Origin: a virus
Lineage: Duplodnaviria; Caudoviricetes
Virus record (IMG/VR): IMGVR_UViG_3300020386_000268
Coordinates: 1-41,479 of that record
Reading direction: 5' to 3' (one strand)
DNA length: 41,479 nt
Shown here: positions 1 to 41,479 of the stretch, in pieces
How the letters are laid out: every line of letters begins with the position of its first letter
Position numbering within the stretch: position 1 is the stretch's first letter
Notes under the pieces: generated by a model
Told to the model about the DNA's origin: nothing
What the model saw: only the letters and a program-made list of their open reading frames with translations
The model's database searches: none
Program-made: the position numbers and the translations under genes

Positions 1-2
1 AT

Positions 3-2051
3 GATGATAATGATGGTGTCCAAGACGCTTCAGATGCTTTCCCTCTTGATCCAAATGAAACTCTTGATACAGATAGTGATGGTGTAGGTGACAATGCTGA
101 CCTCGATGACGATAACGACGGTATAAGCGATGTATATGAAACACAAGCGGGCACTGATCCCAAAGACGCTAGTGACACACCAACAGACACAGACTCTGAC
201 GGAATTCCAGATGTTGTTGACACAGATGATGACAATGATGGGTTTACAGATACTCAAGAAGCTAACGCTGGAACAAATCCTTTAGTTCAAGATACAGATG
301 GAGATGGCATATTAGATGGAGTAGATTCTCATCCTCTAGATTCAAACTTGCCTTTATATCCTGATAGATCAGGACATAGCAGATCAACCACATGTTCGCC
401 TACCGAAGTGTATATGAATATACCAAATTATGGAAATGGACCAGGAATTAACAACGGTGCTTATTCTGGTAAAGGAACTTATAAAGATTTAACTATGGTT
501 CCGATTGCCTCTTCTTCATGGACGACAAACGACGGATTAATATTAGGAGCTGGTTCAGCAAATAATCTTACAGGTTATGACTTAACAGACGCAATATCAT
601 TTGACGGCTCTGATATGCCTAAGAGATATATTACAAAAGCGGCGGCTGTCACTCTAGGATATACAATAGCTATAGTAGTACAAAGGGAAGCCTATAATGC
701 TAGTTGGTCAGCTAGAAGCTTTGCAGGATCAGGCCAGAGTATAAATGATATACCGGATAACGCAATCTTATTCGCATACACAAACGACATAAATTCTAAC
801 GGTTACCCTAATAGTGCCAATTCTCCTGTTGCTTTTGTTGCGCCATTTACTTTCAAAGAGTATCGTGTGAAAAGTAGAGTTAACGCTGTTCTAAGAGACT
901 TAGATAATAACCGTGTGGCTCTAGGTGGAGATCTCATCCAGTCTGATTGTAACTCAGGTACTTTTGGCGGAAGATGGTTTGAGGTAACATCAAATTTAAG
1001 CAACACACAAAAATCTTTCTCTCAAAGCCCTCAACCAACACTTACAGTGCCACAAGTTGACGGATACTTATTGCCTGTAGATTTTTCTGCAACAACCACT
1101 GGTGGATCAACTTCAAGCGGAGGAACAAAGGTTCTCGGCTCCCCAACATCTGGAAATTACCAAACAGGGCATGATGGTTTTAAAGTTTGGTATTCTGGGG
1201 GAGGAAACTTAAGGATAGGCGGTTTACCTGGGGCGACAAACTTACAAACAGAAACAATTAAATTACATTCTTACTTTGACACATTACCGCCAATAACATT
1301 TCATATTGACAATGTTGATTATGGGCAAACCATACCAAGCGATGTAACTGTGGATATGTCTATACCAAGCGGGGCTGGGGATTTAAGTTCTGGGTGTTCT
1401 ATTGATTCGAATGGCAATTTAACAGTAACGTCTATGGGAAATACTGTATATGGTAACACAGGTCAAGTTACACATCCGATTACAGGAAACGTGATGGGGT
1501 ATGCTGGAATTGTTCCTGGTACTAATTATAAAGCTCAATTTGTTTCTCTTGACACTAAAGGCGATGAACGACTTATGCTTTGGTATGACACACACGTTAC
1601 AGCTCGAAGCGCTGTAGGGGGAGCAAGCACAAGTACAAGCGATTATACACAATGGGGTACTGACTATGAATTAGATGCAATTAGCCCACACAATAGTTAT
1701 GTGCGTAACAATTTTGTTGAGATGATAGGTCCCGCAGGAACTGCGACACCACCTCAAAGCGCTGTTCAGTGTAGTGCGGGTAATTATCAAGGGCCAGCAG
1801 ACGTTATTGTAAGTTTTGTGAAAGACTGGACAACAAACACTAGTTATCAAAGAACCTATCATTTTGGTATACTTATACAAAAAAGAGTAGATAACTACAC
1901 CTGTTATTATTCAGGAGCAAATTACGGAAACGTGTATACACCTCAAGCTGTAAACGCTGATACAGCAATATTTTATGACAGTGAAATAACTTTTGGTGGG
2001 GTAAGAAAACCAATGATTGTTAAATCAATAACTATAAACGTACCAGCATAA
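3..2051 (+). CDS. 5'-truncated large virion-associated protein with thrombospondin type-3-like (DxDxDG) Ca-binding repeats
   Basis: Frame of ORF 348..2051 is open back to base 3 and reads DDNDGVQDASDAFPLDPNETLDTDSDGVGDNADLDDDNDGISD...DTDSDGIPD...DTDGDGILD. The TTG start at 348 is an edge artefact. Confidence 0.8.
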   Translation, partial: DDNDGVQDASDAFPLDPNETLDTDSDGVGDNADLDDDNDGISDVYETQAGTDPKDASDTPTDTDSDGIPDVVDTDDDNDGFTDTQEANAGTNPLVQDTDGDGILDGVDSHPLDSNLPLYPDRSGHSRSTTCSPTEVYMNIPNYGNGPGINNGAYSGKGTYKDLTMVPIASSSWTTNDGLILGAGSANNLTGYDLTDAISFDGSDMPKRYITKAAAVTLGYTIAIVVQREAYNASWSARSFAGSGQSINDIPDNAILFAYTNDINSNGYPNSANSPVAFVAPFTFKEYRVKSRVNAVLRDLDNNRVALGGDLIQSDCNSGTFGGRWFEVTSNLSNTQKSFSQSPQPTLTVPQVDGYLLPVDFSATTTGGSTSSGGTKVLGSPTSGNYQTGHDGFKVWYSGGGNLRIGGLPGATNLQTETIKLHSYFDTLPPITFHIDNVDYGQTIPSDVTVDMSIPSGAGDLSSGCSIDSNGNLTVTSMGNTVYGNTGQVTHPITGNVMGYAGIVPGTNYKAQFVSLDTKGDERLMLWYDTHVTARSAVGGASTSTSDYTQWGTDYELDAISPHNSYVRNNFVEMIGPAGTATPPQSAVQCSAGNYQGPADVIVSFVKDWTTNTSYQRTYHFGILIQKRVDNYTCYYSGANYGNVYTPQAVNADTAIFYDSEITFGGVRKPMIVKSITINVPA

Positions 2052-2053
2052 TT

Positions 2054-3019
2054 ATGAAATATAGATCAGGAAAAAAAATAGTTAAGACTTTAAGAAAGTA
2101 TATAAATGGAAAGCCGACTAATATTACAAAAACAAATGTTAGTACAGATCCAGATTATATAGGGCCGTATAACGATTTAGACGCATGTCCAATAAACACG
2201 CCACCAGCAGCTGCAAACTATACGCCATCACCAGTTCCAACCTATGCGTATAGAAATTCAACAGTAACTGGTTCTAACGATTACACACTCACGTTTAGTG
2301 AATATGTAAAAGGTTGGACTTCATTTCATTCTTGGGTGCCTGAGTTTATGGTTAACATGGGAGGTGATTTTTTTAGCTTCAAGTCTGGACAACTATACAA
2401 ACATCACGCAAAAGAAGCAGAAAGAAATACATTTTACGGAACTAATTACCCATCAGAGTTAGAATTTGTTACAAATACAGCTCCATCTGAGAGAAAAATA
2501 TTTAAAACTATTGAAATAGAAGGTGACACAAAGAACTGGGACGTTACAGTTATTACAGATCAAGACAAAGGGCACATAAGCAAGGCTTCTTTCAACGAGC
2601 AAGAAGGTGTATATAGAACATACATTAGAAGAAACTCCGACGACATAGGCAATACTGAGCTTTTATCTGTCCAGGGAATTGGAATGGTTTTGGTTGTTGC
2701 TGGTAATAATTATACTTTTGGCGAGGTGCCATCTGAAGTTTCTGTGGGCGATTCGTTGTACAAGGCAACATCTACAGGCGGTTATCAGTTAGTTGGGACG
2801 ATTGCATCTGTTACACCTAGCGCACAAAACACTGTTTTAGCTACTTCAGCTTCAGCAATCACACCTTCTGTAAATGATTTTATGTTTGCAGCTAAGTCAC
2901 CTGTAGCTGAATCGTATGGATTAAAAGGGTATTTTGCGAAAGTTAAGATATCGAACACAAGCACTTCAAAGGTTGAGGTGTATGCGGTTAACACGGAAGC
3001 AGCAAAAAGCTTCCCTTAA
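2054..3019 (+). CDS. Putative tail tubular/stabilisation (nozzle-like) protein, C-terminal part
   Basis: TLTFSE..KGWTSFHSW.PE..FFSFK.GQLY.H..NTFYG and KIFKTIEIEG resemble flavobacterial podophage tail proteins (from memory). Lies just before the GNAT-like and ejection genes. Confidence 0.5.
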   Translation: MKYRSGKKIVKTLRKYINGKPTNITKTNVSTDPDYIGPYNDLDACPINTPPAAANYTPSPVPTYAYRNSTVTGSNDYTLTFSEYVKGWTSFHSWVPEFMVNMGGDFFSFKSGQLYKHHAKEAERNTFYGTNYPSELEFVTNTAPSERKIFKTIEIEGDTKNWDVTVITDQDKGHISKASFNEQEGVYRTYIRRNSDDIGNTELLSVQGIGMVLVVAGNNYTFGEVPSEVSVGDSLYKATSTGGYQLVGTIASVTPSAQNTVLATSASAITPSVNDFMFAAKSPVAESYGLKGYFAKVKISNTSTSKVEVYAVNTEAAKSFP

Positions 3020-3026
3020 TATTTAG

Positions 3027-3035
3027 TATATTTGC
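3027..3035 (+). promoter_or_regulatory. Bacteroidota-type -7 promoter element TATATTTGC
   Basis: Exact TAnnTTTG in the 20-nt intergenic gap. No -33 TTTG seen. Confidence 0.45.
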
Positions 3036-3039
3036 AATA

Positions 3040-3441
3040 ATGAATTTTAATATTAGAAAGGTAAAAGACTCTGATTACGAGAGTATTTTATTAAAGTGGT
3101 GGAAAGATTGGGGATGGGAGGCTCCACCAAAAGATTTTTTACCACAAACTGGATTGATTGTATCAAAAGATAATCAAGATATATGTGCAGGTTTCATGTA
3201 CCTGACAAACTCAAAAGTGGCACTAACGGAGTTTGTTGTGTCAAACAAAGAGTATAAAGAGAAAGATAGGGGGCTTGCAATTGATTTTTTAATTGATTGT
3301 ATTGTAACTTTAGCAGATAAAAATGGGTGTAAATATGCTCATGTAATTTTAAAAAACCAGAAACTTTTGAATAGATACAAAAGAGCGGGGTATATAGAGT
3401 CGGATACAAAAGTAACTGAAATGATTAAGGTATGGCAATAG
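3040..3441 (+). CDS. GNAT-fold protein (T7 gp13-like position in virion module)
   Basis: 133 aa with FNIRKV..D start, ICAGFMY, TEFVVSN..Y....RG.AI..LI and RYKRAGY patterns. Sits between tail and internal-protein genes. Confidence 0.6.
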   Translation: MNFNIRKVKDSDYESILLKWWKDWGWEAPPKDFLPQTGLIVSKDNQDICAGFMYLTNSKVALTEFVVSNKEYKEKDRGLAIDFLIDCIVTLADKNGCKYAHVILKNQKLLNRYKRAGYIESDTKVTEMIKVWQ

Positions 3442-4124
3442 CAACAGGCACGGCGATAGCTTTAGGAGTCTCAGCGGCAGCAGGTGCGGCAAGCGCAATA
3501 AGTGGCGCCTCAAGAGCCAGAAGGGCAAAAAAAGCAATAGAAAGTTTTGAAAGACAAGAATTAAGAAATGAGGCTGATGATCTTAGGGTTTCAACTCTAG
3601 GGGCTGAACTACAAACAGAAGAGGCTCAAAGAAGATTTGCTACTTCAGTTGATGCTTTGCAAGCTGGAGGCGTAAGAGGTTTGGTAGGTGGTTTAGGTCG
3701 TGTTGAAGAAGCAGCTGGACAAGTTCAAAGAAGAATATCTGCTGATCTAGATAGGCAACAAGCTGCTATACAACAAATGCAGCTTCGTGAAGATCAACAA
3801 ATAAGAATGATGCGAGAAGAAAGAGAGTCACAACAACTAGGAGCTCTTTTTTCAGAAAGACAGGCGGGACAACAGATGGTTGCCTCCGGACTTAGTCAAG
3901 TAGGGTCAGCAGCGATGACTGGTTTGATGTCTATGGACTCAATGCAACCAAAAGCACCTACAGTAAAATCAACCATGAGCCCTCCAGGGTTTGCCCAAAT
4001 AAATCCAAGCGGAACAGATTATAGCCAGTTTGGTATGGACACTGTTAGAAAGGCTCAAAACGTAACCACTTCGCTTACAAACAAACCTGTAGATTTTACA
4101 CGATTTACGCAACAAGAAAGATAA
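3432..4124 (+). CDS. Putative internal virion/DNA ejection protein
   Basis: Ala/Gly-rich hydrophobic N-terminus then Q/E/R coiled coil. First of three genes of increasing size. Confidence 0.6.
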   Translation: MAIATGTAIALGVSAAAGAASAISGASRARRAKKAIESFERQELRNEADDLRVSTLGAELQTEEAQRRFATSVDALQAGGVRGLVGGLGRVEEAAGQVQRRISADLDRQQAAIQQMQLREDQQIRMMREERESQQLGALFSERQAGQQMVASGLSQVGSAAMTGLMSMDSMQPKAPTVKSTMSPPGFAQINPSGTDYSQFGMDTVRKAQNVTTSLTNKPVDFTRFTQQER

Positions 4125-4130
4125 TAAAAT

Positions 4131-5819
4131 ATGTCAAGTAGAGGATTATTAGCGGGATATAGAGTAGCAGGAGCAGGGCAAGCTGCTATTGTTGATTTAT
4201 CAGCAAAGGCAGACGAGGTTGCAAAATATAAATTATTATCAGACCAGGTAACATATCAAAGACAAAAGGCTTTTGATGACGAAAGAAAGAAGTTTAAGAT
4301 GGATATGGCTGACGCTTACGATGAGACTATATATGAAGATACTTTTGACGACACAGGTATAGCTGATTTAGATGCTGCTGGTACAAAACTTCAAGGTCAA
4401 GTAAAACAGTCTTACATCGAAAATCAATATGCTTACGATCAAGGGCTTATTGATGAAGCTACATATAAATCAAGAAGCAATAAACTTAAAAGCGAACTGA
4501 ATCAGTTGGGTGACGTTATAAAAAACGTTAACGCCGCAGCAGATAAATATAGAGAGCTTGAAGATTCTGGAAAGGGGAATGCGATAAATGGTAAGAAGCT
4601 TGATATGCTTGAAAACCTAATGCAAAACTTTAGGGTTACCAGGGGTCCAAACGGTTTAGCTTTTAATACAATAAGGAAAAAAGTTGATGCTGATGGAAAC
4701 GAAACGGAAGAAACGGAAGAGGTAAGTTTAGGTTTAAGAAACTTTAAAGACTTACTTGACATGAACACAGGGTTTGACTCTACTACTGCGGTAGAAAATA
4801 TATCAAAAAGAGGAGGGTTTGTCGAAAAGCTTGATGGATATGGCAGAACGGCTAAAAAAATAACTGATTTTACAAGGTCGGAAACAGGGCGAGCTGTAGT
4901 TGACGCTGAAGTTGACCAAATGAGCAACAAAGATAAGCTTGATTATTTGATAAAAAAAGGACTAATAAAAGAAGATGAGTTTGACGAGTCTGAAATTTTT
5001 TCAAAAGAAAATATTAAAAAATATGACGATCAAGTTGCAAAAGCGTTAACAGAAGATTTAGAGAGTGAGCTAAAATTTAAGCAAGAAACAGAATTGTTTG
5101 ATGATAAATTTGCTTTAGCAGGATATGAGTCTAGTCTTGCTGCTGCTGCAAAACAAAAGCCTCCAAAAACAAAGGTAGCTGTTGTCGAGGGCAGTAAGGT
5201 TGGAGATGATTTAGGGGACAGGATACAATACAATCCGGTAGACGGAAAAGGAATTCCTTTTACTAGCCTCGGCACTACAGAAAAATTTGTTGATAGGTAT
5301 AAAAAGGCGCTGGAGCTAAGTATACCAGAGGGCTCTACAATCACCCCAGAGCAATTCTTTACAGAAGATGTATTCAAAAGTATGAATTTAGCAAACGTAA
5401 CAAACTATTTGGATAAAGGTTATATAGAGGTTGATTTTACCTACAAAATGCCTGTTGCTGGACAAGACGCAATAAGTCAAAAAATTTATGGTAAAAAATA
5501 TAGTGATTTAGAGGCGGCTGAAAAACAACAAGTAGATACTCAAGTACGAACACAAGCTGTGAGTAAAGGTGTAGAAGGTAGCTCTGAACTCCAAAGAGGC
5601 TCTTTACAGCTTGATCCAGTAAGAGATTTCGAAGATTTTAATAACATATTAACTGCAATGGGTCTTGATCCTATATCAACAACTTCATTAAAGCAAATGC
5701 AGAAAAATAGAGCTGCAAAAAGAGCCGCAGGTGGTGGAGGCGCAAATGGAGGGTCGGCAAGATTCAACAAAGGACTAAATAATGCGAGTGCTCAGTCGGA
5801 TTCTCAAAGAACAAATTAA
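4131..5819 (+). CDS. Putative internal virion/ejection protein
   Basis: 562 aa helical, charged ORF in podovirus ejectosome-like synteny. Confidence 0.5.
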   Translation: MSSRGLLAGYRVAGAGQAAIVDLSAKADEVAKYKLLSDQVTYQRQKAFDDERKKFKMDMADAYDETIYEDTFDDTGIADLDAAGTKLQGQVKQSYIENQYAYDQGLIDEATYKSRSNKLKSELNQLGDVIKNVNAAADKYRELEDSGKGNAINGKKLDMLENLMQNFRVTRGPNGLAFNTIRKKVDADGNETEETEEVSLGLRNFKDLLDMNTGFDSTTAVENISKRGGFVEKLDGYGRTAKKITDFTRSETGRAVVDAEVDQMSNKDKLDYLIKKGLIKEDEFDESEIFSKENIKKYDDQVAKALTEDLESELKFKQETELFDDKFALAGYESSLAAAAKQKPPKTKVAVVEGSKVGDDLGDRIQYNPVDGKGIPFTSLGTTEKFVDRYKKALELSIPEGSTITPEQFFTEDVFKSMNLANVTNYLDKGYIEVDFTYKMPVAGQDAISQKIYGKKYSDLEAAEKQQVDTQVRTQAVSKGVEGSSELQRGSLQLDPVRDFEDFNNILTAMGLDPISTTSLKQMQKNRAAKRAAGGGGANGGSARFNKGLNNASAQSDSQRTN

Positions 5820-5825
5820 TTAACT

Positions 5826-8800
5826 ATGAATGAGGAAGCTTTAGTGGCAATGTATGAGATGGCTGCCAATGATGGTTATACCGGATCATTAGAAGCCTTC
5901 TCAGATCTTTTGAAAACTAACGAAGAAGCAGTAGACCATTTCTACGAAATGTTTAAAGGAGATGGCTATACGGACTCTGTTGATGATTTTAAGCTTTTAA
6001 TGGGCGCTGTTGAACAGCAAAAAGAAGGCGAAGAGATTGGCCCTATAGAAATTACCACACAAGAAGCATTACAAAAATTTCTTAGAGAGGCTCCAGGCTT
6101 AATATCAGACGAAGACGCTAGGGGTATATCCGCTGGCATAGAAGCTCAAAGAAGATTCGAGGAAGAGAAAAAAATAGCTGAAGATTTAGCGGAAGAAAAA
6201 CAAGAGTTATTGGATGATGTGCAAGGTGCTAAATCATCTTACAACAGTGTTGTGAATATGTTAAAAGACATAGGTCAAATGGATAATAGAGCTCTTATGC
6301 TTTATGGTATGATTACTGGCGATAGACAGCTTGTAGGCCAACAGTCTTTAATTATGGAGAGAGAGAATAAAGGAGAAGATAGTTTTCTTGGTCCACGAAG
6401 AGCAACCTATGACGCTGAGGATTTAAAAGGAATATTTGATGATGGTTTCCAAATGGATGATATGGAGATTTTATTTGGAACAGCTGTAAATGCTCTTACT
6501 GGATTTGGGACGTCTTTTGTTTCTAGTGTTATGGGTAGGGCTTTAGGAAGTGCACTTGGTGGTGTGGCAGGATTTTCTGTAGCAGGACCTGGTGGCGTTC
6601 TTCCAGGGGCAGCCGCCGGTGGTACTATAGGTGCCCCAATGGGTCTTGCAGCCGACATGATTTCAAGAGAAGTTATAAATGCTAATAAAATTTTAGCTAG
6701 AAAAAATGGGATTACTTTAGAAGAACATATAGATAGAGGTGAACTGGAGTGGGTTATACCATCTACAGTTGGTGCAGTGCAAGGTGTTATAGAAAAATTT
6801 CAATTAGGAAAACTTCTTGGAAAAACAGGATCAAAAACAATTGGTCAATATGTAAGTAAATTTTTAAATAGGGGCTTCACAAGTGGAGTTCAAGAAGTTG
6901 GACAAGGAATTGGGTCAGTAATAAATGAAACAATAGCTGCACAAGGTGGTCAAAAAAACATATCTACAGACACCCCAGAGCAATTATATAATGTATTTTC
7001 AAACCCAGAAACACTTAAAAGGCTTGATAATGACTTTGTTAATGGTGTTTTAGGGATGGCTACTGGTAGAGGCCTTATAGACGGCTCGAGAGCTATTATG
7101 GATCCACAAAAAGTTAGGGACTTATTTAAAAATAGTTTTAAAAAGAATCCAGAGGACGGTGGTTTTGACCCTAATAACCCTTTCAACATATTTTATCTAG
7201 CAAAGTCCGACGCTGAATATGAAAAACAATCTGATTTAGTTACAAAACTATTAGACATAGGTGGAGAAAAAGCAAAAGGAAACCTTTCAACCGAACAAGT
7301 TAAAGCTCTTGATGTTGCCCAAGAGAGTGTAAAAGAGGAATTAGAGATAATAAGACAGAAGGTTTACAGGCGCATGAATAAAATGACTGAAGATGAAATA
7401 AACTTTTTGATACCCAATCAAAAAGAAAGATCTGACCTTAACAATGCTCTTACAGTTTTAGAAAATTCAGACATAAGTGAAAAACTTAAATCTACACAGA
7501 TAGAAATTATACAAAACAAACTTAACCAGCTTGCTATACAAAAAGCAAAATTATTATCTGCTGTAGATAAAAGACCTGATCAATCTTTCTCTGAAACATT
7601 TAGTATTGATGGCAGGCAAGTAACCAAAGAAGAGTTTGATGCATATACAGAACAACAAAAAGCTTTAGGTGGAGGTGAATTTACTTTACAGTTTGGTGAG
7701 GATAAGGGTATTGTTGTTAACACAGAAGGAGAAACAATAGGAGATTTTGTTTTTACACCAGCCGAGGGTCCAGAGGACAATACGGTTAATCGTGTTTTAA
7801 AACAACTAGGACTTACACCCAACCAGAATGATTTTCTTCTTAACGAGTTAGATGTTGAGTTAAAAACAAAAGGTAAATCGGTAAAAAACCTTGTTGACTT
7901 TGGTGAGCAAATTATTGTACAAACAAAAAGACAAAAACCTAGCTCAAACATAATATCTATAAACTCAGGATCTTTAAGTCTAGACCCGTACACAGAAGAT
8001 GTGTATAAGGCTTTAGTTAAAAAGAATTTTGCTGATAAAATTGTAATTCCAAATTCAAAGGGAGATTATTATTATAAAGTAAAGCCTATAGAAGAAATAG
8101 ATAATATTATACAAGAGCAAAACAAAAAAAAGACCCTAACACCAGAACAAAAAGAAATAAACAAAACAAGAGGGCTCTTAGGAAAAGGACCAAGGTTCAG
8201 TGTAGAGACAGATTTCAATGCTGAAGCCGACATCAATATGAATCAAGTTGTTGAAGAGATGAACAATATGGCAGGCGAAACTATGCTGCCTTCAGTTCCA
8301 GGACAACTTACAACCAATAATAAAATAGATGCCGATAATATACTTAGTAGATTCCCAAATGCAAAAATATTAAGCACGAACAAAAAGTTCGCAGGAATAC
8401 CAGGGGTATTTGGTGTATCCGACCAACTCACTACTGGCTCAATAAAAAACGAAATAACCGGCAATAAATTATTCTTTCAAGGCGGTATTAATTTTAATAA
8501 TTTATCAGAATTTTCAAAATATGCTTGGGCAGGCGCAAACGAGAAAGATGCTCTAGAATTAAAAGAAAGAGCTATATCTGTTTACCAAAACAACAAACAG
8601 CTTTTTGATCGTTTGTGGCAACAGAAAAAATTACCTAATGGTCATATTCCTTATTATATAATCAAGATGGGTAGTGAAGCTATATATAGCAACGAGGCTT
8701 TGTATAGAACAGCGCTTGACAATATAAGTAAAATACCAGAAAGAAATAAAAAAGCAGCCTACAAAGCATTACTCAATGATCCAGTAGTTCAAAGCAATGA

Positions 8801-11800
8801 TGTTTACAAAGATTATGTTACGAAACAAAAAACACTACAAAATGTTTTAAAAAACATAACAGAATTAAAACTGTCTCAACGCCCCAAGCTAGGAAAAAGA
8901 ATTATTTATGGCACCTTCAATAACACAAGCCCTGGTCCACCAAACAAAACAAAACAAGGTGCTGTTAAATTACTAGAAGGTAGACCAGAGGCTGAAAGGG
9001 CTTTTATAAATAGCGCTTCTTTAAACAACCAGATTACAGACCCAGCGTTAGAGGGTATACCTGGCGACCATCTTATAGGGGTTATGGGTATTGATGTTTT
9101 AAACCCTTCAGTCGATAAGATAAATCACAAAAACTATCCATTTGCTATCAAGGGACAAGTCCTGGGTATACTTGAAAAACCAATACACGCAGCAGAGGTT
9201 TTTCCTGAAATGTATGCAAACATACTTTTGAAACAAAAGAAAAACAAATCTGGCAAACTAACAACACCAAAAGCCGCAGCATCACAAGCTGTATTCCCAC
9301 TTGGAAGTGTTAAAAATAAAACCTACATAGGGGCTAAAATGTCCAGTAAAATGGACAATATGAAAAAATTAATGGGTCTGTTAAAGATTACATTTCCTGA
9401 TGTAGATTTAGTTGATAACGCCGCTGACTTTGAAGCAGCTTTGAATCAGCCAGATGTTAAGTCTTACATTAAAAAAGGCGATGTTATATATGGATTTGTG
9501 CAAGGGAAAAAAATATTTGTAAACCCTAAATATGCTGATTCTAAAGTGGTTCTACATGAGTACGGACATGTTTGGTTAGATTTTCTCAAACAAAACAACC
9601 CAGAGCTTTTACAAGTAGGGTACAATCTTTTAGAAGGCAGTCTTGATTTAGAAAAATATAAACTCATGCATGGCGACACAGAGCTTGCCAGGGAAGAGTT
9701 GATGGTAGACCTTATATCCTCAAAAGGAGAAAGGATAGGAGACGCAGCTACCAAGTCTACTTTTAAAAATTGGCTGGTAGGTTTTTGGAATTATATTAAA
9801 AGGCTTTTCAAAAGTTTTTTCAATATGACACCAGATGAAATACAGAACATGACCTTAGATGATTTCATAAACGGGGCGCTATCGAGTATGCTTAGTGGGC
9901 AAAGAATTAGAACACAAGGATTAAAAGATATTAAGTTTAGCAAAAAAACACCTGCTAACGAAATTGAAGTTCTTTTAGACAAAGGCGCAACTGAACTTCA
10001 AATTAGAAACTACATCAAAGACGAATACGGTTTAAGTGATCAAGAGACCAATAATCTTTTTGAATCTATTAGTGGTGATTATTTAAAGAGAAAAAGAAAA
10101 GAAGAGGGTATATTCTCTTTTGACAATAAAGGGAACAATAAATTTACAAGAGCTTTATATGCTTTAAAAAATGTATTTGATAAAAATGTTTACAGAAGGC
10201 TTTTCTTGCAAAGACGATTCAATCCTAAAACATACCAAATTTTAGCTGAACAAAGAAGAGGAGCGATAGAGCTTCAATTAAAAGAAACCATCAACACTGT
10301 TATGAAGTTTAACAAACTTGTCGGTAAAAATGAAGATTTAATTTTAGAGGCTGATGAGGTTTTGAGGGGTAGAACTTCCAGTGTAATAAATGAAAACAGT
10401 AATACAGATTTGTTTACTTTAATTAAAAGAATGAGGACACAGGTCGATTTACTTACACAATCTCTCATTGATGAAGGTGTAGTTACAAATCAACACACCA
10501 TTGAAACCTTACAGCTTAACTTTGGAAAATACCTTACAAGATCCTTCAAGCTTTTTGATGCAGACGGTTTCAATCCAGAGGCAAACATAATAGATGCAGC
10601 GAAAAATTTTATAAGACAAGACTCAAGAATACAAGAAATAGCTCAAAAAGTTGCAGAGCAGTATGGAAGAGACTATTATGATGAGTTAGAAACCCAAGTT
10701 GAAAATCAGATAAATTTTATTTTAGGCAAAGCAATAGGAGAAAATTTTTATGGCGTTAGCAGGTCAGGTAGAAAAGATTTAAATATTCTTAAAAAAAGAG
10801 GAGCAATACCAAAACCAATCAGAGATTTGATGGGTGAATATACTGATCCTGGTGTTAATTATGGCAGGACAATAATTAGGATGACAAACCTATTAGAGCA
10901 ACACAGGTTTTTAACAAGACTTAGAAAAGCGGGTATGGGTGTATTCTTTTTTGAGGAAAACGATACGCAAAGAAAAAATGCAGGTGCAACAGTTCAAATA
11001 CAAGGAGGGGAAAGTATGTCTCCTTTAGCCGGGCTATATGCAGACCCACTTATAGCTAGAGAGTTTAATGAGGGAAATTTTGATATACAACAAAAAATAA
11101 AAGAGGCTATAAAAGACAGTAAGTTAGCATCGGTTCCAACAATAAAACAGGCACAAGCGTTAGCTGATAAGGTAGGGTTTAATTTATCGAATTACTATTC
11201 GCTTGTCAGCCTGGTAAAAGAAGCTAAAACAACCTTATCGCCAGCAACACACGCAAAAAATGTTATAGGAAATGTTTTCTTTATGTTCCTACACGGATAC
11301 AGTGATGTAAATGCCTATGTTGAAGCACTGAAAGCTAATAGTGCGGACCTAAAGCAACAACTAGCTGTAGGTGTTGGCGTTTCAGACGATGCTGCTGTGC
11401 CAGATATTATTAGAAAATTAATAAAATTAGGTGTCTTAAATACAGAAGTTCAAACTTCTGAAGTAGATAAGCTGGCAGACAGAATGGAAAAAGACGAAGA
11501 TTTTATTCCTTCGCTTTTAAATAGAAGACAAACAAACTTTTTAAACAAAATTAAAAAAGAGATTACTTCATCTGACGGAGCTGTTAGGGAGTCAGCTAGA
11601 AAAACATACCAAGCTGAAGATAATTATTTTAAAATAGTTTCTTTTCTTATTGAAAGTAAAAGATATAGTCAAGCCATATATAAAAAACCATATGAACAGC
11701 TTTCTTTGTCTGAAAGAAACGAAATAGATTTAAAAGCTTCAGAAGTTGTAAAAAATATATTACCTAACTACAATAGAATTGGACAAATAAACGATATATT

Positions 11801-12890
11801 TCGTGTAATTCCACTGTTCGGCACCTTTATAAGCTTCCAATTAGAGGCTCACAGAACTCTTTACAATGCACAGGCAATTGGCCTACAAGACATGAGAAGC
11901 GAAATTCCAGGCGTAAAAAAACTAGGCGCAAGAAGGTTTTTTAATTTTTTAAAAGGAATTTTTGGTATTTATGGATTACATTTTCTTCTAGGAACAAGTG
12001 GTCTTGCGGCTTTGGGACTGCTGCCTGACGATGATGATGAAGAAAAAGGCGAGAGTCAAGATGAAAATGATAAATATTACGATTTAATTTTTCCTCATTT
12101 TGCTAAAAACGGATCTATTTATCTAATAAAACTTGAAGACGGTAAATTACATTATATAAACTTGAGCGCCTCAAACCCTTTTGGACAAGCCGAAAAAGCT
12201 ATCAATGCTATATTTAACGGCAGAACATATGAGCAGTCTTTAACTGAATTTACGTCAGAGCTTATGTCTCCATTTACAGATCCAGATATTACATTTGATG
12301 CTTTTAGGCAAGTTTTAAACCAAGAAAATATTTATGACCGTCCTTTAATAAGAGAAGATCAGTATGGGCAGACAATATTTGGTGATACAATACAACCGGG
12401 AACTGCAAAAAAAATGATTGACAGAGTTAGTCCTTTATTTAAAGCATTAGAACCAGGGTTTGTTACTTCAACTATGAAAGTTTGGGAGACTGACGATAAG
12501 CTTAATGAGGTTACAGGTCAACTAACAGGATACAAAGTAAGGAAGGTAGACCTTAAAAAAGTTCTTCGCACTAGAGCTATTATATTTCAAAGAGAAATTC
12601 AAGGCAAGGGGTCATTAGTAGGAAAAATAAAAGATTACCATAGTGGCAAAATAAGTTTAGAAGAATACTCTGCCCCAATAAAAAACACCAGAAGACTAAG
12701 GAAGAAAGTGTATGATCAAGTTGCAAGACTTTATAAGGCAGGCATAAAATATGGAATGAGCCCAAATGAAGTGTTTTCTATTTTAAATGATGCTGGTATC
12801 GGTAAATCATATTTAATACAAATCGAACAATTTGGTGAGGTAAGAAATTTTCCTACACCGAGAGGCACCCCATTTATTGAAGGAGATTAA
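5826..12890 (+). CDS. Large (2354 aa) ejection/polyvalent-type protein with zincin-like HExxH motif
   Basis: Acidic N-terminus, Gly-rich hydrophobic segments and YGFVQGKKIFVNP...VVLHEYGHVW...EE around 9480-9700. Last gene of the + strand module. Confidence 0.6.
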   Translation: MNEEALVAMYEMAANDGYTGSLEAFSDLLKTNEEAVDHFYEMFKGDGYTDSVDDFKLLMGAVEQQKEGEEIGPIEITTQEALQKFLREAPGLISDEDARGISAGIEAQRRFEEEKKIAEDLAEEKQELLDDVQGAKSSYNSVVNMLKDIGQMDNRALMLYGMITGDRQLVGQQSLIMERENKGEDSFLGPRRATYDAEDLKGIFDDGFQMDDMEILFGTAVNALTGFGTSFVSSVMGRALGSALGGVAGFSVAGPGGVLPGAAAGGTIGAPMGLAADMISREVINANKILARKNGITLEEHIDRGELEWVIPSTVGAVQGVIEKFQLGKLLGKTGSKTIGQYVSKFLNRGFTSGVQEVGQGIGSVINETIAAQGGQKNISTDTPEQLYNVFSNPETLKRLDNDFVNGVLGMATGRGLIDGSRAIMDPQKVRDLFKNSFKKNPEDGGFDPNNPFNIFYLAKSDAEYEKQSDLVTKLLDIGGEKAKGNLSTEQVKALDVAQESVKEELEIIRQKVYRRMNKMTEDEINFLIPNQKERSDLNNALTVLENSDISEKLKSTQIEIIQNKLNQLAIQKAKLLSAVDKRPDQSFSETFSIDGRQVTKEEFDAYTEQQKALGGGEFTLQFGEDKGIVVNTEGETIGDFVFTPAEGPEDNTVNRVLKQLGLTPNQNDFLLNELDVELKTKGKSVKNLVDFGEQIIVQTKRQKPSSNIISINSGSLSLDPYTEDVYKALVKKNFADKIVIPNSKGDYYYKVKPIEEIDNIIQEQNKKKTLTPEQKEINKTRGLLGKGPRFSVETDFNAEADINMNQVVEEMNNMAGETMLPSVPGQLTTNNKIDADNILSRFPNAKILSTNKKFAGIPGVFGVSDQLTTGSIKNEITGNKLFFQGGINFNNLSEFSKYAWAGANEKDALELKERAISVYQNNKQLFDRLWQQKKLPNGHIPYYIIKMGSEAIYSNEALYRTALDNISKIPERNKKAAYKALLNDPVVQSNDVYKDYVTKQKTLQNVLKNITELKLSQRPKLGKRIIYGTFNNTSPGPPNKTKQGAVKLLEGRPEAERAFINSASLNNQITDPALEGIPGDHLIGVMGIDVLNPSVDKINHKNYPFAIKGQVLGILEKPIHAAEVFPEMYANILLKQKKNKSGKLTTPKAAASQAVFPLGSVKNKTYIGAKMSSKMDNMKKLMGLLKITFPDVDLVDNAADFEAALNQPDVKSYIKKGDVIYGFVQGKKIFVNPKYADSKVVLHEYGHVWLDFLKQNNPELLQVGYNLLEGSLDLEKYKLMHGDTELAREELMVDLISSKGERIGDAATKSTFKNWLVGFWNYIKRLFKSFFNMTPDEIQNMTLDDFINGALSSMLSGQRIRTQGLKDIKFSKKTPANEIEVLLDKGATELQIRNYIKDEYGLSDQETNNLFESISGDYLKRKRKEEGIFSFDNKGNNKFTRALYALKNVFDKNVYRRLFLQRRFNPKTYQILAEQRRGAIELQLKETINTVMKFNKLVGKNEDLILEADEVLRGRTSSVINENSNTDLFTLIKRMRTQVDLLTQSLIDEGVVTNQHTIETLQLNFGKYLTRSFKLFDADGFNPEANIIDAAKNFIRQDSRIQEIAQKVAEQYGRDYYDELETQVENQINFILGKAIGENFYGVSRSGRKDLNILKKRGAIPKPIRDLMGEYTDPGVNYGRTIIRMTNLLEQHRFLTRLRKAGMGVFFFEENDTQRKNAGATVQIQGGESMSPLAGLYADPLIAREFNEGNFDIQQKIKEAIKDSKLASVPTIKQAQALADKVGFNLSNYYSLVSLVKEAKTTLSPATHAKNVIGNVFFMFLHGYSDVNAYVEALKANSADLKQQLAVGVGVSDDAAVPDIIRKLIKLGVLNTEVQTSEVDKLADRMEKDEDFIPSLLNRRQTNFLNKIKKEITSSDGAVRESARKTYQAEDNYFKIVSFLIESKRYSQAIYKKPYEQLSLSERNEIDLKASEVVKNILPNYNRIGQINDIFRVIPLFGTFISFQLEAHRTLYNAQAIGLQDMRSEIPGVKKLGARRFFNFLKGIFGIYGLHFLLGTSGLAALGLLPDDDDEEKGESQDENDKYYDLIFPHFAKNGSIYLIKLEDGKLHYINLSASNPFGQAEKAINAIFNGRTYEQSLTEFTSELMSPFTDPDITFDAFRQVLNQENIYDRPLIREDQYGQTIFGDTIQPGTAKKMIDRVSPLFKALEPGFVTSTMKVWETDDKLNEVTGQLTGYKVRKVDLKKVLRTRAIIFQREIQGKGSLVGKIKDYHSGKISLEEYSAPIKNTRRLRKKVYDQVARLYKAGIKYGMSPNEVFSILNDAGIGKSYLIQIEQFGEVRNFPTPRGTPFIEGD

Positions 12891-13332
12891 TTAATAACCT
12901 TACAACCTCATCACAGTCCTTTTGATTCCTTGGCATAAATAGTGCAGTATCTATGTTACTATCTATAAGATGTTTTTTGAACAGCTTCCATCTCAAAGGA
13001 AAAGCTTCGTTTGGATTCCCTTTACACTCTATTATAAATCTAGGTGGCTCATGTACGTCTATAAAGTCTGGGGTGTATTTTATGGGTAAGATTTTTTTGT
13101 TGCCTTTGTTTTGAAGTATCTTTTTGCCTTTGGTTTTTTCGTAACTTGACATAGAAAAATCAAAACTAGGAACTACTTCAAATGTTTTCCCTTCGTACAA
13201 TACTTTTATTTTTTGCTTCTCTAATGCTTTGTACATATATAGCTCTAACTTGGAAGCAAATTTATATTGTTTGTATGTTGCTTTGGTACTTCTGGTGATC
13301 TGTCTAGATCTTTTCCTCCTCCTCGTCCTCAT
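12874..13332 (-). CDS. PD-(D/E)xK endonuclease (T7 endonuclease I/DUF1064-like, possible resolvase)
   Basis: FASKLE...YTPDF...IIECKG motifs. Confidence 0.75.
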   Translation of the reverse strand: MRTRRRKRSRQITRSTKATYKQYKFASKLELYMYKALEKQKIKVLYEGKTFEVVPSFDFSMSSYEKTKGKKILQNKGNKKILPIKYTPDFIDVHEPPRFIIECKGNPNEAFPLRWKLFKKHLIDSNIDTALFMPRNQKDCDEVVRLLINLLQ

Positions 13333-13768
13333 ATACGCTTATTATTTCATCAAGATTTAGTATGTTTTCAAAATAATATTTAGCATATCGAATGTCAGTT
13401 TCAAAACAAATATAAGGCTCAAGACCATCCGAGATAACAATTTCTTTTGTAATGCAGTTAAATTTTTTATAGCCCCCAACTCCTTTTTCATATAGTAGGG
13501 TGCTGAGAGCTTCATAAAACCCTTCATATTCTATTATAGATATGACAGCTTCTTTTGCGGTGCAGTTTAGCCTTTTGGACTGCCAGAAAACTTCGTTTTC
13601 GCCCAGGCTAAGAACATTGACACCTGTTTTTTTATCCATGTAAACATAATGATAGTCTTTTGTTAATTTTCCCGATGATATCAAACTAAGGATAGCAAAA
13701 CTTATGTCTCTATATTCGTCATCCGTGAGACCATTACTTATTACTATTCTGTTTAGGTTCAGTTCCAT
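13304..13768 (-). CDS. Hypothetical protein
   Basis: 154 aa ORF with short overlaps to both neighbours. Confidence 0.7.
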   Translation of the reverse strand: MELNLNRIVISNGLTDDEYRDISFAILSLISSGKLTKDYHYVYMDKKTGVNVLSLGENEVFWQSKRLNCTAKEAVISIIEYEGFYEALSTLLYEKGVGGYKKFNCITKEIVISDGLEPYICFETDIRYAKYYFENILNLDEIISVYEDEEEEKI

Positions 13769-14042
13769 CTATCTCATCTATAGCTCTTTGTAAATATAGA
13801 GCTAAGTCCATTGCCTCTTCTTTTGCGTGTTGCAACCATTGTTTTAAAGATAAGTCATTTTCGCTCATGGTTGTCCCATATTTATTAAGACCTTTTGCGC
13901 TTCTTATAAGCATCTCAGATCTAACTTTTCGGACAACCTCGTCCTTTTCACTCTGTATCTTTACAAGCTTATCAAGAGTTGTGTTTCTTGTCCAGCCATC
14001 ATTTTCTTTTAATTCGTAATACTTTTTAATTGAGTCACTCAT
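13734..14042 (-). CDS. Conserved phage protein, possibly MazG-like all-alpha nucleotide pyrophosphatase
   Basis: KGLNKYGTT...DL...WLQHAKEEAMDLALYL contains an EExxD motif. Confidence 0.5.
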   Translation of the reverse strand: MSDSIKKYYELKENDGWTRNTTLDKLVKIQSEKDEVVRKVRSEMLIRSAKGLNKYGTTMSENDLSLKQWLQHAKEEAMDLALYLQRAIDEIDGTEPKQNSNK

Positions 14043-14158
14043 TTTTTAAAATTAAATTAATTATGTGTCTTAGTCCATATTCCATTAGCCTACATACTAT
14101 GTAGAAAAGTAAACCTTGAAAAAATATATTACTCAACATATTCTGTAAAGTTACAAAA

Positions 14159-15319
14159 TTAAAATAGGTGAGTAAATCTTGCAATCTGTCCATTATCTTT
14201 AGAGTGTACAAAGCCTTCTATAGCTTTGGGTGAGTGTTGATATCCATTTCTATGATGCCAGGAATCTGTGCTTGAAGGAGATCTCAACGCCTCAACAGTT
14301 ACCCCATGATAATCTTTAGATATTTTATGATGGAGGTGATGTATATAAACATATCTATGCTTTGTGTCACTCCATAGTTTTCCAGACTCTTGTGCCATCA
14401 GAAGAGGTAGGTCTTGTTGCTTTGCTCCATCGCCATGAGTAGTTCCAATAAGACTTGTACCGTACTTAAAATATTTTCTATGCGATATACTTACATCGAA
14501 AGAAATGTTTTTACAAGTTCTATACCAAGATTTAATAGCATCAGCCAGAAAAAATCCATTTGTATAGTCGTGGTTTGATGGGTTATACATAACATGAACA
14601 TCAGCTATTTTTATAAGCCTATCCAAAATATCTACATATAACTTTTTTGCAACTAAAAAATTATCGTACCACATTCCATCTGTGTCTTGAGGTGTGCCTG
14701 AAGTTGTAAGTCTTTTAGGTGTGTCGATATGAAGAATGTCGTTGCCTGCAACAAAAACTATTTTTTCAATATCAAATCCACTTGACTTACGTAGTATACC
14801 GTCAACACCCTCCTTTACTCTTTGAACTGCTATCTGCGTGTTATAGTCTTCACCGGTTTCAAACGATGAGGCTAGCTTCCCAATATGCACATCAGCAGGA
14901 TCAATAACAAGTAAACAAGGAAAATTATAGTTTTGTCTCCCAATCTTTTCATAATTAAAAGTATGTTTTTTTATTTCATCTATATGATCTTGTAGCATTT
15001 CTTCAAACGTAGGACCCGTTTTACTAGGTCGAAACTGTATTGACCAATGCTTGTCTTTATTCCAGGCTATACCGACATTATCAAAATTAATTCCTCTTTC
15101 TTCACATGCTTGTGCTAGTGCTGGATTTGCTTTTCTTTTTTTTGCGTAGTGAAGATGGTATTTTACATTCGCCCTTGTGTGATTTAGAGTTCTTGTGCTC
15201 TCATCAATGGACAGATCCTCATGAATTTTTTTGGCAATCTCTGTTGGGTTGCTAAGCCCACTACTAAACAGCTGATCAATTTTCCGTTTTATCTTATCTA
15301 ATAAAGTTTCTTCATTCAT
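14159..15319 (-). CDS. Calcineurin-like metallophosphoesterase
   Basis: ADVHIG, GNDILHID, SNHD, THGD and HHLHH motifs in canonical order. Confidence 0.8.
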   Translation of the reverse strand: MNEETLLDKIKRKIDQLFSSGLSNPTEIAKKIHEDLSIDESTRTLNHTRANVKYHLHYAKKRKANPALAQACEERGINFDNVGIAWNKDKHWSIQFRPSKTGPTFEEMLQDHIDEIKKHTFNYEKIGRQNYNFPCLLVIDPADVHIGKLASSFETGEDYNTQIAVQRVKEGVDGILRKSSGFDIEKIVFVAGNDILHIDTPKRLTTSGTPQDTDGMWYDNFLVAKKLYVDILDRLIKIADVHVMYNPSNHDYTNGFFLADAIKSWYRTCKNISFDVSISHRKYFKYGTSLIGTTHGDGAKQQDLPLLMAQESGKLWSDTKHRYVYIHHLHHKISKDYHGVTVEALRSPSSTDSWHHRNGYQHSPKAIEGFVHSKDNGQIARFTHLF

Positions 15320-15483
15320 GTCTCTTTCAAATCATTCTTTAACTCTTTCAGGAAATCTATAAGTTTGTCAACCGCACATATTGAAGAGTCTTTTTTTGCA
15401 TCAAACAAAGCCTCATAGATATTTACAACGTGCTTTGAAAGTAAGTTTATTATGTAGTTTATATATACAACTCTCTGTATCAT
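15316..15483 (-). CDS. Small hypothetical protein (55 aa, not in ORF track)
   Basis: MIQRVVYINYIINLLSKHVVNIYEALFDAKKDSSICAVDKLIDFLKELKNDLKET*. Fills the gap exactly, with an ATGA overlap into the next gene. Confidence 0.75.
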   Translation of the reverse strand: MIQRVVYINYIINLLSKHVVNIYEALFDAKKDSSICAVDKLIDFLKELKNDLKET

Positions 15484-15764
15484 TTATCTTGGTGAACCAA
15501 GAACAAGTCACCAAGTTTTGGATCGATCTTTTTTATTGCACGGTAAATCTTTCTAGATTCCTTTTTTGTTTCAGCCTTGTCGGCTTTAGTGGAATTTATT
15601 CCAAGGTTCATGTACAATTGAGCGTCCAAACATAGAAGTTTATCTATTATCTTTTTGGGGTCTTTGTATTTTCTGTGCAATAAGTCTATCTCAGAGTCTA
15701 TGCTAAATTTCATCTTCAACATTCTCTTGTGCAATTGCTCAGGATAAACAGTGTCAAATTCCAT
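15480..15764 (-). CDS. Hypothetical protein
   Basis: 94 aa ORF in operon orientation. Confidence 0.7.
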   Translation of the reverse strand: MEFDTVYPEQLHKRMLKMKFSIDSEIDLLHRKYKDPKKIIDKLLCLDAQLYMNLGINSTKADKAETKKESRKIYRAIKKIDPKLGDLFLVHQDK

Positions 15765-15784
15765 ACATCTAAGTTAGTGAAGGG

Positions 15785-15814
15785 TTATCAACAAAAAAAC
15801 GGTAGTTATTAACA
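15785..15814 (+). promoter_or_regulatory. Two tandem DnaA-box-like 9-mers (TTATCAACA, TTATTAACA)
   Basis: Intergenic, 21 bp apart, 1-2 mismatches to TTATCCACA. Confidence 0.45.
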
Positions 15815-15815
15815 A

Positions 15816-16088
15816 CTAAAACTTGTAATCTTTATACTTTTTATACAAATGCATGTAAATTTTATAGCTTTGACAATAATATTCGTAGTGGTCGTATGTG
15901 TTAGGTGAAACAGATTTTTTGTTTGGCTCCCTAACCTCAATTTGAAGTTTATTTTTACCTACTGGATTGGGGGCAACAATAATATTTTTTCTCATACACC
16001 ACAACATTGCATCTGTTTGCTCTTTTGTAGGGAAAAAATAATCAGGATCAAGAACCCCAGGGAATCCCAACTTGTTTTTCTTCTTCAT
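15816..16088 (-). CDS. Hypothetical protein (start revised to MKKKNKLG)
   Basis: ORF track 15816..16142. The downstream ATG shortens the overlap with the helicase gene. Confidence 0.6.
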   Translation of the reverse strand: MKKKNKLGFPGVLDPDYFFPTKEQTDAMLWCMRKNIIVAPNPVGKNKLQIEVREPNKKSVSPNTYDHYEYYCQSYKIYMHLYKKYKDYKF

Positions 16089-17796
16089 AATCGTCGTTGA
16101 GTTTATGTGTTGGTGGCACATTATTTGCATAATATCTACCACTAGGCGTGTGATATTTAAAAATAACAGAAGAGCCTATATCTCCTTGAAACTTCATCTT
16201 AACCTTTTGAACCAAAAACTCAACGTCGTCTTTAGCTCTTTCATCGGTGTCATTAAAATATCTGAAGATGGTAAACCCATCATGCGTTTGATTTCTAAAG
16301 TCAGCACTACCTGAGACGCTATAAAGATCAGGAATTTGATATAAACCGTTTTCTTTCAAAACCATTTTTTTAGGGTGTGCTATAAGAAAGATTATAACAT
16401 TGTGCATTTGAGCAAAGAGTGTAAGTTTTGTAAGTGTGTCTCTGATATTAATTAGATCATTTGAGTTAGATTTATCAAACTCTACCTTATTAAAAGCGTC
16501 AATGACAAATATATCAATACCATAAATAAACAACTGTTCTTTAAACTTTTCAAAAAGCCAAGACCATTTTGGAAACTGACCTTGCTCTGGAGCAGTTAGG
16601 TATATCTTTTCATTTGCCCAGTCTTTATATATTTCAATTTCTTTTTTAGTTATTCTTTTGTAAAAGTCAAGGTCTCTAAAAAAATTACGACCAAAAAACT
16701 TTTCAATAAATCTACTTTTATATAGTTCCATGGGGCTATGCTCAGGAGAGAAGAATGATGCCTTCATGTTATAGTCGTTCACTAAATTCATTACATACCA
16801 CTCTACAAAGCTTGATTTTCCATGACTAGGTATACCAGTGGCAACACATAAGTGACCTCTCATAACTGAAAAAACTTCTTTAAGTTCTCCAAAACATGGA
16901 TGTTTAGGGTAAATTGTTTCAGGCAGTCCTTTGTCGTGCAGATTAAGTATATCATCATAAAGATCATCAACAGTAAAAGTTCCACTAGCAGGATATTTTT
17001 TAGAGTTTTTACAACTATCCAACAAGATATTTTTACCTTCAATGAGATCAGCATTCGCATCTTTGTTCTTAAATATTACACGCTCACATCTATACCTTCC
17101 AAGTCTTTGTGCAATCTTTTCAGAAACAAAGTTTCCTTTTTCATCGTTGTCAGTGCATATATAAAATTTATTGATGCCTTGCAGATACTTTTCTGTATTG
17201 ATCCAAAAGTCATCAGAGTCGTTTGCACCGTTTGGTAGGCTAATTACATTTGATATTCCTGCCTCTACCATTGCTAAAACATCAAACTCTCCCTCGACAA
17301 TATATATTTCTTCAGACCCAATAGCTGAATTGATATTATAAAATGTTGCTTTACCCTCTTTTGACTGCGTAAAAGCTTTTTTTGCCGATCTATATTTTTT
17401 ATTTACAACCACGTCACCCTCAAAGTAATTAAAAACTATATTGTTTACTTTACCTTGATGCTGAGGCTGATAATAAGTCTCTTCGGTGATGTTCATCTTG
17501 GTTAGTGTAGCTTGTGATATTGACCTAGACTCACAATATTTTACACATCTGTCTGAAAGGCTAGTGTAGTTTCTCCATGTTTGTGGTGGTAATTTAAAAG
17601 GTCTAATGCTTTCAGTTATTGACCTTTGGTCTTTAATTGATATTGCCTCACAGTAATGGCATTTTGCTACACCTTTGTCAATATTGACTGATAAAGATTT
17701 TGTTTTCTTATGGTCACATGCAGGACAATCAAGCTTTACCTGACCACTTCTTTTGCTTTTTAGATTTATTTTGCTCCACTCAAATGTATTCATCAA
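16048..17796 (-). CDS. DNA primase-helicase (T7 gp4/Twinkle-like)
   Basis: Zn finger CPAC...CHYC, TOPRIM IVEGEFD and DNDEKG, Walker A GIPSHGKS, SF4 motifs VIDAFN, AHPKK and SGSADF. Confidence 0.92.
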   Translation of the reverse strand: MMNTFEWSKINLKSKRSGQVKLDCPACDHKKTKSLSVNIDKGVAKCHYCEAISIKDQRSITESIRPFKLPPQTWRNYTSLSDRCVKYCESRSISQATLTKMNITEETYYQPQHQGKVNNIVFNYFEGDVVVNKKYRSAKKAFTQSKEGKATFYNINSAIGSEEIYIVEGEFDVLAMVEAGISNVISLPNGANDSDDFWINTEKYLQGINKFYICTDNDEKGNFVSEKIAQRLGRYRCERVIFKNKDANADLIEGKNILLDSCKNSKKYPASGTFTVDDLYDDILNLHDKGLPETIYPKHPCFGELKEVFSVMRGHLCVATGIPSHGKSSFVEWYVMNLVNDYNMKASFFSPEHSPMELYKSRFIEKFFGRNFFRDLDFYKRITKKEIEIYKDWANEKIYLTAPEQGQFPKWSWLFEKFKEQLFIYGIDIFVIDAFNKVEFDKSNSNDLINIRDTLTKLTLFAQMHNVIIFLIAHPKKMVLKENGLYQIPDLYSVSGSADFRNQTHDGFTIFRYFNDTDERAKDDVEFLVQKVKMKFQGDIGSSVIFKYHTPSGRYYANNVPPTHKLNDDYEEEKQVGIPWGS

Positions 17797-18437
17797 AACG
17801 CTAACCTCCTTTTGTTTGTTTTATTAAAATTTATTTTTTTAACTAACCAATATTTAAAGTGCCTTTGGTATTCGTGTAAAGAGTTTGAAATATTACCCTC
17901 AGTAACTTGCCTAACATAAAACTCCTGGAAAAGTTCTTCGATTTGTTTATCATTTAACTTATAATTTTTCTTTACAGCATTATAAACTCGACCACCCACA
18001 TACTGGATTTTGAAATCCTCTATATCTATATTCTTTTCATTATTATCATTATTATCATTATTGTTTGTTGCCCTTTGTTTGTCTTTTGATTGTCTTTTGT
18101 TTGCCTTTTGCTCGCCCTTTTTAATATCCTCTTTTTGGTAATCATCATATTTTACAATAGTTACGAGGGTATTTTTGTTTGTCCCTTTTGTGATTATTGT
18201 TTGATCTTTTTTAAGTTTATTTAATGCCAGGCGGACTTGCTTAATTGACAGGTCTGTGTTGACAGATATTTTTCTAATTGAAGTAATGTGTTGTCCTCTT
18301 AAAACTTTACTTCCGAACACAACATTGTCCTTATGATTTGCTCTCAAAAGAAGAAACAAAAAAACCTTCAAAACATTGCCATCAGAAAAGTATCCCCACT
18401 CTAACAATTTTCTATTTATCTTGACGTAACCCTCCAC
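17793..18437 (-). CDS. Phage replication initiator/replisome organiser
   Basis: GYVKINRKLLEW...FLFLLLRANH...RGQ..TS winged-helix N-terminus, internal iterons, directly upstream of the helicase. Confidence 0.8.
   Translation of the reverse strand: MEGYVKINRKLLEWGYFSDGNVLKVFLFLLLRANHKDNVVFGSKVLRGQHITSIRKISVNTDLSIKQVRLALNKLKKDQTIITKGTNKNTLVTIVKYDDYQKEDIKKGEQKANKRQSKDKQRATNNNDNNDNNEKNIDIEDFKIQYVGGRVYNAVKKNYKLNDKQIEELFQEFYVRQVTEGNISNSLHEYQRHFKYWLVKKINFNKTNKRRLAF
18036..18120 (-). repeat. Putative replication origin: five tandem 11-bp iterons plus AT-rich 9-mers
   Basis: AAAGGGCGAGC AAAAGGCAAAC AAAAGACAATC AAAAGACAAAC AAAGGGCAACA, then AATAATGAT AATAATGAT AATAATGAA, inside the initiator gene. Confidence 0.7.
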
Positions 18438-18951
18438 TTAATTCTTTCAATTTCTTTTTTAAAAGTATATTTTCTGATCTCAAATTAACCATGTTTATAG
18501 TTTGTCTCCTAAACATGTCTTTAAAAAGCTCTTTAGATCGTTTGTATTTAACCATTTTTTCAGCCATGGACTCTTTAGTATCTGTTTCATCAATAAAGCC
18601 ATCAAGCTCTCTTATACGGCTCTCTATAATATCATGAAAGCTTTTTATTTGAGCATCATACTTTAAATAAACATCATGTAATTGTATTATGCTATGTCTT
18701 ATAGTGGCGTGATCTTTTTTCTTTTTTGTTCTGCCAATAGTGTTTCCTTCAAACAAACCCCCTACCTGTTCTAAAGATAGGGAGGTATATTTGTATAAAA
18801 AATAATAATACAATGCTCTTCTCCAAACAAGATGTATTTTCCTTGACCTCGTGTTTCTCCAAATATCATAATCAGTAACAACGCTATCAAGTAGATTAAT
18901 TACTCCATTAACACCTATCTTGGTGTTTTTGGATTTAAACTGTCTTTGCAT
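18412..18951 (-). CDS. Protein with DnaA C-terminal (domain IV)-like DNA-binding domain
   Basis: RSRK..LVWRR...Y....YTSLSLEQVGGLF...KDHATIRHSI mirrors DnaA SL..IG..F.RDHTTV.HA. Confidence 0.75.
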   Translation of the reverse strand: MQRQFKSKNTKIGVNGVINLLDSVVTDYDIWRNTRSRKIHLVWRRALYYYFLYKYTSLSLEQVGGLFEGNTIGRTKKKKDHATIRHSIIQLHDVYLKYDAQIKSFHDIIESRIRELDGFIDETDTKESMAEKMVKYKRSKELFKDMFRRQTINMVNLRSENILLKKKLKELSGGLRQDK

Positions 18952-18954
18952 AAT

Positions 18955-19299
18955 TTAAAACGGTAAATCGTCTGTGACCTCTTCTTTTTGCTTACTTGCT
19001 GTAGACCCATTATCGTCTTTTAAGTCTTTCATAAACCAAGCAACAATACTATTAAAGTGTTTTACATTTCCTTGCGGATCAGTCCACTCTCTTCCGTTAA
19101 TGTTTATGCCAACCTTAACCTCTTGTCCAACTTTAAATTTGTCTAGCAATTGACATTTGTCCTTGTGAAATTCAAGCTTTATGTGTTGTGGATAATCCTT
19201 GTCATGGTCAGTTACCAATACAAAGACTCTTTTTTGGAAACCATTACTTCCAAAGCTTTCAGTTTTTTCTATTAATTTAATTTTACCTTCTAATTCCAT
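18955..19299 (-). CDS. DUF3127-like single-stranded DNA-binding protein
   Basis: MELEGKI...GFQKRVFVL.T...YPQHI..EF..DK...INGREW, with acidic tail DDLPF. Confidence 0.85.
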   Translation of the reverse strand: MELEGKIKLIEKTESFGSNGFQKRVFVLVTDHDKDYPQHIKLEFHKDKCQLLDKFKVGQEVKVGININGREWTDPQGNVKHFNSIVAWFMKDLKDDNGSTASKQKEEVTDDLPF

Positions 19300-19304
19300 T
19301 TAAT

Positions 19305-20018
19305 TTATATTATAGTATTTACAATCTTTTGTCCTGCTATAACTGACAGGTCAGTTAAAAACTCCCTACAGAGTTTTATCTTTTCATAAAGTTTTTCAAC
19401 GTCTTCCTCGTTGTAATTTACATCGAAAGACTTTATTCTATGTTCAGTTTCAATATCGCTAAACTGAAGATTATTTGTTATCTCATCTTCAATCTCTACC
19501 GGCACATCAATCATACCTGCCTTCCATGAAAACCTTCTGATTTCGTCTTGAATTAGTTCCATAGGTGTATCTGTTAGACAATATATTACTTTACATTTTT
19601 TAGTTCTTGTTAGAGCCATATAGCCTTGCATTTGCCAGTAGTAATCTTTGTTTGGCAAATCCTCCTCATACAAAGGAAAGGTTTGTAGGTTCCAACTGGA
19701 TTTTATATCAATCAGTTCGTCAGCGTAGATATCAGGAGTTCCTGAAAGGTAACTATTGGCATATGATTTTTCGTTTTTGACATATTTTTTGCCAAGAAAG
19801 TTATTTAACATATCTATTGATTCGTCTTCAACGACCTTGCCTTTTTCTAAAAACTTACTCTGTATCTCTTTTGATCTACCGAAATAGATTTCTTTATGTA
19901 ACTCTTTCAAATAAGTTTTTGTTGTTACTGAAAGAGAGTCTTTTTTTGATCTTGGATTTATCATCAGCTTTCCAAGAGATGAACATCTGAAAAGATATGA
20001 ATCAAAGTTTTTTCTCAT
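19305..20018 (-). CDS. YqaJ/lambda-exonuclease-like nuclease
   Basis: FRCSSLG, KG..VE, GTPD, IDIKSSW and YYWQMQGYM motifs. Confidence 0.8.
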   Translation of the reverse strand: MRKNFDSYLFRCSSLGKLMINPRSKKDSLSVTTKTYLKELHKEIYFGRSKEIQSKFLEKGKVVEDESIDMLNNFLGKKYVKNEKSYANSYLSGTPDIYADELIDIKSSWNLQTFPLYEEDLPNKDYYWQMQGYMALTRTKKCKVIYCLTDTPMELIQDEIRRFSWKAGMIDVPVEIEDEITNNLQFSDIETEHRIKSFDVNYNEEDVEKLYEKIKLCREFLTDLSVIAGQKIVNTII

Positions 20019-20503
20019 GACTGTTTATTTAATATGTATGACAATGTTCCTTTACTGGAAATATTAAAATGCTCCATAGTTTTTTTATAACTTCCATGCT
20101 TTTCGTGATATTTTTTAACCTCGTCATGGTTGTGTTTTTTTATAAAACTAGATGCGTGTAAAGCCCTCTGTTTTCTTCTTTCAGCCTCAACATCAAATGC
20201 GTTCTGACTAGCAGTTCCAATGTCTATGTTATCGTAGTGATTGTTGGTGCAGTCATTATCTAAATGTCTAACCATGTATCCCTTCGTGTAAATCTCCTCG
20301 CCATATTTCTGATACGCCTGTAGACGATGAACGCCAACATTAAGATTTTTTCCTTCATGATCTCTAATTTTAAATCTTCTATATCCGTTTGTGTGAACCC
20401 AACCAACTGGATTCTTTCTCTTACCAATAACAACTCCTTCTTTGGTGACCCTGTATCCTTTTTCATATGCCACCTTTTCGTTTTTATTATAATTATATTC
20501 CAT
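20015..20503 (-). CDS. HNH homing endonuclease
   Basis: GYRRF...VHRL...VRHLDNDCTNNHYDNI...N. Confidence 0.85.
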   Translation of the reverse strand: MEYNYNKNEKVAYEKGYRVTKEGVVIGKRKNPVGWVHTNGYRRFKIRDHEGKNLNVGVHRLQAYQKYGEEIYTKGYMVRHLDNDCTNNHYDNIDIGTASQNAFDVEAERRKQRALHASSFIKKHNHDEVKKYHEKHGSYKKTMEHFNISSKGTLSYILNKQS

Positions 20504-20505
20504 AT

Positions 20506-21021
20506 TTAAGATGCTTTATATTCGTAAACAAGTTTCTTATTCTCTCTATCAACTGCTCCAAGGTAAGAAACCCTGTTGTCTTTATCATACTCCACTTTCC
20601 ATTGAAGTTTTTTAAGCCTTCTTTGAAACTGAATTGGAGATTCATTTGGCAGGAAATTAATCCAAATGAATGGAAAATCATAAAGTTCTCTACCGATACC
20701 CCAATTGAAACACGCTCTTTTAAATGCGTCACTCGCCTGTCCTTTTTCTTTTTCTGTTTTAGATTCAGTACCTACGTCTTGTTTTGAGATCCATTCGCCA
20801 GAGTCTGGGTCTTTAACTGATACACTACAGAATAAGTTTCCGTTTATTAACTCATAGCTTTTCTTCCACCCAAACTTTCCGTAAAGATCGTCAAGGATTT
20901 TCATGTCACACCTTGCGTCTTTGTATGCAAGTATTATTGCTCCTTTGTCTGTGTTCGATTGTACCCTAAAATCAATCTGATCCGCTTTTAGGGGGACGTA
21001 TTTTGTTTTTTGTTTTGTCAT
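20506..21021 (-). CDS. Rad52/Sak-like single-strand annealing protein
   Basis: LAYKDAR..M..LD...G...W, KQDVG, EKGQASDAFKRACFNWGIGRELYD. Confidence 0.85.
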   Translation of the reverse strand: MTKQKTKYVPLKADQIDFRVQSNTDKGAIILAYKDARCDMKILDDLYGKFGWKKSYELINGNLFCSVSVKDPDSGEWISKQDVGTESKTEKEKGQASDAFKRACFNWGIGRELYDFPFIWINFLPNESPIQFQRRLKKLQWKVEYDKDNRVSYLGAVDRENKKLVYEYKAS

Positions 21022-21445
21022 TTAAGTAAGTATTTAAGTTAATTGCATTTATATTTAATAGCGACTGAATGTTTTTATTTAGAGTCTTGATCTCTGTGGT
21101 CATCTTATCAGTCAGTTTTATATGACCCTTCTTGATATCGTCTGAATAACTCTCAAGAGTGTTTTGTTTGTAGGTTAAAGCTAGGCAGTTCTCAATATGT
21201 TGTGGATCGTCTTTTAAAAAAAGATCAATAAGCTCGTCTTCCATTGGTCTATACATATTACTATTAGTATGATAGATTTCGTAATGATGGTCTCCGTTGG
21301 TCTTAATATACTTTTCAACTTTAAATAGTTTTCCATATATATAATTTAATTTTCCAAACCTTATTGATTCATATCCTTTGGATATTAACCTTTCAAAAAG
21401 AACAGAAATTTTATCATTTCTGTAAACCCTGGAGATATCGCTCAT
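20972..21445 (-). CDS. Hypothetical protein
   Basis: 157 aa ORF in operon. Confidence 0.7.
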   Translation of the reverse strand: MSDISRVYRNDKISVLFERLISKGYESIRFGKLNYIYGKLFKVEKYIKTNGDHHYEIYHTNSNMYRPMEDELIDLFLKDDPQHIENCLALTYKQNTLESYSDDIKKGHIKLTDKMTTEIKTLNKNIQSLLNINAINLNTYLNDKTKNKIRPPKSGSD

Positions 21446-21644
21446 ACCAAATTAAGTCTTTTAAAGTCTTGTCTAGCTTGTTTCTAAACTTTTTCTTTTT
21501 GATTTTCTTTCTTGCTTTTTGCATACAGAGATTCATCATGGCTAAGTGACAAGTCACAATTTTCTTTCTGACCATCTGCTCTCTTCTTCTTTTCTTTCTT
21601 GCTTTCAAATACCTTTGGTAATTGAATATTCTTATTTTTATCAT
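21414..21644 (-). CDS. Small, highly basic hypothetical protein
   Basis: A-rich start context and overlap with the next gene. Competes with overlapping ORF 21484..21732. Confidence 0.5.
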   Translation of the reverse strand: MIKIRIFNYQRYLKARKKRRREQMVRKKIVTCHLAMMNLCMQKARKKIKKKKFRNKLDKTLKDLIWYERYLQGLQK

Positions 21645-21732
21645 CGTTTGTTTTTTTGTAGTGAATGTATGGTAATTGTGTCCATAAATGCCACTCGTTT
21701 GAATCGTCTAAATTATCTAAATTATTTTCCAT
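21484..21732 (-). CDS. Hypothetical protein overlapping 21414..21644 in another frame
   Basis: ATG just downstream of a structured intergenic element. Confidence 0.4.
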   Translation of the reverse strand: MENNLDNLDDSNEWHLWTQLPYIHYKKTNDDKNKNIQLPKVFESKKEKKKRADGQKENCDLSLSHDESLYAKSKKENQKEKV

Positions 21733-21869
21733 GCTTGTGAATCTTTGTTTATGAGGGGAGGGAGGGAACCCCTCTAAACAAATTATAAAGAATTACTAAC
21801 CAAAAATACAATGAAACCCTCCCAAAAAATTTATCTAATTTTAAAACTACTAATAACTTGTTAATAAAC

Positions 21870-22052
21870 CTAATTTTTCAAAAACAAATTAATCTGCTTG
21901 TGAAACAAGTCCATCAGAGCCTCGATGTTTTCTTGAGGTTGCAATGTTGCTAGAAGAGTCAGATACTTAACGCAAGTATCAAACTGCGACTGCTTTTTAC
22001 AAGACTTGATAACCCTTTCAGCCTTTATAAATAGTTCTGATTTCTTTCTCAT
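21870..22052 (-). CDS. Hypothetical protein
   Basis: 60 aa, 3 nt after the upstream stop. Confidence 0.7.
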   Translation of the reverse strand: MRKKSELFIKAERVIKSCKKQSQFDTCVKYLTLLATLQPQENIEALMDLFHKQINLFLKN

Positions 22053-22055
22053 AAA

Positions 22056-22649
22056 CTAATTGTATCGTTTCATTCTCTCGTTCCTCTCTGTAGTCTCTTT
22101 CAGAAATTTGTCTGTCCCTTGGAAGAATATATACTTTTCAGGGTCGTCCTCTTCTTTATATGTATCCGTGACTGAAATATTCATAACAAACCTAGTGTCT
22201 GTTGCACTCAATGTAAAGTGGATTACATAAATGTTGTAGATATATTCCTCTGAATATGCACCCACCTCATTTTTAAATGGCATTAAATAAAATTGACCTG
22301 CATCTTTCTTAAAATGCTTAACCAATTGTGCAGATAAACATTCTGATCCATTAGCTATTTTGTCTTTTGGATCAATGTCTGACCTTATACCATTAACCAA
22401 GGTAAACCCATCTAAAAATTTAGCCAGTTCTAGCCCATGTCCATACATATGACCATCATACTGCCTATATAAATTTATAAGAGAGTCTTTAGCCTTGCCA
22501 CTTTTCGTATGCTTGACCACATACCTCGCTATATCCTTAAATGTCTGCTCTACAGACTTTTTTAAGGTGTTCTCTGTTACTTTTCTTTTTTCTCCCAATA
22601 GCTTATCTCCATCTATTGGAATTACTCTTGTTAAACTTCTTGTTCCCAT
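22056..22649 (-). CDS. Conserved phage hypothetical protein (MGTRS...YRQYDG type)
   Basis: MGTRSLT, LYRQYDGH..GHG.EL..FL and EEYIY patterns recur in phage early genes (from memory). Confidence 0.7.
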   Translation of the reverse strand: MGTRSLTRVIPIDGDKLLGEKRKVTENTLKKSVEQTFKDIARYVVKHTKSGKAKDSLINLYRQYDGHMYGHGLELAKFLDGFTLVNGIRSDIDPKDKIANGSECLSAQLVKHFKKDAGQFYLMPFKNEVGAYSEEYIYNIYVIHFTLSATDTRFVMNISVTDTYKEEDDPEKYIFFQGTDKFLKETTERNERMKRYN

Positions 22650-22658
22650 TTAATTAAA

Positions 22659-23219
22659 TTATAATTTGTTATACGATAATATTTTAAATTCAGGTAGATT
22701 TATAGCATCAGGTTTTTTTGATGTCAAATCTTTTTTACTTGAACCTTTTACATAGAGATCATAAAATTCCTCTATGTCCTCACAATTATAAAAAATTGTG
22801 TCATCATCAACTACATCTCCAACTCCTATTATATAGTTTTTGCAGATTTCATTGTTGTCCCTCCATTGTATTGTGCAATTGTATAAAGAGCCTTTTTCTT
22901 TTAAATCAAAGCTATCGCAAAAATTATGTAAAGTTTCCCAACAAATTCCATAATTTGCATCATAATTATCTTTCATTGTTTCTAATACTTGCATACCTTC
23001 TTCATCGGTACAAGTATAACCAAGGGAGCGAATATCATCCACTCCCCACTCTATACATATAGTATTTTTCTCTTTTGAAATTTCTTCAAAATGTCTCAAA
23101 GCCCTATCTAAACCTTGACATATTCCTATGTACTCGAATTTAGAATGGCTATCGTTTATCCATTCTTTATCATCCTTGATGTCTTGGATTACTCTTTTAA
23201 AGTCTTCTATTGTTATCAT
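22659..23219 (-). CDS. Acidic hypothetical protein
   Basis: 186 aa, first gene after the promoter at 23238-23269. Confidence 0.7.
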   Translation of the reverse strand: MITIEDFKRVIQDIKDDKEWINDSHSKFEYIGICQGLDRALRHFEEISKEKNTICIEWGVDDIRSLGYTCTDEEGMQVLETMKDNYDANYGICWETLHNFCDSFDLKEKGSLYNCTIQWRDNNEICKNYIIGVGDVVDDDTIFYNCEDIEEFYDLYVKGSSKKDLTSKKPDAINLPEFKILSYNKL

Positions 23220-23237
23220 ATTAAATTGAATTTGTGT

Positions 23238-23269
23238 TAAAGATATGTATTTAGTTCGAATCTACCAAA
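23238..23269 (-). promoter_or_regulatory. Bacteroidota sigma70-type promoter (TTTG-N20-TATCTTTA)
   Basis: Canonical spacing with one mismatch in the -7 element. Spacer nearly identical to the promoter at 28086-28117. Confidence 0.7.
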
Positions 23270-23271
23270 TA

Positions 23272-23640
23272 CTAATCATCTGATTGTTCTTTGTCGGCAT
23301 ATTCACAGGCATCGTTGTATAAGTTTTTGTTTACTTTATATACATAGTCAACAAAATAATTATACCACTCTACTTTAGAATCAAGTTCAGCATTCTGTTC
23401 TTGCAGTCTTTCCTCATCATATGCATCAGAAGATTTTGACCCATCGTCCTCCAAATTAATTGTTGTAAGAGAATCTGACCCATTGTCTTGGCTCATTATA
23501 TCTAAATCATCTGCATCAGCTTGTGCTATCCACTCTTCATCTGTCCAACTTTCACAATTTGGATAGTCAATATGAAACCCTCCGAGATTCATATAAAATT
23601 CCTTAATTAAGGAAACCTTTTTACTCATTATTTTACTCAT
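23272..23640 (-). CDS. Acidic early hypothetical protein
   Basis: ATG 25 nt after processing site S1. Confidence 0.75.
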   Translation of the reverse strand: MSKIMSKKVSLIKEFYMNLGGFHIDYPNCESWTDEEWIAQADADDLDIMSQDNGSDSLTTINLEDDGSKSSDAYDEERLQEQNAELDSKVEWYNYFVDYVYKVNKNLYNDACEYADKEQSDD

Positions 23641-23649
23641 AATATTTAA

Positions 23650-23693
23650 TTTAAGATTAATAATAGACGTTGAGGGATAGTCTCCTACCCCTC
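23650..23693 (-). repeat. S1: hairpin + hammerhead substrate site (ACGUC^UAUUAUU), cut 23666/23665
   Basis: GAGGGGUAG-GAGA-CUAUCCCUC hairpin, then AACGUCUAUUAUUAAUCUUAAA. Confidence 0.85.
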
Positions 23694-23699
23694 TTGTTT

Positions 23700-24011
23700 T
23701 TACTCAGACTCCCAAATGCTACGAAAATTTGGATTTCCCAGTAACTCTTGATAAGACTCATTTAAAATCTTGTCGTCTTTATATAAGTCTTCAAGATATT
23801 CTTTTAGCTTGGGCATTGTTGTCTTAACGTGCCTTGCTAAATATTTAAATGATTCTCTTTTGCTTGGCTCTTCTATTTCTAAAAAACCATTTTCGTCAAA
23901 GTAAAAATTAAGATTTAAGTTAGTCATCTCTTCGTTTACTTTGTGTGTAATCCATATTGACACCGACTGATTTTCGTGGTCAAAGGATGTACTAAATTTT
24001 GAATGTAACAT
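23700..24011 (-). CDS. Early hypothetical protein
   Basis: ATG 25 nt after S2. Confidence 0.75.
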   Translation of the reverse strand: MLHSKFSTSFDHENQSVSIWITHKVNEEMTNLNLNFYFDENGFLEIEEPSKRESFKYLARHVKTTMPKLKEYLEDLYKDDKILNESYQELLGNPNFRSIWESE

Positions 24012-24020
24012 ATTATTAAA

Positions 24021-24058
24021 TTTAAAGTTAGTAATAGACGTTATATAATACTATATAA
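24021..24058 (-). repeat. S2: hairpin + hammerhead substrate site, cut 24037/24036
   Basis: UUAUAUA-GUAU-UAUAUAA, then CGUCUAUUACUAACUUUAAA. Confidence 0.85.
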
Positions 24059-24090
24059 AAAAATGAGAGGTAGAAAAATCTACCCCCCAT
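24057..24090 (-). terminator. Intrinsic terminator inside the early operon
   Basis: AUGGGGGGUAGA-UUUU-UCUACCUCUCAU (two G.U pairs) followed by a U-tract. Confidence 0.7.
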
Positions 24091-24104
24091 ATAAAAAAAC
24101 TAAT

Positions 24105-24437
24105 CTAATCAACATTAACTAAAACTTCTTCTGAATCCGTACTGAATCCATTAATACCAGTTCCAGTAGAAAAACGTATAGTCCAATAATAGAACGCCAC
24201 TATGTCTCGGTGTTTAGGAGAAATATTTCTCTTTTCAATAGCGTCATCGAGTGTCGAAAAATATTCAACGTGCCTTGAGGGATTTTTACTTGACGGGCAA
24301 TCGCTTTGAATCCAAGTTCCAGTCTTTGATAACATAAAACCTTTCATTTTTTCTGCATCGTAACCTTTCTTGACTACCAAATAGTGGTCAGGATTTTTGT
24401 TTCTTTCTCTTGAAACCTCTGTATATTGATTTTCCAT
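24105..24437 (-). CDS. Early hypothetical protein
   Basis: ATG 25 nt after S3. Confidence 0.75.
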   Translation of the reverse strand: MENQYTEVSRERNKNPDHYLVVKKGYDAEKMKGFMLSKTGTWIQSDCPSSKNPSRHVEYFSTLDDAIEKRNISPKHRDIVAFYYWTIRFSTGTGINGFSTDSEEVLVNVD

Positions 24438-24446
24438 ATAATATTA

Positions 24447-24489
24447 TTTAAAGTTAGTAATAGACGTTGGGGAGGATATACCCCCCCAA
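24447..24489 (-). repeat. S3: hairpin + hammerhead substrate site, cut 24463/24462
   Basis: UUGGGGGGG-UAUAU-CCUCCCCAA, then CGUCUAUUACUAACUUUAAA. Confidence 0.85.
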
Positions 24490-24493
24490 AAAA

Positions 24494-24925
24494 TTATGGG
24501 CTTTCATACAAACATAAAGCCTTCCGTTCTTGGCATAGCCATGTGTCTCTATTGACACCTTTTACAACTGATGTTAGATGACCACCAAACCCTACTTTTA
24601 TATCAAAAATGTAGTTTTTGTTAACATCTAAAAACCTTTTGTGTTTCCACATTGGTAACCAACCCTTACCTTGTTTCAAAGATTTTTTAGTCCACCCTTT
24701 ACTTTCCAAGTAAGGCTCATAAACATCACGACAATTCAAATACGGAATTCCTTTCTCAACTGCCACATCCATTAAGTCTTTAAAGACTTTCATGTAGTCC
24801 AGTTCTAATGATAATGCGATTGCCCTAATAGCACAATCTCCTACCAAATCTTTTTTCTTTCCGACTGGGAAATACTTTTCCCTACCTCCATGAGAATGTT
24901 CATACTTAATAAAATTAATTTTCAT
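24494..24925 (-). CDS. Early protein with possible Cys-His-Asp (papain-like) motifs; start revised to MKINFIK
   Basis: GDCAIRAIA...Y, GGHLTSV..G and DTW. ATG 26 nt after S4. Confidence 0.65.
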   Translation of the reverse strand: MKINFIKYEHSHGGREKYFPVGKKKDLVGDCAIRAIALSLELDYMKVFKDLMDVAVEKGIPYLNCRDVYEPYLESKGWTKKSLKQGKGWLPMWKHKRFLDVNKNYIFDIKVGFGGHLTSVVKGVNRDTWLCQERKALCLYESP

Positions 24926-24935
24926 AATTATATAA

Positions 24936-24976
24936 TTTAAGATTAGTAATAGACGTTGGGGACACATAGCCCCCAA
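24936..24976 (-). repeat. S4: hairpin + hammerhead substrate site, cut 24952/24951
   Basis: UUGGGGGC-UAUGU-GUCCCCAA, then CGUCUAUUACUAAUCUUAAA. Confidence 0.85.
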
Positions 24977-24980
24977 ACAA

Positions 24981-25781
24981 TTATTTAATTAATCTGAATT
25001 GATAGTCACAATCTCCGTTATAATATTCAGCCGAAATAAATGGCTCAAATTTTTCTCCTTGAGATTTTCTTTGCTCCTCAAGTTCTTCAGCTTCAGAACA
25101 ATCATGCTCCGTAACTTTAGTAATCAAATTATCAATCTCTTCAAAATATTCCTCCTTTGTTAAAACTTCAACTTCATTTAAACTTGTTGTTATTTTAACG
25201 CCATACGGAATTTTATTACTTTGATTGAATTCAAGAATCTGATATGACCCATAGTCTTCTCCAACTGAATAAGATATGATTTTTTTCTTCAGTAATCTAC
25301 CATCGCCCCATTGAGAATTATCATCGTAAAACTCCACGCTTGGATGTTCGTGTAGACTCTCACATTTAGGCACAAAACCCTTGTTAAAATTAACTTGTCT
25401 TTTAACAAATTCTTCAGCATCATTATATGCTTGATGCTCACACGAATACTTTTTAATTTGTACACCATTTTCAGAAGAATATCCTTCTCCATTCCAAGTA
25501 TCGACTAAAAGATAGGTTTTGGAAGAAGAATCCTTCATATTGTCCTCATTAACCTTGAGAGTATATAACGGTGTAGGATTGTCTTCCCAATTGATAACAA
25601 TCTCATCGTCAACTAAAAATTGACTTTTGTCGTCAATCACATTCCATTGCTCAAGTTCTTCACGAGAAAATTCATCACTATACTCTCCTTCATTATAAAG
25701 TTTTTGTGCTTGTTCAACTGAATCAGCTTCAACTTCAATTTCTGTTGAAATAGTCTTTGTTTCAATAATTGTAATTTTCAT
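24981..25781 (-). CDS. Acidic early hypothetical protein; start revised to MKITIIETK
   Basis: ATG 26 nt after S5. N-terminal EVEADS.EQA motif is common in small phage domains. Confidence 0.7.
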   Translation of the reverse strand: MKITIIETKTISTEIEVEADSVEQAQKLYNEGEYSDEFSREELEQWNVIDDKSQFLVDDEIVINWEDNPTPLYTLKVNEDNMKDSSSKTYLLVDTWNGEGYSSENGVQIKKYSCEHQAYNDAEEFVKRQVNFNKGFVPKCESLHEHPSVEFYDDNSQWGDGRLLKKKIISYSVGEDYGSYQILEFNQSNKIPYGVKITTSLNEVEVLTKEEYFEEIDNLITKVTEHDCSEAEELEEQRKSQGEKFEPFISAEYYNGDCDYQFRLIK

Positions 25782-25791
25782 AATATTTAAT

Positions 25792-25835
25792 TTTAAGATT
25801 AGTAATAGACGTTGGAGGGAAATACATCCCTCCAA
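25792..25835 (-). repeat. S5: hairpin + hammerhead substrate site, cut 25808/25807
   Basis: UUGGAGGGA-UGUAUU-UCCCUCCAA, then CGUCUAUUACUAAUCUUAAA. Confidence 0.85.
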
Positions 25836-25840
25836 TCATA

Positions 25841-26806
25841 TTAAACAAAAACTCTTCCTAAACCATTATCAGCAGTAACCTTACCACCAAATCCATAATT
25901 AGATTTTTGTGCAACGATATTGCTAAACTGGTTGAAGATAGATTGATCAAGTCTTTGAAGACTACCAGTCAATTTAGACTCTTGTCTTGAATTCTCTGAC
26001 CCTCCTTTGTGAGTGCTATAATGTGTAACACCACTAAATAAACCCCATAGTGTTTTACCTTTATAACTCATCTCTTCAGCGATTGACCTTGTAACTTTCT
26101 CACAAATATTAATCTTCCTTGTACTATACTTATCTTGGGCAATAGCCATAGAAAGTTTAGTATCAACTCCACTAATTTTTTCAATCACTTTTTGTGCAAA
26201 GGAATCATCAATCTCAATGTTTGCCATCTTATTAAAAGTCTCGTACAGACTTGTATCAGACTCTTCAAGATTTTCCAATGCTCTCAATGATACATCTATT
26301 AGTCTTCTCATATTGCTCGTATGACGTGCAGAGGATTCTAATGATTTTTTCATTGCAGAGAATTGATTGTCACATGAAATTGTAACTCCAGTAGTACCCC
26401 ATCTTAATGAGGTGCTACCATCATGAGAATTAATAGCAGTTGCATAACGCTTGATTGTATCTTGACCAACTTTGATTGGCTCCAGTTCCAACTGCATCGC
26501 AACTCTACGACCACCTTTAAATGATACACCATGTGTTATTGGTTTCCCAATCACATCGGCAACATTCAAAACCAGTTCAGCCAGTTCTGAATTTTGGAAT
26601 ATTTCGTATTGCTTGGTAAATGCACCAAAACAATCTTTGTTATCTGAACGGACAACACCGAAAAAATCGGTTTTGTATGAATCGACACCATCAATAAATT
26701 GCAATGGTTTCTTTTCAACTTTCCAATTCATGTTAAACTTATCCAAAGTATTTTCTACTTCTGACTTGCTAATAAACTCTTGATTTTTTGTAATAGAATT
26801 TTTCAT
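25841..26806 (-). CDS. DUF932-family (phage/plasmid-like) protein
   Basis: MNWKVEK.P, VVRSDN...G...QYEIFQN, GGRRV, NSHDGSTS, SCDNQF, RHT and TLWGLFSGVTHY. Confidence 0.8.
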   Translation of the reverse strand: MKNSITKNQEFISKSEVENTLDKFNMNWKVEKKPLQFIDGVDSYKTDFFGVVRSDNKDCFGAFTKQYEIFQNSELAELVLNVADVIGKPITHGVSFKGGRRVAMQLELEPIKVGQDTIKRYATAINSHDGSTSLRWGTTGVTISCDNQFSAMKKSLESSARHTSNMRRLIDVSLRALENLEESDTSLYETFNKMANIEIDDSFAQKVIEKISGVDTKLSMAIAQDKYSTRKINICEKVTRSIAEEMSYKGKTLWGLFSGVTHYSTHKGGSENSRQESKLTGSLQRLDQSIFNQFSNIVAQKSNYGFGGKVTADNGLGRVFV

Positions 26807-26815
26807 TTTATATAA

Positions 26816-26854
26816 TTTAAGATTAGTAATAGACGTGGGAGGATTACCCTCCCA
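26816..26854 (-). repeat. S6: hairpin + hammerhead substrate site, cut 26832/26831
   Basis: UGGGAGG-GUAAU-CCUCCCA, then CGUCUAUUACUAAUCUUAAA. Confidence 0.85.
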
Positions 26855-26860
26855 TTGTAA

Positions 26861-27091
26861 CTAAAGATTCCTACCGAATGCCATAAACTCATCAATCTCA
26901 TCAAGTCCATCGATAAGTTTATCTATTCTTGGCAATTGTGATGGCTCATTGTGTATTGCAAACTTTTTCAGTTCCAACAATGAACACCATAATGTGCCGA
27001 TGTTATCATCATAATTTTTAGGATTAGAATTAACATAGAATACTGCATTTTGCTCTTTAGCTAAATCAAAGTGTTTAGATATAATATCCAT
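26861..27091 (-). CDS. Early hypothetical protein
   Basis: ATG 25 nt after S7. Confidence 0.75.
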   Translation of the reverse strand: MDIISKHFDLAKEQNAVFYVNSNPKNYDDNIGTLWCSLLELKKFAIHNEPSQLPRIDKLIDGLDEIDEFMAFGRNL

Positions 27092-27100
27092 TTTATTTTA

Positions 27101-27141
27101 TTTAAGATTAGTAATAGACGTTGGGAGATTGTCTCTCCCAA
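27101..27141 (-). repeat. S7: hairpin + hammerhead substrate site, cut 27117/27116
   Basis: UUGGGAGA-GACAA-UCUCCCAA, then CGUCUAUUACUAAUCUUAAA. Confidence 0.85.
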
Positions 27142-27151
27142 TCACAAACAA

Positions 27152-27340
27152 TCAGTTAATCTTGATTGAATGTTTTTTCAATTGTTCTGAATTTTCTAAT
27201 TGCTCACATACGTTGTAAACTACGGCATTAATTAGTTTGAATGTTTGAGGATTTAATCCGCTAACATCTAATTTATCTAATGCGTTACAAGTAAGAATTT
27301 CAGCATTTGAAAACATTTGAATTGAAATTGTATTTTCCAT
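27152..27340 (-). CDS. Early hypothetical protein
   Basis: ATG 26 nt after S8. Confidence 0.75.
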   Translation of the reverse strand: MENTISIQMFSNAEILTCNALDKLDVSGLNPQTFKLINAVVYNVCEQLENSEQLKKHSIKIN

Positions 27341-27351
27341 TTTATATAATA

Positions 27352-27392
27352 TTTAGATTAGTAATAGACGTTGGAGGAATCTCTTCCTCCGA
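27352..27392 (-). repeat. S8: hairpin + hammerhead substrate site, cut 27367/27366
   Basis: GGAGGAA-GAGA-UUCCUCC, then AACGUCUAUUACUAAUCUAAA. Confidence 0.85.
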
Positions 27393-27398
27393 CCATAA

Positions 27399-27704
27399 TT
27401 AAATAGACTCTTCTACTCTATCTAATATTTCAGAAAGTTCAATTAGTGTACTTGGTTTGAATATTTCTGACTCATGCAAATCAGTCATAAGTCTATCATA
27501 CCAGTAACCATCAAAAAGTCCAAACAGCATGTTTGTTATTTCAGAATCATAATCTCCAGTTCCATAGGTTGATTGAATCATATTTAATACCAATGTTCTA
27601 TCATCCTGTCCAAAAATTTCGTGTCTGTCAAATCTTCTGTGAGTGTACTCTTTCGTTGGATTCATATGTTTCTGAATCTTCTGTAGATAATTAGTGTAGT
27701 TCAT
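27399..27704 (-). CDS. First early gene, hypothetical
   Basis: ATG 27 nt after the ribozyme cis cleavage site. Confidence 0.75.
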   Translation of the reverse strand: MNYTNYLQKIQKHMNPTKEYTHRRFDRHEIFGQDDRTLVLNMIQSTYGTGDYDSEITNMLFGLFDGYWYDRLMTDLHESEIFKPSTLIELSEILDRVEESI

Positions 27705-27724
27705 TTTAATATAGTTTTAAGATT

Positions 27725-27827
27725 AGTAATAGACGCAGAGGTAATTGAAACAACTACCTCATCGTCACGTTTCGTCCTGTATGAAAGCTACTAAACGCTC
27801 AAACCATTTGGACTCGTCAGTATTACT
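27725..27827 (-). ncRNA. Type I hammerhead ribozyme, predicted cleavage GUC^ at 27732/27731
   Basis: Minus strand reads AGUAAUA (stem I) CUGACGA (core) GUCC-32 nt-GGAC (stem II) GAA ACG..hairpin..CGU (stem III) C^ UAUUACU (stem I'). All core nucleotides and three stems are present. Confidence 0.93.
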
Positions 27828-28085
27828 GGGTTTGATTAGCTTCCATCAATCTTTAAATATATATGTATAGACGGCATTTAGCCGTAGTCCCTATCTCCAT
27901 TGGAGGAGGATGTAGTCAACACTGGGAGCGAGGATGCTCTACCACCATGCCTATGTTGGCAATTGTTGATAAGAAGACTACGTTTGGATTGTGTAGTGAG
28001 CGAATCGCTCTTGGGTTTTTAACCTGACTGCTTCTCTTCAGCCGTCTTCAGTAATCTACAGATTGGCATCCGTCCAAAAGACACA

Positions 28086-28117
28086 CAAATATAATGTATT
28101 AGTTCGAATCTACCAAA
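28086..28117 (-). promoter_or_regulatory. Bacteroidota sigma70-type early promoter (TTTG-N20-TATATTTG)
   Basis: Perfect -33/-7 consensus pointing into the ribozyme leader and early operon. Confidence 0.8.
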
Positions 28118-28422
28118 CCACAAATACTAAATCTTACATCATTGGTACATAGGCAATCTTATATATGACTTTATTTTATCGACTTTATAAAAGGTTGGTA
28201 GTGAGGAAAACCCTAGTACATATAAAGAGGGATATAGGGATGTTGCATTACTGCGTGTATTATACGATAGTTTCTCCATTATAGTGGTCTATCGTAACAA
28301 AAAGGTAAAATGTTTGTGTAACTGGATTCTAAAATAGAGGTGCAGTAGGTCTGACAAACGACTTTTCTGTGTGCGTTTGCCGTTTGTATTATATATATAA
28401 CCCAAATACTCAATATTTCTAA

Positions 28423-28496
28423 GGTGGCGGAAAAAAGTATCATTTAAGTGTTTTATATATATAGTGTACATTAAAATGACACTAAAACCCGCCACC
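28423..28496. repeat. Long imperfect inverted repeat in the divergence region
   Basis: GGTGGCGG/CCGCCACC and AGTATCATTT/AAATGACACT arms around a TATATATA centre. Confidence 0.7.
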
Positions 28497-28515
28497 CTAT
28501 TCTTTATAATCTTTG

Positions 28516-28524
28516 TATCTTTGC
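28516..28524 (+). promoter_or_regulatory. -7 promoter element TATCTTTGC for the rightward operon
   Basis: TAnnTTTG about 22 nt before ATG 28546. No -33 element seen. Confidence 0.55.
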
Positions 28525-28545
28525 AGTGAATTAAATCTTTGTCAA

Positions 28546-28698
28546 ATGATTAATATAGTTGTGCAGCCACCGTATGCGTTTATGGTGGGTTTAGAAGCGG
28601 TGTTGAACGACGAAAGAAAGATATCCGGGATCGTATTTCACTTATTATTGTTGTCAATAGAATACAATTGGGATAGTGGTGAGTCAATTTCTATTTGA
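28546..28698 (+). CDS. Small hypothetical protein (50 aa)
   Basis: ATG in frame with ORF 28513..28698, downstream of the promoter element. Confidence 0.6.
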   Translation: MINIVVQPPYAFMVGLEAVLNDERKISGIVFHLLLLSIEYNWDSGESISI

Positions 28699-28939
28699 AG
28701 CGTCTTTATTTGGAGTTATATTTTTAATACTTAAAAAAATATGGAGCCCCTCTGTGAAATATTGGATGGGCCAAATAGTTATTGCGATAAACATTTTTGC
28801 TTGCCTGCTATATATGTATGGAATATATGGTGGCATGATGACCTTAGGGCTTGGGTCCTCAAAAATACTTCTACACGCTATAGTAGCCATTATAATACAT
28901 ACTCTTTTTACAATACAATCAAGCAATGAACACGAGTGA
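28676..28939 (+). CDS. Small membrane protein (about 3 TM)
   Basis: Three hydrophobic segments. Confidence 0.6.
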   Translation: MVSQFLFEASLFGVIFLILKKIWSPSVKYWMGQIVIAINIFACLLYMYGIYGGMMTLGLGSSKILLHAIVAIIIHTLFTIQSSNEHE

Positions 28940-29018
28940 ACATGTCGTTATTTTATCTCTAGCACTTGGTTGGATAATTTTTATAGCCATAGGTTGGTTA
29001 TGGGAAAGAAAATCATAA
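28926..29018 (+). CDS. 30-aa single-TM peptide (not in ORF track)
   Basis: MNTSEHVVILSLALGWIIFIAIGWLWERKS*. Overlaps both neighbours. Confidence 0.55.
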   Translation: MNTSEHVVILSLALGWIIFIAIGWLWERKS

Positions 29019-29149
29019 AGTGTAGTCAGTGTGACAAAGAGTTTGAAAACGGATATGAATATAGATTACATTGGGAGATAAAGCATTTTTATCCATATCT
29101 TAAGAAAAACTCTTTTGATATTGAAAGAGCTAAAAAGGATAAGAAATAA
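29000..29149 (+). CDS. 49-aa C2H2 zinc-finger protein (not in ORF track)
   Basis: MGKKIIKCSQCDKEFENGYEYRLHWEIKHFYPYLKKNSFDIERAKKDKK* contains C-x2-C-x3-F-x8-H-x4-H. Confidence 0.7.
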   Translation: MGKKIIKCSQCDKEFENGYEYRLHWEIKHFYPYLKKNSFDIERAKKDKK

Positions 29150-29190
29150 TATAATTGATTACTTTTACATTACTTTAATAAAATTTAATT

Positions 29191-30780
29191 ATGATAGAAA
29201 AAAATATAGATTTTAATGACGACGCTAAAGTTTCTTTGATTGAAGGAGTAAACAAAGTAGCTGACGCAGTAAGCTCTACACTTGGAGCAGCCGGAACAAC
29301 CGTGATACTTGAAGATCAAACTGGTAGACCACACATAACTAAAGACGGAGTAACAGTTGCAAAGACAATAAACCTATCAGACCCGGTAGAACATCTCGCA
29401 GCTGAGATTATAAAACAAGCCTCTATTAAGACAGCTGATGAAGCTGGAGACGGAACAACCACCTCTATAGTTTTAGCTAGAGCTATTATTGGTAACGCTT
29501 TTGAAAAAATTAAAGAAAACCCCAAAATCAATGTTACAAAACTTAGAGAAGAAATAGAATATTTATCAGATAAGGTATATCAGTATTTAGATAAAAAAGC
29601 AAAACCAGTAGATGAGCAGTCTGTTGAAAGCGTAGCAACTATATCAGCAAACAATGACGCTGCTCTTGGAAAAATAATTTCCCAAGCATACAATAAAGTT
29701 GGGGTTGATGGCGTTGTAACTATAGAGGAGTCTATGACATCTGAAACCTATGTAGAGATAGTTGAAGGAACAAGAATCAAGAAAGGCTTCCAAAGCCCAT
29801 ACCTAATCACTGACAAAGAAAAAAACACTGTCGTACTAGACAATCCCTTTGTTTTAATATCTGATAAAAAAATTGATGTCCTTGAAGACATAGAGGTCCC
29901 ACTTAAGACCGCTATGAATACCAAAAGATCGCTCCTTATCATATCTGAAATAGAACAACCTGTAATGAACGTGCTTAATGTGAATAAGGCAAAAGGTATT
30001 CTTAAGGTGAATGTGCTTCCTCCAGAGGGAGTTGGATTGAATCGGTTTGAATTGTTGGAAGACCTTGCGGCTATGACTGGAGCGATTGTGGTATCAGATC
30101 AGACGGGTAACGATTGGAATGGTGTTACACCTGAATTTCTTGGCGAAGCCAAAAAGTCGGTGTCAACAAATAAAGAAACCATATTAACTCTAAACCTAAA
30201 AAAAACTGCTGACGCAGTTTCAAGTCAAGTAGAGAGAATAAAATCAATATTAAAGAATAAAGAGGATGTATCAAATGATTGGCATTATAGGGATCGACTC
30301 TCTAGGCTGTCCGGCGGCATTGCTGCAATATTTGTTGGAGCCCATACTGAGGTAGAAATGAAAGAAAAGAAGGATAGAGTTGATGACGCAATATGTGCAA
30401 CTAGAGCTGCTCTTGAAGAGGGGATACTTCCAGGGGGTGGTGTTGCTCTTTTCCATGCCTCCTCAACTATATTTGGAATGTCAGTCGGAAAAAAAGAAGA
30501 AAGAAGGGTGGCTTGCGAAATATTATACAAGGCACTTGAAGAACCATTTAGAACCATAGTTCACAATTCAGGTATAAACATAGATCATATAGAAGAAAAG
30601 ATTGTTAAGTCTGGTAGACATTCTTATGGTTATGATGTAAAAAACAAAAGAACAGGAGACATGTTTAAATATGGCATAATTGATCCACTTAAAGTTACAA
30701 AGATGGCTCTGAAGAACGCTATATCTGTATCTAACACTATTCTGCAAACTAATTGTGTAATATCAAACAAAAGAGCATGA
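29191..30780 (+). CDS. groEL: Phage-encoded chaperonin GroEL
   Basis: ITKDGVTVAK, AGDGTTT, VATISANND, KKDRVDDA..ATRAA.EEGILPGGG and GIIDPLKV. Confidence 0.97.
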   Translation: MIEKNIDFNDDAKVSLIEGVNKVADAVSSTLGAAGTTVILEDQTGRPHITKDGVTVAKTINLSDPVEHLAAEIIKQASIKTADEAGDGTTTSIVLARAIIGNAFEKIKENPKINVTKLREEIEYLSDKVYQYLDKKAKPVDEQSVESVATISANNDAALGKIISQAYNKVGVDGVVTIEESMTSETYVEIVEGTRIKKGFQSPYLITDKEKNTVVLDNPFVLISDKKIDVLEDIEVPLKTAMNTKRSLLIISEIEQPVMNVLNVNKAKGILKVNVLPPEGVGLNRFELLEDLAAMTGAIVVSDQTGNDWNGVTPEFLGEAKKSVSTNKETILTLNLKKTADAVSSQVERIKSILKNKEDVSNDWHYRDRLSRLSGGIAAIFVGAHTEVEMKEKKDRVDDAICATRAALEEGILPGGGVALFHASSTIFGMSVGKKEERRVACEILYKALEEPFRTIVHNSGINIDHIEEKIVKSGRHSYGYDVKNKRTGDMFKYGIIDPLKVTKMALKNAISVSNTILQTNCVISNKRA

Positions 30781-31034
30781 AAGCATTAGGTAGCTTTGTT
30801 TTACTAGAAGAGGTAAAAGAAGAAATAAAAAATGACATGGGGCTAGTTGTAACTGCTTCAAGTGAGCAAAAAATAAGATACAAGCTAGCAAAAGTAATAA
30901 CAACAGGAGAAGATGTAAATGGAATTAACGCTGGAGATAGTGTTTATTATGACACTGCTGCTGGTTCTGATATTCGATTGGACGGGAAAAGACTAGTAGT
31001 TGTACACGACAGGGGTGTAGTTATAGTTTTGTGA
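30777..31034 (+). CDS. groES: Co-chaperonin GroES
   Basis: MKALGSFVLL...GLVV...AKVITTGEDV.GI.AGDSVYY...G..I. ATGA overlap with groEL. Confidence 0.85.
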   Translation: MKALGSFVLLEEVKEEIKNDMGLVVTASSEQKIRYKLAKVITTGEDVNGINAGDSVYYDTAAGSDIRLDGKRLVVVHDRGVVIVL

Positions 31035-31771
31035 AATTATTTGATTTAGAGGATGAAAGTTTTTCTCTTCAAACATATATTGAATTCGGTGGATATGATT
31101 TTGTATGGTTTGACGAGCCTATAAATTATTATAATATCGCAGATATAACTGCGAAAATATCTTCATTCGAGCAACTACGTTGGTACGCAGAAGTCTTTCT
31201 GTACTTAAACCCCGACGTTGATCTTAAAATGTTTCAGGGAATATTTCAAGCATTATCTAGTACAGACTTTGGAAAGACGGTAAGGTCTTATGGGCGTGTT
31301 AGAACAGGGTCTATGGTAGAAGATGTCTACAAAAAAAGAATTACACCTTGGTGTAGGAGAAAGAGACGACTTATATTTAATCCAAATGTAATAATGTCTG
31401 CTGAAGAAAAAATAAGCATATCATCTTCCTTAACCAAAAGAGGTGTGGTTTTTAAAAAAACCGACTTACTTGAAACAATTAATTACCTTAATTCATTAAA
31501 TATTTTAATTACTAACGATTCATTATCAAAAAATATGAATTGTTCAAAAGCAACAATAAACAGACTGCTTGATGATCAAACTAAAAATATAATCAAATTT
31601 AATAACACTATGATAAGAGAAGAAATAAAAATACTTAAAGTAGTAGAGTGTATAGAAATACTAACATCAGGTGGCGATGATATAAAAGTTAAGTCTTTAA
31701 AAAAACTTACAGCTGAAAGAGACTATGATATAATTAAAAAAGCAATCTTTAGGTTTGAAAATCACCTCTAG
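31031..31771 (+). CDS. Hypothetical protein with C-terminal HTH-like segment
   Basis: ITNDSLSKNMNCSKATINR. Confidence 0.6.
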   Translation: MKLFDLEDESFSLQTYIEFGGYDFVWFDEPINYYNIADITAKISSFEQLRWYAEVFLYLNPDVDLKMFQGIFQALSSTDFGKTVRSYGRVRTGSMVEDVYKKRITPWCRRKRRLIFNPNVIMSAEEKISISSSLTKRGVVFKKTDLLETINYLNSLNILITNDSLSKNMNCSKATINRLLDDQTKNIIKFNNTMIREEIKILKVVECIEILTSGGDDIKVKSLKKLTAERDYDIIKKAIFRFENHL

Positions 31772-32267
31772 TTTTAAGATTCATCTTTCTTATAATCTCC
31801 CTGTACTTTTTATCTACATATCCAGCTTTCTTTGAAAATATTGGATTTCGGTAAGGATTTTCAGATATTTCTTCTTCTTGCGTTAACTTTTTATAAGTGT
31901 GAGAACAAATCAGTTTACTTTTTTGTGATAACTCGTAAAGGGCCTCTTGGCTAAATCTTTTGCCTTCTCTCCAGGTTTTAATGTATCCCTGCGTAACCAT
32001 ATCACTAAATCTTCTTTTGTCCCAATCAATTAGCTTGGAGAAAGAAAAGAATTGTTTTTTAGTAAATATATTTTCATCATACAAAAAAAGAAGTATTTCA
32101 AGAGTGGGTGTGCCAATTTCATACTTTCTAGTTATGTAGTATTTAATTATCCTCCAGTTTTTAAGAAAATTATGTTTTTTGTGTCTTGGTCTATATGTGG
32201 GCTTCTTGTCGCCTTTTTTGCTAACGTAATAAGCTTTTGGCATAGATTTACATTTGACTTTGTTCAA
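31749..32267 (-). CDS. Putative winged-helix (MarR-like) regulator; true start probably 32243
   Basis: LEILLFLYD...FTKKQF...RFSDMVTQGYI...LYELSQK. Lone minus-strand gene in a + strand region. Confidence 0.6.
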   Translation of the reverse strand: MNKVKCKSMPKAYYVSKKGDKKPTYRPRHKKHNFLKNWRIIKYYITRKYEIGTPTLEILLFLYDENIFTKKQFFSFSKLIDWDKRRFSDMVTQGYIKTWREGKRFSQEALYELSQKSKLICSHTYKKLTQEEEISENPYRNPIFSKKAGYVDKKYREIIRKMNLKTRGDFQT

Positions 32268-32297
32268 ATCTACAAATTTTAAAATTCTTATCTTTGC
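32265..32297. promoter_or_regulatory. Back-to-back -7 elements: TAGATTTG (-, 32265-32272) and TATCTTTGC (+, 32289-32297)
   Basis: Two TAnnTTTG matches between divergent genes. Confidence 0.55.
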
Positions 32298-32318
32298 CTA
32301 TGTAAATAAATTTACAAT

Positions 32319-32618
32319 ATGGCGGCAAAGCTTGATAAATCTAAGATGAGTTGTAACAAACCTAGGAAAAGTCCTAATCCTAAAAAAAAGAAGGTTGTTA
32401 AGGCTTGTTCAGGGGGAACTGAAAAAATAATTCATTATGGTGCTTCAGGCTATGGGCATAATTATAGCACTGCTGCTAGAAAATCTTTTAGAGCTCGACA
32501 TAAGTGTGATCAAGCAAAAAATAAATTGACTGCACGTTATTGGGCTTGTAAAGATTTATGGGCTGGAAAAGGAGGGTCCACAAAATCATCTCCTAAATCG
32601 AAACAAGGAAAATATTAA
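32319..32618 (+). CDS. Small basic conserved phage protein
   Basis: KIIHYG..G...ARKSFRARHKC......ARYWAC..LW, a pattern common in aquatic phages (from memory). Confidence 0.75.
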   Translation: MAAKLDKSKMSCNKPRKSPNPKKKKVVKACSGGTEKIIHYGASGYGHNYSTAARKSFRARHKCDQAKNKLTARYWACKDLWAGKGGSTKSSPKSKQGKY

Positions 32619-32621
32619 AAT

Positions 32622-32807
32622 ATGAAACACAACGGTTATTATCCCCCAGTCGGAAGTACAAACTACGGAATGATGGGTCCGTTTAATAAAAAAAAGAAAA
32701 AAAGAATTGTTTCAAAGAAACAAGGTCCATTTGGAACTATATTTGTAACTGAAAAACCTACTGTAAATGACAGTATTGTTGTTAAAAAACCCAAAAAAAG
32801 AGGATGA
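32622..32807 (+). CDS. Small basic protein
   Basis: 61 aa, ATGA overlap with the next gene. Confidence 0.65.
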   Translation: MKHNGYYPPVGSTNYGMMGPFNKKKKKRIVSKKQGPFGTIFVTEKPTVNDSIVVKKPKKRG

Positions 32808-32986
32808 AGGGGCCTTTTAAAAACCATGCTGGTCTTGGAGATACCGTCGCTGCTGTAACGCAAGCGACAGGAATCAGGGCTATCGTGGAAGCGGGATCAA
32901 GGGCTTTTAACAAGCCTTGTGGCTGCGAGCAAAGAAGAAAAACCTTAAATGATTTATTCCCTTATGGCAAAAGAGAAAAGAAATAA
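32804..32986 (+). CDS. Small conserved phage protein (GLGDTV...CGC..RR..LN)
   Basis: Motif plus coupled start and stop. Confidence 0.7.
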   Translation: MKGPFKNHAGLGDTVAAVTQATGIRAIVEAGSRAFNKPCGCEQRRKTLNDLFPYGKREKK

Positions 32987-33116
32987 AATATGTCCAGCAG
33001 GTATAGCTTGGGCAAAGAGAACATTCGATAGGTATCCATCGGCATACGCAAACATGGCGGCAAGTAAATATTGCAAGGATCCTAATTACGCAAAAAAAGC
33101 AAAAGGTAAAAAGTAA
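32964..33116 (+). CDS. 50-aa basic protein with YPSAYAN motif (not in ORF track)
   Basis: MAKEKRNKICPAGIAWAKRTFDRYPSAYANMAASKYCKDPNYAKKAKGKK*. Confidence 0.7.
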   Translation: MAKEKRNKICPAGIAWAKRTFDRYPSAYANMAASKYCKDPNYAKKAKGKK

Positions 33117-33133
33117 ATATTAAAACAAAAATT

Positions 33134-33283
33134 ATGAAAGTTAAAGCACCGAAAGGTTATCACTGGATGTCTTCAGGAAAAGGAGCTCCAAAACTAATGA
33201 AAAATCCGTCAGGCGGATATAAAGCGCATAAAGGAGGCAGTTTGTCTTTTAATTTTAAAATACAGAAAGTACATAAAAAATAA
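33134..33283 (+). CDS. 49-aa basic protein (not in ORF track)
   Basis: MKVKAPKGYHWMSSGKGAPKLMKNPSGGYKAHKGGSLSFNFKIQKVHKK*, with an A-rich leader. Confidence 0.7.
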   Translation: MKVKAPKGYHWMSSGKGAPKLMKNPSGGYKAHKGGSLSFNFKIQKVHKK

Positions 33284-33287
33284 ACAC

Positions 33288-33740
33288 ATGCAACTCCCCA
33301 AAAATGGCGTGGCCAAAGACATTCGTTCATATGTAGGATCATTATTTATCTTCTTGTTTGTTATAGGAATTATAATTACTTTATTGCAATTTCCTGTACT
33401 TGATTCAAACAAAGAAGTTGTAATGATGCTCATCGGAACAATATCAGCGTCCATACCAATAATTATATCAAGTATTACTGGAACCAAACCAGATGATGTA
33501 AATGCCTTGAAGAGTGAGATAGATAAAAAGAATCATCAGATTGATTTACTTGTTGCTGCAAAAGACAGGTTAGAAGATATGGTAATACAATTACAAAAAC
33601 AAATGCTTGATAACCAAGATGATGTAATGGACAAGATAATCCTCAAAGCTGCATTAGACTATGATGATAGAGCTAAAGCAAAGGCTATCATGAAAAAATG
33701 CACTTGCGGAAAAGAGGAGTGTAAATGTGAAGGAGAATAA
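33288..33740 (+). CDS. Two-TM membrane protein with coiled coil
   Basis: Two hydrophobic helices followed by a heptad region. Confidence 0.7.
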   Translation: MQLPKNGVAKDIRSYVGSLFIFLFVIGIIITLLQFPVLDSNKEVVMMLIGTISASIPIIISSITGTKPDDVNALKSEIDKKNHQIDLLVAAKDRLEDMVIQLQKQMLDNQDDVMDKIILKAALDYDDRAKAKAIMKKCTCGKEECKCEGE

Positions 33741-33742
33741 TC

Positions 33743-33982
33743 ATGGGTGAACTAAAAAAATGGAGAGAGCAAAAGTGGGTTAGAATAGGTACTGACGGGT
33801 CTATACTTGGTCCATGCGGAACTAGTAAAAACAAAAAAAATCCTGACAGATGCTTACCTTTGTCAAAAGCAAGGTCTCTATCTAAATCAGAAAGAGCTGC
33901 AACTGCAAAAAAGAAAAAAAGAGAAGGAGGGTCTGGTAGACAATTCGTTTCAAATACAAAACAAGCAAAAGTAAAATCATAA
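33743..33982 (+). CDS. Small basic conserved phage protein
   Basis: LKKW..QKWV.I......PCG...RCLP..KA. Confidence 0.7.
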   Translation: MGELKKWREQKWVRIGTDGSILGPCGTSKNKKNPDRCLPLSKARSLSKSERAATAKKKKREGGSGRQFVSNTKQAKVKS

Positions 33983-33985
33983 ATT

Positions 33986-34126
33986 ATGCCATACAGTAAA
34001 TATAGTGCAAAGCAAAAGAAACTTGCAAGAGTTGCACCCCCAAGAGATAAAATTACTTCTTTAGACTTGAAAGTCTTGAGGGACAGTAAAAAGAAGAAGA
34101 AGAGAAAGAAAAATGGAAGAGCTTAG
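33986..34126 (+). CDS. 46-aa basic protein (not in ORF track)
   Basis: MPYSKYSAKQKKLARVAPPRDKITSLDLKVLRDSKKKKKRKKNGRA*. Confidence 0.65.
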   Translation: MPYSKYSAKQKKLARVAPPRDKITSLDLKVLRDSKKKKKRKKNGRA

Positions 34127-34271
34127 AATCTACGGAATTAATATATCAGCAATAACAGGAGTGGTTTTAACAGACATAAATCAAGTGCTTTCGCTTTTGG
34201 TGTTAAGCGCAACATTTATATACACAATTATACAAATAGCCGATAAGGTTAAAAACAAATATAAGAAATGA
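34113..34271 (+). CDS. 52-aa holin-like membrane protein (not in ORF track)
   Basis: MEELRIYGINISAITGVVLTDINQVLSLLVLSATFIYTIIQIADKVKNKYKK*. Hydrophobic with a basic tail, upstream of the endolysin. Confidence 0.55.
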   Translation: MEELRIYGINISAITGVVLTDINQVLSLLVLSATFIYTIIQIADKVKNKYKK

Positions 34272-34345
34272 AAAATTTTATAGATAAATTACAACAAGCT
34301 TGGAATAGCCTTTTATACAAACTAATGTTTAAAAAATACAAATGA
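34268..34345 (+). CDS. 25-aa amphipathic peptide (not in ORF track)
   Basis: MKNFIDKLQQAWNSLLYKLMFKKYK*, with ATGA overlaps at both ends. Confidence 0.6.
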   Translation: MKNFIDKLQQAWNSLLYKLMFKKYK

Positions 34346-34686
34346 AATATTTTTCTGAATCAGAGTTTTCAAATTTTGAAATGATGGATGAAAAACTTTT
34401 GACTATGCTTGATAGTTTACGAGAAATCTATGGTAACCCTATCAAGATAACTTCAAGTTACAGAAGCCCAGATCATCCTATAGAGGCTGCAAAAGATTCT
34501 CCTGGAGAGCATTCTTATGGAGCAGCTGTCGATATTGAAAGCGTCGGAGGAGGAAAAACATTCAGACTTGTTAAGGCGGCTATAGAGGTTGGCTTTGAAA
34601 GAATAGGTATAAGCAGAAAGAAGGGGTTTATACATTTAGGTATTGGATACCCTGGAGCGCCAACAAAAACTATTTGGACCTATTAA
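34342..34686 (+). CDS. Peptidase M15A-family endolysin
   Basis: LDSLRE.YG.PI.ITSSYRS, H..GAAVDI, GF.RIG and FIHL. Confidence 0.85.
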   Translation: MKYFSESEFSNFEMMDEKLLTMLDSLREIYGNPIKITSSYRSPDHPIEAAKDSPGEHSYGAAVDIESVGGGKTFRLVKAAIEVGFERIGISRKKGFIHLGIGYPGAPTKTIWTY

Positions 34687-34687
34687 T

Positions 34688-35176
34688 ATGGCAAAACCAA
34701 AAAAGAAATTCGGGCAAACTACAGTAGGTAGACTACTAAAAGCAAGTGTTGGACTTATCAATCCAACTCTTGGTAATTTAATTCAAGGAAACATGTCTAT
34801 AGAGCAAGTAATAAGTTCTATTAAAGATTCAGACGCACCTTTGGATGATAAAATTAGGGCTCAAGAGTTAATATTGGAAGCTTATGAGTCAGAAGTAGCC
34901 GATAGAGCTAGTGCAAGGCAGAGAGAGATGACTGCTCTTGCTGCCGGATCTAATGACATTCTTTTTAAAACTGTAGGCTGGGGAATAACCCTTAGTTTTG
35001 TAGCTGTTGTAGCAGGAGCCATAGGACTATGGGAGATACCAAAAGAAAGTCAAAGACTTTTTGATATGGGATTTGGAGCTGTAGTGGCAGCTTTTACTCA
35101 AGTAATAGGGTATTATTTCGGAAGCTCTATGGGTAGCAAACAAAAAACAAACATAATGAAGGGAACGGATGGCTAG
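34688..35176 (+). CDS. Holin-like membrane protein (start revised)
   Basis: EVADRASARQRE, then two TMs ending VIGYYFGSS.GS. Adjacent to the endolysin. Confidence 0.65.
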   Translation: MAKPKKKFGQTTVGRLLKASVGLINPTLGNLIQGNMSIEQVISSIKDSDAPLDDKIRAQELILEAYESEVADRASARQREMTALAAGSNDILFKTVGWGITLSFVAVVAGAIGLWEIPKESQRLFDMGFGAVVAAFTQVIGYYFGSSMGSKQKTNIMKGTDG

Positions 35177-38100
35177 AATATCAACATATGATCAGGATAG
35201 TAATGTAAGTTTTCAGGATAAACTGATAGGAACTAATTCTGTTGATTCAGCTACAAAGAACTTTACACTACAAAGTGTAATTGATTTAATAAATCAGTTA
35301 AGCGGAATAAACCTGTTTGACGGTATGGTTTATAAGTTTCAAAGCTATTTACCAGCAGCGACAGATCCTGTAGGTATTTTAAATTTAGTTGCAGGCAATA
35401 CCTCAACTACCGCCTTCAGTGCTGTCACACAAATTATAGTATCTAAAAAAGTGTTTAACGGCCTAGAGGTTGGGCAGTATTTGTCTTCACTTAATGGGAG
35501 AAGATTTAAAATCACAAAGCAAGATGATTTAAATACTTTTGCTGTTTACAGGGTAACAAGTGTTGCTGACTTTACCAATAACAGGTATTTAAGGTTTGTT
35601 GTTACATTTGTTAGAGGTAACGGATCTTTTACCCCAAACTCTTTTTATTTTTTAACATTTCAAGAACCTAGTTTTGTCGTAGATTTTGATGATGTATCAA
35701 GTGCAGGCTCAGGTCAAATAATAACTAATACAGAAAGAACCACATTAGGGACAGCGCTACAAGCAACAGATATTATTGATAATGTCACATCAACCGACAT
35801 AAATAAAGCCTTGTCGGCTAATCAAGGCAAAATACTGAATGATGCAATAGCAGCAATTAACACGCTGTTGACCTCTAATGATACAAATTTAGATGAATTA
35901 CAAGAAATTGTTAATTATATAAAATTAAATAGAACAACCTTAAATGCTTTAAGTATTTCAAGTATATCTGGACTGCAAGCTGCTTTAGACGCAAAAGTAA
36001 ATGTTGTTACAGGAAAAGGTTTGTCAGAAAACGATTTTACAAATACACTTTTAACTAAGCTAAATGGTATTGCTACGGGTGCTGAAGTAAACGTGCAATC
36101 AAATTGGAATGAAACTGATACAAACGATGATTCTTTTATACAAAACAAACCAACAGATATAACAGATTTATCTGTTCATAATGTAACTGAGCTTTCAGAT
36201 GTAAGCACAACATTTTTTACAGGATCTACAGCTACCTCTTTGACAGATGCCGGCTCTGGTTCTATAATTACTAGTGCTGAAAGAACAAAATTAACAGGTA
36301 TAGATGTTGATCCTGCAAACAACACAATAAGCGATGGAACCGACAGTATAACAGTCGCACCAAGCTCTAGAACAGTACAGGTGTTGGGAACCACAAACGA
36401 AGTTGAAGTTTTCCCCACTGGAGCTCAATCTTTAGCAGCCGATAGAATTTTTACTGTTGGACTACCCAATGATGTAACAATAGGCAACGACTTAAATATT
36501 ACTGGTGACGCTACAGCTTCTTCTTTTGTTAAATCAGGGGGTACAGGAGCGCAAATACTTTTGGCTAACGGTACGGTTATCGACCTTACAATTGAGTCTC
36601 AAGGTATTAATAATAATGATGTTGATACAAAGATTCCATCAAATGCAGCTGTAAAAGATGCTATTGACACAGCAATATCAAATGTTATAGATAATGCGCC
36701 AACAGCGCTTGACACATTAAATGAACTAGCGGCGGCTTTAGGAGATGATGCTAACTTTTCTACGACAATTACTACTGCCTTAGGGAACAGGTTACAATTT
36801 GATCAATACCAAGCATTGACTTCTGCTCAAGTAACACAAGTTTTAAACAACCTCCTAATCACATCTACAGTACAAGAGATTAATTTTTTAGATGGTGTTA
36901 CCTCAACACTCGCATACAAAAGTCACACCGTAACTGTAGGTAGCAAAACAGGTGGCGGAAACGCATACTATGTAGATGGTAAAGAAAGACCAATACTAAC
37001 TGTTCTTCCTGGAACAAAATATAGATTTGACCTATCAAGCGCTACACTTTCGTCTCATCCATTTAAATTTAGTGAAAACGAAAATGGCGCTACGACAGGA
37101 ACCTATACTGCAAACGCAACTTACAGTGGAACGCCCGGAAGTGCAAATGCTTATGCTGAAATAACGGGTCATTATCAGTATCCTGTTTTATATTATTATT
37201 GTACTGTTCATTCAGGAATGGGCAACATGGTAAAGTCTACTATAAGCTTAGAGGGCTTTACCCCTACGGACCTACTCGGAACACACTCACCAGCAACTAA
37301 AACTTTTATAGTCACAGTAGCACAAAAAACAACAGCACACAGGTATCATAATATTGGGTCAGGAAATGGTTATCTTATAGACGGTGTGCCAGCACCATAT
37401 CTTACCTTAACTCCAGGAATTACATACAGGTTTGATGTGTCACACACATCAGTTGCAAGCCATCCTTTATTTTTTTATTACAACTCAGATAAAAGCACTC
37501 CAACAGGGTTATCATCAAATAAATATACTACTGGGGTTAGTGATACTTATAGTACAATTCAACAAGGAAATCCAGGAGCATACATTGAAATTGTAGCGGA
37601 CGAAGACACACCAACTGTATTGCATTATATGTGTGGTGTGCATCCATACATGGGGAATGGGGTTAATTTTAACACAAGAAACTTAACTGATCTTTCAATT
37701 GATTCTTTAGTTGATGTAGACCTTACTAGTGTAGCAAACGATAAAATATTAAAGTACAATTCAACTTCAGGTAAATTTGAAGTTGCAGATGAAAGTGGAG
37801 GTACTGTAACAGAAGCATTTAAAACAATTGCTGTTACAGGAACTTCTGGACAATCTGATGTTGTGGCAAATTTAGCAGCAGATACACTTACTTTTAATGC
37901 TGGATCAGGCATGAGTATTACTACTAATGCTTCAAATGATACAATACAGTTTGCAAGCACAGCAACTGGAGGAGGCACAGATCTAAACTCATTAAGCACC
38001 GCAGCTGTTGATGTTGCTTCTGATAGCATTGGATTTATTGATAGTAGTGATTCTAACAATAGTAAAAAATCAACCATTGCAAGTTTAGTCTCTGCTATAG

Positions 38101-40010
38101 CAGGAAATAATTTAACAGCAAGTAATGGTCAGCTAAACGCACAAGCTGGAGGTGGAGGTGGCACTGTTACTGTTGAAAAAAATGTTTATACGGCAAATGG
38201 AAACACATTTGGATTTGCAACTACTACTGCTATTGCAAACGAAAACAACGTACAGGTATATATAGATGGTGTTTACCAATCTAAGGATAATTATACTACA
38301 AGTGGTAGTACTGTAACTTTTTCGCCTACAGCACCAGCCAACGGAACTTCTGTTGAGCTTATACATGTGGTTGAGTCTTCAGGTGTAATTGCAAGAGATA
38401 CGTTTACTGGTAATAATACCACTACAGCATTTACGCTGTCAATGTCTATATCAAATGTAAATGCCACACAAGTTTATATAGATGGGGTATATCAAAGCAA
38501 AAGTAATTACACAACATCTGGAAGTGTCTTAACATTTAACACAGCCCCTGCAACTGGCACTTCAATAGAGGTTGTTCATATAAAAGCGGTTAATGCAACA
38601 TCAATTAATCAAAACAACTTTACAGGAAACGGAAATCAAACATTCACGTTATCACAAAGCATCGACGATGAAGCAAAAACATTTGTATTTATACAAGGTG
38701 TTTACCAGGAGAAATCAACTTACAGTATATCAGGGAATCAAATAACATTTAACACTGCACCTCAAACTGGATTTACAGTAGAGGTTATGGCTTTTGATAG
38801 CATAACAGTTGGAAATCAAACTGCAGCTGGTACAGATTGGCAAACAGCTATTGAACCACAAACTGGAACTAGTTTTGGTGCGGACGCAAACAAAGGTTAT
38901 TTTGTAGATACAACATCAAGTTCTGTAACTGTTAATTTGCCAGCAGGAAGTGTAGGAGATGAAATACATTTTACAGATTATGCTGGAAATTTTGATACTA
39001 ACGAAATTATATTTAATGCTAATGGTACAGAAAAAATATTAGGAAGCACTACTAATCATAAATGTGTAACAAAAAATGCTACTGTAAGGTTGATATACCA
39101 AGATAACACTAATGGTTGGACTGCTGACAATATAGTTATAGATCCACCTGCTACTGATGTTTATTACTTAGTGGTAGCTGGTGGCGGTGGTGGTACTGGA
39201 GGAGCCTCAGGTGGTGGAGGCGGTGGTGGCGCTGGAGGTTATTTAACTAATTTTGGTGGCACTGCTCTTTCTTTGAATCCATTAACAAATATTAATGTTA
39301 CTGTTGGAACAGGTGGTTCTGCAGGAGTTGGTGGTACTGAAGGTGGTGAAGGAACAGCATCTTCATATGGCTCTATATCTGCTGCTGGAGGTGGTGGTGG
39401 AGGATATGGAATTTCTAACCATCCAGAAGGAGGCGATGGAGGCTCTGGTGGAGGCGGTGGTGGTAATGCAGGGGCTACAGCAGGTGTTGGCGGTAGTGGT
39501 AATACCCCATCTACCACTCCAAGTCAAGGTAATGATGGTGGTGATTCAGGGCCTAACACTACTCACCAGTGGGCTGGTGGTGGAGGCGGTGGTATTGGTT
39601 CTGCTGGATCAAATGGTGCTGCTAATAATCCTGGTAACGGAGGAACAGGGACTACTAATTCTATTACAGGAGCAAGTGTAACCTATGCTGGAGGCGGTGG
39701 AGGTGGTTCCTGGACTTCAGGAACTTCAAACGGCACAGGAGGAAGTGGAGTTGGTGGTAATGGTGGTAAAGGCTCAAGTAGTCCTGGTGCAGATGGATCT
39801 CCTCTTACTGGAAGTGGAGGAGGAGGCGGAGGACAAGACTCAAATGGTGGAGCTGGATCATCAGGAGTAGTTATATTAAGGTACCAAGGAACTTTATCAT
39901 TGCAGACAGGACATACTCTGGTTACCTCACATATAAATCAAGCTATATCTGGATCTAGTGAAGTATATACCAGATTTACAAGTGGAAGCGGAAATATTCA
40001 AATAAATTAA
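35169..40010 (+). CDS. Large mosaic tail fibre/structural protein with Gly-rich C-terminus
   Basis: ALSANQGKIL, GKGLSENDFT and APTALDTLNELAAALGDDANFSTT fibre motifs, internal repeats and a poly-Gly domain. Confidence 0.8.
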   Translation: MARISTYDQDSNVSFQDKLIGTNSVDSATKNFTLQSVIDLINQLSGINLFDGMVYKFQSYLPAATDPVGILNLVAGNTSTTAFSAVTQIIVSKKVFNGLEVGQYLSSLNGRRFKITKQDDLNTFAVYRVTSVADFTNNRYLRFVVTFVRGNGSFTPNSFYFLTFQEPSFVVDFDDVSSAGSGQIITNTERTTLGTALQATDIIDNVTSTDINKALSANQGKILNDAIAAINTLLTSNDTNLDELQEIVNYIKLNRTTLNALSISSISGLQAALDAKVNVVTGKGLSENDFTNTLLTKLNGIATGAEVNVQSNWNETDTNDDSFIQNKPTDITDLSVHNVTELSDVSTTFFTGSTATSLTDAGSGSIITSAERTKLTGIDVDPANNTISDGTDSITVAPSSRTVQVLGTTNEVEVFPTGAQSLAADRIFTVGLPNDVTIGNDLNITGDATASSFVKSGGTGAQILLANGTVIDLTIESQGINNNDVDTKIPSNAAVKDAIDTAISNVIDNAPTALDTLNELAAALGDDANFSTTITTALGNRLQFDQYQALTSAQVTQVLNNLLITSTVQEINFLDGVTSTLAYKSHTVTVGSKTGGGNAYYVDGKERPILTVLPGTKYRFDLSSATLSSHPFKFSENENGATTGTYTANATYSGTPGSANAYAEITGHYQYPVLYYYCTVHSGMGNMVKSTISLEGFTPTDLLGTHSPATKTFIVTVAQKTTAHRYHNIGSGNGYLIDGVPAPYLTLTPGITYRFDVSHTSVASHPLFFYYNSDKSTPTGLSSNKYTTGVSDTYSTIQQGNPGAYIEIVADEDTPTVLHYMCGVHPYMGNGVNFNTRNLTDLSIDSLVDVDLTSVANDKILKYNSTSGKFEVADESGGTVTEAFKTIAVTGTSGQSDVVANLAADTLTFNAGSGMSITTNASNDTIQFASTATGGGTDLNSLSTAAVDVASDSIGFIDSSDSNNSKKSTIASLVSAIAGNNLTASNGQLNAQAGGGGGTVTVEKNVYTANGNTFGFATTTAIANENNVQVYIDGVYQSKDNYTTSGSTVTFSPTAPANGTSVELIHVVESSGVIARDTFTGNNTTTAFTLSMSISNVNATQVYIDGVYQSKSNYTTSGSVLTFNTAPATGTSIEVVHIKAVNATSINQNNFTGNGNQTFTLSQSIDDEAKTFVFIQGVYQEKSTYSISGNQITFNTAPQTGFTVEVMAFDSITVGNQTAAGTDWQTAIEPQTGTSFGADANKGYFVDTTSSSVTVNLPAGSVGDEIHFTDYAGNFDTNEIIFNANGTEKILGSTTNHKCVTKNATVRLIYQDNTNGWTADNIVIDPPATDVYYLVVAGGGGGTGGASGGGGGGGAGGYLTNFGGTALSLNPLTNINVTVGTGGSAGVGGTEGGEGTASSYGSISAAGGGGGGYGISNHPEGGDGGSGGGGGGNAGATAGVGGSGNTPSTTPSQGNDGGDSGPNTTHQWAGGGGGGIGSAGSNGAANNPGNGGTGTTNSITGASVTYAGGGGGGSWTSGTSNGTGGSGVGGNGGKGSSSPGADGSPLTGSGGGGGGQDSNGGAGSSGVVILRYQGTLSLQTGHTLVTSHINQAISGSSEVYTRFTSGSGNIQIN

Positions 40011-40012
40011 AC

Positions 40013-40387
40013 ATGGCACACTACGCATTATTAAATATGTATAATCAAGTCACAAAAGTTTTCTCAGGAAGAGATGAAGGTGACACAGATGTGAATTGGG
40101 AAATATTTCATCAAAATAAATATAACCAAGTATGCAAAAGAACCTCTATAAATACAAGAGGTGGTATTCATATAAAAGGCAAAGAGCCATTTAGAAAAAA
40201 CTTTGCGGTTGTTGGCTTTGTGTATGATTTTGAACTTGATGCTTTTATACCGCCCAAACCTTTTGATAGCTGGGTTTTAAATAAAGAAACATGTCAGTGG
40301 GAACCTCCTGTAGCTAAACCAACAGACGGTAAACTATATGAATGGAATGAAAACAATAAAAATTGGATAGAGGATGGCACAAACTAA
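40013..40387 (+). CDS. Putative tail-fibre-associated protein
   Basis: MAHYA...FRKNFA..G..YD...DAFIPPKPF.SW.LN..TC.WEPP, commonly found after Gly-rich fibre genes (from memory). Confidence 0.6.
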   Translation: MAHYALLNMYNQVTKVFSGRDEGDTDVNWEIFHQNKYNQVCKRTSINTRGGIHIKGKEPFRKNFAVVGFVYDFELDAFIPPKPFDSWVLNKETCQWEPPVAKPTDGKLYEWNENNKNWIEDGTN

Positions 40388-40700
40388 AGTAAAAAGAGAT
40401 TTAATAGGTGTTCTTTATACTACTCAGCTTATTGGGACAAATACGAATGCAGATGCAAATCGTTTTTATGTCTTTACAGCGGCATGTACATTAACATTAC
40501 CAGCGACTCCAACTGTTGGTGATTCAATTAAAATATCCAATAGATCAGGTTTGGCAACGCCTATAATTGCAAGAAACGGCAAAAAAATTATGGGTGCCTC
40601 AGAAGATCTCACAATTGACAAATTAAATGCTGGTTTTGAAATGATTTTTTCAGGCGATACGCATGGATGGTTATTAGTATCAGTAGAAGGAACAACATAA
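40374..40700 (+). CDS. Small tail-fibre domain protein
   Basis: TLTLPATPTVGDSI...IARNGKKIMG...GW resembles VTVNLPAGSVGDEI...NGTEKILG...GW in 35169..40010. Confidence 0.65.
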   Translation: MAQTKVKRDLIGVLYTTQLIGTNTNADANRFYVFTAACTLTLPATPTVGDSIKISNRSGLATPIIARNGKKIMGASEDLTIDKLNAGFEMIFSGDTHGWLLVSVEGTT

Positions 40701-40713
40701 TAAAATATTAAAT

Positions 40714-41479
40714 ATGGCAAATTTTTCAAGTTTTTTTCCAGCAGCCTCGACAGGTGGGGGTGCTATACCTCAAACAGAAATATTCACAAGTTCTGGTATA
40801 TGGCTAGTACCACAAGATGTCCAAGATAAAATTACTAGCGATGGGCATGCTGATATAGGTATTTTAGCGGTTGGAGGCGCAAATGCAAATAATAATGTTT
40901 GTGGAGAAGTAAGAAATGAAATATTAAAATTAACTTCTTCTACTTATTCTCCATCAGGTGTATGGGCTAATGCAAACCAACCTGAAATAGCTGTGACTGT
41001 AGGTGCTGCTGGAGGTAATTCAGGAATAGGTTATGATACAAACGCTGGAGATGTTTCTTTAAGTGCATTTACATCAGATCAAACTTTAGCAGCAGGTACT
41101 TATTCTAAAGATTCTAATAATGATATTTTAATTAAAAGTTTTGCAACTGTCTGGGGTGGTGCCGCTATAAGTAATTTTGGCTATAGTTATACTGGAACAA
41201 CTCAACCTACATTTACTACTACAAGTGGTCATTCTGTACCGGGTCTTGCGGGTACTTATACTAAAGGAATTGTTACTTGGTCAGGAAGTGGTACATATAT
41301 GGATGGTAATTTAACTATGACGGCTGCCAGATATGGAGACCCTAGAACTATTGGTTTAAGGTGGCTTGACGCTTCACATACATTTGATATATATAATCTT
41401 TCTACAAGTAGTGTTACTTGGAATGCTGATTTAACTTATGTAGCAGCTCCTGGCGCACCGACTATAAAAGCAGAAAGTG
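40714..41479 (+). CDS. 3'-truncated tail-fibre-like protein
   Basis: MANFSSFFPAASTGGGAIPQTEIFTSSGIWLVP..., open to the window end. Confidence 0.7.
   Translation, partial: MANFSSFFPAASTGGGAIPQTEIFTSSGIWLVPQDVQDKITSDGHADIGILAVGGANANNNVCGEVRNEILKLTSSTYSPSGVWANANQPEIAVTVGAAGGNSGIGYDTNAGDVSLSAFTSDQTLAAGTYSKDSNNDILIKSFATVWGGAAISNFGYSYTGTTQPTFTTTSGHSVPGLAGTYTKGIVTWSGSGTYMDGNLTMTAARYGDPRTIGLRWLDASHTFDIYNLSTSSVTWNADLTYVAAPGAPTIKAES

What the first reader, a model, noticed from the sequence alone, without database searches (positions are those of the whole stretch)
23650..27835. One hammerhead ribozyme and eight orphan substrate sites: candidate trans-acting ribozyme system that cuts the early polycistronic mRNA into single genes
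Seen: a complete hammerhead in the early leader has binding arms AGUAAUA (stem I) and ACGU (stem III). Each of the next eight intergenic regions carries only the substrate half, ACGUC^UAUUACU, which is complementary to both arms around a GUC triplet. None of them has a CUGANGA/GAAA core. The only stem I variant (S1, UAUUAUU) turns G-C into G.U and keeps pairing. Established: natural hammerheads mostly act in cis, split enzyme/substrate hammerheads work in trans in vitro, and T7 uses host RNase III for comparable early-mRNA processing. Inference: the phage encodes its own multi-target RNA endonuclease. I know of no described natural equivalent but cannot verify novelty.
Basis: partly seen in the sequence, partly recalled or inferred. 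Interest (0 to 1): 0.97.

Follow-up and report, generated by a model that had tools for sequence, protein, structure and literature searches.

The report
One ribozyme, eight matching cut sites
A marine phage has one hammerhead ribozyme at the head of its early operon and, before each of the next eight genes, a 21-letter tag that pairs with that ribozyme's arms, so one RNA enzyme likely cuts the long message into single-gene pieces, a job our literature searches did not find described for a natural small ribozyme.

Summary
Observation confirmed and extended.

New here: (1) a third recognition arm (27857-27848) pairs with the repeat's tail, so the whole repeat except the cleaved C complements the ribozyme; (2) a decoy strand is predicted to hold the ribozyme's own cut site away, leaving arm III free (closed with P 0.01-0.16, against 0.96-1.00 in 15 ordinary hammerheads of related phages); (3) a diverged lineage changed three arm bases and the same three in every tag; 33 distinct tags keep 655 of 660 pairs with their own ribozyme.

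Best reading: one ribozyme cuts all sites, in trans or at long range (0.72). No cleavage is shown, only two lineages carry both parts, and the second has a non-canonical core. Main rival: self-cleavage only, with leader cassettes homogenised by recombination. The scan noted this before on other DNA (e1-6275539, a look-alike; e1-6269264).

The parts
28086..28117 (-). Bacteroidetes-type promoter P1 (TTTG-N20-TATATTTG; consensus recalled), likely start of the early transcript
   Evidence: the pattern alone is weak (5 hits, 6 of 100 shuffles reach 5), its position is the argument
27870..28078 (-). Conserved, structured ~200-nt non-coding 5' domain of unknown role, closed by a GACGG/CCGUC helix
   Evidence: conserved in 6 of 6 aligned loci, 2 of 37 predicted pairs compensatory; no Rfam hit
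27848..27857 (-). Recognition arm Ib (UUUAAAGAUU), pairs with +8..+16 of each site with one bulged A
27828..27847 (-). 20-nt insert in stem I, predicted to pair with loop II (27805-27781) as a pseudoknot
   Evidence: one compensatory and two G.U-type changes in 4 sequences, 23 of 500 shuffles as high
27821..27827 (-). Recognition arm Ia (AGUAAUA)
27770..27820 (-). Hammerhead core CUGACGA, stem II (GUCC/GGAC) with 33-nt loop II, GAAA
   Evidence: stem II has a U-A to A-U change in L007
27767..27770 (-). Recognition arm III (ACGU)
27738..27766 (-). Decoy strand GACG (27766-27763) and 10-bp hairpin, predicted to capture the ribozyme's own CGUC tail and free arm III
27716..27736 (-). The ribozyme's own site GCGUC^UAUUACU-AAUCUUAAA, cut 27732/27731, 27 nt before the ATG at 27704
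27351..27392 (-). S8: hairpin plus core-less site, predicted cut 27367/6
27101..27142 (-). S7: hairpin plus site, predicted cut 27117/6
26816..26856 (-). S6: hairpin plus site, predicted cut 26832/1, before the DUF932 gene
25792..25835 (-). S5: hairpin plus site, predicted cut 25808/7
24936..24977 (-). S4: hairpin plus site, predicted cut 24952/1
24447..24490 (-). S3: hairpin plus site (tail variant AACUUUAAA), predicted cut 24463/2
24021..24090 (-). S2: terminator-like hairpin with U-run (24090-24063), weak A/U hairpin, site (tail AACUUUAAA), predicted cut 24037/6
23650..23697 (-). S1: hairpin plus site with one G.U pair in stem Ia, predicted cut 23666/5
23272..27704 (-). Nine early genes, each preceded by a site; DUF932 (25841-26806) has a Pfam hit, 24494-24925 a PHROG of unknown function, the other seven none
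23238..23269 (-). Second promoter-like element P2 sharing 19 nt with P1; the next 10 gene starts examined carry no site
   Evidence: (repeat D13)

Best explanation
The early transcript of this marine phage begins with a ~350-nt RNA ending in a type I hammerhead whose three arms are complementary to a tag before each of nine consecutive genes, and that one ribozyme likely cuts all nine tags, eight of them in trans or at long range, giving single-gene messages. SHOWN by sequence and comparison: canonical core; arms III (4 bp), Ia (7 bp) and Ib (9 bp) complement the whole tag except the cleaved C; tags lie only between promoters P1 and P2; arms and tags change together between lineages. PREDICTED by folding: a pseudoknot ties the stem I insert to loop II; a decoy captures the ribozyme's own tail so arm III stays free; each tag's hairpin ends just before ACGUC. 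INFERRED: after a cut the enzyme stays on the downstream product by Ia and Ib, docks the next tag by arm III as a toehold and exchanges strands, so few ribozymes could serve many sites. Each piece would start with a 5'-OH, A/U-rich 25-27-nt leader and end in a protective hairpin with a cyclic phosphate (standard hammerhead chemistry). The likely purpose is to uncouple translation and stability of the early genes, as complete per-gene hammerheads appear to do in related phages.
For: 1) Covariation. Lineage A (window, L004, L266, L007) has arm AGUAAUR and tags UAUUACU; lineage B (L089, L263) has arm AGUAUAU and tags AUAUACU. Over 33 non-redundant core-less tags (22 A, 11 B) the own enzyme forms III 132/132, Ia 231/231 and Ib 292/297 pairs; the other lineage's enzyme leaves 3 mismatches in Ia at 33 of 33. 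At one orthologous site the 35 nt up to and including ACGUC are the same in L007 and L089, yet the next bases follow each phage's own ribozyme. 2) Arm Ib is the best complement to the tag tails in the 385-nt leader; the 9 window tails average -5.5 kcal/mol against -1.8 for 30 other window leaders (p=4e-6) and -2.2 for shuffled arms (p=0.004). Tail variant AACUUUAAA is in 6 of 22 A tags and 0 of 11 B tags and pairs fully only with the A arm; AAUCUUAAU is in 5 of 11 B and 0 of 22 A and pairs fully only with the B arm. 3) All 3 distinct tag deviations in III/Ia are G.U pairs. 4) Cis stem III is closed with P 0.01-0.16 in the 4 A enzymes, against 0.96-1.00 in 15 of 15 ordinary type I hammerheads from related phages. 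5) The L007 arm III pairs 7 bp with 3 of its 6 tags (-8.5 kcal/mol) but poorly with its own site (-2.9). 6) Related DUF932 phages put complete cis hammerheads 11-43 nt before gene starts, up to three per locus. 7) One in-clade relative (L267/L088) lacks both the leader ribozyme and the tags. 8) A third lineage (L107/L174) changes the tag to NYCUC^AUUUAAC and keeps the UC.
Against: No cleavage, RNA end or expression is shown. Covariation is one contrast between two lineages; the L107 lineage's contigs start inside the array and its enzyme was not found. The B core is non-canonical (extra nucleotides between CUGANGA and stem II), so its activity is unknown, and its arm III is only partly open (P closed 0.29-0.51). 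An arm must match its own cis site anyway, so tags copied from that site by recombination would also match. Tags were picked by a pattern, which inflates the III/Ia counts; the gene-start census showed no degenerate tag, but some starts were mis-called and one 303-nt gap in L263 was not resolved. Three G.U-only changes have chance 1/8 if only transitions occur. Hairpin-plus-leader cassettes without any hammerhead occur in L025, L026 and L038, 2 each, and AAUCUUAAA occurs once as a leader without a cut site (L007 gene 6329). A terminator-like element lies before S2. Sixteen base pairs on the product could slow turnover.
Confidence: 0.72

Rival explanations
1. The hammerhead cuts only itself. 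The tags are leader cassettes (hairpin plus translation leader) copied from its 3' half and homogenised by recombination, serving as gene-exchange joints like PeSL cassettes of T4-type phages.
For: Gene content between tags differs among relatives. The phage encodes a Rad52/Erf-like annealing protein and exonucleases. The tag's hairpin plus ACGUC mirrors the ribozyme's 3' half. Hairpin-leader cassettes without a ribozyme exist in L025, L026 and L038. PeSL precedent: PMC2839356 abstract.
Against: Hairpin sequences differ between sites while conservation starts at -4 and fades after about +16, the limits of the arms. It does not explain the open arm III, L007's arm fitting tags better than its own site, tail variants that fit only their own lineage's arm Ib, or G.U-only deviations. 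In L088, leaders sharing a motif with the cis hammerhead's leader do not keep the NUH.
Confidence: 0.15
2. The leader RNA binds the tags as an antisense regulator or guide, occluding the translation-start region or recruiting a protein nuclease, without itself cutting them efficiently.
For: Arms Ia and Ib cover about -26 to -10 of each start codon. Translation in Flavobacterium is tuned by mRNA structure (PMC6847099 abstract). The B core is non-canonical. This reading explains covariation equally well.
Against: All 33 tags keep GUC in exact hammerhead register with an unpaired C, which antisense binding does not need. The window core is canonical and stem II covaries.
Confidence: 0.08
3. The tags are phage-specific promoters or DNA/protein-binding sites, and the match to the ribozyme is a by-product.
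For: Tags sit at a fixed distance from start codons, and one follows a terminator-like element, as a re-start would.
Against: Only P1 and P2 show both Bacteroidetes promoter boxes in 28300-22900. No RNA polymerase was recognised in the window, though the record is about 67% complete. A promoter gives no reason for 20 positions of complementarity to three separate RNA arms.
Confidence: 0.05

Closest known systems
Clustered complete hammerheads flanking genes in prophages (Perreault et al. 2011, PMC3088659; passages and section 8 read)
   Same: Same ribozyme class, phage setting and proposed outcome (long transcripts cut into operon- or gene-length mRNAs); pseudoknots linking stems I and II are common there. 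The window's own DUF932 relatives show this per-gene layout.
   Different: There each cut has its own complete ribozyme. Here one core faces eight core-less sites and has an extra recognition helix and a decoy predicted to keep arm III open.
Schistosoma SINE-like hammerheads cleaving in cis or trans in vitro, and dimeric Penelope-like hammerheads (PMC6765202, passages)
   Same: Natural hammerheads acting across molecules.
   Different: They act on copies of their own repeat unit, each with a core, not on a set of core-less tags before unrelated genes.
RNase P RNA (PMC6765202, passage)
   Same: Natural RNA enzyme processing other RNAs in trans.
   Different: Large, hydrolytic, recognises tRNA shape and needs a protein partner in vivo (recalled). 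This one is a small transesterifying ribozyme that would recognise targets by about 20 base pairs.
T7 early mRNA processing by host RNase III (recalled, no call)
   Same: One early transcript cut into gene-sized pieces at hairpin-bearing intergenic sites.
   Different: Host protein cutting within double-stranded stems; here the predicted cut lies 5 nt 3' of the hairpin, in hammerhead register.
PeSL regulatory cassettes of T4-type phages (PMC2839356, abstract)
   Same: Repeated stem-loop cassettes between small variable early genes, probably joints for gene shuffling.
   Different: PeSLs are promoter plus terminator; these tags lack promoter boxes and complement a ribozyme.
Engineered trans-cleaving hammerheads (PMC6412130, passages); discontinuous CLEC2 hammerhead of rodents (recalled, no call)
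   Same: Enzyme and substrate strands are separate or far apart.
   Different: Artificial, or a single long-range site in one mRNA; not eight targets.

Membership tests
Type I hammerhead ribozyme | Core C3-U4-G5-A6-N7-G8-A9 and G12-A13-A14-A15.1 around three helices | tested here: met
   CUGACGA, GUCC/GGAC, GAAA in the window; lineage B deviates
Type I hammerhead ribozyme | NUH cleavage triplet with A15.1-U16.1, stem I open | tested here: met
   GUC at 27734-27732 and at all 8 tags
Type I hammerhead ribozyme | Tertiary contact between stem I and loop II | tested here: inconclusive
   17-bp pairing predicted; one compensatory change in only 4 sequences, 23 of 500 shuffles as high
Type I hammerhead ribozyme | Match to a curated Rfam hammerhead model | tested here: not met
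   no hammerhead family at E<=1; Rfam also missed the compact hammerheads in L098 and L106 at gathering threshold, so this reflects model coverage
Type I hammerhead ribozyme | Mg-dependent self-cleavage giving 5'-OH and cyclic phosphate | not testable with these tools
   needs an in vitro assay
Clustered cis hammerheads flanking phage genes (Perreault 2011) | A complete ribozyme at each gene boundary | tested here: not met
   no core between 27730 and 23200
Clustered cis hammerheads flanking phage genes (Perreault 2011) | Cut sites flank single genes of a phage polycistronic unit | tested here: met
   9 of 9 consecutive starts between P1 and P2 carry a site, 0 of the next 10
PeSL cassettes | Host-type promoter inside each cassette | tested here: not met
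   both Bacteroidetes boxes only at P1 and P2; sigma-70 scan at chance level, 40 against 36.4
PeSL cassettes | Stem-loop acting as terminator (U-run) | tested here: not met
   only 1 of 8 intergenic regions (before S2) has a terminator-like element on the coding strand
PeSL cassettes | Gene shuffling at cassette boundaries | tested here: inconclusive
   gene content varies between tags; crossover points not mapped
Rfam FopS sRNA (Bacteroidetes) | Score at or above gathering threshold (56 bits) | tested here: not met
   33.4 and 31.1 bits on the opposite strand of S5 and S1

The most novel reading that the evidence does not exclude
A natural small ribozyme has become a multi-target RNA endonuclease: a phage-encoded, guide-armed enzyme with a built-in reset (the decoy) that dices its early mRNA by handing itself from tag to tag. 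The few variable bases of arm Ia form a lineage-specific address code, so an incoming gene joins the system by acquiring the tag, and phages of different lineages would not cut each other's messages.
Probability: 0.6. Interest if true: 0.95.

Novelty: categorically new. Interest (0 to 1): 0.9.

Why it matters
Small nucleolytic ribozymes are described as self-cleaving, with RNase P as the model of a trans-acting RNA enzyme (PMC6765202), and trans-cleaving hammerheads are mostly engineered (PMC6412130). If the tags are cut, this would be a natural hammerhead working as an enzyme on a dedicated, co-evolving target set. It would give a direct test of the old proposal that phage ribozymes dice polycistronic mRNA, and show an evolutionary route from one ribozyme per gene (seen in relatives) to one shared enzyme. 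It would also offer a naturally selected design for trans-acting ribozymes: split stem I, pseudoknot anchor, decoy. The catalytic fold is a known class; the mode of use is what is new. Eight literature searches listed no such system, judged from titles and abstract starts; the library lacks most subscription papers.

Tried and rejected
Expression: no RNA holder listed; three same-sample RNA runs laid no contig on the region. Neither is evidence for or against.

L107-lineage enzyme: a scan for its predicted arms gave 81 viral hits, none holding that lineage's tag. A scan for the tag itself gave only L107 and L174 as arrays, both starting mid-array.

Other searches: no match to the ribozyme region and only <60% DUF932 matches among annotated phages. 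GTDB: no DUF932 relative; 26 hits to a leader motif, none with a hammerhead-and-tag array. The viral scan with that motif gave 4 family contigs and 1 unrelated hairpin. A first leader motif gave L168 and 3 hits that look coding. GGTCACCC repeats in L090-L101 include coding positions and were dropped.

Dropped ideas: that the cis G.U weakens stem III (-2.0 against -1.7 kcal/mol); a virion RNA polymerase in the 2354-aa ORF (no clear motif, no PDB hit); FopS identity (below threshold).

Rows left out: L001-L003, L005, L006, L010, L168, L268, L269 and L273 are duplicates or near-duplicates of counted contigs or of the window. L264 (2 tags, no enzyme in contig) and the L107 lineage were left out. 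Two coding-region look-alikes were not counted as tags.


Full report
SETTING. The window is a linear virus record, about 67% complete. It has crAss-muzzle-like and T7 gp14-like virion proteins, primase-helicase, SSB, a Rad52/Erf annealing protein, exonucleases and GroEL/ES. Leaders are A/U-rich without Shine-Dalgarno motifs, and a Bacteroidetes-type promoter (consensus recalled) lies at 28117-28086. I infer a Bacteroidetes, probably flavobacterial, host. No annotated phage is close.

OBSERVATION. Confirmed at every coordinate. Nine consecutive gene starts between promoter P1 and a second promoter-like element P2 (23269-23238; 19 nt shared with P1) each have a site 25-27 nt upstream; 0 of the next 10 starts do. 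Only the first site has a core. Each of the eight core-less sites follows a hairpin ending about 5 nt before the cut: seven at -10 to -16 kcal/mol and S2 weak at -0.7. The hairpin sequences differ from site to site.

ANATOMY OF THE RIBOZYME. From 5' to 3': a conserved ~200-nt domain of unknown role; arm Ib (27857-27848); a 20-nt insert; arm Ia; the core; stem II with a loop predicted to pair with the insert; GAAA; arm III; a decoy GACG; a 10-bp hairpin; the cis site. It removes the main objection that the repeat is conserved beyond the arms. In the window all eight tags form 4 + 7 pairs in III and Ia, and seven of eight form 9 in Ib (S8 forms 7). Ib is the best complement to the tails in the 385-nt leader and beats 30 other window leaders (p=4e-6) and shuffled arms (p=0.004). 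On both strands of the window, 5 other places pass a loose III/Ia test; none is a perfect match, four pair poorly with Ib and one (12953, plus strand) pairs 8 of 9.

RELATIVES. DNA-pattern, DUF932 and GroEL scans gave three lineages with tags, which form one clade in a DUF932 tree (95/89). Lineage A (window, L004, L266, L007) and lineage B (L089, L263; DUF932 63% identical) differ at three positions of arm Ia, and every tag differs at the three complementary positions. For 33 non-redundant tags the own enzyme gives 655 of 660 pairs, while the other lineage's enzyme mismatches three Ia positions at 33 of 33. Tail variants are lineage-restricted in the direction arm Ib predicts. The three distinct deviations in III/Ia are all G.U, weak on its own. 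Lineage C (L107, L174, L279) has hairpin plus NYCUC^AUUUAAC tags, but its contigs start inside the array and the enzyme was not found. An in-clade relative (L267/L088) has neither leader ribozyme nor tags.

OUTSIDE THE CLADE. DUF932 phages carry compact, complete type I hammerheads shortly before gene starts, up to three per locus, which is the layout of Perreault et al. 2011. In 15 of 15 of these stem III is predicted closed (P 0.96-1.00); 13 have no second matching site, and the two L131 rows share one loose match whose context I did not establish. In the four A enzymes stem III is predicted open (0.01-0.16) because the decoy takes the tail; B is intermediate (0.29-0.51). The 15 controls are related to each other and are not independent. 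L110 and L111 offer a possible separate case: one core, with an upstream core-less site matching arm III over 7 bp against 3 bp in cis. Their relative L112 lacks that site and has a changed arm. That site lies in an uncharacterised RNA, so I treat it as a lead.

MECHANISM. Shown: complementarity, placement, covariation. Predicted: pseudoknot, decoy, accessible tags (mean unpaired probability 0.5-0.8 from -4 to +7 against under 0.1 at -10 to -6; 32 tags). Inferred: cleavage of the tags; toehold docking by arm III followed by strand exchange of Ia and Ib from the previous product; products with a short unstructured 5'-OH leader and a 3' hairpin. That would suit a host whose translation starts are tuned by mRNA structure (PMC6847099 abstract). 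The likely history is a per-gene hammerhead array in which the cores were lost and one enzyme gained an extra arm and a decoy. I cannot tell free trans action from tethered or long-range action.

AGAINST. Nothing here shows cutting. One lineage contrast carries the covariation, and the B core is non-canonical (Perreault section 8 reports tolerated weak stems II and some insertions, not this form). Recombination could copy the cis site into all leaders, and the phage has the proteins for it. Hairpin-leader cassettes without a ribozyme exist in L025, L026 and L038. Tag selection by pattern inflates pair counts; the census of gene starts showed no degenerate tag but had mis-called starts and one unresolved gap. 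A terminator-like element before S2 implies read-through.

WHAT IS KNOWN. The ribozyme is a type I hammerhead by core and triplet. The system is not a member of the clustered-cis kind, because the per-gene cores are absent, though it likely works to the same end. Papers seen: PMC3088659 (passages and section 8), PMC6765202 and PMC6412130 (passages), PMC2839356 and PMC6847099 (abstract and outline); no supplements were read, and Perreault's supplementary lists may bear on whether this ribozyme was catalogued. T7 RNase III processing and the CLEC2 hammerhead are recalled. Searches listed no natural phage hammerhead with core-less targets. The scan's own notes hold two earlier reports of the idea: e1-6275539, on look-alike DNA probably of this family, and e1-6269264, on another phage. 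My reading was recorded before I saw them, and they are not independent evidence.

VERDICT. Real and well beyond chance. One ribozyme cutting all tags 0.72; cis-only with homogenised cassettes 0.15; binding without cutting 0.08; promoters or protein sites 0.05. Interest 0.9: surprising to a ribozyme specialist and testable with a few in vitro transcripts.

Noticed in passing
window 27870-28078 (-); L004 162-358, L266 899-1071, L007 1395-1591, L089 8681-8873, L263 617-809: Conserved structured ~200-nt RNA between the promoter and the hammerhead, with compensatory hairpins and no Rfam match; it would form the 5' part of the enzyme RNA. Role unexplained.
   Followed up: partly
L089 8898-8965, L263 834-901: Non-canonical hammerhead core: CUGANGA is followed by a hairpin whose loop (AGAGAY) could supply G8-A9 and stem II; possibly a new core variant.
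   Followed up: partly
L110 2900-3210, L111 720-1065, L112 8170-8250: One hammerhead plus an upstream core-less site that matches arm III over 7 bp; L112 lacks the site and has a changed arm. Possible independent origin of one-core-many-sites.
   Followed up: partly
L088, L090, L091, L097-L099, L106, L109, L129, L131, L138, L143: Complete type I and III hammerheads before genes are common near DUF932 in these phages; Rfam missed those in L098 and L106 at gathering threshold.
   Followed up: partly
window 24063-24090 (-); two such elements in L004, L007, L266: Terminator-like hairpin with a U-run directly before a tag whose own hairpin is A/U-only; suggests attenuation or antitermination within the early unit.
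   Followed up: no
L025, L026, L038 early regions: Hairpin plus shared AAAUC(C)AAAC-type leader cassettes, two per phage, with no hammerhead core within the 9-10 kb examined.
   Followed up: partly
window 27399-27704; L089 9075-9371: The first gene is 90% identical between lineages A and B (best segment) while other shared genes are 38-69%, yet its flanking tags follow each lineage's own ribozyme; suggests recent module exchange.
   Followed up: partly
window 29191-31034 (+): Phage-encoded GroEL and GroES, divergently oriented from the early unit.
   Followed up: no
window 23630-23703 and 25771-25845 (+): Sub-threshold Rfam FopS matches on the strand opposite two tags; FopS 5' ends resemble the complement of these leaders.
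   Followed up: no
L089 13686-13718: Rfam DUF805b RNA motif downstream of the array; similar text is visible in L012, L023, L025 and L038.
   Followed up: no

What the first reader, a model, noticed from the sequence alone, without database searches (positions are those of the whole stretch)
27732..27773. Register switch in stem III that could convert the self-cleaved ribozyme into a trans enzyme
Minus strand reads GAA-ACGU-GACG-AU-[hairpin]-UG-CGUC^. For cis cleavage the terminal CGU pairs with ACG. The same CGUC is also perfectly complementary to the adjacent GACG (27766-27763), which extends the hairpin across a 2x2 loop. Sliding to that register leaves ACGU single-stranded. The cis site is GCGUC (wobble to ACGU), whereas all eight downstream sites are ACGUC (perfect match), which favours exchange to the downstream substrates.
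Basis: partly seen in the sequence, partly recalled or inferred. Interest (0 to 1): 0.85.

Follow-up and report, generated by a model that had tools for sequence, protein, structure and literature searches.

The report
Phage hammerhead releasing its own tail
A marine phage carries one hammerhead-type RNA ahead of eight copies of its cut site alone; after a predicted self-cut it is predicted to refold and let go of its own end, which would free it to cut the other sites, but the four-letter fold proposed here is only one lineage's version of that release.

Summary
The letters are as described. After cleavage the GACG/CGUC register is predicted 3.1 kcal/mol more stable than the cutting register, and 2-5% of random linkers do as well. 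GACG survives in 3 of 7 distinct homologues and the G16.4 wobble in 2 of 7; the wobble gives no bare-duplex advantage. The same register also wins in the uncut precursor, so it is not triggered by cleavage. The freed ACGU partly folds onto the core, and two homologues use a 7-8 bp core-closing helix instead. What is shared is the outcome: array-heading ribozymes are predicted to abandon their own stem III (P 0.00-0.01 in 5 of 7, 0.18-0.38 in 2), while 13 of 13 stand-alone hammerheads with intact stem III in related phages keep it (P at least 0.90). Ribozyme arm and downstream sites change together in a diverged clade. Best reading: a self-releasing, trans-acting mRNA-processing hammerhead. Nothing is shown experimentally. 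The scan noted the one-ribozyme-many-sites layout before on other DNA (e1-6237059, e1-6275539); a word search found no note on the switch.

The parts
28086..28117 (-). Bacteroidetes-type promoter-like site (TTTG, 20 nt, TATATTTG; consensus recalled)
27870..28082 (-). Conserved structured leader RNA ahead of the ribozyme, no Rfam family
   Evidence: (7 of 45 predicted pairs with changes on both sides)
27848..27853 (-). Distal stem I arm AAGAUU, complementary to AAUCUU of the sites
27840..27846 (-). 5' strand of long-range helix 2 (pairs with 27787-27781 in loop II)
   Evidence: 100% of cells paired, 1 one-sided change
27829..27835 (-). 5' strand of long-range helix 1 (pairs with 27805-27799 in loop II); stem I/loop II pseudoknot
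   Evidence: 4 of 7 pairs with changes on both sides
27821..27827 (-). Proximal stem I arm AGUAAUA
27814..27820 (-). Catalytic core CUGACGA (C3-A9)
27774..27813 (-). Stem II (GUCC/GGAC) and 32-nt loop II
   Evidence: 1 pair with change on both sides
27767..27773 (-). G12-A14 and the stem III arm ACGU (27770-27767)
27763..27766 (-). GACG, alternative partner of the tail CGUC (the finding)
27738..27760 (-). 10-bp hairpin, the counterpart of the hairpin in front of each downstream site
27719..27736 (-). Own site GCGUC, predicted cut between 27732 and 27731, then UAUUACU AAUCUU
27354..27371 (-). Site 2 without core (predicted cut after 27367), hairpin just upstream, ATG 26 nt on
27104..27121 (-). 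Site 3 without core (cut after 27117)
26819..26836 (-). Site 4 without core (cut after 26832), ahead of the DUF932 gene
25795..25812 (-). Site 5 without core (cut after 25808)
24939..24956 (-). Site 6 without core (cut after 24952)
24450..24467 (-). Site 7 without core (cut after 24463)
24024..24041 (-). Site 8 without core (cut after 24037), weak A-U hairpin, just behind a terminator-like element at 24090-24053
23653..23670 (-). Site 9 without core (cut after 23666), UAUUAUU variant that keeps pairing by G-U

Best explanation
A type I hammerhead-fold RNA heads the early operon of a marine phage and matches eight core-less sites in front of genes; it likely cuts itself once, is predicted then to drop its own interrupted stem III, and would go on to cut those sites in trans, with the GACG/CGUC register as this lineage's predicted way of parking the cut tail. 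Shown by sequence: core, arms, 8 matching sites, arm-site covariation, covarying pseudoknot, a 5-7 nt bulge behind ACGU(N) in all 7 variants. Predicted: the refolded states. Inferred: self-cleavage, release of the 3' product (possibly helped by ribosomes loading 25-27 nt downstream), trans cleavage into gene-sized mRNAs each ending in a protective hairpin. The register is an equilibrium present before and after the cut, so it is a brake on self-cleavage as well as a release device, worth roughly 1-3 kcal/mol, not an on/off switch.
For: Arm and sites covary: arm AGUAAUA/G with UAUUACU in 5 variants, arm AGUAUAU with AUAUACU in L371/L379; swapped pairs lose 3 of 7 pairs; 45 of 45 downstream sites pair 7/7 with their own arm, and the three kinds of deviation seen all give G-U pairs. 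Proximal and distal arms plus ACGU account for the whole repeat. Pseudoknot helix 1 has 4 of 7 pairs changed on both sides. After cleavage P(own stem III) is 0.004, 0.011, 0.014, 0.000, 0.000, 0.18, 0.38 in the 7 variants against at least 0.90 in 13 of 13 stand-alone hammerheads; 3 further ribozymes with mismatched stem III give 0.55-0.85, and 2 of these 3 have a core-less site that fits the arm by 6 Watson-Crick pairs against 4 (plus 1 G-U in L453) at the own site. GACG register beats cis by 3.1 kcal/mol; L381 keeps the geometry with GGCG. Related phages carry complete hammerheads in the same gene-front position, which gives a plausible origin for the sites.
Against: No cleavage or expression data. 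The 7 variants are three linker types of one phage group, not independent. The switch helix has no pair changed on both sides, and cannot have, as CGUC is fixed. In the minimal-enzyme test the natural linker is not clearly better than random: 12% (37 C) and 5% (15 C) of 200 random linkers do as well in the window, 64% and 92% at 37 C in L371 and L379. The register wins in the precursor by 4.3 kcal/mol. In the whole 5' product the proximal stem I arm is predicted mostly paired elsewhere (P free 0.01 in the window; pseudoknots not modelled). GACG binds a downstream site in the wrong register more strongly (-5.2) than ACGU binds it in the right one (-3.5). L371/L379 have a U.C mismatch at 10.1/11.1 and an unclear stem II.
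Confidence: 0.5

Rival explanations
1. Trans cleavage is real, but GACG is incidental or serves mainly as a brake on self-cleavage; the bulge alone makes the tail let go.
For: Random linkers give median P(own stem III) of 0.01-0.33 at 37 C; GACG kept in 3 of 7; register favoured in the precursor; L379 has no such register.
Against: Isolated-domain null 1-4.5% for the three GACG variants and 5-20% for L381; L381 and L370 keep 4 and 3 pairs over a 2x2 loop despite other letters; loss of GACG pairing costs 9- to 80-fold in P(ACGU free).
Confidence: 0.2
2. Only self-cleavage happens; the downstream repeats are relics of decayed hammerheads kept alike by cassette recombination, or signals for ribosomes or a protein nuclease.
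For: Relatives carry complete hammerheads before genes; the arm must track its own site anyway, and repeats can be homogenised, so covariation could be indirect; cassettes are shuffled between relatives.
Against: Conservation of the repeat begins at A16.4 and ends with the distal arm match while hairpin letters vary freely; deviations keep pairing by G-U; the weak own stem III and the extra scaffold helices have no purpose in a single-cut ribozyme.
Confidence: 0.15
3. The conserved switch is another one: the freed ACGU (plus linker) folds onto the core and the end of the stem I arm, giving a closed resting state that ejects both products; tail parking by GACG only assists it.
For: L370/L381 form a 7-8 bp helix of ACGUUGGC with UGCUGACG (P 0.91-0.92, duplex -9.6 to -9.7), and their G at position 2.1 occurs with that linker; the GACG variants form 3 pairs of the same helix with P 0.41-0.51 at 37 C and 0.79-0.87 at 15 C.
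Against: Absent in L371/L379 (P at most 0.01); such a helix could equally be a misfold that blocks activity; one lineage, two sequences.
Confidence: 0.1
4. The repeats are DNA-level elements (phage hairpin promoters or operators) and the ribozyme happens to sit on the first copy.
For: Hairpin plus conserved 20-mer before each early gene resembles hairpin promoters of N4-like phages (recalled); site 8 follows a terminator-like element.
Against: No DxDxD motif in the 2354-aa virion protein and no RNA polymerase hit among 28 and 15 proteins scanned (record 67% complete); G-U-compatible variation and a match to both arms point to RNA pairing.
Confidence: 0.05

Closest known systems
Clustered complete hammerheads flanking genes in prophages and phages (Perreault et al. 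2011, PMC3088659; passages and sections 7 and 8 read)
   Same: Hammerheads in front of single genes or short blocks, proposed to process long phage transcripts into gene-length mRNAs; a stem I/stem II pseudoknot in about 40% of examples; weak stems III common. Related phages here show this layout (L411, L412, L421, L423).
   Different: There every cut site has its own core and acts in cis. Here one core faces 8 core-less sites and its own stem III is interrupted and predicted to open after cleavage.
Type I hammerhead ribozyme, Rfam RF00163 Hammerhead_1
   Same: Order stem I arm, CUGANGA, stem II, GAAA, stem III, GUC, stem I; all core letters present in the window.
   Different: Scores 14.9 bits against a gathering score of 34, E 2.1, because of the large loop II and bulged stem III; stem I is bipartite with a 20-nt bulge.
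Discontinuous mammalian hammerhead and the search for natural trans-cleaving small ribozymes (Weinberg, Weinberg and Hammann 2019, PMC6765202; passages and section 13 read)
   Same: [quoted passage not shown]
   Different: One site on the same mRNA; no self-release step and no array of targets.
Schistosoma Sm-alpha satellite hammerhead reported to cut another mRNA in trans (recalled; one search found no paper in the library)
   Same: A self-cleaved type I hammerhead proposed to act on another RNA.
   Different: Eukaryotic repeat with many complete copies; no co-evolving array of dedicated targets known to me.

Membership tests
Type I hammerhead ribozyme | Core C3UGANGA9, G12AAA15.1, U16.1, H17 | tested here: met
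   CUGACGA 27820-27814, GAAA 27773-27770, UC 27733-27732
Type I hammerhead ribozyme | Three helices around the core, stem I open-ended | tested here: met
   7, 4 and 5 pairs; 98% of 205 cells paired across 5 of the 7 variants, stem II with one double change
Type I hammerhead ribozyme | [quoted passage not shown] | tested here: met
   Predicted pseudoknot helix with 4 of 7 pairs changed on both sides; by covariation only
Type I hammerhead ribozyme | Rfam RF00163 gathering score | tested here: not met
   14.9 bits against 34; no hit at gathering level in the window
Type I hammerhead ribozyme | Self-cleavage 3' of position 17 | not testable with these tools
   needs an assay or RNA ends
Clustered complete phage hammerheads (Perreault 2011) | Each gene-flanking site has its own catalytic core | tested here: not met
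   0 of 8 downstream sites have GAAACG nearby
   3 of 7 distinct variants
   Best fold of the isolated domain in 5 of 7, marginal in L371, absent in L379; dominant in the larger fragment in 3 of 7
   Own site imperfect in 3 of 7 against 1 of 45 downstream sites (p 0.006 but rows not independent); no bare-duplex advantage
   Register favoured by 4.3 kcal/mol in the precursor in the nearest-neighbour model, which omits tertiary energy
Natural multiple-turnover trans-acting small ribozyme | Cuts separate RNA molecules with turnover | not testable with these tools
   needs an assay

The most novel reading that the evidence does not exclude
A natural small ribozyme that matures itself into a multiple-turnover RNA endonuclease: self-cleavage, then an evolved refold of stem III (tail parking by GACG here, a core-closing helix in L370/L381) ejects products and resets a pseudoknot-clamped enzyme that dices the phage early transcript at eight or more dedicated sites.
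Probability: 0.35. Interest if true: 0.92.

Novelty: new variant of a known kind. Interest (0 to 1): 0.72.

Why it matters
Small nucleolytic ribozymes are known in nature almost only as single-use, self-cutting motifs, and a 2019 review describes natural trans-cleaving ones as still being sought (PMC6765202, passage). A self-cleaved type I hammerhead normally stays blocked by its own stem III; here that block is predicted to be built out, which is the structural step a cis ribozyme needs to become an enzyme. The system is about 130 nt plus a 50-nt substrate, so the open question becomes directly testable in a tube, and relatives give natural controls (closed stand-alone hammerheads, three linker types). 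It would also be a natural design for turnover in engineered hammerheads.

Tried and rejected
No RNA holder listed for 23600-28200; the 3 same-sample RNA runs laid 0 contigs: no evidence either way. No DNA match among annotated phage genomes and only 24-30% identity DUF932 hits in the 25 rows shown of 216. 6 of 17 loci were chance matches and were dropped. Genome contigs gave 0 loci. L417 has another core-less array but its contig starts 59 nt before DUF932, so its ribozyme could not be read. The GGTCACC repeat of L404-L415 falls in and between genes without hairpin or start-codon spacing and was not pursued. Rfam found no family for the leader. A constrained two-strand energy model crashed and its retry gave no duplex values; plain duplex energies were used. 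Pairing of the stem III bulge with the leader's GCCGUC was considered and set aside: the register differs between variants and the whole-product fold gives it at most 0.17. Literature searches (listings and abstract starts) showed no report of a trans-acting phage hammerhead or of this refold; the library lacks most subscription papers. Passages of PMC6561176 (hatchet product dimer) were read and judged not a close parallel. I did not open the supplements of PMC3088659, whose alignments may hold related ribozymes.

Full report
Context. The window is a linear virus record, 67% complete, with crAss-type muzzle, primase, Rad52-like, DUF932 and GroEL genes. The runs offered for it are marine, and a promoter-like site of the Bacteroidetes pattern (recalled) lies at 28117-28086, so a marine Bacteroidetes phage is inferred. 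On the minus strand a conserved structured leader (28082-27870) is followed by a type I hammerhead fold (27853-27719) and by an array of small genes. Eight of them are preceded by a hairpin and ACGUC UAUUA(C/U)U AA(UC/CU)UU, with ATG 25-26 nt after the predicted cut. None has a core.

The observation. The letters and coordinates are right. In the 42-nt domain left after cleavage the GACG register is at -16.5 and the cutting register at -13.4 kcal/mol, P(ACGU unpaired) is 0.99, and 8 of 400 random and 18 of 400 shuffled linkers reach that value; at 15 C, 5 of 300. Removing the GACG pairing lowers it to 0.11 (37 C) and 0.012 (15 C); removing the bulge lowers it to 0. In the whole 352-nt 5' product the tail still pairs with GACG (0.92-0.95), but ACGU is free only 0.67/0.50 of the time, since it can form 3 pairs with the core. 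All energies are nearest-neighbour values without pseudoknots or Mg-dependent tertiary folding.

Homologues. Of 17 loci from two pattern scans, 11 were true homologues and 6 chance matches. With the window they give 7 distinct ribozymes in three linker types: GACGAU (window = L382, L383; L368/L369; L375), UGGC(A/G)AA (L370 = L131, L377, L378; L381) and AAACGGUAU (L371 = L290; L379). GACG is therefore kept in 3 of 7. In the isolated domain the alternative register beats the cutting one by 3.1, 2.1, 2.1, 0.8, 2.1, 0.2 and -0.4 kcal/mol in that order. L381 keeps 4 pairs over a 2x2 loop (GGCG/CGUC) and L370 keeps 3. On an alignment of 5 of the 7 (L371 and L379 left out, as they do not align here; structure taken from the window) the 4 switch pairs show 2 invariant, 1 changed on one side and 1 broken in one sequence; two-sided change is impossible while CGUC is fixed. 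In larger fragments L370 and L381 do not use this register (P 0.00-0.02) but fold ACGUUGGC onto the arm end and core (P 0.91-0.92), and L371/L379 are mixed. So the named switch is lineage-specific.

The wobble. G16.4 occurs in 2 of 7 own sites; L379 has a wobble one pair further in; 4 of 7 are perfect ACGUC. Downstream, 44 of 45 sites are ACGUC (3 loose pattern matches with 3-5 of 7 pairs were dropped; arrays are cut by locus ends). The contrast 3/7 against 1/45 gives p 0.006, but the rows share ancestry. The bare duplex is -3.5 kcal/mol with either letter; in the hairpin context the wobble costs 1.0. It is at most a minor contributor.

Timing. With stem I formed, the precursor prefers the GACG register by 4.3 kcal/mol in the window, 2.0-3.3 in L369, L375, L370 and L381, and by about zero in L371/L379. 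The fold is thus available before cleavage and would slow self-cleavage unless tertiary folding pays for it. GACG also fits any downstream site in a non-cutting register (-5.2 against -3.5), so it helps only while the tail occupies it.

What is shared. All 7 have a 5-7 nt bulge behind the 4-6 pairs of stem III, and the distal hairpin is simply the first copy of the hairpin that precedes each site. Among 80 loci with DUF932 relatives I found 13 distinct stand-alone type I hammerheads with intact stem III, 3 with a mismatched stem III, and the L370 ribozyme again. In a minimal-enzyme model (loop II shortened; a neutral stem II for L371/L379) P(own stem III after cleavage) is 0.90-1.00 for 13 of 13 stand-alone, 0.55-0.85 for the 3, and 0.004, 0.011, 0.014, 0.000, 0.000, 0.18, 0.38 for the 7 array ribozymes at 37 C. 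Two of the 3 intermediate ones have one core-less site upstream that fits the arm by 6 Watson-Crick pairs, better than the own site. Random linkers already give medians of 0.01-0.33, and the natural linker is beaten or matched by 4.5-30% of 200 random ones in the first five variants and by 64% and 92% in the last two, so the bulge does most of the work and the letters add a lineage-specific part.

Support for trans action. The repeat is accounted for by three enzyme segments: ACGU, the 7-nt proximal arm and the 6-nt distal arm AAGAUU. In L371/L379 the arm reads AGUAUAU and the downstream sites read AUAUACU (13 of 14; 1 AUGUACU); crossing arms and sites between clades loses 3 of 7 pairs; 45 of 45 sites pair fully with their own arm. 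The 20-nt stem I bulge pairs with loop II in two helices, one with 4 of 7 pairs changed on both sides (whole structure 0 of 500 shuffles for covariation score, which ignores relatedness). Such a pseudoknot is known to form without the substrate strand in other hammerheads (PMC3088659, section 7). In 6 of 8 sites the hairpin abuts ACGUC directly and in 2 with one base between, which would allow stacking on the short stem III (inference). Once any site is cut the rest of the transcript is detached, so most sites can be reached only in trans (inference). Against: no activity or expression data; the proximal arm is predicted mostly occupied in the free product; 3' product release from 13 pairs (-5.3 and -4.3 kcal/mol at 37 C, -7.9 and -7.2 at 15 C) may limit turnover more than stem III does; L371/L379 have an odd stem II with U.C at 10.1/11.1, where only U.U is described in the section I read; and concerted evolution of cassettes could explain part of the covariation.

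Known and new. Clusters of complete hammerheads that process phage transcripts are known (PMC3088659, passages), and relatives of this phage show them. Ten searches listed no trans-acting phage hammerhead and no such refold. Two earlier notes of this scan describe one hammerhead with many core-less sites in other genomes; I had reached that reading before looking and took the word core-less from them; they are not independent evidence. A word search for the switch found nothing.

Verdict. Observation confirmed; interpretation partly supported. The ribozyme most likely is built to let go of its own stem III and act on the repeats (0.5 with a real contribution of GACG, 0.2 more with GACG incidental, 0.1 with the core-closing helix as the true switch). 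The GACG register is one of at least two predicted solutions, is not cleavage-triggered in the model, and the wobble matters little. Interest 0.72; 0.92 if self-maturation into a multiple-turnover enzyme is shown.

Noticed in passing
window 28082-27870 (-): Conserved, covarying 200-nt structured leader ahead of the ribozyme in all 8 aligned sequences, with one hairpin deleted in L375 and L381; no Rfam family. A candidate new RNA motif.
   Followed up: partly
window 27875-27865 (-): The leader ends in CCGUC followed by UAUAC (AAUAUU in L371/L379), a weak copy of the target whose first base after GUC tracks the arm; could be a type III-like site that trims the enzyme's 5' end (3-pair stem III only).
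   Followed up: no
L290 2960-3020 (-), also L387/L403/L416: At the end of the L290-type array a complete type III hammerhead follows the same kind of G-C hairpin that precedes the core-less sites.
   Followed up: partly
L417 960-2620: Four hairpin + CCUC AUUUAAC (UAAUCUU) repeats before genes: a third target sequence with a CUC triplet; the contig ends before any ribozyme.
   Followed up: partly
L453 2870-3210; L456 690-1065: A core-less site upstream of a complete hammerhead fits the arm by 6 pairs; its own arm-like GGUUAA is locked in a UUCG hairpin. Looks like an intermediate between clustered and one-enzyme layouts.
   Followed up: partly
L371 and L379, stem II region: Core followed by U opposite C and a multibranched loop II with covarying hairpin; stem II closure unclear, activity uncertain although arm and 14 sites are maintained.
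   Followed up: partly
window 24090-24037 (-): A strong terminator-like hairpin with a U run lies just before site 8, whose own hairpin is A-U only; the same unit occurs twice in L368, L370 and L375. Read-through or a separate transcript is needed.
   Followed up: no
window 23269-23238 (-): Second copy of the promoter-like sequence just after the last gene of the array.
   Followed up: no
L379 3565-3637 (+) and three more places in L379/L381: The antisense strand of the sites matches Rfam BTncRNA_FopS weakly (best 38.8 bits, gathering 56, E 0.004); probably hairpin plus translation-start complement.
   Followed up: no
L404-L415: GGTCACC(C) occurs 4-8 times per 9-15 kb locus in the seven loci printed, inside and between genes; unexplained.
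   Followed up: no
window 29191-31034 (+): Phage-encoded GroEL followed by a 93-aa ORF that may be its GroES partner (not tested), divergent from the early operon.
   Followed up: no
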